Shown in pieces: positions 1 through 64,000 of a stretch of 64,000 nucleotides of DNA. The position numbers were made by a program, and so were the translations under genes. Source of the stretch: Prasinococcaceae sp. CCMP 1430 (lineage: Eukaryota; Plantae; Prasinodermophyta); NCBI GenBank assembly GCA_013416795.1, contig RQSC01001079.1:208861-272860 (forward strand), written 5' to 3'. Below the pieces are notes generated by a model that ran no database searches, had not been told where the DNA came from, and saw nothing but the letters and a program-made list of their open reading frames with translations. Within the stretch, counting starts at the first letter, position 1. Every line of letters starts with the position of its first letter.

Positions 1-323
1 AGCGTTAGGTGGAACCCCAGCGCTCCGGCGTATCGCACCCAGTGCTTCGCCTGCATAGTGCACTCCTCTGCCTTGGACGCGAGGTAGAGGCACGCGACGC
101 CCACCGCCTGCGGGTCGTACTCGTCGTCGCGGTTGGCGACCGCAGTGAAGCGCCGCAGCATGACGATGGCCGTCGCGGCGACGCGTTGGCGCATGCGCGC
201 CTTGCACGACAGCTGCACCATCCACATGGTCGTGGCCGCCAGCGCGCCGCGGCCCCTCGGGATATCCACGCGCGGCAGGATCCACCGGCGGCAGTGCGTT
301 GACTGCCAGAAGTTCGACGCCAT
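1..323 (-). CDS. CYCC: Cyclin C, 5' part; runs off the window edge (not in ORF track)
   Basis: Manual translation from ATG at 323: MASNFWQSTHCRRWIL...RQRVAATAIVMLRRF...ACLYLASKAEE, matching the cyclin C N-terminus (MAxNFWxSSH) and cyclin box (RQRVxATA, CLYLASKAEE). Confidence 0.85.
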   Translation of the reverse strand, partial: MASNFWQSTHCRRWILPRVDIPRGRGALAATTMWMVQLSCKARMRQRVAATAIVMLRRFTAVANRDDEYDPQAVGVACLYLASKAEECTMQAKHWVRYAGALGFHLT

Positions 324-495
324 CGCCGCCGCCACCGCAGCCTCCGCGGCCGCAAACGCAGCACGATCGCAGCAACCAGCGGCCGTCCCCTCCCTCTCCC
401 TCTCTTCCGAACCCACCGACTCGCCCCCGCCCCGCCCGCCCCGCCCGCCCCGCCCGTCCCGCCCGCCTCGCCCGCCACACCGCGCGCGCGCTTGC

Positions 496-624
496 ACCGC
501 CTGCGCCGCCCAGTTCCTTCGGGGTCGAGAGCTTCACGGCAACGCGGCCATCCTCGCTGCGGGCTTCGCCATCGCGTCCGCCGGTGGCAGTGGCGCGGGT
601 GCTGTACTTGACGTCGACGGACAT
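496..624 (-). pseudogene. ohr: Truncated bacterial-type organic hydroperoxide resistance protein Ohr (first 43 codons only)
   Basis: Translation MSVDVKYSTRATATGGRDGEARSEDGRVAVKLSTPKELGGAGG is the Ohr N-terminus (ATATGGRDG...KLSTPKELGGAGG). It breaks off just before the catalytic TNPEQLFAAGYxACF motif. AAGGAG Shine-Dalgarno at 632-637. Confidence 0.85.
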
Positions 625-762
625 GCTCGGTCTCCTTAAAAACATTCTGCGATAATCATTATCGCGATAACGTTTAGCTAGTGCGTGAGTCGACCCTTGT
701 CCAGCGAATATTTATCGCGATATGTATTTTGACGAATTTGGCCCTGGCCAAGGAGACCGATC
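625..762. promoter_or_regulatory. Bacterial-type divergent ohr/ohrR intergenic region with two Shine-Dalgarno sites and palindromic operator candidates
   Basis: AT-rich island in GC-rich surroundings. Perfect palindromes TTATCGCGATAA (659-670) and TATCGCGATA (713-722). AAGGAG precedes both ATGs (632-637 on minus, 750-755 on plus). Confidence 0.7.
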
Positions 763-828
763 ATGCCCGCCGCCGCACCGCTCGACGACCAGCTCTGCTT
801 CTCGCTCTACGCGACGAGCATGGCGATC
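763..828 (+). pseudogene. ohrR: Truncated bacterial MarR-family regulator OhrR (first 22 codons; frame then runs into GC-rich host-like sequence to TAG at 907-909)
   Basis: MPAAAPLDDQLCFSLYATSMAI carries the OhrR LDDQLCFxLY motif with the redox-sensing Cys. It is divergent from ohr and has an SD at 750-755. Confidence 0.8.
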
Positions 829-1584
829 CTCGCTACGCGCGCGCCGCGCGGCGCACGCCGCCGCGGCGCAGCTCATCTCGCGCGCACCGCAGCTGCCGTC
901 GCCACCTAGCTTGAGACATCGGATGTACCAGCATGGTATTACATTTGAAGAAACGATCGCATCACCCACGGGCGCCTTCATTCACGGCGTCGCGCTGAAT
1001 GCATTGTGCATGCGGGCCATTCGCGGACGGGCACATTTCGAAACGCGAAAGCGCGCTGCGCACACGGCCGGCGGGCGCGCGAGCGCGCGGCACACAGCGT
1101 GGCTGCGCTGGGGGAGGCCGCGCTGGGCTCCTCAGAGGGGAGGTGGGGATGGAGCGCGCGGCGGGAGATGCGGTGGCCGCCGGCGCGCCCCGATCAGGCG
1201 CAGCGCTCGGCCTTGCCGAAACGCTGCGCCAACTCGCCACCGACGAGCGGGAGGGCGATGACGAGCAGGCCCCAAAGGACGGTGAGGGCGGGCGAGCTGA
1301 TCGCCATGCGTTGGATGCCGGGCGGTGTGGTAAATCCGAAAAATACATACAGACAAAGTGTGATGCTTGGCTTCTCTTGAAGGTATGTCATGTGTCCCAG
1401 TAGTACTGCGTGTGCATTGCGGGAGCAATTCGTGTGAGCGTTCCATGCGAGGCTGTCCAGTCATAGAAGTGTCGAGCAAGTGAGCCTATACCGTGGGCAG
1501 AAGATGATAGTGGATGGAAGCGGTGCGTTTTGAGGCTGCCTGCGTGGCCCCAGCGGGTCGTGCGGCGCACATCAGGTCAACGTC

Positions 1585-4547
1585 CTAGCGGCTGAGGTTG
1601 CGGGCACCCTGCGCCTGCTTTTTGGCGGCGCTCGTCGTGGCGCCCTCGATGGCCCGCCTCAGGCGGGCAATGTGAGCCTTCAGGTCCTCGTCGGGCCTCA
1701 TGCCCAGGCCGCCTTCGACCTTGGGAGTTGCTGCAGGTCCGCTGCCGTGCAGCTTCGCCGTTGCTGGGTCCTCTGCTGGCGAGCCTGACCCTCCCGACTT
1801 TGCTCCGTCTGTCACGCGCGCGGAGGTGCTCCCTGCGGCGACCGTAGCTGCACCCGCCGATGCAGACTGCGTCGCAGCAACGCCCTCGCCAAGCCCCATT
1901 CGGGCGAGCGGCATGCACCTTACGTGTTCGAGCACGTCGGAGAGGCTATTGAACGGCTTTGCTGCAGACGCGCTCAGCAGATACAGCAGCCTGTTCACCG
2001 ACACGCGGCTGGGGATCTTGTCCAACATAAAGGAACCCAGCTGCGTGGGGTCGACGTCACCGCCGCGGCGGCGCAAGTACAGGGCCGATTCGGCGAAAAG
2101 GCCCTGGTGAGCGATCATGCAATGACGCGTGTGATGGGGTTGTGGCGAGTCAGCTCGAAGCGCATCGCCGCACGAGCGTGTGTGAGAGCCATGTGTCGAC
2201 CGGCGGGTGTGCACATGCGAGTCTGCGCAGGCCCTCGCGGTCGTGCAGAAATGGTGTCGAGGCAGAGTCATACCTGAACGTTTTCGCGATGGCGACGGCC
2301 TTGCAGGTGTTGAGCAAGCTCAGTTCGCGTTAGCTCGGGCGCCGACGGGCCAAAGCATACCTCGCATCGCTGCCGTGAAGCAGACGGCAGCGCTGCTGAG
2401 GCCACGACGCTAGCCCTCGTGGAGAGCTTGCGTGCATCAGCCCCTCCTGGGCCCGAGCGGCACCCGGCTGCGAGACCTTCGGTGGTCGGAACCGAAGCGC
2501 TGGCGCGCTGAGACAGGAACGGGCGCGTCGTTTGGAGGCCACTACTATTCTCGAACCCCGCGCCTGGTACATTGACCAGCGATGGCGCACCCCTCGGCGA
2601 GCAGTATTGCGAGCTCGACGACGAAGAGGGCGATGGCGCCGAAAACAAGCGCGAATAGAAGCTCGCCGAGCCGCTCTCGACCTGTCCCGATGGCGTCGAC
2701 AGCAGGCCCTGGGAGGTACCCCACGGGGTGAGCAACGCGCAGTGATTCTCGTTCACTGTGCGCGCGAATGGTAGCAAGTCAGTGGAGTCGCCAATGTCCT
2801 TGCTCGTGGCGCGGCCGCTGACACTCGCCAGCTGCGGAGCCGCTGGCAAGCCGTTGGTGCTGCCCTCCGTTTCGCTCCCTGAGCGAACGGTAGGCGGAGC
2901 GGTGGTCGTGCGTCGAAAGTTCACGTCAACGTTGGGTGCCATTGGAGTCGGCGTGGCCTCGCCAACGCTTGGTACCAGTCGCTGCGTGCTCGTCTGGCGA
3001 GCGAGTGGTCCGTGCGGCGCTTGATCGTGCGCCATCGCCTGGGACGGCAGCTGTGGCTGGGCTTGCCCCTGCTGGCACCCGTCGCCGAGGACGACGGACA
3101 GCCGCGTCAGGGCAGCAGCTGCCTGCTTCAGATCAGCTAGATAACTCGGCTCGGCCATGACGTCAGACTGACTCGCTGTCTTCTCGGCGATGCCTTCGAC
3201 GGCACTCGCGCAGCCCTCCAGCAGGCCAGTCGGGAGTATCACGGGGGGCGTGACTGATCGGGTGTGTCCAAGAAGCGCCTGCGAGCGTGGTGCGACCGAC
3301 GCTCTCGGGGCGGCGAACGCAGATGGATGGGGCTGCAGCCCGGCCGCTGGTTTGAAGCCATCGGCAGACATCGCATTCGTGAGCCCCTTGTGCCCGCTGC
3401 TGGCACGAGCGCTATCACTGCCGTGCCAGCCGCCGACGCTGTCAACGTGCTTGAGGGCGGTGCTCGTAAGCCCATCGTGCGCTTCGTCGTGTCCGCGCGC
3501 GTTCGCGCGGGCGAAGAAGGGCCGCGCTGTCGCGTTGGCTCCGCTCTGGCCTGAGCTCACCACGCTCTGAAAGAGCGGCTGCTCTGCCCGCTCCTGCTGT
3601 TGGTGGTACGCGTGCGGAGGTGGGTATGGGGGCAGCGGTGGCTGAACGTCGAAATTCGAGCGGGCTTGGTAGTTTTGGTCTCCCACGTCGGCGCCTGTGA
3701 AGCCCGGAGGCGGCATTGGTGCAGTTTGCATCCGCGACGTCAGTGCAGCGAGTGGCGGTCGCAGCGGCGGCCGTCGCAGCAGCGGTGAAGGTGCGGAAAG
3801 ACGATGCTGTGATGTATGCTGGAGCTGTTGCTGTTCTGTTTGCGCGAAGGGCTGCTGTTGTGGCTCGTTCTCACGTGGCTTCAGCTCCTCTTCGCCGTGG
3901 GCAAAGTTGCAGCGGCTGCCGTGGAGGCACAGGCCGTTGGCGAAGTGGCGGCAGAGCTGCGTCTTGCGCAGCCCCGGATTCTTCGCTGGTGCCGGCGGTG
4001 GGTGTTGCTCGGCCAGACCGCGCAGGTACTCGAGCTCTTGCAGAGAGTCCATGAGGCTTGAATCGTCCTCGCCAGTCGCATTGCTCGAAGGCTCGGCCTG
4101 TGGGGAGGGCGGAGGGGGCGAGGCCGCCTTGCGAGCTGCGTCCGCGAAGGTATGCGTCGCGACCACCGCCCCTGCGCGTGTGGCATCGTGCGTAGTAGCA
4201 CCGTTCGACGGAGGCGCGGTGATTTTGACCGCGCTACCGTCGCCCTCGCTTGCGCACGGGGAAGTCGAGAAAAAGGGCACCAGAGGGCGCGAGTCACCGC
4301 CGCGCTCAGCTTTCCCGGTCGCACCATCACGCTGCTCGTCGGTGGCGGCGACAACTTCCCCGGCGCCGGCCGTCATCGCGGGCGAGGAGGGCACAACCAC
4401 CGCTGGTGGCTCCTCTCTCGCAGCCCCCGTTCCCGCCCTCGCACGCGCGGGCGGCGCGACAATCGGAATCGCTTTTGACCCGCCCAGCGGCGCGCACACC
4501 CGCCGAACAGGCGACCCCCGCGCGGCCTCTTTCCAGGAGCCCAGCAT
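1585..4547 (-). CDS. CCCH zinc-finger protein with a C-terminal matrin/U1-type C2H2 finger (2 exons; intron 2104-2273)
   Basis: KTQLCRHFANGLCLHGSRCNFAHGEEEL (CCCH) and CEVC...HLQGRRH. Donor CAG|GTATGA, branch GCTGAC and acceptor CAG join ORF 2268..4886 to ORF 1585..2271 in phase 0. Confidence 0.75.
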
Positions 4548-5402
4548 GTCGATCGCCGCCGCCCTGAGCGGGGGGGGGGGCGGGGCGGCGTCAGTGCTAT
4601 CTGGGTGAGTAGGTGGGTAGGCGCTCGTGCGCGGCGCCCCCCAGCCAGCGGCTCGCGGAGCCGCGGGGGAGTGCGCGCGCGCACAGAGGGGCGCGCGCAA
4701 TGTGTGGCGCGCGCACCGCGCGCGAATCGAATCGCAAGCGCGCGCGACGCGCCGCCCCATCAAACGCCACGCGCGCCGCTCGCGCGCGCATTCCGTCCCG
4801 GGCACCGCCGCGCGCGAAAAAGGAGGCGCCCCGCGCGAAAATTGCGAGGGCGAAATTGATCGCCGGCGGGCGCCCCCGCGAGACATTCATCCAATGAATC
4901 GTCTCACGATGAGTTTGGCACTGTCGATCGATGGGAGACCTCAGATGCGTCGCGAGCACTGAAGAAATGATCCAGTGCGCCTGGGAGAGCGGTCGCGCGG
5001 GCGGCGGGGCGGGCGCGTGCGCACTGGCGAACCCACTCACCCGGCGTGCGCGCGCTGCGCGCGCTCTCAGGGCCCTGGCCCGCCAGTCAATTCCAGCACT
5101 CAGGGCCGCGCCGCGCGAGCCCAAATATCTGGGCCACGTGGCAGCGCGCCAGAAAATGATCCATCCGACGGGCAGGCGCGCCGAGCGTCGTCCGGCCGGC
5201 GCGAGGACAGGGGCAGTACGCTCCCCTGCAGCAATGCAACTTGATTGGTTTTGTGGCTGCACTCCTCGGGCTGCCCTCGGGGCGCTGCAGCGCGTGCGGG
5301 CGCGGCGGGCACCCCGTGCGGGCAGCACACGGTGGCCGGTGCACGCCCCTCGGTGGGGAGCGGCACCGCGCCGAACCGGCTCGTCGGGGTCAGCCGGTGG
5401 CC

Positions 5403-6596
5403 ATGCTCGCCCCGTGCGCGGCACTTGGGGCGCTAGCCTCCTTGCCCGCCGCGCGTGGCAAGCGTGGCGCAAGGCACGGTCGGCGCCGCGCCGTTGGCCG
5501 CGCGCGGCAGAATTCACAGCAGCTGCGCCGTGGGGGGCGGTACACGCGACCTTCGACCGAGAAAAAGCGCGCGGCATTCGTGCCACCAGCAGGCAGGAAA
5601 GTCAAGGTACAGCGTCCGCCGGAGCGCGGCGGGGGGCGCTACATCGTCGACCTCGCGCTGCCCGCCCAGAAAGCATCTCCCAAGGGGATTGTCTGCTTCC
5701 TGCACGGGTTTTCGCAGTATCCGCTGGCGTACTGGGACACGCTGCACGAGCTCGCCACCGACCTCGGCGTTCTTATAGGCGCGCCGGAGACCGGCATCTT
5801 TTCGCTGCGAGTGTTGCGGCGTTGGCTCTCGGGCGAATTCGGGCGCTCACCCGATGCGCTGCAGGAGAGTCTGCAGCGGACGCTCGCCGAGGACGCCTTG
5901 CAGATGCTCGACTTGATGCGACAGCGTGCACCGCCCTTCGACGACCTGGAGCTGAGCGAGGACCTTCCTAGGGCCATGATGGGGCACTCGATGGGAGGCG
6001 GGCTGTGCTTCTACGTGGGACGTCATGCCCGCATCCCTGCGCTGGCCGCCATGGCCCCGTTCCCACAGCTGCAGGGTGACCTGGATCCGTCGAAGAACAT
6101 CGCGAGTGACCCTCCAAGCGAGGCGGTGCTCCTCGCAGGCGGGTGGGATTTCATCGCCAGGGGATCACCCACCGAGAAGCCTGGGGAGGCAATCAAGCAG
6201 CTCGCGCGAATGTGCGGCTCCAACGCCCTCTACAGCGAAATCCCACGCGGCCTGCACACAGGTTTCGAGGACGAGCTTGTCATAGGGGACTGGCCGCTGA
6301 TCGACGGGGCGGGTGGGCTGCCTGGTCCCTCAAATTTCCTTGAGCGCCTGATCAGGTTCGTCCTCGTGATCACGAGCGGCGTGCAGTTCCTTACGGACCA
6401 GCTCGACATAAGCGAGGCCGAGCTCTCGCACTTCCTCCGACGGACGGTCGTGGAGAGGCGCGCCGGGCAGGAGCAGGTCGTGCTCACGACGGAGGAGTTT
6501 AGGGACGCGATAGACCACGACCCCGACGTGCGGGAGGAGGCCGGCGCCGCGACATCTTTGGAGTTCCCCGGCAGGTCGGACGGGCCGCTCGTATGA
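5403..6596 (+). CDS. Alpha/beta hydrolase, chlorophyllase/cutinase-like, with probable N-terminal targeting peptide
   Basis: FLHGF oxyanion motif, nucleophile elbow GHSMGGG, candidate Asp (GGWDF) and His (GLHTGF). R/A/S-rich N-terminus. Confidence 0.8.
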   Translation: MLAPCAALGALASLPAARGKRGARHGRRRAVGRARQNSQQLRRGGRYTRPSTEKKRAAFVPPAGRKVKVQRPPERGGGRYIVDLALPAQKASPKGIVCFLHGFSQYPLAYWDTLHELATDLGVLIGAPETGIFSLRVLRRWLSGEFGRSPDALQESLQRTLAEDALQMLDLMRQRAPPFDDLELSEDLPRAMMGHSMGGGLCFYVGRHARIPALAAMAPFPQLQGDLDPSKNIASDPPSEAVLLAGGWDFIARGSPTEKPGEAIKQLARMCGSNALYSEIPRGLHTGFEDELVIGDWPLIDGAGGLPGPSNFLERLIRFVLVITSGVQFLTDQLDISEAELSHFLRRTVVERRAGQEQVVLTTEEFRDAIDHDPDVREEAGAATSLEFPGRSDGPLV

Positions 6597-6657
6597 CGCG
6601 ATGGAGAGAGCGTAGGGTGGTGGCGCGAGCCGTAAGGACACAAACGCAAGTGAGCCC

Positions 6658-6662
6658 TGTAA
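6658..6662 (+). promoter_or_regulatory. TGTAA poly(A) signal; also at 14199 and 30182 on plus, and 30239, 32688, 37631 on minus
   Basis: TGTAA lies shortly downstream of several modelled stop codons on the correct strand. UGUAA is the established chlorophyte poly(A) signal. Confidence 0.7.
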
Positions 6663-6787
6663 CTGACCACCGGGCCACGAAGAAAGTAAAGTAGTACTAC
6701 GTAGTCTACCATACATGTAGCGAGTGTCACCCTTCTTTCGCGCGCGTCGCACGCGTGACGCACATGTGCTGCCGTTTATCAGGCCGC

Positions 6788-7978
6788 TCAGACATCTTCT
6801 GTGCTGTACGCAGCGGGTGCTGACGACGCGTCCTCTGGCACGTCGGAGAAATTGTCGAGCTGGCTCACGTGGTAGTCGAGTTTGTCTACGTCAGCAATGA
6901 GGGTCTTGCCATCCTTGGCTTGCCGGATCATCGACTTGAAATAGCACGCAACGCGGAGGTCGCTGGGTAGGTAGACGTGTCGCTCGGTCACCGTGGCATT
7001 GTACAGGTCCTCAGTGGCCGACAGGCTCGCGATGATGGCCGCGAATCGCACTAGGCGCAATTCCTCTCCCTGCTGCGACTCCTCGTCCGACGTCTGTGCG
7101 GCCCCGTTGTAGCTGTGATCCACGAGGGGCGAGTTTTCGTCTAGCCTGTGTCTGACGGTCCACGTGAGGCTAAAGACGGGGTTGGTGGCGGTCACCAAGG
7201 GCAGCTCCTCGACGCAGCGCTCCACCACCCCGTCTGGCGAGCGCACGATCTTGAGAACCGCCAACTCGATAGATGCGCCCAGGAGCCTCCCTTTCGTCAT
7301 GCGCAAATTCATCATTCGGATGTGAAGCTCAGGGCAGGGGCGCCCGGGACGCGTCCACGGGACGCACGCCACCGAGCTGAAGAGCATGCGGGCCTGAGGC
7401 TTGGCGAGCTTGGCGAACAGCAAACCAGTCATCAAGCTCACGGACAGCAGAGCGACGAACGCCTCGAACACCATCACGACTTGCTGGTACGTGCAGAGGG
7501 GCTGCATGGTACCATATCCTATGGTGCTAAAGGTTTGAACGCTGAAGATGAGGACCCGGCCATAGCTTCCGTCAGTGCCTGTGCACTCGCCCGTGTTGTT
7601 GCCGATCATGTACAGGCCGGCAAAGATGAGGTTCAGCACGATGTAGACGACGAATAGCACGCACACCGTCATCCAAAACGGCATGGCAAACAGCTGATGG
7701 TACAGGTCGAGCGGAATCTCTCCGTGGGCCCAGCGCCACAGCCATGACTTGCCGAGGCTCTTTTTCACGATGGTGTCAGGCGAGAGGGCGCGCATGCGCT
7801 CGGCCTCGTCGTCATCATCGCCGGCGCCCTCCGGCAGCGCAGACGACGCGGTCTCCGCTGGTGACAGCATACGCTCATCGCCAATCATCAGGCGCACATG
7901 GCGCACGGCAGCGCGCCTGCGCAGCGAGGATCGCGGCAGCTCGTTCGAGGCGGCGGCGCCATCTCGCGCACCGGCCAT
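6788..7978 (-). CDS. Inward-rectifier potassium channel (Kir family)
   Basis: DLYH slide helix, two TM helices, selectivity filter FSVQTFSTIGYG, AKLAKP...FSS cytoplasmic domain. No intron needed. Confidence 0.9.
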   Translation of the reverse strand: MAGARDGAAASNELPRSSLRRRAAVRHVRLMIGDERMLSPAETASSALPEGAGDDDDEAERMRALSPDTIVKKSLGKSWLWRWAHGEIPLDLYHQLFAMPFWMTVCVLFVVYIVLNLIFAGLYMIGNNTGECTGTDGSYGRVLIFSVQTFSTIGYGTMQPLCTYQQVVMVFEAFVALLSVSLMTGLLFAKLAKPQARMLFSSVACVPWTRPGRPCPELHIRMMNLRMTKGRLLGASIELAVLKIVRSPDGVVERCVEELPLVTATNPVFSLTWTVRHRLDENSPLVDHSYNGAAQTSDEESQQGEELRLVRFAAIIASLSATEDLYNATVTERHVYLPSDLRVACYFKSMIRQAKDGKTLIADVDKLDYHVSQLDNFSDVPEDASSAPAAYSTEDV

Positions 7979-8572
7979 GACGACTGGTGGCGTGCGCGAT
8001 GGCTTTCTTTTTTGTTCGGACGCGTTGAAGATGGCGCGGGCCGGCCGGGGGGGGGGAGGGGGGAGGGGGCCGCGTCACCCGCGTGCTGTCGTCCGGCAAG
8101 CCCGGAGTCTTGCGGCCACCTGCCTCCGCCGCACTGTGCCGTGCCGCGCGCAGCGCATGCGAGCTGGCAACCGCTCTGTGATTTGCCACCCGCCCTCCTC
8201 GGCGGAGAAATATCTATCCTCTGCACGTTGGACATCGCGCAATAAACCGCGGCTGATTGGCAATGAGCAAGCCATTTTTTCGTCCTCGGAGTCTCTCTGT
8301 CTTTCTCGTACACACGTGTGACGCCCGGGCGGTACAAATGGTCCATCACGTGCGGGCGGGCAGCGGCGCGCGCCACACCGCGAGCCGCAGCGGGTGCGCG
8401 CCGGCGGGTCTTTGCTCGCAGCGCTCTCGGACGGCAGGCCCTGCAACGCGGCGCTCGCCAGCCGGGTGACCTGGGGGCGGCGGCACCCGAAGCAGGAGCG
8501 GCGCGGCGGGCACGCGCGCGTCGATACTCGTCGCTGGCTCGTTGCCGCACTGCACTCGACCTGAGCGCAAAT

Positions 8573-10174
8573 ATGAGGCCTGCAATGGCAGCCCTGGCGC
8601 TGTTAGTGGTGTGCTGCGCGCTGTCGTGCGACATAGCGAGCGCCCTCGGGCTTGGTGGCCTCGCGATGGGCACGATGCGCTGCTTCGACCCGACCGAGAG
8701 CTCTGCCGCGCTCGGCTCGGCGCCCGGCATTTGCGGCGCCGTCGCGGACGGCAGCGACCCAGGCGAGCCGCTGCTGGTCACGCCTTTCCTCGAGGCCAAT
8801 GATGCCGCGGGCGCCCGCGAGGCGATGGCCATTAACGACCTCAACGTCTCCACTGGCACCGACGGCATGGTGACTTGGCCGACCTCGTACGCCGGCTTTT
8901 TCACCACGAACCAAACCGAGACCTTCACCAACTACAACTACGCGTGGTACTTTCCTCCGCTGAACGGCAATGCGTCGGCACCGCTGCTGGTGTGGCTGCA
9001 GGGCGGACCGGGGGCGAGCAGTATGTTCGGTGTGTTCAATGAGCATGGACCATTTTATGTGACGGCTACCAACGAGCTCGCCGCGCGAGAGACGACGTGG
9101 AACGCTGAGTACGGCATGCTCTACATAGACAACCCCGTCGGGGCCGGCTTTTCGTTCACGACATCCAATGATGGGTACTGCACGAACACAGCAGACTGCG
9201 TCGCCGACGGACTCTATGCTCTGCTGCAGCAGTTCTACCAAGTCTTCCCAGAGCTCTTGCAAGTGCCGCTGTACATCACAGGTGAGAGCTACGGCGGCCA
9301 CTACGTACCAGCGATAGCGTACAAGATCATGCAAGAAAATGCCGCTCTAAACGCGACGACTGGTGACAACGCCCCTGGCCCAGTTGAGCTGCCGCTCGCT
9401 GGCCTCGCGATCGGTGACGGCTGGGTAGACCCGATCATTCAGAACGCCGGCTACACCGCGCTGTTCCAGAACATGGCACTCTGTAACTTCGGCGAGCAAA
9501 CAGACACCATCGCCGGCTACGTGGCCGCGATTATGGACAACATCGAGCAAGGGAACATGCTGGAGGCCTTTGACGTGTGGGATGAGTTTTTGAACGGCGA
9601 CGTCTATCCTTATCCGACCTACTATTACAACATCACGGGCAGCGAAGACTACGACAACCTGCTCCGCACGCAGGCCCCAGAGAGCTTCGGCTACTACGTG
9701 TCTTGGTTCCAGAACAACGACGTGCGTCGCTCCATCCATGTCGGAGATGCGCTCTTCAACAACGGTACGGCCACCGAGATGGCGCTGCTGGGCGACTTCA
9801 TGGTGAGCTTCAAGACGCAGCTCGGCGCCCTCATGGACGAGTACCCTGTCCTGCTTTACTCAGGGCAGCTGGACATCATCATCGGCGCGGCGCTCACTGA
9901 GGCGTTCCTGAGCAGCATCCCATGGGGCGGGGCAGATAGCTTTGCCAACGCCACCCGCGTGGTCTGGTACTCTCCGAGCAATGCCACTAATGTGACCGGC
10001 TACGTGCAGGCAGCTGAGGGCTTCTCTCGCGTGGCGATCAAGAACGCAGGGCACATTCTGCCCTTCGACCAACCCAAGGCGGCGCGGGCAATGATGTACC
10101 ACTGGCTGACCAACACGTTCCCCTTTGGAGACAGCAGCAGCAGCGTCGTTCAGTCGACCAATGGCGGGGACTGA
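8573..10174 (+). CDS. Serine carboxypeptidase S10 (CPVL-like), secreted or vacuolar
   Basis: Signal peptide, WLQGGPGASS, YIDNPVGAGFS, GESYGGHY (Ser), GQLD (Asp), NAGHILPFDQP (His), many NxS/T sites. Confidence 0.92.
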   Translation: MRPAMAALALLVVCCALSCDIASALGLGGLAMGTMRCFDPTESSAALGSAPGICGAVADGSDPGEPLLVTPFLEANDAAGAREAMAINDLNVSTGTDGMVTWPTSYAGFFTTNQTETFTNYNYAWYFPPLNGNASAPLLVWLQGGPGASSMFGVFNEHGPFYVTATNELAARETTWNAEYGMLYIDNPVGAGFSFTTSNDGYCTNTADCVADGLYALLQQFYQVFPELLQVPLYITGESYGGHYVPAIAYKIMQENAALNATTGDNAPGPVELPLAGLAIGDGWVDPIIQNAGYTALFQNMALCNFGEQTDTIAGYVAAIMDNIEQGNMLEAFDVWDEFLNGDVYPYPTYYYNITGSEDYDNLLRTQAPESFGYYVSWFQNNDVRRSIHVGDALFNNGTATEMALLGDFMVSFKTQLGALMDEYPVLLYSGQLDIIIGAALTEAFLSSIPWGGADSFANATRVVWYSPSNATNVTGYVQAAEGFSRVAIKNAGHILPFDQPKAARAMMYHWLTNTFPFGDSSSSVVQSTNGGD

Positions 10175-10603
10175 GCATACCTAGCGTGGGAGCGCTCACT
10201 CTAGCCAGAGAGGCCACCATCGACAAGGCTGTATAAAAAACAAGCAATTATGATACTGCCTCCCAGATTGCCCTGACCTCCGGGGGATTGGCGTCACTTG
10301 ACTCGATTCTCTCGGGGCCAGCTCTGACGAACGAAAGCTCCCCGGGAAACAAAAGTGCGCGTTGCCAGAAGCGCTGACTCCGCCAGAGACAGAGCAGAAA
10401 AGTGCTGAGCGCGCGGGCACGAGCGGGTGTCTGTGCGCGCGTGCGCGTGGACGCGTGCATGCGCATGCGCGTGCGTCCTACGCGCGCGCACGCGCGCGTG
10501 GCCCGCACACGCGTGCCCGCGCGCGGCACGCGCGCGGGGCCCCGCGCGCGCCTCTCCGTCAGCGGAGCCTGAGGCCAGCGTCGAACCCGGCGTGCGCTCC
10601 AGC

Positions 10604-12235
10604 ATGGCCATTGCCGCGGCGGGCAGCATCGGCGACACAACGCCCCGCGTGGCGATGATGTGTGTCGGGGTAATGTGTGCATGCGCCTTCGCCTCCAACC
10701 TGTGCGTAAGCCTCGTCGGGCCTTTCCTGCCAAGCCGGCTCGAGGCGGACGGATGGTCCGAGACCGTCGTGGGGCTGGTCATCGCGGCGTACCCGGCAAC
10801 TATCGTGCTGATCAATCCGATCGCGAGCCCGACGGTGCAGCGCGTGGGGCGAGCATGTGGGGCAGCGCTCGGTATGACAACGCTCGCGGTGGGCGTGGCG
10901 TGCTTTGGCGCAGCTGGCGGCCGTGGGGCGGCCGCCGCACTGTCGCCCCGCGGCGTATTGGGCGCGATGATCGCCGCACGGTGCTTTGCGGCCATCGGCG
11001 CTGCGACGGCGAACATTGCGCTCACGAGCGCGACCATGGACCTCTACGCCACGAGCGGCAGCCTCGCAACTGTCCTCGCGGTGAACGAGGTCGCAATCTC
11101 GCTGGGATTCATGCTGGGCCCCGTCGCGGGCGGCGCGCTCTTCGAAGCTGGCGGGTTCACGCTGCCATTCTTTGTTTCGGCGGGTCTCGTCCTCTTGGGC
11201 ATGCCGCTGTCGCTAGCAGTGCTCTCTCAGCTCCCGCGAAAGGGCAACGGTAGCGGCGGTAGCGCGTCAGAGCCTCTGCTGACGGCGGACGACGTCGTCA
11301 ACGGCGACGGTGACAATGGCCAGCTCCTCACACCTCGGACCCTCTCTCGCGCGCAGAAGCTCAAGATGGCCGTGGCGGCGGGCTCTGCCTTCATGTGTGT
11401 GCTGTGTTTTGCTGAGTTCAACGTCTTGTTGGAGGACTACGCCGAGCAAGCACTGGACATGAAAACCACCGCGATCAGCGCGCTTTTCGCCGGGCTCTCA
11501 CTCTCGTACTCGCTCGCCGCGCCCCTCGCAGGACGGGCGACCGACATGTACGGCGCGCGCGGACCCATGGTGGCGGGCCTGCTCGTCTCGGCTCTGGGGC
11601 GCGCGGTCGTCATCTGCCCCGGGCAGGCATCCATCGCGAGAGCAGTGGCGACCTCGGAGGTGAGGGTGCGCACCGTCAGCGCGTCGGCGGGGCTCACCCT
11701 CTTCGGCCTTGGCCAGTCCTTTGGCCTCGTGCCGTCGCTGCCGGCGATGAAGGCAGTCGCGGGCGACTACCCTTCCGAGTCCGTTGTGAGCGCGTTCTAC
11801 ATGTCGCTCTCGGCTGCTGAGGCGATCGGCTCGATGGTAGCGGGCGCGCTCGGCGAGGCGGTGGGCTTTTCGTGGACTTTCGCAATCTTCAGCGGGCTCA
11901 CTGCGGCGTATGCATTGGCGGTGGTCGCCACGGGGCCTTTCGAACCGCCGGCGAGGAGCGACGTCGGAAGTGACGAGGAGATGGCCATGGATGCACCGGT
12001 CGGCGCGCCCGGGCGCACCACCGCCATGCGCTGGCGCGCGGCGACCATCGCGACAATCTCCGCGCAGCGCATACGCTCGGCGCACCTGCAGAGCGCGCAC
12101 ATGCGCTATGCACACCTCTCGCCGTGCTCGAGTCTGGGCGGTGCCAGCCTGTGCCGCAACCTGAGCACGACGCCCAGCGAGACGCCTAGCGATCGTGGCG
12201 ACGCCAGGATTTCCGATTCTTTGTACAATAATTGA
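10604..12235 (+). CDS. MFS transporter (SLC18B1/vesicular amine transporter-like)
   Basis: About 12 hydrophobic segments; LVGPFLP, GFMLGPVAGGALFEAGGFTLPF and PLAGRATDMYGAR MFS motifs. Exact 3' end uncertain. Confidence 0.85.
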   Translation: MAIAAAGSIGDTTPRVAMMCVGVMCACAFASNLCVSLVGPFLPSRLEADGWSETVVGLVIAAYPATIVLINPIASPTVQRVGRACGAALGMTTLAVGVACFGAAGGRGAAAALSPRGVLGAMIAARCFAAIGAATANIALTSATMDLYATSGSLATVLAVNEVAISLGFMLGPVAGGALFEAGGFTLPFFVSAGLVLLGMPLSLAVLSQLPRKGNGSGGSASEPLLTADDVVNGDGDNGQLLTPRTLSRAQKLKMAVAAGSAFMCVLCFAEFNVLLEDYAEQALDMKTTAISALFAGLSLSYSLAAPLAGRATDMYGARGPMVAGLLVSALGRAVVICPGQASIARAVATSEVRVRTVSASAGLTLFGLGQSFGLVPSLPAMKAVAGDYPSESVVSAFYMSLSAAEAIGSMVAGALGEAVGFSWTFAIFSGLTAAYALAVVATGPFEPPARSDVGSDEEMAMDAPVGAPGRTTAMRWRAATIATISAQRIRSAHLQSAHMRYAHLSPCSSLGGASLCRNLSTTPSETPSDRGDARISDSLYNN

Positions 12236-12295
12236 AATGATTGCTCGTCGCTGTTCTACGCTTCGGTGCGGCGTGCTCGCGCGCAGGCGCATGCC

Positions 12296-13074
12296 TCAGC
12301 GCTTGAATTCGTCGTGGATCCTGCAGACGGTTGGGCACGGCGTCGAGGGACGGCGAGCTGGGTCAGTGCCGAGCGCAGAGGAAGCGAGGGGCGCGAGTGA
12401 GCGGCGCGCGTGCTGCGCTCGTGGTTGCGCTTGGCACATACCACATCGGGCGCCCATAGTCGTCGTACTACGGGCCGCAGCGTGCAGCAGAACCCAGGCG
12501 GCCGAGTCGGGTCAGCGCCGGATGCAGACAGCGGGGCGAGCACTGCGCGCAGGTGCACCCAACTCACCTTCTCGTCATCGTCGTAGTCCTCGTCATCGTA
12601 GTCCTCATCCTCGTCATCCTCGTCGTCGTCATACTCGTCATACTCCTCGTCATCATCATCCCCCTCCTCATCCTCCTCGTCCCAGTCCTCATCCTCATCT
12701 TTGCGCGCGCACGCAGGCCAGCGTGTCAGCGCGGCGTCTGCGTAGCGCGCGATCGCAGCGTGTGCGCGGCTGATCGATCGCTCGTGCAGACGCCACGTAC
12801 CCTCGTCCTCGTCGTCTTCGGCGTCGTCCACGGCTTCCGGGGCTTCGTTGGCCTGCCCAGGCGAAGCTTTCCTCGGCGCTGGCGCGCTTTCCGCTGTCTG
12901 TGCGCGCACCTTCGCCTTGAGCTCCTCGGGGACTGCGGCGGCGGCGGGTGTGCCGATCGCGAGCGCGAGGGCCAGCGCGGCCGCGAGCGCGAGCGCAAGC
13001 GCCGCTGCGAGCGAAGCGAGCGGCAAGCGCGCAGGTCGCGCACTGCGGCGTTGCCGGCGCGGCGTCGCCATCAT
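12296..13074 (-). CDS. Hypothetical secreted, highly acidic (D/E-rich) protein; 4 exons (introns 12699-12800, 12468-12567, 12321-12441)
   Basis: Hydrophobic signal segment then a poly-D/E/Y tract. Donors GTACGT, GTGAGT, GTATGT with CTGAC branch sites give a continuous frame ending ...DDEKYDDYGRPMWIHDEFKR*. Confidence 0.6.
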
Positions 13075-13398
13075 CACCGTGCTTGGCGGCTCAGACGCCC
13101 CCGCCCTGCGCGATGTGTGGCGCTGCGCACCTGCCCTGCAGCAACGTTTTGAAACTACCTGTGCCCTCCTGAAAAAATGTGTGCGTACTCGGGTGATTGC
13201 ATACGCGCACTCGCGACCGTGCGCCACACCGCGAGCGCCTGGCAGCGCAGCAGTGGCTGCTGCGGCACGCGCCGCTGATACGTGCGCGTGCGCGCGTGCG
13301 TGTGGGGTCGCGCACCGACGTAGAATCCGCTCGTGCGTGGCGCGCGGGGCGCGCGCCACGCGCAAGGGGCGGTTGCTGCGCAGACGCTTCCGCGTGCG

Positions 13399-14170
13399 AT
13401 GGCGTCTGCGGCAGGGGGCCGAGCACAACCCACGTCGGACTCGGCGCACGAGCTGCTGGTGCGTCTGGCTCGCCCCCGCCGCGCATGCGGATGGGAGCCC
13501 CTCCCCACCTCTGCGCACAAGCACGCGCACCCGTCGAACTGATGCCTTTGATGCCGGACGCGGCACTGACGCACACGCTCCCGCTGCACGACGACAGCTC
13601 ATTGCGGCAGGCCGCGAATACGCGTCGCTGCTCTCGCGTCGCTGCACTAGCGAGGCGGAGGCGTCCTCGGCGGCAGCGGCGCGCCTCGACGCGGCAGGGG
13701 AGTCGGTTGGGCGGCGACTCGCAGAACTTCGCGCCGTCGGCAAGCCGCGCGTGCACACGGACGCGCTCGAGGTCGTCAAGATGCTGTGCAAGGAGCTCTG
13801 GACAGCAGCGTTTGGCAAGGCCGTGGACAACCTGAAGACGAATCATCGTGGCGTGTTCGTGCTGCACGACGCCACCTTCCGTCCGCTACACGCTGTTTCG
13901 GCGGACGCGCCGCTTGAGGTGGCCTCCCGCGGCCAGGAGGTCGGTGGCGCACCCGTCTACGTCGCCACGCCCGAGAGCGTGGGCTCCGAGGCGTGCGCAG
14001 CAGCGACGCGCGGCGCGTGTCGCGAGCAACTGCACTTTTCGAAAGGGCTGGTGCGCGGCGCGCTCGACGCGCTCGGCTTGATTGCCACGGTGGCGGCCGA
14101 GGCGCCCAGCCCGCCCGCGGTGACGTTTACCGTCAAGGTCACTCAACAGCGTTCGAGGCCACAGGGCTGA
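13399..14170 (+). CDS. TRAPPC6: TRAPP complex subunit 6 (Trs33/Bet3 family); intron 13459-13597
   Basis: GESVGRRLAE, VVKMLCKELWTAAFGKAVDNLKTNHRGVFVLHD and GLVRGALDALG match TRAPPC6B. 60-nt exon 1 splices in phase 0. Confidence 0.88.
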
Positions 14171-14490
14171 CGAGGGGGCGGGATGCGAGTGCTAATGATG
14201 TAATGAGCCACGGTGGACTCGGCACCTGCACGCTGCTGCGTCGCTCCCGCTGAGGGTGTAGCCCCGTCTTCTGCGCGAGAGGGAGGGCGGGCCTCTTGCG
14301 CCGAGGCGATGGGGGTTGTGTTGACAAAAACGTGACGAGGAAAGAATTACGTGGGGTGAGTCCAAGGTGCAAGAGGGCAACCACGGCCGAGGGTGACGCC
14401 GCTCATCGCAAACCGGGATGTGCAGCACGGCTCCATGAGCGCCTGCCGCGACTTTCAGCTGGGGTGAGCGGCATCAGCGGCAGATGCGCT

Positions 14491-14991
14491 TCACTTCGCC
14501 TTGCCATCATCGGCCTTTTCGTCGGCCTTTTCGCCACCATGGGCGCCCTCGGCATTCTCGGCGCCCTCAGCCCTCTCACCGCCCTCCGCAGCGCCGGCCG
14601 CGGCGAAGCCCTTCGGGTCGCTGCGCGGGTCGTCACTCTCCTCGATGCCCCGCTCGAGCATTATGCGCTCCTTGGCGCGGTACACCTTGGATTGAAGGTA
14701 GAACGACTTGACGTCCTCGTTGACCTTCATGAGGTGGTCGTAGCGCTTGAGGACCTCGTCCCAAGACGTGGTCTCCGAAATGCCCAGAATCATATTGGCC
14801 TCGTGGTAGCTCATCTTCCCCGCGAGTCGCCGGCCCGCCGCGTTGGCCATGCCCGACGCGGCCTGCGCACCCTCCTGGTGGAGGCCAGCCTTCTGCCCGT
14901 TGATGATGGCCTGCCGCCATGCCTGCGACGCCGCGCGGAAGAACGCTGCGCCGCCCGCGACGATGAGCTGCGCGATGATGCGCGACGCCAT
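14491..14991 (-). CDS. PAM16: Mitochondrial import motor subunit PAM16/TIM16
   Basis: MASRIIAQLIVAGG...RAASQAWRQA, J-like domain MSYHEANMILG, SFYLQSKVYRAKERI. Confidence 0.9.
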   Translation of the reverse strand: MASRIIAQLIVAGGAAFFRAASQAWRQAIINGQKAGLHQEGAQAASGMANAAGRRLAGKMSYHEANMILGISETTSWDEVLKRYDHLMKVNEDVKSFYLQSKVYRAKERIMLERGIEESDDPRSDPKGFAAAGAAEGGERAEGAENAEGAHGGEKADEKADDGKAK

Positions 14992-15708
14992 GGCGGCGCG
15001 CGCGCCGCGCGGCTCGCGCCCGCGTCAGGAAGTCCCCTCCCCCGCCCGCCCGTCGGCCGACGTGCACTGTTCGAGGCAGCCACCGCGCGCTCACTGCCCC
15101 CCCCCTCCCCCTCCCCAGGCCCACGCCAGCTCCCTCTTCGCGCCTGCGCCGCCCCAGGCACGCCAGGCACGCCTGGCGCTGGCGCGCGCCTGCGCGCCAA
15201 GCTTGCGCGAACCGACGAGGCTGCGAGCAGCCACGCGAGCGCCCCTCCCCCTCTCTTCTCCCACGCTCCCGCGCTCCACACCCGACCCCACCCCCGGTGC
15301 CGCCTCCCCCAGTGCGCCTCCCCCGGGGGCCGCCCCCCGCGCGAGGTGTGGCCCGCGGCAGCGCCGCGCACCGGCGCGCGCCAGCCGCCACCGCATTTCA
15401 ATCTCCGTCATCCCGCCGGCGGAGGTCAACCGACAATCAAATTCGGCGGTATATACTAATTCCGTCACCCGTTGCCGCGATATATATCCATTTCCCCAAG
15501 AGCTCGCATGCGCTTTGATATGAGGTCCACACCAGAGAGATGGACGGCGCTCCACCGGCACGCCACGCAAGCCAAGCCTGGATGGCAGGAGTGCGGGCGG
15601 CCACAGTGCGCGCGGACGCGCGTGCGCTGCTGCCTCCCCTTCCTCCCACCCCCCCTCCCCCCAATCATCCGCACTCATCCACACTCGATCGTGCGCAGGT
15701 GGAGCGAT

Positions 15709-16374
15709 ATGAGCGCTCAGCAGCAGGGGGCGGCTGCGCCCGGCGGCGGCGGCAGTGGCAGCGGCGGCGGCAGCGCAGGCGAGACCGGGGTGCGTGTCAA
15801 GGCCGTCGCCGAGGCGTTCGAGGCCATCCTCAAGGCCGTCGCGGCGATGATAGAAGCCCGAGCGGCCGCGCCTGGCGCAGGTGCGTGCGCGGGCACAGGT
15901 GCGAGTGCGCCCGCTAGCCCACGCTCGGGCGCGGGCGCGCTTGAGCGAGCGTAGGGAGCGCGTCCATGCCCGGGCCGAGGATTCGCGCCAGAGACACGTG
16001 CCGCGCAGCGGGTCTTGGTCGTGCTGGGCTGACGCCTGCTGTGCCTCCTCCCGCGCGTGTCCACGCCTTTGCGTGGTGGCTTTTCACGGGGCATGCTCGT
16101 ACGATCACTTGCTCCGATGTACCGGGCCTCGCTTACGCATGCTGCTGCGCCCCGGCCGGCAGACGCGGACGCAGCTTTCAATGCAACCGAGCTCGCTGCG
16201 CGTGTCGAGGAGTTCCAGCTATCAAGTGACGCGCTCGACGCACTGCTTAGCGCGGCCGAGGCAAAGCTCGACGCGCAGCGCGCCGAGGGCGGCGCCGAGG
16301 CACTCGACGCGTACAAGCGCGCGATGGCATCGGCCGGTGGCACTGGCGCCGCTGCCATGGACACGACGGCGTGA
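15709..16374 (+). CDS. Small helical protein, possibly Mediator tail subunit MED2/MED32-like; intron from 15881 to 16162 or 16174
   Basis: Two amphipathic helices (VKAVAEAFEAILKAVAAMIE; ELAARVEEFQLSSDALDALLSAAEAKL) resemble plant MED32 by eye. GTGCGT donor and GCTGAC branch. Confidence 0.5.
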
Positions 16375-16698
16375 GGACACGCGCGCGTCTCTGTGTACAC
16401 TAGCTAGCGCAAATTGTCTTCGCGGTCGGGTCAGCACCCCCGCGTCGGCAGGCGCTGTGTGGCAAGCCTTCAGCGGCGCCCACGCGCCTGGCCACCTCAA
16501 CTCGGTCAACCGGTAGAAGGCACAGTAGGATGAATAGCTCCGAAGATAGCATTGGTATGTAGTTAGCATCAGACTTACTACTGCTGCTGGCGAGACAAGC
16601 ATGAAAAATGCCAGTTGTGTTTAGGGCGCGCAATGCCGCGCATACGAGTGTGATAGATGGGTGTGTGGCCAGGGGGGTGTAGCGATCAAACGCACGAA

Positions 16699-18266
16699 TC
16701 ATGTGGTCACGAACGAGCCCTTCCTCGCGGCGAGCGTCGCGTGCGTCCTGTGGAGCGAGCGGACGGAAGCAGCGCAGGCACGGTCGGTCGTCAGTCGTCG
16801 GGCGAGGGCGTGGCGTCGACCGAGAGGCTAAGCATGGCCGTGGCGCAGTCTGCCGCGACACTACGGCGCGCGCGCGTTCCTACGTGGCTCGCCGCCGCGC
16901 GAGCCCGCGCATACCTGCCCGCGGCGATCTCCCGCTGCTGCTTGAAGGTGTCCTTGTTGAGCGCGAGCAGCGACTGACCGGACTTGGGCGATCGCACGAC
17001 GGTCGCGCCACATGCGCGTGCGCTCATGTCAACGTCGTCTGCGCCGGAGAAGGGGCTACTGCGCTCGATGAGGTGCACGATCGGACCCTCATCCACGTGG
17101 CCGCCCACTAGTCCACCCGTGCGCAGCTCCTGCCACCCCTCGAGGCCGACGCGGTCGTGCTTGCCACCGTCCTGCCAGGGCCCACCATCAACGCCCGCTA
17201 CCGACACGGGAGCGAACAACACGGGTACTGCCGCCGACGCCGTCACCGCCTCGGGAAGGTTGCCCTCGCGGATAATCTTGTAAGCGCCCGTGTCCGCGTC
17301 GACCACGGCGCATGCGAAGGGCGTCTTCAGCTCGTCGAACGTCTCCGGAAGCAGGGTCGCCAATTGCCGCACGACGCCGTCCATCTTCACGAGCGTAGAG
17401 CGGGTGCGGCCGACGGACGAGGGCGGTGCGTCCGTATGGGTTCGGAGTCGAGGGTGTCAGCGTTGCCAAAGAGGCGCGCCTTGGCGCGCCGCGCGCGACG
17501 CTCCACAGCGCTCGTGGTGCGGCTGTCCGCGCGTCGCGTGTCCTTGCGCACCCGCGCGCGCGAGCCTCGAGCACACGCGGCACGGTCGCACCTTCAGCAC
17601 GCCCTGCCAGAGCTGTGGGTTTGGGGAGAGGTATTCCATAGGCGCGACGCGCGCGAGCTCGTACTCGACCTCATCCGGTGTGTAGCCCGCCGCGAGGAGC
17701 GAGCCTGTAAGCGCACCGGCGCTCGTACCCATGATGCCGGAAATCTCCACGCTCTCCATGCACGCCTGTTCGCCGCGACCGCGTGGTCGGATGCGCGACG
17801 TGAACACGCGGCGAGGCGCGTGCGATGCGCGCGGTCGAGTGCAGCCGTGATCGCGGTCGCGTGGAGCGGCGCGCGCGGCGCACACCAGCGCGGACAGGCG
17901 GCGCGTATCCCGTCAGCGCTCGGCTGTGACATGAGCGCCGGCGCCGAGCGGCGGCTGCTGCGCGCAGTCAACCCACTCGCTCGCACGCGCAAGGCAGCTC
18001 ACCTCGACGAAGCCGCAGTGGTACGCAAAGGCCAGGAAGCCACTCGAAAGCACGATGTCGGCACGCGGCTTGCGCTCGGCGGCGGCGGCGGCGGCAATTT
18101 CGCCCTGCAGCGAGAGAGCGCGTGCTTTGCAGCGTCGCGCGCGTCGCACGTCCGGCAGCCGACGCGACTGGCGCAGAGCTGCCGCGGGCGCGGCGCGGCG
18201 CGCATACGGCGCGGGCCCTGCTGCGCGCATGCCACACGGCGGGGTTTTCGCTCTCCCACAAGCCAC
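16699..18266 (-). CDS. Patatin-like phospholipase; introns 17766-18002, 17385-17591 and one with its donor at 16914; start codon uncertain
   Basis: VLSSGFLAFAYHCG oxyanion motif, GTSAG nucleophile, ASAAVPVLF, DGG. Spliced C-terminus ...AAGRTHATLAARKGSFVTT*. Confidence 0.8.
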
Positions 18267-18908
18267 CTGGAGCTCCCCGCCTCTGCGCCCACCACCGCCG
18301 CACGTCCTGCCAGGCGTCTGCGGCGGCCGCCGGCCGCGCGCGCTTTTCGCTGCGAGCGGGCGCGCGGTGGCCCCGTCTGCAGCGCTTCACGTGCCGCGCC
18401 AGAGGCGCGGCCGCAGCACCGGCGGGTGCATGGCGACGAATCTGCGGGTTCCACCGCGCGCGCCCCGCCTGGCCTCCACGCCCCCGCTCCCCTGACGAAT
18501 TCTCTAATGCGTGTACGGAATCCCTCTCCACGAAATCCGCTTCAATCCGCGAATTCCGCCCCGGCGCGCCCCCGCGCGCGAATCGGGTGGCAGCGGCGCT
18601 CCGGTGCCAACAGACGACGGAGCGAATTTCGGCGGCGCGAATCGCTCGGTTTAGGGTTCTCGAGTGTACAGTAACGCAAAATGATTAAGATGTGAACCCT
18701 CATACGACGACCCGGGCGCCCCCGTCAGACAACCGTCGAGGCGGGCCCGGGGATGTGACGGGGGGTGTTGAGAGGCTCGCACATAATCAGGGTTTCGGTA
18801 ATTACCCTAATACAACCAACCCCAACCTCGTCTGCCATCGCGTGACCGACCGGCACCCGCGCTCGGTGCCCGCGCGCGCCGTGCACGTCGCCTCGACGTT
18901 CCTTCCCT

Positions 18909-20201
18909 TCAGTACGTGGGGAAGGGGCTCCCCACGGCCGTGGTGCAACTGGGGTAGTCGACGCGCGGGAGGCCCTCGTTGGGCCTCACCGAGTGGTAGT
19001 AACGTTGCGCCTGCGACTTGCCATTCTCGCTCACGCTGAGAGAGCCGCCCGTGAAGAATGACATGCAGCCGCGATTGCCATCGTTGAAGTTCGACTTGTT
19101 CACAGCGGGCATCCCATGACGCCACGCCTGGAAATTTGTCTCACCCTGCGAGGTCGTCTTGGTGGGCGCCTTCTCGTTGGCGAGCACGATGTTCCGCTCG
19201 GCGCGAGCGCGGAAGCCGCTGTATCCTGGCGCCGAGCCGCGCGAGTACTGATCGAGGTCCGACAGCAGCATTTCGTCCTTGATCGAGGCGCGAGGCTGCT
19301 CGACATTCGACGCGCTCAGTGCCTCGGCTGCGCACGCGCATGCCTCGTCCGAAGCGGGGATGAAACCCGAGTAGCCCGGAACGTGGAAGTTCGAGCCCCC
19401 GCGCGTTGTGCCAAGGTTGAACTCCTTGGTGGACGCGTTCTTGACCTGTAGCCTCGCTGTTTCGGCGGCTCTGCTGAGTGGGTTGTCGCCATACTCGCCG
19501 TGCGCGTCCTTGTACACCGAGTGGCCCGAAAAACGCGGGCGCGCGAGGTGGGGCAGCACACGCGCGCGCGAAGCTCCCCTGCTGCTTACGCCTGCATTCG
19601 CAGCATCAGCGCCAGCTGGGACGGGGGCAGAGTCTTTGACCGTGCGCGTGAGCGTATTGTAGGTGGTGGAGTACCCGAGGCGGTCGACGAGTTCTCCGTG
19701 GTTCTGCGCGGCGCGCCCGACGCGATGTGCCGTGATCTGGTCGCAGATGGTAGGGCGCGCGTGCTCGCTCACATCACGCACGTGACGCGATATCTCAGCG
19801 CCGTCCTGCAGCTCCGCCTTGTACGTTGAAGTAGCCACGAACGGCTTCGAGCTCTCCGAAGACCGCGCGCTCTGGATCCAGTAGCCACCGCCTGTGCGCA
19901 TGTCCGAGCAGAAGCTCGTCGGCGACGCCTTCATGTGCTGCTTGTACATGGTATCGCGCAGGGTGGCAGTTTCGCGAGCGAGGTCCTCAGCCTTGGTGTC
20001 ATTTCCGTCGAAACCCGAGCGCTCGGTGGAGCCCTTGATGGGCAAGATGATGCCCTTGGACGAAGGGATGTAGCCTGTGTAGCCGGGCACGCCGATGTCA
20101 TTGCGGAAGCTGAGCATGCTCTTGTTGCCGCCCTGGCCGATGCCCTTGTGGTGATGGTCCGTGCCGATACCTTTGTGATACACGCCTGCCATGCCAGGCA
20201 T
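18909..20201 (-). CDS. FAM166/CIMIP2-like protein with PGY repeats; probable axonemal microtubule inner protein
   Basis: Three repeats VPGYTGYIP, VPGYSGFIP and APGYSGFRA, typical of FAM166-type ciliary MIPs. Confidence 0.7.
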   Translation of the reverse strand: MPGMAGVYHKGIGTDHHHKGIGQGGNKSMLSFRNDIGVPGYTGYIPSSKGIILPIKGSTERSGFDGNDTKAEDLARETATLRDTMYKQHMKASPTSFCSDMRTGGGYWIQSARSSESSKPFVATSTYKAELQDGAEISRHVRDVSEHARPTICDQITAHRVGRAAQNHGELVDRLGYSTTYNTLTRTVKDSAPVPAGADAANAGVSSRGASRARVLPHLARPRFSGHSVYKDAHGEYGDNPLSRAAETARLQVKNASTKEFNLGTTRGGSNFHVPGYSGFIPASDEACACAAEALSASNVEQPRASIKDEMLLSDLDQYSRGSAPGYSGFRARAERNIVLANEKAPTKTTSQGETNFQAWRHGMPAVNKSNFNDGNRGCMSFFTGGSLSVSENGKSQAQRYYHSVRPNEGLPRVDYPSCTTAVGSPFPTY

Positions 20202-20693
20202 GACGACAGGCCGGGTGGGGCCGGAGGTGTGTGTGTGGAGGGGGTGCTCTGCGCTTGCCCCTCCGTCCTCCCCCACGCACACACGCCTGCGGCCCGCGCT
20301 GCGGCTCCGGCTCCGTCAGCAGCAGAGGGTGAGCGCGCAGCGCACTCTGGGCGCTTCCCGCGCGACGGGGCGAGTGGGCCGCGCGGGGGGGGGGGGGCGC
20401 CAGGTCGTGTGCGCTCTGGCGCCTGCGCCGCCAGCAGCCCCGCCGTAGCGCCGCGGTGCTGCTCGCTGGCCCATCCAAAGCGCCGCGCCCAAATCGGGCG
20501 CGAGCGCGAGCTCGCGTTTGTCGGTCGGTCGACCGGCGTCCCCGACCGATACGAAACCCCATCTATTTGTTGGGGTTAGGGTTTATTGTTCGATGTCGAC
20601 ATCGACATCTGGGCAGCCTACTGTACCGAATTCGCGCGCACCGATGGCACGGGGGCTCCTTGTGTCACAACGCTAGTCCTCGTTTGAGTGTCA

Positions 20694-23600
20694 TTACGGG
20701 TCAGACGGTGGGTCTGCCATGGGCACGTCCGCGGGCGCTGGCGCGGCAGCAGGTGCTGGTGCAGCCGCTGGTGCAGCCGCTGGCGTCGCTGCAGGGGCCG
20801 CTGGAGGCGCGGACGAGGGGTTGGCGGCGGCCACGGGTGCCCCGGCGTTCGCGTCGGCGGAAGGCGCGGCAGAAGCGACCGCTGCCGCTGTGGGTGTCGC
20901 GTCGGCGGGCATTGCAGTGGGCGGCACCGACGCGGCAGCCGCGGGCTGCGCTCCTGCCGGCGCTACGCCACCACTGTCCGTGACTCCAGGCGTCGTGACC
21001 GTGTCCCACTGCACGGGCGGCTTCGCTGGGGCAGGCGGCTTAGGCTTGGGTGCGCGAGGCCTCGGCTCCCCCTTGACGGCCTTGGGCGACCTAGCCACGC
21101 CTGTTTTGCCCTTGGCAGCACCGGCAAGACTCGCTGTGGCCGCCTTGGCGCTGTCTGTACGCGCGCGCGACTTCTTGGTGTCTGCGTCGGCTTTCTCGAC
21201 CGCCTCTTTTGCCGCGGCACGCGCAGCGGCGATATCGACCCTCTCGGCCATGAGCTTGCGTCGCTCGACTGCCACCTGGTCACGTTCCTGCTGCAGCACG
21301 CGCTCAAGCTCCTCGAATGCCTTCATCTTCGCCTCCACTTTGCTCAATTGCGACTGCACAGCCATGCCGACCAGGCGCTGCAGCTCGCGCTCCTCGGCGT
21401 CTGCAAGGAGCTTCGCCTTGACGGCGGCCGCCGCGAGGCCTGTCGCGCACGCCTGCTTCACCTTGGCCAGGCTGGGCGCACCGTCAGCGCCGGTGCTTGC
21501 ATCGGTGCCGGCGCCAGCACCGGCTGTTTCCTTGGCGTTGGGCTCCCCCTGCTCTCCCGCATCACTGCCACCGCCCGCAGCCAGTGAAGGCTCCTCCTCA
21601 GCCAGTGCGCTGAGCGCTGCTTGCGCCGCCGCCGCGGCCACCTTGGGTCCCACCATCGCCGCGAGGAACGCAACTTGCGCCATCACAGGATTGGCAGCGT
21701 CCTCGAAGGGGGCCGGGGCCTTCCCCTCGTCGCGTGCGGCGAGCTCGTCAACCGCCGCAGCGCCCTTCTTGTCGAGCTGCTCGATGTATTCGTCCTGCAG
21801 AGGCAGGCGCAGAAAGTGCGTCACACACTGCAGGCGGCTCTTGGTGCCCACGTGTTCGGCGACGGCCTCCCAGTTGTCGCCGTGCTCTTCGAGCGCCTCA
21901 AGCAGCAGAAGCGACTCCGACGCGCTCCATGCGTTGGTCTCATCATCGCCGCCCACGATGACGTCCGCCAGCTTGGGCGCAGCCGCACTGGCCGGGGCGC
22001 GCACCAACACGAAGTCGGCGGCGGTGACATTGGGCGGGAATTGGCCGCTTCGATATGCTGCCGGGCATAGGTCGTGGTCCGGCACGGTGACGCAGTGATA
22101 GTGCATTTCTGTGCAGTCCACTCCGGAAGCGTTGCAGATCACGCGCGCACTACCGCGTGTGGCAGCCGCGCGCACAAGCGCGGCCGTAGCGATGCCGGCG
22201 GGGCCGTCGGCAGCCCCCAAGGGCTTCGCCAACCGGTTGCCGACCGCGGCGGCCGTGGCTGCACCAACGGCTGAGGGCGGCGGCACCGTGTACACGTCTG
22301 CCACAGCCTGCCGGCCCACCACCTGCAGCCCCGGCCTCGGCGCGTCCATCGCCGCGGCCGCCGCGGCGGCAGCGGCGTGCGCGCTGGCCGTGGCTGCGTC
22401 CGCAGCGCGCGCGACCGTATCCTGCCTCTGCTCGTTGGCCTGACCGACGCCGAAGTTGATGAGGCCCCACGCATCGAGGAATTGGTACACGCGTAGCATG
22501 GAGCTCACGTCGCCCACGAGCTCCCGCCTGCACTCAGTAAAGGTCAGCTTGCGCGATGCGTCCTCGCGGAACTTGTCGATCATGAAGTTGCGGTACTGCT
22601 TGTACACTGCCGCGGTCTTGCTGAAGGAGCGCCCGTTGAAGAACTCTGGAAGGTGGGTACGCTCAATGTCGTGCACGCCGTCCCACTCGAACCAGGCGGC
22701 ATACGCAGGCACACGGTACAGCTCCACCGCGCCCACACGCGGCGCCACACCGCCGTACGCGCCTGGAACGCCACTGGCGGCCGCCGCTGCGGCCGCTGCC
22801 GCGGCGGCGCGAGCGCCCAGGCCAGCAAATGCGTCGGGGTCCATCACAGTGAGCTGGCCCTGGCTCAGATTCTCCACGCGCTTGGTGCCATCTGCGGGCA
22901 CCGCTGTGGCGGCCACGGCAGCTGCGTTTGAGTCGGGCGGGTACTGCGCCACGGTGGCACCGGACCCGCGCCCTGCCAAGGTCACGTGCTCCCCCTCAAG
23001 CCGCACACGTTTGGCGTCACCATTCGCCCCGCTGGCGCCATCGATCTGGCGCTTTTCTCCGACACCGGTCTGCGGTGCGTCCACTGCAACTCCCTCCGAG
23101 GCTGCCGGAAGCGCATCCGTATCCATGTCCTCCACCTTGGGCACGCCCGCGGCGCCAGGCGGCGTCGCGAGCCCCCGTGCACCGTCCAAATAGTCCGCGG
23201 CGTTGCACCACTCGTTGTATTCCGCAGAATCGATCAGCCACTGCAGCGGCACGCGCACCGCCGTGCCACCCGCGCTCAGCTCGCGCGCGGCCAGCGCGGC
23301 TGCGGCGGCCTCGCGCTCACACTCGGCTGCGCTCGCACCCGCCTCGCTCTCCTTCACCCAGCTGTCGTGCGAGTCGGGCGTGCACATCCAGTGCACGCGC
23401 CACCAGCGCTCCCCGTCGTGCTGCACGCTCCCCCGCAGGCGGCCCCATGTGGCGTCCGGGCGCGCGGCCTGCGGCGCGTCCGCCACGACGACGTGCGTCG
23501 CTTCGGCCGCGCTCTTGACGACACTGCCGCCGAGCGACGTGGCGAGCTCCTCCAGGACAGGGATGCTACCCGAGGGGTGACCATCGAACGCCAGCCGCGG

Positions 23601-23900
23601 CGGGGTGTATGCACCCGCAGCTACAGCCGCATTATACGCGTCGCTGAGCACCTCAGCACCGGCCGCGGCGGATGAGGCATCAGCAACGCCAGCAGATGCG
23701 GCGAGCGTGAGGTCGCAGCCCGACGCGTGCACAGCCGCAAGCGCAGCTCGCAGCACCTCACTGCCATAGCACGCGGCGCCGTCGCCCTTGGCCCCATCGG
23801 CACCCACGAAGAGCGCGCTAGCGGGCAGGCGCACGACGCGCGGCCTAGGTCGCGGGGCATCGCGGCCGAGCACAAGCTCGCTCAGCTGCACGAGGTTCAT
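20694..23900 (-). CDS. SWI3: SWI/SNF subunit SWI3/SMARCC (BRCT-like + chromo-like, SWIRM, ZZ-like, SANT, SWIRM-associated coiled coil)
   Basis: SWIRM (YAAWFEWDGVHDIERTHLPEFF...YKQYRNFMI...FLDAWGLINF), SANT (WSASESLLLLEALEEHGDNWEAVAEHVGTKSRLQCVTHFLRLP), PFEDAANPVMAQVAFL, AAAVKAKLLADAEEREL. Confidence 0.93.
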   Translation of the reverse strand: MNLVQLSELVLGRDAPRPRPRVVRLPASALFVGADGAKGDGAACYGSEVLRAALAAVHASGCDLTLAASAGVADASSAAAGAEVLSDAYNAAVAAGAYTPPRLAFDGHPSGSIPVLEELATSLGGSVVKSAAEATHVVVADAPQAARPDATWGRLRGSVQHDGERWWRVHWMCTPDSHDSWVKESEAGASAAECEREAAAAALAARELSAGGTAVRVPLQWLIDSAEYNEWCNAADYLDGARGLATPPGAAGVPKVEDMDTDALPAASEGVAVDAPQTGVGEKRQIDGASGANGDAKRVRLEGEHVTLAGRGSGATVAQYPPDSNAAAVAATAVPADGTKRVENLSQGQLTVMDPDAFAGLGARAAAAAAAAAAASGVPGAYGGVAPRVGAVELYRVPAYAAWFEWDGVHDIERTHLPEFFNGRSFSKTAAVYKQYRNFMIDKFREDASRKLTFTECRRELVGDVSSMLRVYQFLDAWGLINFGVGQANEQRQDTVARAADAATASAHAAAAAAAAAMDAPRPGLQVVGRQAVADVYTVPPPSAVGAATAAAVGNRLAKPLGAADGPAGIATAALVRAAATRGSARVICNASGVDCTEMHYHCVTVPDHDLCPAAYRSGQFPPNVTAADFVLVRAPASAAAPKLADVIVGGDDETNAWSASESLLLLEALEEHGDNWEAVAEHVGTKSRLQCVTHFLRLPLQDEYIEQLDKKGAAAVDELAARDEGKAPAPFEDAANPVMAQVAFLAAMVGPKVAAAAAQAALSALAEEEPSLAAGGGSDAGEQGEPNAKETAGAGAGTDASTGADGAPSLAKVKQACATGLAAAAVKAKLLADAEERELQRLVGMAVQSQLSKVEAKMKAFEELERVLQQERDQVAVERRKLMAERVDIAAARAAAKEAVEKADADTKKSRARTDSAKAATASLAGAAKGKTGVARSPKAVKGEPRPRAPKPKPPAPAKPPVQWDTVTTPGVTDSGGVAPAGAQPAAAASVPPTAMPADATPTAAAVASAAPSADANAGAPVAAANPSSAPPAAPAATPAAAPAAAPAPAAAPAPADVPMADPPSDP

Positions 23901-24909
23901 TGCGTCGCGCGCCACTGACGACGCCGGGCGGCCGAGGGCCGCCGCAATGCCCTCAAAGCGAGCGGCAGCATCGGGACCCTGCGAGTGCGCGCGCCGCGCA
24001 CGTCAGCCACGCATTCTGTCACCAGCAGCGTCTCCACGCGCGCTGCGCAGCCCCGCGTGCAGCCGCGCTGCTGCGGCGGTGGCGATCGGCTAACGGCGAC
24101 CACGGCGCACTTGAACGCGCACAGAACAAAGCAGCCGCCGGCGCGCCCGCCGCGCTCGCCTCCGACGCTGCGCCCGCGACGGAGGGAGCGCCAGAAAGTG
24201 AAGGACAGACGGAGAGTGGGAATGCGTCTGCGTGTGTGTGTGTGGGGGGGGAGGAATGCAAAGAACAGCAGCGCCGCCGGCGGCGGTGGCGGCAGCAGCA
24301 GCGGGGCTGCCACTGCAGACGGCGGCGGGGCCGAGCATGCGAGCACTCGCGCCCTCCGCGCGGAGAGGAAAACAAAAAAAAACCAACCCTAACGCTTGCG
24401 CGAGGCCGGGCGCTGATCCAGCCGTCCATGCACGTTGACGTGTCGCAGTAGAGCGGGTGGTCAGGCGCCATCGCGTCGCGTGGCTCGGGACCGGCGCCGC
24501 CGGCGCCGCCGAGAGCGCACGCTGTGGCACAGCTGCGGCGCGGTTGTGCTGCCTTCTCCCCAAATCTAAATCCCATCAAAACGCGTTAGCTCTGGCTTTT
24601 TCTTTTTTCCGTTTTCCGAGGGGAGCGTCTCCCGCCGTTTCCTCCCACGTACTAATGCGCCTGATATGTTGGAAAAATGCGGAAGCCGCGACACGCGGTT
24701 TGCTGTTCCGCGATTTGTTCGCGGGGAACTCGTTGCCGTTGCGCTGCGCGGACACTGCCGGCAGAGCGCGTGCGCGCGGCGGCGCCCCTGCGCGGCCTCG
24801 CTCCCCTCCAAGGAGCCCCGCCGCAGCGTCCCAAACCTCTCTTCCCCCCGCCAACGCCGGGCCTCGCTCGCCTGTGCCCCGCGACGCCCGCTTCCCTCCG
24901 CGAGCGGCG

Positions 24910-25869
24910 ATGGGCCTGTGCCTGGATGACGTGTCGAGCTCAGACGACGACCTCTTCAGCTGCAGGGCCGCGTCGCAGGCGCGCATCGCCGCGCAGCACG
25001 AGCGCGAGCAGAAGCAGCAGCAGGCGCAGGCGCAGGAGCAGGCCAACGGACGGGGCGGCGGGGACGGCTCGGCCGCGCCGTACAGCGTCGAGGACCACGC
25101 GCGGGAGGAACGCGGCGCGGCGGGTGTAGGGGGAAAGCGTGGGCGCGAGGCAAAGTTGAGCGCCGCGGGAGGGGCGGGCGCATTGAGCGACGATGAGGAC
25201 GATGCCGAGGCACGCACGAGCAGCGCCGGCGGCCCGCCAGAGGGCGCAGGCGGCAGCGAAGACGTAGTGGTGCTTAGCGATGACGAGCAAGCCGTCTCGC
25301 CGCGCCAGAAGAGGCAACGCGAGAGCGCGCACCGTCGGGGCGATGGCGGCGGCGGCAACGATGACGGCTTCCACGCGTTGCCCCGCGCCGGCACGGTCGC
25401 TGCGAATGATGGCGGCAGCGACGATGGCAGCGACAGAGAGGACACGCCACAAGCCGAACTCGACGACGCCATAAAACAGGTGCGCGAGGAGCAGAACCGG
25501 CGCTTCCAGGAGGTGCAAGCGCTCCTGGACGCGGGCGAGGAGGAGCCGTCAGGTGATGATGAGGACGACGATTACGGAGATTACGACGAGGAGGCAAAGC
25601 GGCAGACGGACAGCGACATCGAGGAGATCGCCCCGCCCGGGACAGCGAGGGTCACGGTCAACCTCGTCGTGCAATTAAATCCGAGGGAGAAGCTAGACCT
25701 CCACCTGTACTCCGATGAGCCTTTCGAGAAGGTCGTTTCCGCCGTGGCGAAGCACAAGGGGTGGGGCAGCTGTGCGCTCTCGTTCGATGGCGACCGCATC
25801 GCGCCGACCGACACGCCCCAGACGCACGACATAGAGGACGGCGACATCATTGAGGCGCGCGAGGGGTGA
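24910..25869 (+). CDS. Rad60/NIP45-like protein with C-terminal SUMO-like domain
   Basis: Acidic disordered N-terminus with SIM-like VVVLSDDE. C-terminal LSFDGDRIAPTDTPQTHDIEDGDIIEA SUMO-like fold lacking di-Gly. Confidence 0.75.
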   Translation: MGLCLDDVSSSDDDLFSCRAASQARIAAQHEREQKQQQAQAQEQANGRGGGDGSAAPYSVEDHAREERGAAGVGGKRGREAKLSAAGGAGALSDDEDDAEARTSSAGGPPEGAGGSEDVVVLSDDEQAVSPRQKRQRESAHRRGDGGGGNDDGFHALPRAGTVAANDGGSDDGSDREDTPQAELDDAIKQVREEQNRRFQEVQALLDAGEEEPSGDDEDDDYGDYDEEAKRQTDSDIEEIAPPGTARVTVNLVVQLNPREKLDLHLYSDEPFEKVVSAVAKHKGWGSCALSFDGDRIAPTDTPQTHDIEDGDIIEAREG

Positions 25870-25998
25870 GTCCTGCAGAAGGCAGCATAAGCGAATCCCA
25901 TGTCGAGTGACCCACGCACGGATGCACTTACACGTGCAGGGTGCGCCATGCGCTCGCGACGCTACGCGAAGTCATATTAGCGAGTTTCCCCTCCGCTG

Positions 25999-28335
25999 CT
26001 AGCGCCTATACCTCAAGAAGGCGAGGTTGTACCAAACACGAAGGACGCCGCGTTCGAATGTGTTTCTCTCTCCGCGCTTCTGGCCGTGAGCGATAGGGCC
26101 GTTGACCACCCGGAAGGCGATGTCCTCGTACGGCGGCCCGGCGTGGAACTTGATGAGCACAGTCTCCCCCTCGGGGCTCGCCGGGTCGGGGAGGAAAGAG
26201 TACGTGGGCGGCTTGGACTTGTCAATGAGGTCCGGATAGAAGATGTTGAACTTGTAGCCGGTGACGCTCTTGGGCGGTGGGTTGTCGAAGTCGTAGTGGG
26301 TGCGGTTGTACTGGTGCCACTGGTAGCTCGTTGTGACGCGATTGAAGTACATTGGCTTGCGCGGCCGGAACCTGTCGTGCGCCCAACCGCCCAACCCGCT
26401 GTCGACGCCCACCTCCTGCCGGAAGTTGCCATCGGTATCTCCCCTGGTGCCCATCTCTTTCTCGGCCTCGGCGCGGAATGCCCTCTCGGCGGCCTCGCGG
26501 TCCTGCACCGCGGCCTGCGTGAAGCGTGTCGCCACCAGCGCGCCCTCGGCCTCCTCCATGTCTGTTCTGCCCTGCGCGCCCGAGCCGCCGGCGCCCTCAC
26601 CAGCCGCGGCCGCGGCCGACACGACCGCCGCCGCCTGCGCCGCCTGCTCCTCCACCACTGAGCCCTGCAAGGCGGCGCCCTTGCCCTTGATGCCGCGCGC
26701 GCGCGCGCGGCGTAGCTGGCGCAGCTGCTGCAGGTCCTCCTCCGGCTCGAGCACCGGCCAGGCGCCCAGAGTCCGAAGCTCGCTCTCGTCCTCGGGCTCG
26801 GGCGACGGCGAGCCCGCCGCGCGCGTCGTGCGAAACGCCTCGCGCCGCGCGGCCTCCTCGGCTGCCGCGTCGGCCTCGGCGTTCCGCACGGCGGCCTCTT
26901 CCTCCGCGTCCGTGACCGCAACTGCCGCTGCCGAAGCGGTGCCGTCCGCAGCGGTCCCCTCGCCGCCCTTCTCGGCCGCCTCGAGCATCGCCCGTCTCTG
27001 CGCCTCCATCGCCTGCGAACTGAGCACCTCATGGATGTCGTCAAGCGCCGCCGCCGCGCGGAAGTAGCCTAGACGTGCCTTCACGCGCTCCCAGTACTCC
27101 ACTTCCACTGCGCCGCCGCCAGTGAGCATCGACTCGATCTGCGCTGACATTTCATCGAGGGCCGCGCTGCTCTTGCCCGCGAGCAGCGAGTCGACTTCGG
27201 CGTGGATGTCGTCGCCGCCTCCCGATTTGGACCTGTTGGCGGCCTCGACATGTTCCTCCTGGTCGCGTCCCCAGCGGCGCGTCTTGTTGCGCGTCATCTC
27301 GGCGCGGTGCGTGCGCAGCTTTTCCTCGACCACAGGCAACATCGCCAGCCAGAACTCATGCTCGATGCCCTGCGCCTGACCGGCGCCGTCCATCAGCGCA
27401 AGCTGGCCTCGCACGTCCGCCTGGAGGTCCTGAATCTCCCGCTCCGTAAGGTCCTCCATGATGTCGATCGGCTTCAAGTTGAAGTCGTAGTCCAGCCCCG
27501 CCGCCAGCTGCTTGGTGAGCACGTCAAAGGGCTTGGCGCGCCCCTCGGCTATGCGTATCTCCGAGCGCACGCGCGCCTGCTGCGCGTGGAACTCGTCCTC
27601 CTTTTGCTCCCAGCCCGCGAATTCAAGCATGGCGCGCTCGCGGTTGAGCTGTTCCATCTCGGCGTCGTGCTCAGCCTGCTCGCGCGCGCGGTCCTCGCGC
27701 CGGCGTTTGACCTTTTCGATCTCCTCGAGGCGTGCCTCGTGGCGGCGGCGCTCGGCGTCGAGCGTGAGCTCATCGCTAATGTCCTTGCCGGCATTGACGT
27801 CCGCCGTTATCTTCTTGCGCCAAACGAAGCGCTCGGTCAGGTTGGCGTCACCGAAGGGATTGTCTTCATTCGTGTAGCCGGCGATCGAGTCCACACGCAG
27901 CGTGCGCGCAAGCTTGCGCGCGCGGCGCTCCGCATACGCCGCTGCGTCCAGCTTCGCGTCCTTCGGCGCCGGCGACGGCGAGCGTGAGCGCGAGCTCGAG
28001 CGCGAGCGCCGCCGGCGCGACGACTTGCGGCCATCCCTGTCGCGCTCACGCCGGTGGCGCGAGGACGAGGAGCGGTGGCGGCGCCTGTGCTCCCTGTCCT
28101 CCCTATGCTCCTTGTGGCGCTTGTGCTCTTTGCGCGACGAGCGGCGCCCGCCGTCGCGTCGCGAGCTGCGTCCGCGCTCGTCGCCGCTGCCGCCGGGGCT
28201 CGCACTGCGGCTTCGGCTTCTCCTCCTGTTCGGACTGCGGCTGCGGCTGCGCCTCGGGCTGGGCGCGCGCTCCTTACCCTTCCCCCTCTCGGCGCTGCCC
28301 GCCCGCCGCTCGGGGCTGCGGGCGCGCTCGCCCAT
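25999..28335 (-). CDS. CACTIN: Cactin (spliceosome-associated)
   Basis: RS-rich N-terminus, GYTNEDNPFGDANLTERFVW, RKPMYFNRV...WHQYNRTHYDFDNPPPKSVTGYKFNIFYPDLIDK, FHAGPPYEDIAF. Confidence 0.93.
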   Translation of the reverse strand: MGERARSPERRAGSAERGKGKERAPSPRRSRSRSPNRRRSRSRSASPGGSGDERGRSSRRDGGRRSSRKEHKRHKEHREDREHRRRHRSSSSRHRRERDRDGRKSSRRRRSRSSSRSRSPSPAPKDAKLDAAAYAERRARKLARTLRVDSIAGYTNEDNPFGDANLTERFVWRKKITADVNAGKDISDELTLDAERRRHEARLEEIEKVKRRREDRAREQAEHDAEMEQLNRERAMLEFAGWEQKEDEFHAQQARVRSEIRIAEGRAKPFDVLTKQLAAGLDYDFNLKPIDIMEDLTEREIQDLQADVRGQLALMDGAGQAQGIEHEFWLAMLPVVEEKLRTHRAEMTRNKTRRWGRDQEEHVEAANRSKSGGGDDIHAEVDSLLAGKSSAALDEMSAQIESMLTGGGAVEVEYWERVKARLGYFRAAAALDDIHEVLSSQAMEAQRRAMLEAAEKGGEGTAADGTASAAAVAVTDAEEEAAVRNAEADAAAEEAARREAFRTTRAAGSPSPEPEDESELRTLGAWPVLEPEEDLQQLRQLRRARARGIKGKGAALQGSVVEEQAAQAAAVVSAAAAAGEGAGGSGAQGRTDMEEAEGALVATRFTQAAVQDREAAERAFRAEAEKEMGTRGDTDGNFRQEVGVDSGLGGWAHDRFRPRKPMYFNRVTTSYQWHQYNRTHYDFDNPPPKSVTGYKFNIFYPDLIDKSKPPTYSFLPDPASPEGETVLIKFHAGPPYEDIAFRVVNGPIAHGQKRGERNTFERGVLRVWYNLAFLRYRR

Positions 28336-28598
28336 CGCAGACGCCGCCCCGCGCTGCGCCGCGGACCGCGCCGCGACGCGCGTGCCTACCCACTCACTTG
28401 TCCTCCCCCGCAAGGAAAAGAGGAGAGCGAGCGAGCCGCCGCGAAGCGTGCGCGAATGCGCCCCCAGCCAGACCTAGGGGATACCCACTTACCCCTGCCC
28501 ACCCGCCCCACCCTGCGCGCTGCCGGCGCCCACCGCACACGATGAGGCCACCCTTGCTTTTGTAAACCGAACTTTTTCGGCGTCGCTCATCCATTTTT

Positions 28599-28671
28599 GA
28601 CCTCGTGGCCCAATGGACAAGGCGCCGGTCTACGGAACCGGAGATTCAGGGTTCGAGTCCCTGCGAGGTCG
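28599..28671 (+). tRNA. trnR-ACG: tRNA-Arg (anticodon ACG), intronless
   Basis: Cloverleaf: acceptor GACCTCG/CGAGGTC, D-arm TGGCCCAATGG, anticodon arm CCGGT-CTACGGA-ACCGG, T-arm CAGGG-TTCGAGT-CCCTG. T-tract terminator follows. Confidence 0.95.
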
Positions 28672-29076
28672 GCTTTTTTGCATCGGAACGCATGCGTTCA
28701 TCCGCGCTTTTTTTTTTTCCGCGGCGAGCGCTTTTCCCACGCGCCCGTGGGTGCGCGACATGTGTTAGAGAGATGCGGGACGCGCGTCTGCGTGCGCCTG
28801 TCCGCTTTTGGCGCGCGTTGGCTTGGCGGGACGCCGCCGCGTTGGCGCGTGCCCGCCACAGCGCGCGCGCAGCGGGCGCGCCAACCGTGAAGTCGCGCGC
28901 CTCGGGGGCGGGGGAAGGGAAGGGGGGGGCGCGGCGTGAGGGAAGAGGCGGCCGCGCAGGCGCTGCGCCGCTTCCGAGGAGTCGCCCGCCCGCGCGGCGC
29001 AGCTCCCACCTCCCTGCGCGAGAGAGCGGGGGAGCGGGGCGTCGTTTCTGATTGCCGTGCGGGCGGGCAAGCCGCG

Positions 29077-29115
29077 ATGGCGCGGAAGAAGAAGGGGGGT
29101 GGGGGTGCGGGCGGC

Positions 29116-29156
<41 letters not shown>

Positions 29157-30042
29157 AAAGCAACAGGGCAATCAAGGCGGCGCCCAGCAGCAGCAGCAGC
29201 AACAGCCGCAGCCGCAGCCGCAGAAGGGCCAGCAGGGAGGCGGAGGCGGTAAAAAGGGCAAGGGCAAGAAGGCCAACAAGGGCGCACCAGCGCAGCGCCC
29301 GTCCGAGGCTGCGGTGGCGGCCGCGTTTGCAGCCGCCGCGGCTGGCGCGTTTGATGGGCCGCAGGGCGGCGGACAGCAGCAGCCCAAGCAGAAGCGCGAG
29401 GCCCAGGCTAGGCTCGGCGGCAAGGGTGGCGCAGGCGGCGGAGCGCAGGTACCGGCGACGACCAAGTGGGCCGGGCCAGCGTTTGCCAATAGCCCGCCCC
29501 CGAGCAACCTGCCCATGCCCGCATTCATGGGAGGCGGAGGCGCCAAGCCCTCGCGTCTGGGAATGCCGCAGTCGGCGTCCGCGCCGGCGCTTGGCGGGCC
29601 CGCGCAGGCGCAGGCGCAGCAACAGCAGCAAAGGACCGCCGCGAGTGCCGACGGTGTGTCTCAGGGCCAGGCGCTGCTCAACATGCTTCACGCGCCGCCG
29701 CAACCCTCGCAGGCGCACGCTCCAGCTCCGGCGAATCCGGCGCCTCAGTTCCAGCAGCAACCACCAACGCCGGCAAATGGCGTGTCGCAGGGACAGGCGC
29801 TGTTGAGCATGTTGCAAGGCGGGCCCGCGCCCGCGCCCGCTCACGGTATGCCAACGCACGCTTTGCGCTCTGCGCCGTCTGCACCTACGCTGCTGCGGCC
29901 GGACTCGCTGCAGGCTCATGCGCCCTCGCAGCACGCCCCGCCGAGAGGCTACGGCGCGGTGCGGGTGCCTCCGCCAGTGCCGACCGCCGCCGCTGCGAGT
30001 GAGGACGCCTCGGCTGGCCTCAAGGCGATGCTCGGCCTCTGA
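29077..30042 (+). CDS. PNRC-motif (decapping co-activator-like) Q/G/P-rich protein
   Basis: KWAGPAFANSPPPSNLPMPAF matches the PNRC/Edc1-type motif; the rest is low complexity. TGTAA at 30182. Confidence 0.7.
29119..29154 (+). repeat. (CAG)12 coding microsatellite (poly-Q)
   Basis: Twelve perfect CAG units read directly. Confidence 0.95.
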
Positions 30043-30300
30043 GCGACCCTGAGCCCCAGCCGACGAGCATATAGCTAGGATAATGACTTCGCGCACTTGC
30101 GAGGGCGCATCGGCGCTCACGAGAGGTGCTCGACACCTTCACTGCTCACCGGAGCGGTGCGGCCGCGTGTGGTGCGACCGCTGTAATGATCTCCTGTCTA
30201 TTACTAGTACTGCCGAATCGTGAATCGAGATGGTACATTTACAACGCCCATGGCAACGGTTTGTGGGGAAGCGGGGCCAACAATGCAGCTGCGCCCCCAC

Positions 30301-31095
30301 CTACCTCCTCGGCACAGCCAGTGCCTCAACAATGTCGGGCTTGATGAGCGACGGCCGAATATTCGGGGGGTAGCGTTTGATGACAGTGCCGTCCTTTCCC
30401 ACGAGGAACTTGCCAAAGTTCCACTCGATGGGCTTTGTGTTCCCCGAACTGACTTTCAGAAAGTCGTACACCTCTGAGGCATCCTTGCCGTTCACAGAGC
30501 ACTTGTCCATGACGGGAAACGCCACGCCCTGACGCGTGCAGAACTCCTGCACGGCTTCGTCGCCGCGGGGTTCCTGGTACAGGAATTGGGCACACGGGAA
30601 CGCAATAATCTCGAAGCCCTCGCCCACCTTTTCGAGCTCTGCGTAGAGCGGCACCAGATCTCTGTAGTTCGACTGCGTCAACCCGCAGTACGATGCCACG
30701 TTCACGACGAGGACAACCTGCCGATGTGCACGCATGTGCAGATGGCGGCGAAAGCGCGCGTCGACCGGCGACGGGCGCACCGCGTGCGCGCGTGCGCTTG
30801 TCAGCTACCGAGAGCTCGCGCGGAATGCGCAGCGAGCACCCAGACGCGTGGTGGCGCACGATCGTGGGCGAGCAGGACACGCGCGAGGCCGGAGGAGGGA
30901 AAGGAGGGACAGGAGAGGGACCAGAGGGCCGATAGTGTGCGACGGCTTTCTCACCTTGCCCTTAAGTGAAGCGAAGTCCAGCATTTTGCGGTCGGCCTTG
31001 CGTCCATACTCCTGCGGTGGAAGGTCGTGAAGGCTCTCGTGCTCGGTTTCGACGGCCACATTCGGCACGCAAAGGGACGCCCAGCAGCAGCCCAT
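30301..31095 (-). CDS. GPX: Cys-type glutathione peroxidase-like protein; intron 30718-30954
   Basis: VVLVVNVASYCGLT, IIAFPCAQF, WNFGKFLV. Exon 1 starts MGCC. Donor AAG|GTGAGA joins in phase 0. Confidence 0.9.
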
Positions 31096-31357
31096 CGCGC
31101 CGAGGGCAAGCCCCTCGCGCGCACTCCCGCGCCTACAAACCCGCTCACCTGCGCAGCCGCTCGCCTGTGCGCGTCCGAGCACACTTGCGCGCGCCCTTCC
31201 TTGCCACCTCCGCCCCCCGTGCGCACGCGCCTGCGTCGAAAGCGCGGCGCAGCCGCCGCCGCGCCGGCGGCGGCGCCGAAGCTCTCGCAGCGCGGCTGCC
31301 GTTCGGAGGGCCGGCGAGGGACGCGCGCGGTCGCGCGGCGCGCCGGCCCCGCGCGCG

Positions 31358-32401
31358 ATGGGGCACGGCGGCTACGGCAGCGAGGACGACGAGGACTTCG
31401 AGGACGACTACGAGTGTGAGATCGACGACGAGGACGACGACTTCGGCCACCTGCATCCAGGCATCTCGTTCGACGGCGAGCGCTGCGAGCGCGTCGCCTC
31501 GGGCGCGGCGTGCGTGCTGCCGTGCCTGCCGTTCGACGAGGAGGAGCTGCTGCTGCCGGGCCACGCGCGCACGCTGCACCTCACCGAGACGCGGCACCTG
31601 GCGCTGCTCGACGAGGCGCTGCTGTTCACAAACCGGCGCTTCGCGCACGTGTGCATGAAGGTCATCTACGAGACGGACGACGACGGCGACGTGGTCGTCG
31701 ATGAGGACGGCGATCCCGTCGAGTCGGGGCTGAGCTTCCCCGCCAACCTGTCCGTGCTGTGCCACATCGAGCACGTGCAGCGCGTCGACATCGGCGCCCT
31801 CGTCCGCGTGCGCGGTGAGCAGCCGCTGCTGCTCTGCGAGTTCGAGGACACCATGCCGTACCTGCGCGCGAAGCTCAAGGGGGTGGAGGACGATGCGTTC
31901 AGCGAGGACTACGACATCGAGTCGCTCCTGGAGCTCGAGGCGGAGGTGCGCGAGACGTTCGAGGACGCGTACGAATTGGCCACCAAGCTGTCGCCCGACG
32001 ATGTCGACGGGCTCGAGGAGACGCTCGAGTGGGTGGAAGCGCTCGCCACGGGGGTGGGCGAGTCGCCGTACAACCCCTACGAGGGGCATGCCCACGGGGC
32101 CGACGACGAATACAGCAAGTACGACGCCTCGGCGCGCTACACGCCGCGCGCCAAGAAGGGGTCGCTGGTGCCGCCCGAGCAAGCCCACGTGCGTGCATCC
32201 AGGTTGAGCTTCGCCGCCTTCGCCGAGATTCCGGGCTCCACCGACGGCGAGGAGGAGCGCCTCTGCCGCGTGCGCGTGCGCTGCCTCGAGACACAGGATG
32301 TGCGCCTTAGGCTGACGGAGGCGCTCGAGTACCTCGTCGAGAGCAGGAGCAGTCTCTGCGCGAAGCTGGCCATCAACAGCATTGGGGCTGGCGCGATGTG
32401 A
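31358..32401 (+). CDS. LON substrate-binding (N-terminal) domain protein
   Basis: LPFDEEELLLPGHARTLHLTETRHLALLDEAL and RLSFAAF...ETQDVRLRLTEALEYL fit the plant LON-N-only family; no AAA or protease domain. Confidence 0.75.
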   Translation: MGHGGYGSEDDEDFEDDYECEIDDEDDDFGHLHPGISFDGERCERVASGAACVLPCLPFDEEELLLPGHARTLHLTETRHLALLDEALLFTNRRFAHVCMKVIYETDDDGDVVVDEDGDPVESGLSFPANLSVLCHIEHVQRVDIGALVRVRGEQPLLLCEFEDTMPYLRAKLKGVEDDAFSEDYDIESLLELEAEVRETFEDAYELATKLSPDDVDGLEETLEWVEALATGVGESPYNPYEGHAHGADDEYSKYDASARYTPRAKKGSLVPPEQAHVRASRLSFAAFAEIPGSTDGEEERLCRVRVRCLETQDVRLRLTEALEYLVESRSSLCAKLAINSIGAGAM

Positions 32402-32700
32402 GATTGGGAACAGCCCGCTCGGCCGGGGGTGCGGGGGGCCACCTAAGTGATCCAACGGCCCCCCGCCAGCCAGCGGCGCAACAGCTCTCCTCCCTCGACT
32501 GAATTTGGAGCAGAGCGACCTCCCTGAGAAGAGCGGCCCGGCAACGCGCGGCGACTGATTCTTTCTCTTTTGAAATTTTGGCAATTTTGTTGACGACGGA
32601 AGTCTCAGTCAAGCGGCGTCAGCGATGTGCGCGACGCGTGCAGCGGCGCGCCTGTGCACGCACGGCATACAGGCCAGTCGCAAGATTTTACATGGCGCGG

Positions 32701-35700
32701 CTACAACCTGCTCATGAGATCTTGCACGTTCTTCTGCTTGTCCCCGTCCAGCCCCTGCGCCGCAGCCGCGAAGGCCTCTGCAGGCAGCGCGCCCTGCAGC
32801 TGCTTGAGGAGGCCCACCATCTCCTTGCCCGTTTCGTCGCTCACGAGCGCGTGCCTCTTGTGAGTTTGCGGGACGCCCTCCGAGAGCGCGTGCACGAATA
32901 CACGCGCGATCTCCGGCAGGTTCTTGTTGTTAGCGCCGAGCACCGCGGCGTCATTGTCGGCCACCCTCTTGACCAGCAGCGCGTGCACCGAGCGCGCCTC
33001 CACGATGTCCTCATTCAGCGGGAGCAGCGACAGCCAGAAGTCGACCAGCGCCTCGGGCGGCTGGCCGAGCTGTGGCTGGATGGCATCGCGCTGGAACATG
33101 GCGATCTTGCCAAGCGACGAAATCGCGTTCTCCGTTGGGGCGGCGTTGTCCTCCTCGCGCGCGTCCGGAGCCATCACGCACGCATTGAGCACCCCTACCA
33201 CCGGCTTCATGTAAGGCGCGAACGCCGCGCCGCCGAATTCGGCGCACACGCCCACGCCATACACCGCCGCCTGGCGCAGGTCGCTGTGCGAGTTGACCGC
33301 GGCCGAGAGGAAGTGCGGCATGAAGTGCTGGAAGTATTTGTTGGCTGCCCCGCCCTCGCCGGTGTGCTCGATGATGTCATCGAAGATGCAGATGGCGACG
33401 CGGCGCTCGTCGCAGCTCGACTGCTCCGAGAGCAGCTTGATGATGTTGGGCAGCAGGTGGTCGAAGTACGGGTGCAGCTGCGACTTGAGGGCCTTGGCGA
33501 GGGTGCCGATGCACTCGTTGATTGCGTCGAGGACCTCGCTCTCGGCCTCGTGCTCTGCCTGCAGCTCCTCCCTCTCCTCCTCGTCGAAGTCCTCCGTGCA
33601 CGAGCGCTCGTACCGCTCCTGGCTGCGCGCCACCGAGCCCGTCAGCACCTCGTTGAACTGCTTGATGCACTCCTCGAGCTGCGCCGGCTCGAGGAGCATC
33701 ACCTCCTCGCCCTTTGCGACGTCCTCCGCGGGCGGCGCCAGCACCCCCAGGCACTTGTCGATCGACTCCAGCGTCGCGCACAGCAGCTCGCTCTCGTCGG
33801 CGGCCTCGACCGATTCCATCAGCGCCTTCATGAACGCGCCACCCATGTTGCGCACCCAGTTGATGTCGTGCTGCGGCTGCGTCTTCTTGGCCTTGAACGC
33901 CTTGTGCGCCGCGATGAGCAGCTCCGGCAGCGTCTGCGCCGCCGCCTTCCGCACCTCATCGTGGAAGAAGAATTTGATCAGCGGCATCATGAGCTCGGCC
34001 ACCGTCTCGATGTACGGGTAGAAGTGCTCGTGGAGCTCCTCCACGTAGCACAGCACCATCGAGCACGCCGTGGCCTTCTCCTCCACCACGGCCGTGTTGA
34101 TGGAAATCTTCTTGTCGCCGAGGTCAATGGTCTCGACGTCGTCGTCCTCCTCGTCGTCGTCCTCGTCGTTTGAATCGCGCACGGTCACGTCAGGCTTGAT
34201 ACCCGCGCTCTTCAGCAGGCCGGGCATGACGTACGGCAGGTAAGGCACGAACTCCTCGCCGAGCGTCTTGCAGATGCGCGCGTGGGCCTGGAGCATGTAG
34301 CCGGTGGTTGGGTCGTCGCTGTCGGTCTGGCCACCCTCGCCGGCCTCCGCCAGCTGCTTGAGCACGCCCATCACCTCGGCGGCGTCCTGGCGGAAGACGT
34401 CCTTGCCCACCGCCATGCCCACGAGCGAGATGCATTCCATCGCCTTGGCGCGCAGCATGCGCATGTCTTTGCCATGAGCCTGCGTGAGGATGGCCTTGAG
34501 GTAGGGCATCGAGGTGGTGTAGTACTTGGCGAAGAGGTCCTGCGCGCTGTCGGCCACCGATGCGAGCGCGGTCAGCGCGCCCTCCTTCACGAGCTTGGAC
34601 TGGTGCTGCAGCAGCTGCAGCAGCTTGCTGACGAGCGTGTCCAGGTAAGGCTGCATGAGATCCTTGTCGCAGCTCTCCGAGAAGTTGACCATGGCGGCCG
34701 TGGCGTGCGCCGCGACGCGCATGCTCGGATCGTCCATCGCCGCGAGCAGCGCGGGCAGCACCTTGGCGTGCTGCTCTTCCTGGATCTCCGGGCCCAGGTC
34801 CGTGCACAGCTGCCCGGTGGCGTTGACGGCCGCCCAGCGCACGCGCGGGTGCGGGTCGCCGAATTTGCTGGTGAGCATGTCGGCGATCTCGCCCGTGCTC
34901 TTGCGCAGCTGCTTGTCGCATCCCTCGGCGATCTGCGCGAGGCACGTGAGCGCCGCGTGGCGGTGCTTCCACTCCGCGCCGGCGAGGAGCTGGTTCATCG
35001 AGGGGGTGACCGCCGGCAGCATGGTCTTGCCGCGCAGCGAGCACGACAGGCGGTCGAGGTGCTCCTGCGCGACGTGGAAGTCGTCGCTGTTGCCGGCGTC
35101 CTCGTTCTCCTCGTCCTCGGCGGTATGCCAGAGCGGGTCGTCTTCGATGTCCAGCAGCATCTTGAGGAGGATGTTGCACAGCTCGCCGATGTACTGCGGA
35201 ATCTTGCGCATCATGCCGGGCGCCTTCTCGCGCTGCTCGCACAGCGTCACGATGAACTCGACCGCGAGGTGGCGCACGCCCTCTTCGAAGTTCTGCTCGG
35301 CGGCGATCTGCAGCATCGCCTGGCACACGGGCTGCAGCTGCTTGCGCAAGAAGCGCGGCTCGGTGCCCGCCACCTCCACGAACATCTCGAGGGCCTCCTG
35401 CGCCGAGCTCTCGTCGCCGGCCTTGAGCGCGTCCATGAGCGTGGACACCATCGCCGGGATGAGGTTCTGGAACTGGTCGCGGTCGGCGGGCGATTCGAGC
35501 GCCTGCACGAAGCCCACGGTTGCACGCAGCGCGGCAACGCGCACGTCGATCGCGCCTGCGGACAGCGACGCGCTCAGCAGGGGGTGCAGCTGCGCCAAGT
35601 ACGGCGAGAGCGTCTCCACCTTGTACGTCGCGATTTGCGCGAAGATGTTGAGGGCGACCTCCTTGAGGTTGTCGGCGCCCGTCACGCACTGGAAGAGGAA

Positions 35701-36132
35701 GCCGAACAGCTCGGGCCAGGCCGTGGTTCCGGAGGGGTTGTCCTCGGGCCCCAGCAGCAGCACCGCCAGGTCGGCGACCGTGTCGCACACCTTCTTGCGG
35801 ATGGACGGCGTCTGCTCGCCCGTGAGCGCGGCAGTGAGCTCCGTCTTGACGGCCGCCTGCGTCTGCGGCTGGAGCTTGGTGAACGCGCCGTCGCCGCGCA
35901 CGTACGCGCGGCGAACGAGGATCGCCGCGAGAGAGCGCGCCTCGGCCGCGCCGCTCGTGCGCAGCACCGAGCACAGCGTGCCCGCCAGCGCGTCCAGCGC
36001 GTGCTCCTTGCACGCGTTGAACACGGCCTCGGCCGACGATCGCGCCTGGTTGTTGGGCGACATCAGCGCGCTCAGCAGCTGCTCGAAGTTCGCGCTGCTC
36101 GCGAGCGCGGTCTGCACATCATTGGCGCTCAT
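32701..36132 (-). CDS. IPO5: Importin-5 / karyopherin beta-3
   Basis: About 1140 aa HEAT-repeat protein; EWKHRHAALTCLAQIAEGC, DPHPRVRWAA, MLRAKAMECISLVGMAVGKD, LIKFFFHDEVRKAA. Confidence 0.95.
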   Translation of the reverse strand: MSANDVQTALASSANFEQLLSALMSPNNQARSSAEAVFNACKEHALDALAGTLCSVLRTSGAAEARSLAAILVRRAYVRGDGAFTKLQPQTQAAVKTELTAALTGEQTPSIRKKVCDTVADLAVLLLGPEDNPSGTTAWPELFGFLFQCVTGADNLKEVALNIFAQIATYKVETLSPYLAQLHPLLSASLSAGAIDVRVAALRATVGFVQALESPADRDQFQNLIPAMVSTLMDALKAGDESSAQEALEMFVEVAGTEPRFLRKQLQPVCQAMLQIAAEQNFEEGVRHLAVEFIVTLCEQREKAPGMMRKIPQYIGELCNILLKMLLDIEDDPLWHTAEDEENEDAGNSDDFHVAQEHLDRLSCSLRGKTMLPAVTPSMNQLLAGAEWKHRHAALTCLAQIAEGCDKQLRKSTGEIADMLTSKFGDPHPRVRWAAVNATGQLCTDLGPEIQEEQHAKVLPALLAAMDDPSMRVAAHATAAMVNFSESCDKDLMQPYLDTLVSKLLQLLQHQSKLVKEGALTALASVADSAQDLFAKYYTTSMPYLKAILTQAHGKDMRMLRAKAMECISLVGMAVGKDVFRQDAAEVMGVLKQLAEAGEGGQTDSDDPTTGYMLQAHARICKTLGEEFVPYLPYVMPGLLKSAGIKPDVTVRDSNDEDDDEEDDDVETIDLGDKKISINTAVVEEKATACSMVLCYVEELHEHFYPYIETVAELMMPLIKFFFHDEVRKAAAQTLPELLIAAHKAFKAKKTQPQHDINWVRNMGGAFMKALMESVEAADESELLCATLESIDKCLGVLAPPAEDVAKGEEVMLLEPAQLEECIKQFNEVLTGSVARSQERYERSCTEDFDEEEREELQAEHEAESEVLDAINECIGTLAKALKSQLHPYFDHLLPNIIKLLSEQSSCDERRVAICIFDDIIEHTGEGGAANKYFQHFMPHFLSAAVNSHSDLRQAAVYGVGVCAEFGGAAFAPYMKPVVGVLNACVMAPDAREEDNAAPTENAISSLGKIAMFQRDAIQPQLGQPPEALVDFWLSLLPLNEDIVEARSVHALLVKRVADNDAAVLGANNKNLPEIARVFVHALSEGVPQTHKRHALVSDETGKEMVGLLKQLQGALPAEAFAAAAQGLDGDKQKNVQDLMSRL

Positions 36133-36174
36133 CGCGCGCGTCGGGGACACGGGATGAAGCTTAGGGGGGGGGAA

Positions 36175-36478
36175 NNNNNNNNNNNNNNNNNNNNNNNNNN
36201 NNNNNNNNNNNNNNNNNNNNNNNNNNNNNNNNNNNNNNNNNNNNNNNNNNNNNNNNNNNNNNNNNNNNNNNNNNNNNNNNNNNNNNNNNNNNNNNNNNNN
36301 NNNNNNNNNNNNNNNNNNNNNNNNNNNNNNNNNNNNNNNNNNNNNNNNNNNNNNNNNNNNNNNNNNNNNNNNNNNNNNNNNNNNNNNNNNNNNNNNNNNN
36401 NNNNNNNNNNNNNNNNNNNNNNNNNNNNNNNNNNNNNNNNNNNNNNNNNNNNNNNNNNNNNNNNNNNNNNNNNNNNNN
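36175..36478. other. Assembly gap (N run) flanked by G and T homopolymers
   Basis: Run of n characters. Confidence 1.
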
Positions 36479-36626
36479 CTTTCTTTTTTTTTTTTTTTTT
36501 TTCGAATCCGTGGCGGGGCCTCGCGCCGCGCGCCGGGAGCTCCGAGAGCGTCCGGGGTTGGGCCCGATCGCGGGCGGCCATGTTTGGGGTAAATTAATAG
36601 GGTTAAGATAACAGAAGCGCACGTCG

Positions 36627-37484
36627 TCACGCCATCATCCTCCTGCGGCCCCCACGGCCCCCGCGCCGCGCTGCAGCCGCTCGCCGCCGCCGCGCGCGCG
36701 CCTCGTCCTCCTCAGCCTCGCCCTCGCCGTCGCTCGCGCCGCCGCCGCCGGGAATGGCGCGCGCCGCGAGCGCCGCGCCGTCGAGCTCCCCATCGCTGCC
36801 GCTGTCGCTGCCGCCGTCGCCCGCCACGCACTCCTCGCGCACCTTGTCCTCGGCGCGCTTGCGTTTGGCGGCGGCCCCCTCGCGTCGCCGAGCCGCCTGC
36901 GCGGCGACCTCGTCGCCAAAGTCCTCGGCGTCTGCCGCGGCGCGCGCCGACCTCTCCGCCGCGGTGGCCGCGCGCTGCGCGAGCGCGGCCGCGACGTCGG
37001 TGCCACCGCCCTCGCGCTCAATCTCTGGCACGATGACGCGCCGCCGCGCGAGATCGGCGGCATGCTCAGCGCGCAGCGCAGCGTCCGCGAGGGCCCTCTG
37101 TGCCGCCTTCACCGCTTCGAACGCGTCCTTGGCGCCGTCGAGCTTGCACCTGTCCGGGTGCGTCCGCCGCGAGAGCCTGCGGAACGCGGCGCCGATGGAC
37201 CCGGGTTCGCCCGCCCAGCCCGCGCTGCCGTCGGGGTCAACCTCGGGCAGCTCGACGCCTAGCACCGCGAAGTGGTTGTTAACCTTGGCCGCGGCGAGGA
37301 TGCGTGCGATGGTGCCCTCGGGGGTGTCGTCCGTGCCAGCATCCGCGGCCGCCCCGGCGGCAGCGCCCGTGCCGAATGCCGCCAGGCGCGCGCGCGCTCG
37401 CAGGGCGGCGAGCCCCGCTGCGCCGCCGCCGTCGGTCGCCCCTTGCGCGGCCGCCAGGCGCTCGAACGCGCGGTGCTGGTCCAT
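36627..37484 (-). CDS. DnaJ-domain protein (DNAJC8-like)
   Basis: NHFAVLG...AFRRLSRRTHPDRCKLDGAKDAFEAVKAAQRAL with HPD motif; basic C-terminus. Confidence 0.8.
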   Translation of the reverse strand: MDQHRAFERLAAAQGATDGGGAAGLAALRARARLAAFGTGAAAGAAADAGTDDTPEGTIARILAAAKVNNHFAVLGVELPEVDPDGSAGWAGEPGSIGAAFRRLSRRTHPDRCKLDGAKDAFEAVKAAQRALADAALRAEHAADLARRRVIVPEIEREGGGTDVAAALAQRAATAAERSARAAADAEDFGDEVAAQAARRREGAAAKRKRAEDKVREECVAGDGGSDSGSDGELDGAALAARAIPGGGGASDGEGEAEEDEARARRRRAAAARRGGRGGRRRMMA

Positions 37485-37630
37485 TGCAACCTTCACCTCA
37501 CCTTGCCCCACCCAGGAGCCGAGCGCAGTGTGGCGCGCGAGGGAAGGACACGCGCCCCGCCCAGCACGGACACACACACACCCGGCGGGACTTTTGGGCG
37601 CCCGCAACACACACAAATTCGTACAGAGTT

Positions 37631-39571
37631 TTACAGCATTGGTATCGCGATTGGCGCGCGCAGGCGCGTGCTCCTCCGGCTCACGCTATGCCCAGCACGC
37701 ACAACGCGGAGAGCTCGCCCTCGCGGTCGACGACGAGCGCACCGACTGCGCAAGCATCGATGCCGCCCTCTGCCCCTTCGCCCCCCCCGCCGCGCGCGCC
37801 GCGCGCGCTCCCGCCTGCCGCTCGCGCCGCCGCCGACCGCCGCCGCCGCCGCTGCCGACCACGCGCAGAGCGTGGGCGCCATCACGACCAGCGCCGCGCC
37901 GTCGCCACACGCCACCTCGGCGAGCGGCCCGTCGGCGTGCCTTCCTGCGGGCCACACCTCAACGCATCTGCGCAGCGGCGCGAGCACGGCCAGCAGGAGC
38001 TCTCGCACGCCCGAGCCGCCGCCGCCGCCCGGCGGTCCGTCAACGAACGCAATGTGGGCATCCCTGTACGCGCCCTTCCACATGCGCACGAGGTGCATGG
38101 CGCGCGAATCCAGCAGGCTCACGCGGCCCAGGCTGTCCGCAAGTGCGATCAGCGGCCCGCGCGGTGCCTGCGCGAGCCGCACGCACTGCCTTCCCCCATC
38201 GTCCAGTCGCGAGCGCGGCGCGCACGGCATGCGCCGCGCTGTTGCCAGGTCGTCGTCGTCTGCCGAGCCAGAATCACCGCCGCTCGCGCCGCCATCCTTG
38301 GTGCTCCTCAGCGCTTCGCTCAAAGTGACGCTACTCGCGCCGCCGCCGCGCGCGAGCAGGCCACTCGCGAGCGAGAACATGGCCGAGCCAACCGAGGTGA
38401 CGTTCTTGGCGACCTTGCCCGCCACCTTTTTGGCGAGCGCCGCAGCGGCACTCGCTCGCTCCTCCTCGCATCCCTCGAACTGCGCGACAAACGGCGAGAC
38501 GCCCGCGGCAACGACGCCGTATCGACCGCGCTGCCGCGCCGCCGCGTCTGCACCCGCGTCGAAGAGCGACCGCGAGGGTGCCGCGCCGGTGCATGCGGCG
38601 TCGCGCACGGACGCCGCGCTCGCTCCAACGTCCCAGCGTGGCACATTGGGCAGCGGTTCACATCCTTCGACGTTCGTGCCGGTGGCGTGCCCTCCAGGGG
38701 CGCCGGCACCCACGCCGCTCACGAGCACGTTGAGCAGCTCGAGAGCGTCGACGCGGCACACCGCGTCGTGAAAGACCACTGTAAGTTCCTCTGCGACCGA
38801 CGCCGCGCTTGCTGCGCTCGCAGCGGAGCGACAGCGCAGGCGCACGACGGGCGCCGCATGCAGCCGCTGCGCCAGCACAAGCGACAGCGCCAGCGGGGAC
38901 GATGCCAGCGGCACAGGAGCGCGCACAGCACCCTCGCTGGTATTTCCCGCGCTGTCGTTTGCGTACACGTCGGTACCGGCCACGTCGGAGAGGGTATACA
39001 CGCGCAGCTCGCCTCGTCGCGTGCCGACCGCGACGAAGGCGCGCCCTGGGAACGCAATCCACTGTGGCAGCCCGCGGGCGACGGTCGCGGGGGTTTCTTC
39101 GCGTCAGCGCAGGCGAGAAGGCCTTGGTGGCCGCGCGAGCCGCCACTCGTGTGTCTACAGCTCATTCACGTGTGCGCAGTCCCTGAGCGCTCGCCGGCGA
39201 AGTGCGCTCGCACGCATCTGGTGCGAACAAAACGTGGCGCCCCGCTGCCGCACCTCGACACACGTCGCGACGTCTCCCGGCCGTGCTGCGGCTGCCCACT
39301 TGACCGCCGTGTGCGCCCGCTGGCCCGAGGCACCACCGTCGGCGCGGTCGCCGTCCTCGCAGCCATCTCCGCCTTCACCGCGGTCCGAGCGAGCGCTCAC
39401 GTCGAATGCGCACACCTCGGTGCCTCCCCCGCGCAGTGCGGCCACCCTCACGCGGAGCTCCCCCTCCGCGGCGCCACCCTCGGCCGCGACTGCGGCACAC
39501 GGGCCCGCTTGTGGTGGCAGCATGCCGAGCGGCACGAGCGCGGCATTGCGGGCGTCGCGGCGTGCTGCCAT
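37631..39571 (-). CDS. Rab3GAP regulatory subunit (RAB3GAP2) N-terminal domain protein; at least one intron near 39.1-39.25 kb; the true 3' end may be an off-frame TGA at 37681
   Basis: LADSLGRVSLLD...LVRMWKGAYRDAHIAF and LLAVLAPLRRCVEVW match the Rab3GAP2 N-terminal motifs. Confidence 0.7.
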
Positions 39572-39866
39572 GCGAGCCCACCCGCTCGCGCGGCGACGCG
39601 CGCCCTGCTCGCTGCGTGCGTCGTGTGGCGCTGCTGAGCTGTCGCGTTCATCAGACTCGGATCTCTGCTTTTCGTGCGCGCCGCTACGGTCCGCCGTCGA
39701 GGCGCCACGTCAGCGCTGCCATAGCGCGCGCGCCCGCCGCGTCCGCCGTACAGCACAGGAGTGTGCCTACCGGACGTCGAGCGGGCGTGGAAGCGACACG
39801 CGAATAGTGAGGCGGTGCGAGCGGCGGGCGAGGGCGAGCCAACCCGGCAGGCGCGTGTGGCGCGGC

Positions 39867-40964
39867 ATGTCGGCGCGCATAAATGGTGGCGCCTGCGCTG
39901 CGCTGCACTCTAGCCCGCCGCGCGCGACACCCCTCGTCGAGCTGCGCAGTGTGAGCGCTGCCACCGGTTGCCGCGTGCTCGCCAAGTGCGAGCACCTCCA
40001 CCCAGGCGGCTCGGTGAAGGACCGCGCGGCGCACGCACTGGTATCGGCCGCTGAATCGTCTGGGCAGCTGAAGCCAGGGGGCGAGATTGTTCAGGCGACC
40101 GGCGGAAACACAGGCATCGCGCTCGCGATGCTCGCGGCGGCGCGCGGGTACAGGTGTACGGTCTTCGTGCCGGAGAACGTCTCCCCCGATAAGATCGAGC
40201 TGTTGCGCCTCTGCGGCGCCACGGTCGAGCTCTGTTCGCTCGTGAAGATAACGGATGAGGCGAACTACGTCAGACGCGCGGCGGCCTACGCCGCGTCGAC
40301 AGAGGGCGCGGTTCTGCCCGACCAGTTCGAGGACACTGTCAACGCCGACGCGCACTACAGCGGCACCGGGGCCGAAATCTGGGAGCAATCGGGAGGACGC
40401 GTGGATGGATTCGTCTGCGCAGCGGGAACGGGCGGGACGATCGCGGGCGTGTCTCGAGCACTTAAGGAGCACGCGCCTGACTGCTCGATTCGTCTCATCG
40501 ATCCCACCGGCTCCGGCCTGAAATGCTTCGTGGAGGAGGGGGAGTTCGCAAGCAGCGGCAGCTGCTTCATCGACGGGATTGGCATCTCACGCCTGACGGC
40601 CAACTTCGCACGCGCGCGCGTCGACGGCGCCTTCCGCGGCGATGACCGCGAGGAAGTGGAGATGGCACACTACCTTTTGCGCAACGAGGGGCTCTTCGTG
40701 GGACCGAGCGCGGCGCTGAACGTCGTGGGCGCTGTGAAACTCGCGCGAGAGCTCGCCTCCAAGGCGCGAGCAGGCGCGAGCGTGGACGCAGGCGCGCCTA
40801 CGGTGGTGACGATCCTCTGCGATGGTGGCGAACGCTACCGCAGCACCACCTTCAACGCCGCATGGCTTGCAGACAAGGGACTCACACCGGCGGGCGTGGG
40901 CGCCGATCTGAGCTTTGTCAGAGGCGCGGACGGCGAGGCATACGAGGTGACTCCGGCGCCCTGA
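39867..40964 (+). CDS. Cysteine synthase / PLP-dependent O-acetylserine thiol-lyase family
   Basis: AKCEHLHPGGSVKDRAA (PLP lysine), ATGGNTGIALA, DQFED, AAGTGGTIAG, EGLFVGPSAALN, VTILCDGGERYRS. Confidence 0.92.
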   Translation: MSARINGGACAALHSSPPRATPLVELRSVSAATGCRVLAKCEHLHPGGSVKDRAAHALVSAAESSGQLKPGGEIVQATGGNTGIALAMLAAARGYRCTVFVPENVSPDKIELLRLCGATVELCSLVKITDEANYVRRAAAYAASTEGAVLPDQFEDTVNADAHYSGTGAEIWEQSGGRVDGFVCAAGTGGTIAGVSRALKEHAPDCSIRLIDPTGSGLKCFVEEGEFASSGSCFIDGIGISRLTANFARARVDGAFRGDDREEVEMAHYLLRNEGLFVGPSAALNVVGAVKLARELASKARAGASVDAGAPTVVTILCDGGERYRSTTFNAAWLADKGLTPAGVGADLSFVRGADGEAYEVTPAP

Positions 40965-41091
40965 TGACACCCGCTCCACACGTGGGTGTATGTGTACAAC
41001 ATTTTGTATAAGAAGTGGTTGGGACTCTGGTGTGTGCGTGCGTGCGTGCGTGCGCGTGTTGACGTCTGCGAGCCCTCGCCCGTACCTCAAC

Positions 41092-42960
41092 TCACATGTA
41101 GCCGAGGACGGCACGTCTGACTCGCTCGGCCACATGAGGGTCTATCTCCTGAGCGGATCGGGCCGTGCGCTCCATGTCCTGCATGTCCTGCGCGTTTCGT
41201 GTGCGCGCGAGCCGCCCGGCTCGCTCGCCCGCCTCCTCGCCCGCCTGCGTGGCACGCATGGCCAGGCGCTCAAGGCGCTCCACGAGCGACATCTCGGACG
41301 TCGCCGACGCGCGTAGGCGCGCCGAGGCGACGTCGACACTTTCCATCGTCGCAATGCTGCGTGCACTGACGTGAATGCTGCGCGCGCTGGCGAGAATTTC
41401 GCGATCGCCGCGCTTGCAATCACGACCACCGTCGCCAGCGCTCGCGCGCCCACCTGCGTCTCCATCCGCGAGCAGTGTCTCGCGACACACCTCGTGCTCA
41501 CCGAGTCGATCGCTGCAGTCTTCGTGCGCGTCTTCGGCGCGTTTGGCCTCGGCGTGCCCGCCTCTTGCGGCACCAGTGTCCCGTGCTGTGCCGCCACCGC
41601 GCACGTTTTCCAGGCGCGCCTGCAGAGCGAGGACCGACGCACGCCGCTGTTGCATCTGCTCGGAGATGGTATTGAAAGCTGACTCGTCGCCGCCGCAGCC
41701 CCTACCGGTGCGAGCAGCACAAGCACTCGCGTGTTTGACTTTTGGCACTTCAAGGCTGGGCCTCGTCAGTGAAAGCGACGATACTGGCGTTATCCCAGCA
41801 CGAGGTGGCGTTTGGTAGAGGGGCGACCGCCATTGTGCCCGTGGGTGCGCCTGCAGTGACTCTTGCGGCGACGCTCGCGGCGACGCATGTCTCGCGTGCG
41901 CATTCTGCGAAAATTGCGAGTGCTCCCGCAGGGGCGGGCGGGGCGCCTTGCCATCGTCTTCCTGCGCCAGCGTGTCCGCTGTGCCCTCGTTTTCCCTGTA
42001 CAGCACATCGGCCGGGGGTGCGGGTTGCATCAGCCATGAGTCCAGGTCGAATGAGCGCGCGCTTGGGCGTGCGCCCGGCCGCGCGCGCAACTGCGCCTCG
42101 CCGCGAGCGCTCGCCCGCGTGCTCGCCGTGTGCCTCTCGCGCTCCTCTCGCATGCGGTCGCAAGCGGCACACATGACGTAGCACTCCTTGCCACGTGCTG
42201 AGTAGATGGTCCGCACGGCCGCCGGACGCGCGAGAGGCAGTACACCGAGCACGGTCTCACCAGCGGCCAGCGAGTCTTGGGAGCACGCGCCCGCAAGCGC
42301 CAGATGCGTGCACATCGCTACGCCGCGCTCGGACATGGCCGCGCGTGCCTTGACGGCATCGCGCGACACAGTCACCCGCTCTCGCGCGCCAAGCGCCTCG
42401 CCGCTCGCCTCACTGGCGCCTCGTCGCGATCCCAGCTCGCCAGCCGCGCTCGGCGCTCGGCACGACTCCTCGCCCGACGAGCTGGCGTCGCCATCGTCTT
42501 CGTCGAATCCCGCCCCGCGCGGCCGCGTGGATGCGACAAAGCCGCGCTCGTCATGCGGGCCTGCACATCGCGACGCCGCGCCCACAGTGCCGAGGTCCCA
42601 GAGCGAGCTCCCGTACGCGTGTTCGTCTTCCTGACCACCTGTCGACCAACGCGGCGCGTCATTCCCCTCCCGCTCGTGCAGCCCGAGGATGCCGAGGAGC
42701 CGCCTCGCGGCCGCCCCGTCGTCGTCGCGCCGCTCGGGCAGTCCCGCGTCCAGAGCTCGCGCGCCCCGCGCGCGCTCGGCCCGGGTGAGCGCGCCTGAGC
42801 GCGCCGTGGCGGCCTTTTTTGCCTTCGCGGGCTTTCTGGCGGTGGCCTTTGCCTTCTTCCCCTTGCCGGACTTGTTCCCCTTGGTCGCCGCCCCCTTCTT
42901 CTTCTTAGCGGCCTTTGCGTGAGGGGGGCCGGCTGCTGCCGGCGCCGGCTTCGATTCCAT
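41092..42960 (-). CDS. Hypothetical protein, largely disordered, with a K-rich N-terminus and a small Cys cluster (C-x3-C-x2-C)
   Basis: Long ORF with protein-like composition and no recognised family. Start could also be 43074. Confidence 0.55.
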   Translation of the reverse strand: MESKPAPAAAGPPHAKAAKKKKGAATKGNKSGKGKKAKATARKPAKAKKAATARSGALTRAERARGARALDAGLPERRDDDGAAARRLLGILGLHEREGNDAPRWSTGGQEDEHAYGSSLWDLGTVGAASRCAGPHDERGFVASTRPRGAGFDEDDGDASSSGEESCRAPSAAGELGSRRGASEASGEALGARERVTVSRDAVKARAAMSERGVAMCTHLALAGACSQDSLAAGETVLGVLPLARPAAVRTIYSARGKECYVMCAACDRMREERERHTASTRASARGEAQLRARPGARPSARSFDLDSWLMQPAPPADVLYRENEGTADTLAQEDDGKAPRPPLREHSQFSQNAHARHASPRASPQESLQAHPRAQWRSPLYQTPPRAGITPVSSLSLTRPSLEVPKVKHASACAARTGRGCGGDESAFNTISEQMQQRRASVLALQARLENVRGGGTARDTGAARGGHAEAKRAEDAHEDCSDRLGEHEVCRETLLADGDAGGRASAGDGGRDCKRGDREILASARSIHVSARSIATMESVDVASARLRASATSEMSLVERLERLAMRATQAGEEAGERAGRLARTRNAQDMQDMERTARSAQEIDPHVAERVRRAVLGYM

Positions 42961-43644
42961 CGCGGCTCCCGGCGCGCCACATCGCGCACTCGGCGCTCGC
43001 TGTGGCGGCGCCGGGCGCACACCCGCCCCGCCGTCAGTCAGCGCCCCCGCCACCCCCTCTCGGCTGTGCTCCATCGCTCTCGCGCGCGCGCGCCGGGGCG
43101 ATCGCGGGCGCTCGCCGCTGCGCCGCATTTCCGGGTCCGTTCCTGTGATACGCGCCGGCGGCGCGCGTGCCGCGGCCCCGCTGCGCCCTGAATCCCCATC
43201 CGGAGCCTGGTCCGTCGTCCGCGCGGACACTCTCCCGAATTTCGTACTGCGCGGAACGCCGCCGGGCGACGCCGTCACGTTGCCCTTTTCCCGATTCTGT
43301 TTTCACACTCACCGCGCGACAAATTATTACAGCCTTTCTGGACTATTTTTTAACGGAAGAAGATCCATTTCACCCACCGACGCATGGGAAACGCCGCAGA
43401 ACGAAACTTTTCCTTTTTTATTTTTTTGGCGCGCGCCGTGCCGTCCATCGATCGATGACGTGCATCTTTTACATGGGCCAGCAACGGTCGATTTTTTTTC
43501 GGGGAAGAAAAAAGTGGGAGGGGTGGCGCGGGCGGGAAAAAAGGGGTGAGGGAGAGCGCATATCAAATCGCCTGCGGCTGCGGCGCAGTTTGAAGTCGTG
43601 TTCCCCGAGCGCGCGGCGCGGCGCGCGCGCGCTGTCGGGGTGGG

Positions 43645-46600
43645 GTGGGAAAAAACCTTTCCTTTATGACAAACACATGTTTTCTCGCTCGCAAACAAGG
43701 GAAACCAGACCGGAGAACCCAAAGAAGGAAAGAAGCATCCGCCCCCTCCAAGGGCAGCGGCACGGTGTCCGAGGACAAGTACCTCACGCTCGAGGCCGAG
43801 TACCGCATCCTCAAGAAGGAGCACGCCGAGCGCGAGGGGAAGCAGAAGGTGCTGCTCGCGCGGCTCGCGCGCACGGAGGAGGCCGCGAAGCGTGCGATGC
43901 TCAAGGCGGGGCATGGCAAGGGGACGCTCAGCGTGGCCAAGCAGTTCGACTTCGAGGCGGAGAACGCCGAGCTCCACGACAAGCTGCGCGAGGCGCAGCG
44001 CAAGATCGACGCGCAGCACGAGCGGGTGCTGCACTTCAAGAACGTCGCGAAGGACTACAAGGCCAAGCTCGCCGACGCGATGCGCCTGGCCAAGTCGCAC
44101 CGCGCGGGGCGTGGCACCATCGGCGGAGGGGCCGGCCGCAAGAGCCACCTCATCGCCGTGCCAGAGCCCCTGGCCCAGGGCGGGGCGGCCACGGGCGGCG
44201 AACAGCTCGCCCTCGCGTCCGCCGAGGCCGCGAGGCAGTTCATGGCGCTCCGCCGCGAGCTCGAGGCGCTGCGGGAGGAGAACGCGGAGCTCACGACCAA
44301 GATCGCCGAGCAGGGCGAGGGCGCCCAGACCGCCCAGGCGCCCGCGGCGCCCGCGGCGACCACCACCGAGGCGCCTGCGCCGGCCGAGGCGGAGAGCGCC
44401 GATCGCCTGCGCCGCGAGGTCGCCACGCTGCGCAGGGAGCTCGCGGACGCCCGCGCCGCGGCGGCCGAGGCGGACCCCCTCATCGCGCCGCGCATCGTCT
44501 CGGGAGACGTCGAGCTCGCCGCCGAGGTCAAATCGGCCTGGGAGCACGTGGCGCGCCTGCAAGCGCGCTACGACTCGGCGCACGGCAACCTGGATGGCAT
44601 CAAGGCGAACCACGAGCGCGTGCTCAACAGCCTGGACGAGTCGAACAGGGCCCTCGCGGTGGAGCGCAAACGCTCCCTCGAGCTCGAATCGCAGGTGCGT
44701 CGGCTGCAGGTTGAGATCGCCGGCCTGGAGGACTACAAGCTGATGCTGCAGGAGGCGCGCGCCGAGATCGTGGTCCTCAGCAAGGAGAACACAGAGCTGC
44801 TCAACTCGGCGATGAAGGCGCCAGCCACTGCCATGGAGGAGGCCCGCTCGCTGCGGCAGCAGATCGCCCAGCACGAGCGCGAGCGGGCCGACATGGAGAT
44901 CGCCCACGCCAAGGCGCGCATGGAGGCCGTGGAGGGCCGCGCCTCGGCGCCCGACGCCACGCAGCTGGAGGTGTTCAAGCTGCGCGCCGAGCTCACCGTC
45001 GCTCGCGAGCGCATCAAGGCGCTCGAGGAAGCTACCATGTCCGCAGAGGAGATCCGAGCGCAGCTGCCGCCCGAGGCGTCGGCGCCACCGACCCCGGCGC
45101 GCCCCGGCGCGCAGCAGGCGAGCGCCCCGCCCACGCCTCTGCCCGCGCCCGACCTGAGCCCAGAGATGTACGAGGCGCTGGGCATTTCCTCGGACGTGGC
45201 CACCCTGCAGGCAGAACTGGTGACGGCGCGGCAGGAGATCTCGCGCTTGCACGCCGAGCTGGACAAGGCCAAGAAGATGCTGGCGGTGCAGGAGGAGATC
45301 GCGGCCGAGTACAAGGCCGGCGCAGAGGCGGCGGGCGCGACGTCCGCGAAGGGCACCGCCGGGGGGGACAGGGCCATCGCACAGGACCGCGAGATCGCCA
45401 GGCTGCGCGATCGCGTGCGCAAGCTCGAGGCGCAGCTCGTGGGCAGCGGCCGCGACAACACTCGAACGCTGCGGGCCGGTTCCGAGGCCGTGGACGTCGC
45501 CACGCCCGCCTCGGCCGCGAACGACGCGCAGGTGCTCGCCGCGTGCGCCGCCGACGAGAGCGTCTTCGAGCTGGTGCTCCAGAGCGCCGAGCTGAAGCCC
45601 TCGGCGACGATGGGCGCGCGCTCGAGCACCTTCCTCTCGGTGGACTTTTACGAGCACGAGACCCAGGCGACCGCCGTTCAGGCGGGCCTGCGACCGGAGT
45701 TCAACGCGACGCTGCACTACGTGTGCAAGGCGGACGAATTCCTGGCCAGGCACATGGTGGAGAAGCAGCTGGTGGTCGAGCTGCAGCGCGCCGCGGGGGT
45801 GAACTTTTCGCAGCTGGGCGTCGCCGTGCTTGACATGCGACAGGCTCTGCGCGCCTCCGCGTACGGCGAGCGGCACGCCGGCGGCGTGGTTGACATCACG
45901 TCGCCCGCGGGCGTCGCCCTCGGCAAGCTGCGCTATTCGGCGCGCCTGTTGCGCGCGCTGCCGCCCAGCGCGGTGGCCGCGGCAGAGGCGGCCGCGGCGG
46001 ACCTCATCCTGAGCAGCGCGTCGGCGGGCGGCGCGGGCAGCAGCGGCGCGCGGCCAACGTCCGCCGTGCGTGTCATCGTCGAGCGCTGCGTGCGCCTTCG
46101 GCAGCGGCCGGGCGCGGAGGGCGGGGAGGCGGCCATGCGGCCGTACGTGAGCTACACGCTGCCCGGGTGCCGGCGGCACGACACCGCCGTGCAGCGCGGC
46201 GCTGATCCCGTCTTCAACGACGCGCGCGCCATCCCTCACGAGCGCGAGGGCTCGAGCGCCGATCGGCTGGCGGGCGGCGTGCTGGACCTGCAGGTCTTCG
46301 ACGACGAGGCCCCCGAGGACGACGCCGAGGCCGGCGTGGTGGGCCTCTGCGAGGTCCCCCTGGCGGACTTCGTGCGCTCGGGCCTGCCGCTTTCGGGTGC
46401 CTTTCCCCTCCGGGATCGCTTCGGCGCGCCCACGGGTCACGTGGTGCTGCACGTGGTGTGGCAGGACGCGCGCACGGAGGACGGCGTCGCCGCGCTGGCG
46501 CGCCAGCAGTCGGGATGGGGCATTGCCCGGACGGACGGAGACGCCGCGCTCGAGGCGGCCGAGGCCGCAACGGCGGCCGTCGGCGCGGCCGCCACCGCCA

Positions 46601-47211
46601 AGGCGCTTCCCGTGCCGCCGCCGCCGGTCGAGCTGCCGCCGGGCCTTCCCGACCCGTCGCAGCACGTGATCCTGTCGGTGCACAGCGTGGCGGTCGGCGA
46701 GGCTGCGCTCGCTGCGCTGGGCGCGAAGCGCATGTTCGTCCTGTACGAGTTCCTGACGGACTTCTGCGACGTGAGCGACCAGCGCACGCCGTCGGTGGAG
46801 GCCGCGGCCAACGTGGATTTCGGCTTCACGCGCGCGTTCAACGTGGACGCGGCTGCGCACCCGGAGGCGGCGGAGGCGCTCGTGCGCATGGCCAGCGCGA
46901 GCGGCAGCGAGGCCTCCATCTCTTTCTCCTTTGTGTCGGAGGACGGCGCCAACGCCGAGGAGCTCGCCGAGTTCGCGTACGGCGAGCTGAGCCTCGCGGA
47001 GCTGCTCGCGTCCGGCGGCGACTACGTCGAGAGGGAGGTCACCATGGTGGGTGCGGAGGGCGAGCAGGTGGGCACAGCCACGGTGACGCTCATCGCCTAC
47101 CGTGCGCTGGCGTCCGTCAAGGCCGCTTCCTCCGACGGCGCGGCGGCGCTGCCAGCCACCGCGGCCACGCCCTCCGCCGCGGCAGGGTCCGCGGCCGCTG
47201 CCGCGCAGTAG
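43645..47211 (+). CDS. RPGRIP1L: RPGRIP1L/Fantom-like ciliary transition-zone protein (coiled coil + three C2 domains)
   Basis: EDKYLTLEAEYRILKK N-terminal coiled coil, STFLSVDFYEHETQAT...PEFNATLHY C2 domain, central C2, C-terminal RPGR-binding-type C2 (MFVLYEFL). Confidence 0.85.
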   Translation: MGKNLSFMTNTCFLARKQGKPDRRTQRRKEASAPSKGSGTVSEDKYLTLEAEYRILKKEHAEREGKQKVLLARLARTEEAAKRAMLKAGHGKGTLSVAKQFDFEAENAELHDKLREAQRKIDAQHERVLHFKNVAKDYKAKLADAMRLAKSHRAGRGTIGGGAGRKSHLIAVPEPLAQGGAATGGEQLALASAEAARQFMALRRELEALREENAELTTKIAEQGEGAQTAQAPAAPAATTTEAPAPAEAESADRLRREVATLRRELADARAAAAEADPLIAPRIVSGDVELAAEVKSAWEHVARLQARYDSAHGNLDGIKANHERVLNSLDESNRALAVERKRSLELESQVRRLQVEIAGLEDYKLMLQEARAEIVVLSKENTELLNSAMKAPATAMEEARSLRQQIAQHERERADMEIAHAKARMEAVEGRASAPDATQLEVFKLRAELTVARERIKALEEATMSAEEIRAQLPPEASAPPTPARPGAQQASAPPTPLPAPDLSPEMYEALGISSDVATLQAELVTARQEISRLHAELDKAKKMLAVQEEIAAEYKAGAEAAGATSAKGTAGGDRAIAQDREIARLRDRVRKLEAQLVGSGRDNTRTLRAGSEAVDVATPASAANDAQVLAACAADESVFELVLQSAELKPSATMGARSSTFLSVDFYEHETQATAVQAGLRPEFNATLHYVCKADEFLARHMVEKQLVVELQRAAGVNFSQLGVAVLDMRQALRASAYGERHAGGVVDITSPAGVALGKLRYSARLLRALPPSAVAAAEAAAADLILSSASAGGAGSSGARPTSAVRVIVERCVRLRQRPGAEGGEAAMRPYVSYTLPGCRRHDTAVQRGADPVFNDARAIPHEREGSSADRLAGGVLDLQVFDDEAPEDDAEAGVVGLCEVPLADFVRSGLPLSGAFPLRDRFGAPTGHVVLHVVWQDARTEDGVAALARQQSGWGIARTDGDAALEAAEAATAAVGAAATAKALPVPPPPVELPPGLPDPSQHVILSVHSVAVGEAALAALGAKRMFVLYEFLTDFCDVSDQRTPSVEAAANVDFGFTRAFNVDAAAHPEAAEALVRMASASGSEASISFSFVSEDGANAEELAEFAYGELSLAELLASGGDYVEREVTMVGAEGEQVGTATVTLIAYRALASVKAASSDGAAALPATAATPSAAAGSAAAAAQ

Positions 47212-47406
47212 CGAGGCGGCGCTTCCGTCGCGGCGGGCGCCGTTGGTTCGATGGCGCTTCAGGCCCACCTGTCATGCTGGCCGCCGCCGCGCACGCCCCC
47301 CACACCGCTCCTAGCTCTAGAAGAGGCAATCTCTCCACACGGCGGCACACGTCTCTGGCAGCCCGCGCGCCCGCGCCTTCCGCTTCGCGCCGCAATGTGT
47401 TCTTCC

Positions 47407-48455
47407 TCAGCTCATGAATAGCTTCTCGCACTGCGCGCGCGTGTCGTCCGGGCTGGTGACGGTGTTTCCCTTGGTGCGCGCGTCGGTGAAGATCTCGAAG
47501 TCGTTGCCGCCCTCGTACGTCTTGTCCCCGAAGAAGTAGATGTCGTCGAAGCCGTCCTTCTCCACGAACTGCAAGCAGAACGTCTTGTCCCAGCCGTTGG
47601 GGAAGACGTCGAAGGAGATCTGGCCGCCGATCGAGTAGGTGAGTCCGAAGTCGGCGAACTCTTTCCTGAGGGTCGCGACCATGGTCTTGCGCACGTTCGC
47701 CTCCTTGTCGAACTGCTCGAACGCGTCGCGCTCTTCCTGCGAGCAGTTGCGGCCGATGGGGCTCACGTTGAGCATGCCGGCGCGAAACTCGATGAACGTG
47801 CCGCGCTTGACGGGGATGTCCAGGTCGGCGATGTAGTGCAGCACGAAGTTGATGAACTTCTTGAGCTTGTCCTCGCCCAGCCACGACTTGAAGTCCTGCT
47901 GGGCGATCAGCTCGCCCGCCTGTAGCGCCAGCGCGATGTGTGCGCGCGTGCGTGTGTGTATTTGTGTGTGTGTGTGGGGGGGGGGGGGGGGCGGGGAGGA
48001 TTTTGAAGGGGTGGAGGCGAGCCGGAATGTGTGCGCGCGTGCGTGTGTGTATTTGTGTGTGTGTGTGGGGGGGGGGGGGGTGCGGGGAGGATTTTGAAGG
48101 GGTGGAGGCGAGCCGGCGCGCGACGCACGCGATTGGGCAAAGTCAGCGCATGCGCAGCATCGCGCGGCGTCGCGCGGCTGTGCGTCGCGACCCCGCGCGC
48201 GCGTGGCGTCCCCCCCCCCCGCCGCACCTTGTGAGCCATGAGGCCGTTCTCAGAGAAGACGTAGTCGTAGTCGGTGGTCACGGAGTCGCCGATCTGCTCC
48301 TTGATCTTCTTGAGGTCCGATCCGCCGACGATGCCCACCGTGACCACCTTGCGCAGCTCCTGCATGAACGCGAGCATCTCGGGCGTCGCCTTGCCGCGCG
48401 GCTTGCTCAGCGTGCCGTCGACGTCGAAGAGCGCGATGCGCTTGCCGCCCGCCAT
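47407..48455 (-). CDS. PMM: Eukaryotic phosphomannomutase (HAD); intron 47920-48227
   Basis: [82 protein letters not shown]. Confidence 0.95.
47936..48116. repeat. Tandem duplication of a ~90 bp (GT)n/poly-G unit inside the PMM intron
   Basis: 47936-48025 and 48027-48116 are near-identical. Confidence 0.9.
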
Positions 48456-48965
48456 CGCGGTCCGCGGCTCGCGGCGGTGGCGCGGTGCCGCCGACGCGGA
48501 GAGGTGTGGCGCGGCCGAGGCACCCGGGCGCGGAAGGCGGAAGAGCGCGAGGCGGGCGCGCGTCGCACGCGCGTGCGCCGCGGTGTGGCGGGACGCCCCG
48601 AGCGGCCGTGCGCCAACACCCCGAAGCCCCCGTCTGGGACACACACCCCACAGCACAGCCTCAAGATGCTCGCGTGCGTCACACGTGGCAAGTTGGCGAG
48701 CAAATGGCGAGCATTGGCACCCTTTTCGGGATATGGGACGGGGTGCGCGGCGGCGCGCGCCGGGCGCGCGCGCGCGCGCGCCAAGGCAGGGAACGGATCC
48801 TGGGCGGGCCGCCGATCGGCCGGCCGTCGCAGCGCGCAGCGCCATCTCGCGAACCCTCCATCCACGAGCAGTCCTGCGTACCCTAAAGAAGAAAGGATCC
48901 GGCAACTGTCCGACGCGCACGCACCCACGCGCGCACTGGACTGGTAATCGGTGTGCCATTGGTTG

Positions 48966-48966
<1 letters not shown>

Positions 48967-49028
<62 letters not shown>

Positions 49029-49042
49029 NNNNNNNNNNNNNN
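48967..49042. other. Poly-G run (~62 nt) abutting a 14-nt N gap
   Basis: Read directly. Probably a sequencing or assembly artefact in the PMM/GST divergent promoter. Confidence 0.9.
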
Positions 49043-49105
49043 GCAGAGCGGGCGCGCGGGCCGGTGCGCGCGCGCGCCCGGCGGCGGGACGGAAGGCGCG
49101 AGGCG

Positions 49106-49956
49106 ATGGCGCCGGTGCTGGGCTACTGGAAGATCCGAGGGCTCGGCGCGGCCGTGCGGCTGCTCGCCGCGCACGCGGGCGCCGAGCTGGACGAGGCGCT
49201 CTACGAGGTGCCCGCGAGCGACCCGAAGGACAGGAGCGCGTGGACGGACGTCAAGGAGACGCTCGAGCTGGACTTCCCGAACCTGCCATACTACATCGAC
49301 GCCGAGGAGGGCGTGTCGCTCACGCAGTCGCTGGCCATCCTCACCTTCGTGGCCGCGAAGCACGGATACGAGCCCGGCACCGCGGCCGCGCGGGCGCGGG
49401 TCGACATGCTGCTCGGCGCGGCCATGGACCTGAGCAACTTCTTCACGCGCTGGTGCTACGGCACGTACGCGCCCGAGGCGCACGGCGAGTACGCGCGGCG
49501 CGTGACGCCCATGCTCCAGCGCTTCGAGGGGGCGCTCGGCGACCAGCGCTGGTTCGCAGGCGAGCGGATCACCGCGGCGGACTTCCTGCTGTACCACCTG
49601 CTCGAGGCGCATCTCATCTACGAGCCCGAGCTGTTCGACGCGCTGCCCAGGCTCCGCGCCTTCATCGACCGGTTCGAGGCGGAGGACCGCCTTCGAGCGT
49701 ACATTACCACCGACGCGTACATCGTGCGTGCGCGCCCCGCGCGTCCCCCCCGCCTCTGCCCGAGCGGGGCGGGCGAGCGAGCGGCGCGCGCCGGCGGTCC
49801 CTCTGACGCGCCGCCACCCGTGCGCCTGCCGCGACCGTTCGCCGCCGTCGCCGCGCCCCGCAGCACTGGCCGCTGAACAACACGTCCGCAAAGTGGGGCG
49901 GCTGCCGGCAGGCGTGCCCGCTGCCGCTGCTCGAGCGCCTCAAGGGCGCGAAGTGA
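49106..49956 (+). CDS. GST: Mu-class-like glutathione S-transferase; intron 49724-49863
   Basis: VLGYWKIRGLG, LDFPNLPYYID, LTQSLAIL, WFAGERITAADFLLY. Spliced last exon HWPLNNTSAKWG. Confidence 0.88.
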
Positions 49957-50192
49957 GCGAAGGCGGGCAAGCAGCGCGCGCGCGCGCGCGCCGCCGCTGT
50001 CGATTCTCGCACGCGAGCGCGCACTGGCACTCCCTGGCTGTAGCTAGGTACGTACGTACCTCCGTCGATGTTTACACGCGAGCGCACACTGGTGCACTCG
50101 TTCACACGCACGCGCACGCGCGGGCGCGAGCGGGCGCTGGGGGAATCCGCCGGCTGCGTCGGCCGCCCGCGGCGCGCTCGTCTCGGCCGCGA

Positions 50193-50560
50193 CTACTCCA
50201 CTGCTGCCGGTGGTGCTGGCGCATCGGCCGCCAGCACGCCCACGGCGTCCGCGGCGACAGCGTCCGCGGCGCCCATGTCCGCGTCGGCGCTCGCGACGCC
50301 AGCCGCGCTCGAGCCATCGATGTCAACGTACACCTCCATGCTGCCGCACTCGTTGCCGAACGCCAGTCGCTCCCAGCACCACTCGACCTCCTGGCCGAAG
50401 TAAATTGGCAGGCCAATGGCAATGAGTATCTGCGGCACGATGAAGAACACGCCGAGGAACGCGCTGAAGCCGACGATCCCGGCGAGCTGCGAGAGGCCGC
50501 CCTCGAGGGTGGTGATGTTGGACAAGCCTCCCTCGACGACGTACGTGTCCTCGTCCCTGT
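50193..50560 (-). CDS. Hypothetical small membrane protein, 3' exon only; 5' exon(s) unresolved
   Basis: Segment DTYVVEGGLSNITTLEGGLSQLAGIVGFSAFLGVFFIVPQILIAIGLPIYFG is hydrophobic with host-like codon usage. Confidence 0.45.
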
Positions 50561-51098
50561 CGTGAGCGTCGCGTGCGCGCGTGGGTGGAAGGTGGGGGGC
50601 ACCGCCGGGCGGGGAGGAGGCGGGGGTTGTGTGGTGCGCCAGGCGAAAGCGCGTCGCCGCGTGAGCATGGGATGGGAGCCGGCGAGGCCGCGACGGCGTC
50701 AGCGCGGAGGAGCGGGCGAGGGTGCGAGGGCGCCGCGTTCTCCCCTCCCTCTCTCTACCGCCGCGCCCGCGCGCCCGCTCGGGCCGCTTTCGCCTGTGGC
50801 TCGCGCAGCTCGTGGCTGACAAACGCGTGGCTGCGAGGCGTTACGTGCGGGCGTGCTTGCACGTACGGCGACGCATCTGCTACTGCGGCACTGCCAATTA
50901 CCTCGGCTCAATCCGAATCGGCGTTCGATCGATCGACGCAGCCTGGCCACGCTTTTGGCAATGGCAGTTGCAGTGTGCCAGGGGGCGGCGAGGGGGCACG
51001 CGCGGGGCGCGCGGGGGCAAACGGCGCGCTCGCCGCGAGGCGGCGGCTGGCGCGGCCATCCCGCACGATCCCGCGCTGAGGGAGAGGACGGAGAGGCC

Positions 51099-51437
51099 AT
51101 GGCGAAGGCCGGCAGCGGGGGCTCAAGGGGCGGCGGTGACGGGGCGGCCGAAGGCGCCGGCAGAGATTGGGCGCGCTTCGCTGCGGGCGTGCAGCAGAGC
51201 GCGAGCGCCCGCAGCGGGGTCGGCATCGGGCTCTCCGCGCGGGTGCGCGTGGTGCGCATCGCCGCCGCGTGCGCCGTCGTATGGTACGCCTGGAGGTGCC
51301 TCGACGGCGGCGTAATGTACGGCAGCATCGTGGGTGGCGCGGCCGCGCTCGTGTCCTCCGACCTGCCCGCACTGATCGGCTTCAAATCGGTCGCGGGCAC
51401 TACCCGCGACGCCAAGCAGAGAGACAGCGGCGGCTAA
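51099..51437 (+). CDS. Hypothetical small membrane protein
   Basis: ATG-initiated 112-aa ORF with two hydrophobic segments; no family recognised. Confidence 0.4.
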   Translation: MAKAGSGGSRGGGDGAAEGAGRDWARFAAGVQQSASARSGVGIGLSARVRVVRIAAACAVVWYAWRCLDGGVMYGSIVGGAAALVSSDLPALIGFKSVAGTTRDAKQRDSGG

Positions 51438-51549
51438 GGTCGCGAAGAAGGGCACACGAGCGAGCGCGGGCGCACGCAACAACAAGTGACGCGTATGTAC
51501 TTCCACTCGTATACTGTACTGCGGTTGCGCGAAGAGCGCAGAAGACTCG

Positions 51550-53569
51550 TCATGGGGCCGCGAGCTCGTCTTGCATGATCTGGGCGTCCGCTAGGTCGAT
51601 GGTTCCGTCTTCGTTGAGGTCGAGCGCGATCTCCTGGCAGGCGGTCAGGGAAGCCTCCTTGAGCACTACTCGTACGAGCGAGACGATGTCTGTCACTGTC
51701 ATCTGCCCGTTGCCGTCGGCATCACCTCGCACAGGGGGGGTCATGCCACAGCACGGGCGGTTGGACACCGGCGAGGTGATCTGGGCTTCGCGCTCCGCGC
51801 ACACGGTCGAGGCGGTCACCAGCTCAAAGGGGGAGCCGTCGCCACCAGGCGAGTCGTCGCCGGCGAGCACCCCCTCGTGAAACTGGAGCACCTCGTTCTC
51901 AGTAAGCCCCGTATCCCACACCGCCACGTGCGCCAGCTGTCCGCTGAAGCGACGATCGCCATTCAGGTTGAGCGGCGTGCACAGGTGCATCTGGCCCTCG
52001 GGCAGGAACGGCCTGCCCGTGTAGCCCGTCGAACCTGCCAGCAGGCCCGAGAAGCGTCCATCCACGAAGAATCGCAGGCCGGGGAGGCCGGCAACATTCG
52101 CGAGCCGCGCCGAGGGCACGTCCGGGAGCTGCGGGGTGGCCACGATGACTAGCGAGTGCCACTCGCCATCGAATATGTTGATGTGCCCCGGCGAAACGCG
52201 CTGGTCGTTGCTGGTGCGCAGGCCATCTGTGTCGAAGTATATGGTCTCACCGATCGCGCCCTGGTCGGACACGACTGCGCGCACGACGCCTCCAGCGGAG
52301 TGGGCCTTCTCAGGAAGGTAGAGGGCAATGTTGTTGGGGCCCCACACGCCAGTCACGTTTTCGGTGGACAGCCCGCTGCCGTGCGACAACAGGTACTCGA
52401 AGACAAATTCGTCGATACCAGAGAGGTCCTTGAAGAACAAGCCAATGGTGAACTCGCCCGAGGCACCGTAGTCGGCGCCGGTGATGTTGAGCAGCGCGTG
52501 CGCGCCGCCGCCGTCCGCCACTTCGGTGCCGTTGGGCAGGGTCTCTGAGCAGCGCAGCGTCTGCCCGAAGATCTCGTCGGACTCCCAAGTTGCGCCCTGC
52601 ACGGCGGACAGAGACGGCATTTCAATGAGCAGGCCACCGGTGAGGCGAGCGCGACCGCCGCCAGGGGTGCGCATTTGCAAGGTCAGTCACGAGCGGGGTG
52701 CGACGAGATAGCGAAATGAAAGTTTGTCACAAGAGTGGTCGCTTGCGGAGAGCGTCAGTAGCTCTCTCTGCAAACGCACCATTCCGACCATTTCGCCTGA
52801 AAAGCGCTTCCCGCCGCTGCCTGTCCCGCCCAAGGCCACGCCGAAGCCCTCGTTCAAGGGGAAGTACGCCGTGGGCGGGCGCAGCGACTCTTGCGCCTCG
52901 TCGCTGCTGCTCGCCTCACCAGCAGCGTCACTGCAGGCGGGGCGCCCCCACCGGCAAGCGCGCGCGTCGTCGGTCAGCTCGAAGTGGGCGGCGCTCAGAA
53001 AGCGGTGTACGCGAGGGCCGTGCCAGACATCGCATGCGCTCATCGCGCGAGGGTCGTGGGGTGAGGCCAATGAGCGAGATGCATCGCGCGTACCAATCAC
53101 CACCGTCCATCGCGAAGGCGTCGCAGTTCCAGTCGATGCCTTCCTTCCCCTCCGTTTCCAGGAGAGCTCCCGTACTGACGTCGAGGCTCCCGTAGCGCCC
53201 TGCGCGCGAGGAGCACGCAGCGGTCAACTTGTCAGCACGCGTCTTCAACGAAACTGCAACGAGCCGGGCGCACAAGACAACAAGCAGCGCCGCGCACGGA
53301 CCGTTGTCGCAGATGCCGTCGCCCACCCAGGCGATGTACAAGCTCGTGATGCACCGGCCCTTGCAATCAACTGTTCCCGCCGGCGCGATTGGATTCGCGA
53401 TGGCGCACGTGGAGCCCGGTGGGACGCTGAGCACGGCCGCGCCGATTCCCGGCGGCGGGGGGATTGCCTCGCCCATTGCGCCCCCAGCGCCGGCCGATGC
53501 AACAAGCGCCGCGGTGAGGGCGCCAGCGCCCAGGGCGCGCGCGGCGCTGCCAGCAGCAGTGCGCGCCAT
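51550..53569 (-). CDS. Secreted multidomain protein: LNR/Notch-like Cys repeat + LamG/ConA-like jellyroll + C-terminal type-I dockerin-like domain; introns 53200-53301, 52931-53093, 52597-52779
   Basis: Signal-like N-terminus. Spliced WVGDGICDNG...NCDAFAMDGGDC; DGEWHSLVIV...FFVDG...FSGQLAHVAVWDTGLTENEV; GDADGNGQMTVTDIVSLVRVVL...LDLNEDGTIDLADA. All three introns are GT-AG with CTGAC branch sites. Confidence 0.75.
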
Positions 53570-54133
53570 CGCGATCACGACCGCGGACGAGTGGGGTGCC
53601 CACGGCAGGCACGCGCCCGATATGGTGCACCACCTGCGTGAGGAAAAACTCCCGCCAATAAAAGGCCGGGCTCGTGAGCGAGCCGGTGAGGAGCGAGCCC
53701 GCCCCAGCGGGTGCCGCGCTGCGCGCGCCCGCCGGCCCCGCCCGCGCCGGAGCGTCCTCTGCCCTCCCCGCGGGTGCCTGAGGCGTTACCGCCCAGGCGG
53801 GCCGTCAGGAGGCGGGGGACAGGGGCACGCGCCGCGCGCCGCTCCTCGGAGGCCGAATCCGACGCTCCAATTTTTTTTTCCCCCCCGCCCGCCCCTGCGA
53901 ACGCGCGCCGGCCGGCGGATCGATTTCGGGGCACGGCGGATCGTTTCCGCTGGAGCCGTTCTGCGAGGCGGAGCGGAAAACCGAACCGGTTCTCGAATCG
54001 AGCCCGACTGCACCTGGCTGAACCGAACTCTCCCCCTTCGCGCGTTCCGAGGCAAGGAAGGAGTTTTTTTAATGGCAACAAAAAACAAAAAATCTTAAAA
54101 TGTTAATGAAATCCTCGACTAGAAAAAAAAAGC

Positions 54134-54408
54134 GCGGGCGCACCCGCCATCGGACCGGGTGAGGCATCCGATTACCCGGGTCAATCCCAAGAGACATCCG
54201 TGCATGCCGACGCGATTGAACCCGGTACAGAGCTGGCTATCCCGGGGCAACATCGGGGGCGGTGACAATACTGTAACTGCCGAGGCTCCGCTGCCGGAGG
54301 GCGTCGCCGCCCGCCCGCCACAGGGCGGGCGGCTCTCGCCCGCCCCTGGCCCCGTGCGCCCGCCGCCTGCGCGGCGCGGCGCTCCCCAAACCCTCGCGGG
54401 TTCGTTTT
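54134..54408. ncRNA. Putative structured non-coding RNA of unknown family
   Basis: 10-bp closing helix plus at least five nested helices; T-tracts available on either strand. No match by eye to U1-U6, U3, SRP, MRP or 5S signatures. Confidence 0.35.
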
Positions 54409-54745
54409 GACCTCACGGTGCGCGTGCCGCGCGCGCGCTCCGATGGCGCCGCTGCCAATCGACACGCGGGAGCCGCTCCCGCTCCTCCGTGCGTGGTCGC
54501 GCGCGTGCGCGCGCCCGTTGTTTTCCTCGCGCTCGCGGGGAGGCCAAAAGGCGACCCTCGCGGAAACGAAAACGCGGAGCGGCCACCCGAAACTCGGCCG
54601 CCCCGGTGCCCCTGCCTTGGGAGGTCGTCGCCGTTGACGCGGTGACGTCTGCAGATCCAACGATGAACGCCCAATCAGAAGGCTCGCAGGCGCGCGCACC
54701 ACCCGATTGAACCTCGCTGTGTTCATCGAAATACAGGTAAGATAT

Positions 54746-54754
54746 AAACCCTAA
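54746..54754 (+). promoter_or_regulatory. Telo-box AAACCCTAA; related copies at 18650, 18804, 20573, 24385, 36598, 48880, 56808, 63488
   Basis: Plant telomere-like motif seen between modelled genes, mostly in intergenic or 5' regions. Confidence 0.5.
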
Positions 54755-54944
54755 TCCTAAGCCCAAATTTCGCGTTCTCGATAGGCCTCCGGGGGCGTTG
54801 GGAACCTCAACCTGCACGCGCGAGGGGGCGTTCGAACTTGCGAGGCGCGCCCGGCGCCACACCGGGCGCGCGCGCCCGGCTGGCCCAGGAGAAGCGTGGG
54901 AGGGAGGGAGGGAGGGAGCGTCGCTGCGCCTGCTCAAGGCGAGG

Positions 54945-56690
54945 ATGGCCGCGGGGCGCGAGCAGCAGCGCGCGGGCGGAGCTGCCGGCGCGACGCGCGG
55001 GGCGGGAGGTCCGAGCGCGGCAGCGGTGGCAGCGCCCTTGCCCGCCGAAGCCGCCGGTCGCTCATCATTCGGATCGGTGGTGCTGTGGCCCTCAGCCGAC
55101 TGCGAGGGCGCCTCCCTGGACGCCGCGGGCTGCGAGCTCTCGCTCGCCAGGCCACGCTCGTCGGTGAGGCGCACGCACCGCTTCTTCTCCGGCGCGGTGC
55201 CCGCGGGCTCGCCTTTCGGCGACGCGTACGAGCGCTTCGTCGACCCGGCCGTCGAGCGGGCGCTCTCCGAGGGCGAGAGCGTCTTCGTGACGGCGGCGGG
55301 GGCCAAGGGCAGCGGGAAGAGCACCGCGCTGCGCGGCGCCGGCGGCGTGATGGAGCGAATTGCGGACGCCGCGTGGGCGGGCGCGGCGGTGGCCTGCGAG
55401 GTGGGCGGGTATGCCAGCTTTCGCTGCGCGGTGAGCTGCGTGGCCGACGCCATCACCGCGCCGGTGGAGAGCCACGTCACTGGCAAAAAGTACGCGCACG
55501 AAGTCCTCTACGACGCCCTCGCGAGGCGAGCCGCGCGCGCCGAGGGCGCCACGCACGTGGGCCACCTCACGCAGAGGCTGCGCGAGCACCCCCGCTTTGG
55601 CTTCTTCCTCGACGGCCTCAGCTGGGTCGAGGCCGGCAGCCTCGCCGAGCTGCGCGCGCTCGTGCGACAGGCAGCCATCGCGTGTGAGGAGGAGGACCGC
55701 GAGGCCGCCGAGCAGCGCGAGGCCGAGAGGGGGAAGCCCGCTGCATCCAAGCGAGCGGGCGCGGCGCCGCAGGCGATGCACTTCCTGCTACGCATACGCG
55801 CCCAGCTGGAGCACGCCGACGGCACGGTGGTGCACATGGAGTGCAGCGTGGCGGACTTGCAAGGAGTCGCGCGGCCACAACCGGTGCGTCTGGCTCGCGG
55901 CGCCGCGAGCACCGGCGCGCTTGGGCGCGCCCTGCGGCGATTGACGCCGTCCTGTGCTGGGTGTGTGCTGACTGCACGCGAGTGCCGTCGCGTGCGCCCA
56001 TACGATGCACCGCCTGCGCCACGCAGCCGGCGAAGGGGCTCACCGAAGCGCAGCGAAAGGCCGCCATTGCCGCGCGACCGGCCGAGGACCCCGTCTCCGC
56101 TGGCCTGAGTCGCTGTCTGGACGCCGCCTCCGAGCGTCGCTCGCACGTTCCCCTCCGCGACTCCAAGCTCACGCGACTCTTCAAGCCCATGCTAGTGGGC
56201 TCAGCTCGAGCGATCGTTGTGCTCGCCGCGGACCTCAGCGAATTCGAGGAGACCGACGCCGCATGCGTGGGTGCGCATCGCTACGCCAAGCTTGTCGCCA
56301 AGGTGCGTCGACGGCGCGGAGCGCGCCCGCTTCGCAGACGCCACCGAGCGCGCGGCGCGCTTATGCTGACGCGCCGACGCGCCCGCACGGCGTCGCTCCG
56401 CCCCGCTGCAGGACGGCCTCCGCGCCTGCCTGGCGTCGGCGTGGAATTTCCGCGCAGAGGAGGCGATTGCTGCTGAGCGCGCAAGGGAGCTCGCCGACGC
56501 GCTTGGCTACGCGCCAGGCACCGCCGACGCGCAGAGCGCGGTCGACGTGGAGCTAGACATGCAGAGCGACGACGTGCTTGTTGCGTACCGCGACGCTCTC
56601 GCCGAGCGCGACGCCGCGCGCACCGACGCGGGCCATTGGGACGCGTCGGTGGAAGCAGGCGCGGCGGTGCGCCAGGCGCTGCTCTCTTGA
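54945..56690 (+). CDS. Divergent kinesin-like protein (two introns, ~55885-56022 and ~56304-56410)
   Basis: P-loop GAKGSGKS, REHPRFGFFLDGLS, HVPLRDSKLTRLFKPMLVG. Switch I and II are degenerate. Confidence 0.75.
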
Positions 56691-56851
56691 CGTACGTAAT
56701 TAACCCTGAATAATAAGCAAACCCGAACACCGCGTACAAACCCAAACTCCCCCCCAAGGCCACAGCAACTCAGAGTGGTTCCTGACGCCGCGATGAGAAG
56801 AAAGGTCTAACCCTAAACCTCAACGCGCTGACGAGCGTCCCCGTTTTTTGG

Positions 56852-58428
56852 ATGCGCTCATATGCTTTGCAAAGCATTTTCTCGGCCGCCGCCGCGTTTT
56901 CGCGCTCCCGACCGTCAACTGCAAAAAGCGCGTGCCCGCGCGCGCGCGCGTGGCGCTGCGTGCGCGCGGCGCACCGCGGAGGGTTTCGGGCGGCGGCTGC
57001 GCGGCGGCGGCCGCTCGCGGCGGCCACGGGCGGCGAGAGCGGTGAAAGCGGCGAGGCAGAGGGCGAGGCGTCGCCGGTGAAGAACCCGTACGGCGAGGAG
57101 ATGCCTTCGTGGTACACCGAGGAGATGCGCGCCGCCGATGAGGCACTCATTCTGCAGCAGCTCGCCGAGGGCACTGAGGAGAAACGCGCTGCGCAGGCCG
57201 AGCGCGCCGAGTTCCGCAAGCAGTTTGGGGACCTGCTCGGACAGGGTGCGTGCAGCCGTGGCGCCGCCCTGGCGCAGCGGAAGCGCGCTCGGCCGTGCAT
57301 AGCGCGTGTCGCATGCGGCCGTGTGGAGCGTCTGCGCCCTGATGGTCGCGTTGAGGTGTGCGCTTGGTGCCTTGCCGCCGCCGGCTGACCCCTCTTGCGC
57401 GCCGTTGCCGCTGGGCGCCTCGCTCGGCGTGGACAGATGGCGCCGCGAGCGAGGGCGGGGACGATGCCGCAGGCGAGGAGGATGAGCTCGACCTGGAGGA
57501 TGAAAACATCGCGGAGCTCGTGGAGAAGGACGAGCAGACGGGCACGCTGACCTTCAAGGCTCCTGACAAGCGTCGCCGCATGCGCCGCAAGGTCCGCGAG
57601 ATCGAGGCCGAATCTCAGCTTCGCTCCATTCGCTTCCCGCAGGACCAGATCTACGAGCGCGAGGAGCGCTACCAAGCGGGCGCGCAGACGAGCGAGGTGA
57701 CGGGTGGGCCCAAGACGGACGCCGAGCGCCTCACCGAGGAGGCGCGGCGCGTGGGTCTCGTGGGGGGCAAGTCCGCAAGCAAGTCGGCGGCCGCCGCGGA
57801 GGCAGAGAAGTACGTCCACATGTTTGGGATGACGTTGGAGCAACTGGACGCGTACGACGACGATGAGCTCGAGGCGCTCACGGCGTCGGTGCTCAAGGCT
57901 GCGAAGGAGGACGAGATGCCGCTCTCGGAGGCGGAGCTCGCCGAGTTGGAGCGTCTCGAGGCCGAGGCGGAGTTGGCTGAGGAGGAGGAGGCGGCCATGG
58001 CGCTGGCGGCGGAGAGCGCCGCGCCCGGTGCGGTCATCGAGGAGGACGCCTATCAGGTCGCTGCGCGCGAGGCTCGCGCGGTGGCACTCGAGCTCGCGCA
58101 GATCGCGGACGACACGAAGGCGCGCGACCTTGAGGTGGTCAACGTAGGTGAGCATCTGTACTGGTGCAATTACTGGGTGCTGCTGAGCGTCACCAGCCGT
58201 CCCCAGATGGATGCCGTCGCTGAGCGCTGCCGCAAGCGTGCGGCGGAGCTCGGGCGCGAGCTGGCGGGTGGCCGCGGCGAGACGAGGCAGAATTCGTGGA
58301 CGCTGCTTGATTTTGGCGATGTGGTGGTGCACGTCTTCACGCCGGCAGCGAGAGAATACTATGACCTGGAGGGACGCTACCCGGACGCCGAGCGCGTCGA
58401 GCTGCCCTTCGCCAGCGCTGCCCAGTAG
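56852..58428 (+). CDS. RsfS: Plastid ribosome silencing factor RsfS/Iojap with long acidic N-terminal extension; intron 57246-57436
   Basis: AQIADDTKARDLEVVNV...YWVLLSVTSRPQMDAVA...SWTLLDFGDVVVHVFTPAAREYYDLE; transit-peptide-like N-terminus. Confidence 0.88.
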
Positions 58429-59047
58429 TTGGTAGACGCGCGCCCATTCGCTCGGCTCGCGCGCACGCCGGCCTTACCGTCGGAGGTAAACACGTGACCG
58501 TCGCGTAGCACCCGCCGCTGAGGTCCACCGCCGCGCCGCGCGCCTCAGCTCCTCCTCGTGCCGGCCGCGCCGCGACGACCATGCCCGGGAGCACACGGGA
58601 GGCGGTGGGGAGCCGAGGCGCCCCCTCTTGGGAGCCCCCGGGGGCGGCTGGGCTCTGAACGCTCGTTGGCGGACCAGGTCTCGACTCGCGAGCGAACCGT
58701 GGTATTTCTGCGCTGTGCGCGGGGTCGTCGCCACGATCCCGGGTCACCCCGAATTTGACCGGGGCACTTTTCGGGTCTGCGGCCCGCGCGCAGCGCGCGC
58801 GCCACGTAAGCGCAGGCGGGGTCAGCTTTTCGCGAGCCGCCGCTTCGACGCGCGCTCGTGCGCGCGCGGACGCGCGCGTCGGGGCGGCGGTGCTGGTGAT
58901 GGAGCGGAGAGGCCGCCCAAGGCGCCGGTGGTGCATAGTCGGAAAGGAATGCGTCCAGGTGCGCCTGCGAAGTGATCACCTACGAGTGCCGCGCGCGCGC
59001 GCGTGCGCGGCAGCGGGGGCGGGTTCGAGCGAAGTAAGGGTTTGGGG

Positions 59048-61174
59048 ATGGCCGCTTGCGGGCGCGCGTCGCGCGTGGCCGGGACAGCCTCGCTCCCCGC
59101 GCCGGGCTCGGCGTCGCGCAGCACGCAGCGCTCGGCACCGCGGCGGAGGAGTCCCGCTTGCAATGCCGGACGCGCGCGGTCGCAGCCCAAGCAGCGCAGA
59201 GCGCGCGAGTCGGGTGCGGTCACAGGCTCGGATACCATCGACGACGCGCGGCGGACCGACTTTGGCGACCTGTACACGGAGAACCCGCTGCGCGTGCTGC
59301 CCATCGGCGGGCTCGGCGAGATCGGCATGAACTGCATGCTCATCGGGCACTACGACCGCTACATCATGCTTGATGCCGGTCTCATGTTCCCGGACCACGA
59401 CGAGCTGGGCATCGCGCGCGTGCTTCCTGACGTGCGCTTCATCGAGAGCTGGGCGGACAAGATCGAGGCGCTGCTCATTACGCACGGCCACGAGGACCAC
59501 ATCGGTGCCATGCCCTGGGTGGTGCCGAAGCTTGACCCCTCGTGCAAGATCTACGCCTCGCCTTTCACCATGGAGCTCGTGCAGCGCCGCATGGTCGAGC
59601 ACGGCCTGTGGGATCCGGACCGCTTCGTGACCATCGGCGTGCCCGCGACGTTCGGCCTGGGGCCTTTCGAGTGCGAGACCTTCCGCGTGACGCACTCCAT
59701 TCCCGACTGCCTTGGGATGATGCTGCGCTGCGAGGACGGCAACATCCTGCACACGGGCGACTGGAAGATTGACGAGAGCCCCATCGACGGCCTCGTGCTC
59801 GACCGCGCGGCCTTCGAGCGCTTCGGCAAGGAGGGGGTCAGCCTCATGATGTCGGACTCCACCAACGTGCTCTCGCCGGGCCGCACCACCTCGGAGAGCG
59901 ACGTCGCCGCGAGCATCATGCAGAAGGTGACCGACTTCCACCAGAGCGGGGGGCAGCGCATCATCGCCACGCAGTTCGCGTCCAACCAGCACCGCATCCG
60001 CGCCATGAAGCAGGCATGCGACGCTGTCGGGCGCAAGATGGCCTTCATCGGGCCGTCGCTGACGACGTACCTCGAGGCGGGCTGGCGGAGCGGGTTCGGC
60101 GCCTTCGACCCGTCCGAGCTCGTCGCACCGGGCGACATCAACAACTACGCGCCCAACGAGCTCTTCGTCGTCACCACGGGCTCGCAGGCCGAGCCGCGCG
60201 CGGCGCTGAACCTGGCCTCGGAGGGCGCGTCGCGCAACCTCAAGCTGCAGCCAGACGACTTCATCCTTTACTCGGCCAAGTGCATCCCGGGCAACGAGAA
60301 GCGCGTGCAGAAGATGATGAACAAGATCTCGCTGCTGGGCCCCAAGATCGCCATGGGTCGCGGCGACTGCCTGCACACGTCCGGCCACGCCTACCGCGAA
60401 GAGCAGGAGGAGATCATCCGCATGGTGCAGCCGCAGCACTTCCTGCCCGTGCACGGCGAGTACGCATTCCTGCAGGAGCACGCGGCGCTCGCGCGCCAGT
60501 GCAACGTCAAGCACACGACCGTCATCCGCAACGGGCAGATGGTCGGAGTCAAACCCATGCGCAACATCTCCGAGGTGTCCTCGTCCGCCGGGAAGGGCAT
60601 CTCGCTGCTGGACAAGTACGACGTGGACACGCTGTACAACGACGGCAACAAGGGCGTCGGCACCGCTGCCGAGATGGCGATCGACGAGCGAATGACCATC
60701 GCGTGCAACGGCGTCATCGTGTGCTCGCTCGAGGTCATAGTGCCGAAGAAGGCGCCCAAGGGCGGCGAGGAGGTGCAGTCCATCGAAAAGACGAGCAAGG
60801 GCAAGCTGCGCGCGCGCGTGCGCATGACGAGCCGGTCGATGTGGACCGACAACGGGCGCGTGCTCCGCGACCTCATCAGGGTGGCCGAGGGCTCGGTGGC
60901 CAAGCTGAGCCCGCGCGAGCGCCTCGGGGACGTCGAGCGCGTGGTGAGCCTCGCGCTGAAAAACGCGTGCTGGAAGATGCTGAAGAAGCGCACCGAGGTC
61001 ATCTGCATCGCCTTCTACGGCGACGGCCGCACGGACGACAATGGCACGGTCGTGCGTCGCAAGGGCGGCGGCGGGCGCGGCGGCGGCGGACGCGGCGGCG
61101 GGAGGGGCGGCGGGCGAGGCGGCGGGCGTGGCGGACGCGGTGGGCGCGGCGCCAAGGTGGACGTCGGCTACTGA
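59048..61174 (+). CDS. RNJ: Plastid ribonuclease J
   Basis: LRVLPIGGLGEIGMNCML, ITHGHEDHIGA, HSIPD, HTGDWKID, TTGSQAEP, HTSGHA, PVHGE; transit peptide; RGG tail. Confidence 0.95.
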   Translation: MAACGRASRVAGTASLPAPGSASRSTQRSAPRRRSPACNAGRARSQPKQRRARESGAVTGSDTIDDARRTDFGDLYTENPLRVLPIGGLGEIGMNCMLIGHYDRYIMLDAGLMFPDHDELGIARVLPDVRFIESWADKIEALLITHGHEDHIGAMPWVVPKLDPSCKIYASPFTMELVQRRMVEHGLWDPDRFVTIGVPATFGLGPFECETFRVTHSIPDCLGMMLRCEDGNILHTGDWKIDESPIDGLVLDRAAFERFGKEGVSLMMSDSTNVLSPGRTTSESDVAASIMQKVTDFHQSGGQRIIATQFASNQHRIRAMKQACDAVGRKMAFIGPSLTTYLEAGWRSGFGAFDPSELVAPGDINNYAPNELFVVTTGSQAEPRAALNLASEGASRNLKLQPDDFILYSAKCIPGNEKRVQKMMNKISLLGPKIAMGRGDCLHTSGHAYREEQEEIIRMVQPQHFLPVHGEYAFLQEHAALARQCNVKHTTVIRNGQMVGVKPMRNISEVSSSAGKGISLLDKYDVDTLYNDGNKGVGTAAEMAIDERMTIACNGVIVCSLEVIVPKKAPKGGEEVQSIEKTSKGKLRARVRMTSRSMWTDNGRVLRDLIRVAEGSVAKLSPRERLGDVERVVSLALKNACWKMLKKRTEVICIAFYGDGRTDDNGTVVRRKGGGGRGGGGRGGGRGGGRGGGRGGRGGRGAKVDVGY

Positions 61175-61334
61175 GGTGGACGTCGGCGTTTGGGCGAGAG
61201 TAATACATCATGCACCGCGGGGCCACCGCGGACACGCAGAGAGCCAGAGCACCGTCGGCGCCCGTGCGCGCGCGTGTCGCGCCAGTCCCACCACTCGGGC
61301 AAACGCTGCGCCGGAGCGCGCCTCGCGCCGCTCT

Positions 61335-62885
61335 CTACGCCGACGCGTGCCGGTTGATGGCCGCGGCGACGCGCGCAGTGAACGCGCCGTCCTCTGCGAG
61401 CTCGCGCAGCGCCATCGCGATGGCGGCGGGCGTGACCGCTGCCGCGGCCGCCTTGGCCTTCTTCGCCGCCGGCGCGGCCTGCGACTTCGGAGGCCGCGGC
61501 GGCGACGCGGGCGCCGGCGCGTCCCCTGCTGCCATGCCCGCGCGCTGCAAGAGCGCCATGAACGAGTGGTCGCCGTCGTCTGCGCTGGCGCCGCCCTCCT
61601 CAGGCGGAGGGGGGCTCGCGGCGGGAGGCCGCGGCGCGCCCGCCCCGCCCTGCGAAGCCCCGGCGGCCATCTTCTGCAGCAGCAGCGTGATATCACCCGC
61701 AGCGTCGACATCGCCGCCGGAGGGCGCGGGGCGCCCCGACGCCGACTCGGCGGCAGTCCTCCGTCCCTGCGCCGCACTCGCCACCGCCGGCGCAGGCCAC
61801 GCGAGATCGCGGTGGCGGTGCGGCGGCGGGGGTGCGGCGGTGGCGGCGGCGGCGGCGGCAGCTGTGGCGCTCGGCGCGCTCTTGGCGGTGGCCTCGGTGG
61901 TGGCGCGCGCGGGCGCTGGGCCCTACCTCCGATACGCGGGCGAGGGAGTCGGCACGCGGGCGCTGCAGCAGGTGCCGGGAGACTCGAGGCTGTGGCTTTC
62001 TCCGAACGCGGCGAAAGCGCGCCCGGCCGTCGATACGCCCCCTGCGCCTGCGCCTGCGCTCTCCGCGCGGCCTGCTTGGACGCGCGCGCCGCCTGCTGCT
62101 TGGCCGCGGCCGCGTCGAGCGTGTCGGCGATCTTCCGCAGCAGCGCCGCAACGAGCGCCGCCTCCTCCTGGTCATAGAACCACAGCCCCTTGACTCCATC
62201 ATCCCCCTCCTTGTACATAATATACGGCAGGGAGAGCTCGAACGTGAAGCCCGGGTTGATGTCGAGCTCCATGTTGTCGAGCCCCACGCGGTTGAGCACC
62301 ATCACGCGAAATTTGGGGAACGCGGAGCGCTTCACCACGAACAGCGTGCCCTCCACGTCCTCGCGCTCCTTTGTGGAAAGGAAGCAGTGCAAGCAGGCGA
62401 CACGCGCGCCGTCAGCGCCAGGTGGGGCGGCGCGCCCCTCGTGCGAACGCGCTCCCCGGCGCAGGCCGCGTCCGCCCGAGAGAGAGAGCGGCGCCCGCCC
62501 TGAGCTCCCGCCGCGCGCGCGCACGCACCCACTCCTGCGTGTCCGTATCGAGGTTGTACAGCGCCACCTGCCCCGCGACGGCGAGCACCTGCTCGACGCT
62601 CGCGTCGTGCCGCCGCAGCACGGCGAGGTTGGTGCTCGCCTTTTGCGCCGACAGGCCGGTCGCGGGCGCCGCCGCGGGCGCCGCGGACGGCCGGCCGGCG
62701 CCGCCGCCGCGCGCTCGCACGAGCGAGCGAGGGCAGGGCGGGCCGCGACTGACACACCACCACCTGAGTGAGGAGCGCGCGTGGGCGGGCGCATGTGCGC
62801 GCGCATGCGCGTGTGCTGGGCGCCACCCACACCCTCCCACGCGCAGGCGCGCACACACCACCCTCGCACGCCGAGCGCACCACAT
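61335..62885 (-). CDS. DCP1: mRNA decapping activator DCP1 (EVH1 + C-terminal trimerisation helix); intron 62369-62528; 5' end and a frame change near 61.85-61.93 kb unresolved
   Basis: NLAVLRRHDASVEQVLAVAGQVALY...EW|EREDVEGTLFVVKRSAFPKFRVMVLNR...PYIMYK...GLWFYDQEE; C-terminal AIAMALRELAEDGAF. Confidence 0.85.
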
Positions 62886-63065
62886 CGATGCGTGCGGCGC
62901 CTTCTTCTCTCTGGCACGCGGCGTCTGTGAACGCACCGCGCACACACCGCGAGCGCGCGCGCGAAAGGGCGCGGCGCCAACGGGCGCATTCTGCCGCGCC
63001 GCAATCTGATATGATGAGTCGCACTGTCCGTGATGCGCATTCGGGGCGACGCACGGCGCCATCAA

Positions 63066-63363
63066 CTACCATGCGAAAGGGATCTCTCCCGTGGGAGTAC
63101 TTGATGGGATTGTATGTGCGAGTGGTACGAGCGGCTGTGGGCGGCGCGGCGGCAGGTCTGCCGCGCCGGCGCCCCGCGCGGCGCACCTCGGAGTCGACCG
63201 GCCCGTCCCCGCCCGCTGGCCGCCCGCCGCGCTGCTTCTTGCCCGCCCTCGCCTTGGCGGTGGGCTTCTTGGCGGGCGCGCGCTCGTCGCCCGAGTCGTC
63301 CGAGTCGGAGCCGAAGATGTCGTCCTCGAGCTCCTGGCGCTTGCGCTTCTCGGCCTCCGACAT
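63066..63363 (-). CDS. Hypothetical protein starting MSEAEKRKRQELEDDIFGSDSDDSG; 3' structure unresolved
   Basis: The NLS plus DIFGSDSDD acidic motif is typical of transcription-elongation or chromatin factor N-termini. The downstream frame degenerates. Confidence 0.35.
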
Positions 63364-64000
63364 CGCCGCCGGCGGGGCGCGCCCGCGCACAGCACCAGCC
63401 GGCCTGCCGCTGCCCTGCCACGGTCCCGCCATCCGCGCGGCCGCGCTCACTCCCCCTTTTTTTTGCCGTATTCACTCGCCTCGAAATCCCTAAATCCCGC
63501 GCGTTTATAGGTATTACAAATCTTTCGATCGCGCTGTCGCTGTTCCAAATTTCATTCCGTTCTTTCGTTTCCGCGGAGGGAACCGTCGCGTCCGGGTGTC
63601 GCGCGCGCCGGAGGGGATCGTCCTCTGTCGAAAAATCTGCGGCCGCGGCGCGCGTCGCCATGTGGACGTGCGGTCCCACTCCGGGATCGCGGGGCCGCAT
63701 GAATGCCCATCACATCGGCAGGGCGCCGCGCGCCGATTCGATTCCCCGTTCGTTCGCGCCGCGCGGGGCGGGGACGGCGCCGATGCCTCCCGAGCAAACC
63801 GCCATCGCACCCACGCGATGTGATGTGATGTGATATGATCTGATCTTCTGCGATACCCTTTGCTTTCGCGCGTTTTGCGCGCCGCGCACCGCCGCGCACC
63901 GCCCGCGCGCGCGCGCGCGCGCGCGATCGGCAAAAGGGACGCGCCGCCGCCGAAAGGCGACAAAAGCGCCCGCGGGGCGTTGTTTCGCGCGGGCGGGCAT

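What the first reader, a model, noticed from the sequence alone, without database searches (positions are those of the whole stretch)
496..828. Bacterial ohr/ohrR promoter fragment embedded in an algal nuclear locus just upstream of cyclin C
Seen: a 333-bp segment encodes the first 43 codons of Ohr on minus (MSVDVKYSTRATATGGRDG...KLSTPKELGGAGG) and the first 22 codons of OhrR on plus (MPAAAPLDDQLCFSLYATSMAI). The two are divergent, each has an AAGGAG Shine-Dalgarno site, and an AT-rich spacer separates them. Both reading frames switch abruptly to GC-rich host-like sequence, Ohr before its catalytic Cys motif and OhrR before its winged helix. The ORF track misses both. Established: divergent ohr/ohrR is a common bacterial organic-peroxide regulon. 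Inference: the MSVDVKY start looks alphaproteobacterial (Sphingomonas-like). This is either a recent bacterial DNA insertion into the cyclin C promoter, ~170 bp upstream of its ATG, or a contaminant chimera. The right junction falls exactly after a GATC (825-828), so a library artefact must be excluded.
Basis: partly seen in the sequence, partly recalled or inferred. Interest (0 to 1): 0.85.

Follow-up and report, generated by a model that had tools for sequence, protein, structure and literature searches.

The report
Sphingomonas DNA scrap in algal promoter
A 332-base piece of Sphingomonas DNA (the start of two peroxide-stress genes and the spacer between them) replaces 21 bases just upstream of a marine green alga's cyclin C gene, is missing from five wild copies of the same locus, and is either a fresh scar of foreign DNA captured during break repair or an assembly fault that only the raw reads can rule out.

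Summary
Window 497-828 (332 bp) is 99.1% identical (329/332) to the ohr/ohrR divergent promoter region of a Sphingomonas sp. genome. It carries Ohr codons 1-43 on the minus strand, OhrR codons 1-22 on the plus strand, both identical to the donor proteins, and the 138-bp operator spacer. The flanks are eukaryotic: a cyclin C gene starts 173 bp to the left.

The new result is that five independent Tara metagenome scaffolds of the same alga match both flanks at 97-99% and lack the insert. They carry 21 bp that the window has lost. Both host flanks are collinear. The left junction has a 4-nt microhomology and an orphan base; the right junction is blunt. The three differences from the donor are silent or intergenic.

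My preferred reading (about 0.55) is that bacterial DNA was captured at a repaired double-strand break in the sequenced strain's lineage, very recently, and has no function. The main rival (about 0.38) is an assembly or gap-closing fault in a draft assembly that contains N gaps, at a very GC-rich site. No read-level data could be reached. A Sau3AI-type cloning artefact is not supported, and an old or functional transfer is excluded. Interest is moderate. It would be higher if reads confirm the junctions, because unchecked notes list about ten similar fragments in this genome.

The parts
1..323 (-). 5' part of the host cyclin C coding sequence (ATG at 323-321; the gene runs off the window start)
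   Evidence: Cyclin_N E 2.8e-12. It is 100% identical to residues of the 275-aa Tara proteins P0244/P0247. P0244 matches human cyclin C structures at E 4e-39.
324..495 (-). Host cyclin C upstream region, very GC-rich, with a (CCCGCC)n tract at about 425-476 and (CG)5 at 481-490
   Evidence: It is 97-99% identical to five Tara scaffolds. Three short metagenome contigs (L012, L018, L019) end inside the repeat at window ~436-455. The CG tracts were located.
496..496 (.). Orphan A at the left junction; both the wild-type host allele and the Sphingomonas donor have G here, inside a shared CGCC microhomology (495-498)
   Evidence: Alignment A3 and the junction print-out.
497..828 (.). Inserted Sphingomonas chromosomal DNA, 332 bp
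   Evidence: blastn gives 329/332 to L005 (Sphingomonas sp. GCA_038440415.1), 326/332 to L004 (strain NIBR02145) and L006 (Logan SRR24111690), and 319/332 to S. kyeonggiensis L003. Homology ends exactly at 497 and 828. The segment is absent from Tara scaffolds L013-L017.
496..624 (-). ohr 5' fragment, codons 1-43 (the last codon is completed by the orphan base and still reads Gly); truncated before Cys60 and Cys124
   Evidence: NF052637 E 4.2e-10 and TIGR03561 E 1.6e-9. It is 100% identical to residues 1-43 of the 141-aa Ohr of L005 and of P0001/P0002.
625..762 (.). Bacterial ohr-ohrR intergenic spacer (138 bp): two AAGGAG ribosome-binding sites (632-637 minus, 750-755 plus) and two copies of a palindromic TTATCGCGATA box (654-669, 707-722), the likely OhrR operators
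   Evidence: Sequence and repeats D1, I3-I6. The spacer length equals that in L003-L005, where the MarR gene starts at 1862 and ohr at 2001. No sigma-70 consensus match was found.
763..828 (+). ohrR (MarR family) 5' fragment, codons 1-22, including the sensing Cys12; truncated before the winged helix
   Evidence: Identical to residues 1-22 of the 145-aa MarR-family protein of L005. The NF052638 hit is weak, E 0.03.
829..1193 (.). Host intergenic DNA that resumes collinearly; in wild-type alleles 21 bp (GCCCTGTGGCGCGCCCTCGCT) lie between the bases matching window 495 and 829
   Evidence: blastn of the window against L013-L017 and alignment A3.

Best explanation
A double-strand break in the very GC-rich region 173 bp upstream of cyclin C was repaired by end joining. 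The repair lost 21 bp of host DNA and captured a 332-bp fragment of Sphingomonas chromosomal DNA as filler. This happened very recently in the lineage of the sequenced strain, most likely while it lived with bacteria in culture, and it is not found in wild populations. The fragment is inert debris: it holds two truncated bacterial genes and a bacterial operator region that a eukaryotic nucleus cannot use. Its only plausible effect is on cyclin C. It moves upstream promoter DNA 311 bp further away. If it is transcribed, it adds an upstream AUG (the ohr start, same strand as cyclin C) whose reading frame runs out of frame across the cyclin start. Shown here: the identity and limits of the fragment, the empty site, the 21-bp deletion and the junction anatomy. 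Inferred: that the junctions exist in real molecules, the repair pathway, the timing and any effect on cyclin C.
For: The fragment is 99.1% identical to an extant Sphingomonas genome, with sharp ends at 497 and 828. Five independent Tara scaffolds (L013-L017) from different samples match window 1-498 and 829 onward at 97-99% and lack the insert. They show a clean empty site, and the window has lost 21 bp. The two host flanks are collinear, in the same orientation, and only 21 bp apart in the wild type, which random ligation of library fragments would not produce. There is no k-mer-sized overlap between host and donor at either junction. The left has a 4-nt CGCC microhomology with an orphan A and the right has 0-1 nt, so an overlap- or graph-based misjoin has no basis. 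There are no Ns at the site, no target-site duplication and no terminal repeats. All three differences from the closest donor are silent third positions (502, 816) or intergenic (693), and two are shared with other Sphingomonas strains, so they are donor polymorphism and not decay after insertion. Five of eight metagenome contigs assembled straight across the wild-type site, so a deep isolate assembly should have managed it too if the wild-type sequence were present. Capture of short extraneous DNA during end joining is documented in a green alga: in Chlamydomonas most 'junk fragments' are under 320 bp, with some up to 1 kb (10.1101/464859).
Against: No read-level or independent data for the sequenced strain could be reached. 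The assembly is a draft with sized N gaps, one preceded by at least 55 G. The site lies between two (CG)n tracts and 25-60 bp from a repeat where three short-read contigs break, which is where gap-related faults occur. The donor's closest relatives are soil isolates, an odd partner for an open-ocean alga and a typical laboratory contaminant genus. Unchecked first-stage notes list about ten more short bacterial pieces plus organelle pieces in this assembly, some said to interrupt genes of a haploid genome, which fits a systematic artefact at least as well. No route is known for outside bacterial DNA to enter a walled picoalga.
Confidence: 0.55

Rival explanations
1. Assembly artefact. The culture or library contained Sphingomonas DNA. 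A contig break at this very GC-rich, low-complexity spot was bridged in silico, by gap closing, local reassembly or scaffolding of a small contaminant contig, using contaminant or chimeric reads. The strain's real genome would then carry the 21-bp wild-type sequence.
For: The assembly is a draft with N gaps of 304 and 14 bases. The first is under-sized against about 690 bp in Tara L010, and the second follows a run of at least 55 G. The wild-type site has 79% GC, is flanked by (CG)n tracts at 481-490 and 836-843, and lies 25-60 bp from a (CCCGCC)n tract where contigs L012, L018 and L019 all stop. The right junction has no microhomology, as an in-silico abutment would. The donor clade is soil or laboratory-type Sphingomonas. 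At 332 bp the insert is about one short-read library fragment. Unchecked notes report many similar bacterial, plastid and mitochondrial pieces in this assembly, some inside genes. Contig-level decontamination, as described for the published P. coloniale assembly (PMC7455551), would not remove embedded pieces.
Against: I could not name a standard assembler or gap closer that joins without Ns and without read overlap at both ends. A gap-free join needs reads across both junctions, meaning two independent chimeras whose bacterial ends lie 332 bp apart in the right orientation on a 5-Mb genome. Host and donor share at most 4 nt at the left junction and 0-1 nt at the right. Metagenome assemblies of much lower depth crossed the wild-type site five times. 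No other window-specific foreign block was seen in the 22 kb covered by Tara contigs, and no plasmid-like bacterial DNA was found in the rest of the window.
Confidence: 0.38
2. Physical chimera made in the laboratory, for example restriction-fragment ligation (GATC ends), blunt ligation in library construction, or template switching during amplification, and carried into the assembly by a single read or clone.
For: The right junction follows a GATC (825-828). An orphan A at the left junction resembles non-templated addition by a polymerase.
Against: The donor sequence at the left end is not GATC (CCCTCG|CCGCC), so the piece is not a Sau3AI/MboI/DpnII fragment. GATC is common: 167 sites in the window. 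A three-part molecule whose two host parts are neighbours 21 bp apart, in the same order and orientation, is not what random ligation or template switching yields.
Confidence: 0.04
3. An older, selected horizontal transfer in which the bacterial promoter piece has been co-opted as a regulatory element of cyclin C or encodes a new peptide.
For: The piece lies 173 bp upstream of cyclin C and in the same orientation as the ohr ATG.
Against: It is 99.1% identical to a living Sphingomonas, with only silent or donor-type differences and no shift toward host composition (52% GC across windows 601-800 against 68-70% in the host). It is absent from all five wild haplotypes. Both genes are truncated before their functional parts.
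Confidence: 0.02

Closest known systems
Filler or 'junk fragment' DNA captured during end joining in green algae (Chlamydomonas insertional mutants; 10.1101/464859)
   Same: A short extraneous DNA piece of a few hundred bp sits at a repaired break with small target-site changes, no duplication and no mobile-element features. The size range fits: most fragments are under 320 bp and some reach 1 kb.
   Different: In Chlamydomonas the fragments are the alga's own DNA from lysed cells and enter during artificial transformation. Here the donor is a bacterium and no transformation is known.
NUMT/NUPT formation (organelle DNA captured at nuclear double-strand breaks by NHEJ; e.g. PMC6215612)
   Same: The proposed mechanism is the same, and so is the outcome: a non-functional, recent, strain-polymorphic insert with microhomology or blunt junctions. 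Unchecked notes report mitochondrial and plastid pieces in the same genome.
   Different: The donor DNA comes from outside the cell, which needs an uptake step that organelle DNA does not.
ohr-ohrR organic hydroperoxide regulon of Sphingomonas (Ohr/OsmC peroxiredoxin plus MarR-family OhrR)
   Same: The divergent arrangement, the 138-bp spacer, the ribosome-binding sites, the paired palindromic boxes and the first 43 and 22 codons are identical to those of Sphingomonas genomes.
   Different: Only the 5' ends are present. There are no catalytic cysteines in Ohr and no DNA-binding domain in OhrR, so it is a fragment of the regulon and not a working copy.
Contaminant sequence embedded in eukaryotic draft assemblies
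   Same: The insert is near-identical to a common contaminant genus, it sits in a draft assembly with gaps, and it lies at a hard-to-sequence site.
   Different: Embedded contaminants are usually whole contigs or are bounded by Ns. This one is gap-free, bounded by collinear host DNA, and has a 21-bp target deletion.

Membership tests
Ohr subfamily peroxiredoxin (TIGR03561 / OsmC fold) | N-terminal region matches the family profile | tested here: met
   TIGR03561 E 1.6e-9 over profile positions 2-37 and NF052637 E 4.2e-10. The peptide is 100% identical to residues 1-43 of Sphingomonas Ohr.
Ohr subfamily peroxiredoxin (TIGR03561 / OsmC fold) | Full-length (~140 aa) protein with the two catalytic cysteines | tested here: not met
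   The fragment ends at residue 43 of 141. Cys60 and Cys124 of the donor protein are absent. The scores of 38-40 bits are far below the family cut-offs of 88.85 and 240.
OhrR (MarR-family peroxide-sensing repressor) | Winged helix-turn-helix DNA-binding domain | tested here: not met
   Only residues 1-22 of 145 are present. There is no Pfam MarR hit, and NF052638 scores 14 bits against a cut-off of 200.
OhrR (MarR-family peroxide-sensing repressor) | N-terminal sensing cysteine in the conserved QLCF context | tested here: met
   DDQLCFSLY is present and identical to the donor.
Divergent ohr/ohrR locus | Head-to-head genes separated by a short spacer with palindromic operator boxes | tested here: met
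   The 138-bp spacer has two TTATCGCGATA palindromes. The same layout occurs in L001 and L003-L009.
Foreign DNA captured at a double-strand break by end joining (NUMT-like insertion) | Empty site in close relatives, with both flanks collinear | tested here: met
   Five Tara scaffolds are 97-99% identical on both sides and lack the insert.
Foreign DNA captured at a double-strand break by end joining (NUMT-like insertion) | Small target deletion, short or no microhomology, orphan bases; no target-site duplication, terminal repeats or transposase | tested here: met
   There is a 21-bp deletion, a CGCC microhomology with an orphan A at the left junction and 0-1 nt at the right. No flanking direct or inverted repeats were found.
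Foreign DNA captured at a double-strand break by end joining (NUMT-like insertion) | Junctions present in real molecules of the organism (reads, PCR) | not testable with these tools
   Exact junction ORFs are not in the protein collection, the junction 30-mer is not in JGI metagenomes, and no reads of the strain are on hand.
Assembly or gap-closure artefact | N run, or sequence overlap that could mislead an assembler, at the junctions | tested here: not met
   There are no Ns within 35 kb of the site. Host and donor share at most 4 nt at the junctions.
Assembly or gap-closure artefact | Site lies in sequence where short-read assemblies break | tested here: met
   The region is 79% GC, with (CG)n tracts at 481-490 and 836-843. 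L012, L018 and L019 end at window ~436-455.
Assembly or gap-closure artefact | Read depth or pairing discontinuity across the insert | not testable with these tools
   No read data are available.

The most novel reading that the evidence does not exclude
The nuclear genome of this picoalga is repeatedly picking up short pieces of DNA from bacteria around it. This insert, with its empty site in wild populations and a 99% identical living donor, would be one of a dozen or more fresh captures in the strain. That would give a direct, countable view of the first step of bacterium-to-eukaryote gene transfer, before any selection acts.
Probability: 0.3. Interest if true: 0.75.

Novelty: new member of a known kind. 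Interest (0 to 1): 0.45.

Why it matters
Gene transfer from bacteria to algae is usually inferred from old, already useful genes. The raw first step, in which naked foreign DNA lands in a chromosome, is almost never seen. If the junctions are real, this locus shows that step with an unusually complete record. The donor lineage is known to 99%, the exact empty site is known from five wild haplotypes, the repair scar is visible, and there has been no later change. Together with the other candidate fragments noted in this genome, it would allow a rate estimate. If the junctions are not real, the locus marks a systematic fault in a reference assembly: embedded contaminant pieces that survive contig-level cleaning. 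Such pieces would contaminate gene models and counts of transferred genes. Either way the locus should be checked against the reads.

Tried and rejected
- **Pfam on the two peptides:** nothing found because they are too short.
- **Exact look-up of the neighbouring 872-aa ORF and ten other ORFs**, including seven that span the junctions: none is on record, so no independent copy of the sequenced strain was found.
- **Scan of JGI metagenomes** for the cyclin start (degenerate 44-mer) and for the right junction 30-mer: no matches.
- **Scan of the species-representative bacterial genomes** for a 48-mer of the spacer, to find a 100% donor: no match. The closest genome, L005, is evidently not a representative.
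- **Sigma-70 promoter scan of the spacer:** no consensus site.
- **Megablast of the window parts not covered by Tara contigs against plasmids**, looking for more bacterial pieces: nothing, though this test has low power.
- **Sau3AI/DpnII fragment idea:** rejected because the donor has no GATC at the left end.
- **Heteroduplex or template-switch origin of T502:** rejected because the predicted junction sequence does not fit. It is more simply a silent donor polymorphism (Ala41 GCA against GCC).
- **Assembly identity:** the published chromosome-level P. coloniale assembly (PacBio, NextDenovo, 22 chromosomes, axenic clone; PMC7455551) does not obviously match a scaffold with N gaps. I could not establish which assembly the window comes from.

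Full report
**1. What is there**

Window 497-828 is bacterial DNA. On the minus strand, an ATG at 624-622 preceded by AAGGAG (632-637) opens MSVDVKYSTRATATGGRDGEARSEDGRVAVKLSTPKELGGAGG. On the plus strand, an ATG at 763-765 preceded by AAGGAG (750-755) opens MPAAAPLDDQLCFSLYATSMAI.

The first peptide matches the Ohr models NF052637 (E 4.2e-10) and TIGR03561 (E 1.6e-9). The second matches the OhrR model only weakly (E 0.03). Pfam sees neither, which is expected for pieces this short. A blastn search against plasmids finds ohr/MarR loci of Sphingomonas, Paracoccus and others, and every match is confined to window 497-829.

**2. The donor**

A protein search with the 43 residues found 141-aa Ohr proteins of Sphingomonas kyeonggiensis and unnamed Sphingomonas strains at 100% identity. 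I fetched their contigs. All share the order saccharopine dehydrogenase, MarR regulator (145 aa), Ohr (141 aa), histidine kinase, with a 138-bp spacer between the divergent genes.

At the DNA level the window segment compares as follows:

| Locus | Source | Identity to window 497-828 |
|---|---|---|
| L005 | Sphingomonas sp. GCA_038440415.1 | 329/332 |
| L004 | strain NIBR02145, a soil isolate (PMC10353387) | 326/332 |
| L006 | Logan run SRR24111690 | 326/332 |
| L003 | S. kyeonggiensis | 319/332 |
| L007-L009 | environmental contigs | about 90.6% |

Homology starts at 497 and stops at 828 in every case.

The three differences from L005 are:
- 502, a silent change in ohr (Ala41 GCA against GCC);
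- 693, intergenic, with the window base shared with S. kyeonggiensis;
- 816, a silent change in ohrR (Thr18 ACG against ACC), with the window base shared with an environmental Sphingomonas.

These look like ordinary differences between donor strains, not decay after insertion.

The fragment ends at Ohr residue 43 of 141, before both catalytic cysteines. It ends at OhrR residue 22 of 145, before the winged helix but after the sensing cysteine. The spacer holds two copies of a palindromic TTATCGCGATA box (654-669, 707-722), which are probably the OhrR operators.

**3. The host**

The rest of the window is eukaryotic and intron-poor, with 65-75% GC. It encodes a SWIRM/Myb protein, importin-5, cactin, a serine carboxypeptidase, an MFS transporter and DCP1.

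The importin's best named relatives are land plants and streptophyte algae at 47-50% identity. A 100% identical protein comes from Tara ocean metagenomes. An earlier follow-up of this scan names the genome Prasinoderma coloniale. The GC content, green-lineage affinity and marine occurrence fit the published description (PMC7455551), but I did not verify the name.

The gene to the left of the insert is cyclin C: Cyclin_N E 2.8e-12, and human cyclin C structures E 4e-39. Its ATG is at 323 on the minus strand, 173 bp from the insert.

**4. The empty site**

This is the main new result. Searching with the cyclin N-terminus, embedded in a longer in-frame query so that full-length proteins were eligible, found a cluster of cyclin C proteins from metagenomes. 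Their contigs include five Tara scaffolds of 7.5-17.6 kb from five different samples (L013-L017). All have the same gene order as the window: CCCH zinc-finger gene, a 228-aa gene, cyclin C.

All five align to window 1-498 at 97-99% identity and to window 829 onward at 98-99%. None contains 499-828.

The multiple alignment gives the wild-type site as CGCTTGC-GCCCTGTGGCGCGCCCTCGCT-CTCGCTACGCG. The window has CGCTTGC-A-[Sphingomonas 497-828]-CTCGCTACGCG. The window allele is therefore a 21-bp deletion plus a 333-bp insertion.

- **Left junction:** host and donor share CGCC (495-498). Inside that microhomology the window has an A at 496 where both host and donor have G.
- **Right junction:** there is no more than one shared base. 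The donor continues ACGCGCGCC after its GATC.
- **Mobile-element features:** there is no target-site duplication, no terminal repeat and no mobile-element gene.

**5. Real insertion or artefact?**

*For a real event.* The two host flanks are neighbours, in the same order and orientation, which ligation or amplification chimeras would not give. Host and donor share nothing close to a k-mer or read overlap at either junction, so an overlap- or graph-based misjoin has no basis. The join has no Ns. The scar is what end joining leaves: a small deletion, microhomology on one side, a blunt end on the other, and one orphan base. Lower-depth metagenome assemblies crossed the wild-type site five times out of eight, so a deep isolate assembly should have done so too if the wild-type sequence were there. 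Capture of short extraneous DNA of just this size during end joining is documented in Chlamydomonas.

*For an artefact.* The assembly is a draft with sized gaps. One 304-N gap corresponds to about 690 bp in Tara L010, and one 14-N gap follows at least 55 G. The site is 79% GC, lies between (CG)n tracts, and is 25-60 bp from a (CCCGCC)n tract where three short contigs stop. The donor clade is soil-type Sphingomonas, a classic laboratory contaminant and an unlikely ocean partner. Unchecked first-stage notes list about ten more short bacterial pieces (215-1115 nt), plus a mitochondrial and a plastid piece, embedded in the same assembly. Several are said to sit inside genes of what is reported to be a haploid genome (PMC11884799).

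No read-level evidence was reachable.

I put the real insertion at about 0.55 and an in-silico artefact at about 0.38. A physical library chimera gets about 0.04: the GATC at the right end has no partner at the left end of the donor segment, and GATC occurs 167 times in the window. A selected, older transfer gets about 0.02. It is excluded by the 99.1% identity, the unaltered low-GC spacer, the truncations and the absence from wild haplotypes.

**6. How it works, if real**

It does nothing as a bacterial element. Neither gene is complete, and a bacterial promoter-operator has no machinery in a eukaryotic nucleus. It is a repair scar.

Its possible side effect is on cyclin C. DNA formerly 173 bp upstream of the ATG is now 505 bp away. 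The ohr ATG lies on the cyclin strand and opens a frame that stays open, out of frame, across the cyclin start for at least 207 codons. A transcript starting upstream of 624 would therefore translate cyclin C poorly. Where transcription starts is unknown.

**7. Comparison with what is known**

The event is of the same kind as NUMT/NUPT formation and as filler or 'junk fragment' capture in algal transformation. The difference is that the donor is an outside bacterium.

As a member of the Ohr or OhrR families it fails the defining tests: there are no catalytic cysteines and no DNA-binding domain. It is a fragment of a Sphingomonas ohr/ohrR locus, not a gene.

I rate it a new member of a known kind. 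Interest is moderate. It would rise considerably if reads confirm the junctions and the other fragments noted in this genome behave the same way.

Noticed in passing
window 43650-43740: A 91-bp AT-richer segment in the window stands where Tara scaffold L010 has 282 bp of GC-rich DNA. In L010 that DNA contains the start codon and first 39 codons of a large C2-domain (RPGRIP1-like) gene. The window's segment supplies a different in-frame ATG and 25 codons. This could be an allelic 5' end, a second replacement event or an assembly fault. Only one Tara contig covers the site.
   Followed up: partly
window 36175-36478 and 49029-49042: There are two N gaps. The 304-N gap corresponds to about 690 bp of G-rich and GC-rich intergenic DNA in Tara L010, so it is under-sized. 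The 14-N gap is preceded by a run of at least 55 G, which is either a very long real homopolymer or poly-G read junk at a contig end.
   Followed up: partly
same genome, other pieces (earlier notes of this scan): First-stage notes, not checked, list at least ten other short bacterial gene fragments (moeB, xdhC, acyl-CoA dehydrogenase, Lon, trbL, adenylate kinase, RpiB, uvrD, LacI; 215-1115 nt), a 2.2-kb mitochondrial piece and a plastid chlN piece embedded in nuclear scaffolds, often at the 5' ends of genes. The empty-site test used here could be applied to each of them.
   Followed up: no
window 425-476 (and the ends of L012, L018, L019): A (CCCGCC)n tract about 100-150 bp upstream of the cyclin C ATG varies in copy number among Tara haplotypes: L016 and L017 lack 9 bp. 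It is also the point where three independent short-read contigs end. On the other strand it is a G-run motif of the kind that can form G-quadruplexes, and so a plausible fragile site.
   Followed up: no
window 5000-5253: This is an indel polymorphism among wild haplotypes. Tara L017 has about 100 bp where the window and L013 have 254 bp.
   Followed up: no
window 612-637 and 750-775: Within the bacterial insert, the two divergent genes have nearly mirror-image leaders (26-nt inverted repeat, 85% complementary: AAGGAGACCGA-N-CATG on both strands). The ribosome-binding site and start context are therefore almost the same for ohr and ohrR in this Sphingomonas clade.
   Followed up: no
window 1194-1306, minus strand: A small ORF of 37 codons from an ATG at 1306 (MAISSPALTVLWGLLVIALPLVGGELAQRFGKAERCA) looks like a single-pass membrane mini-protein. 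It lies between the insert and the 228-aa gene.
   Followed up: no
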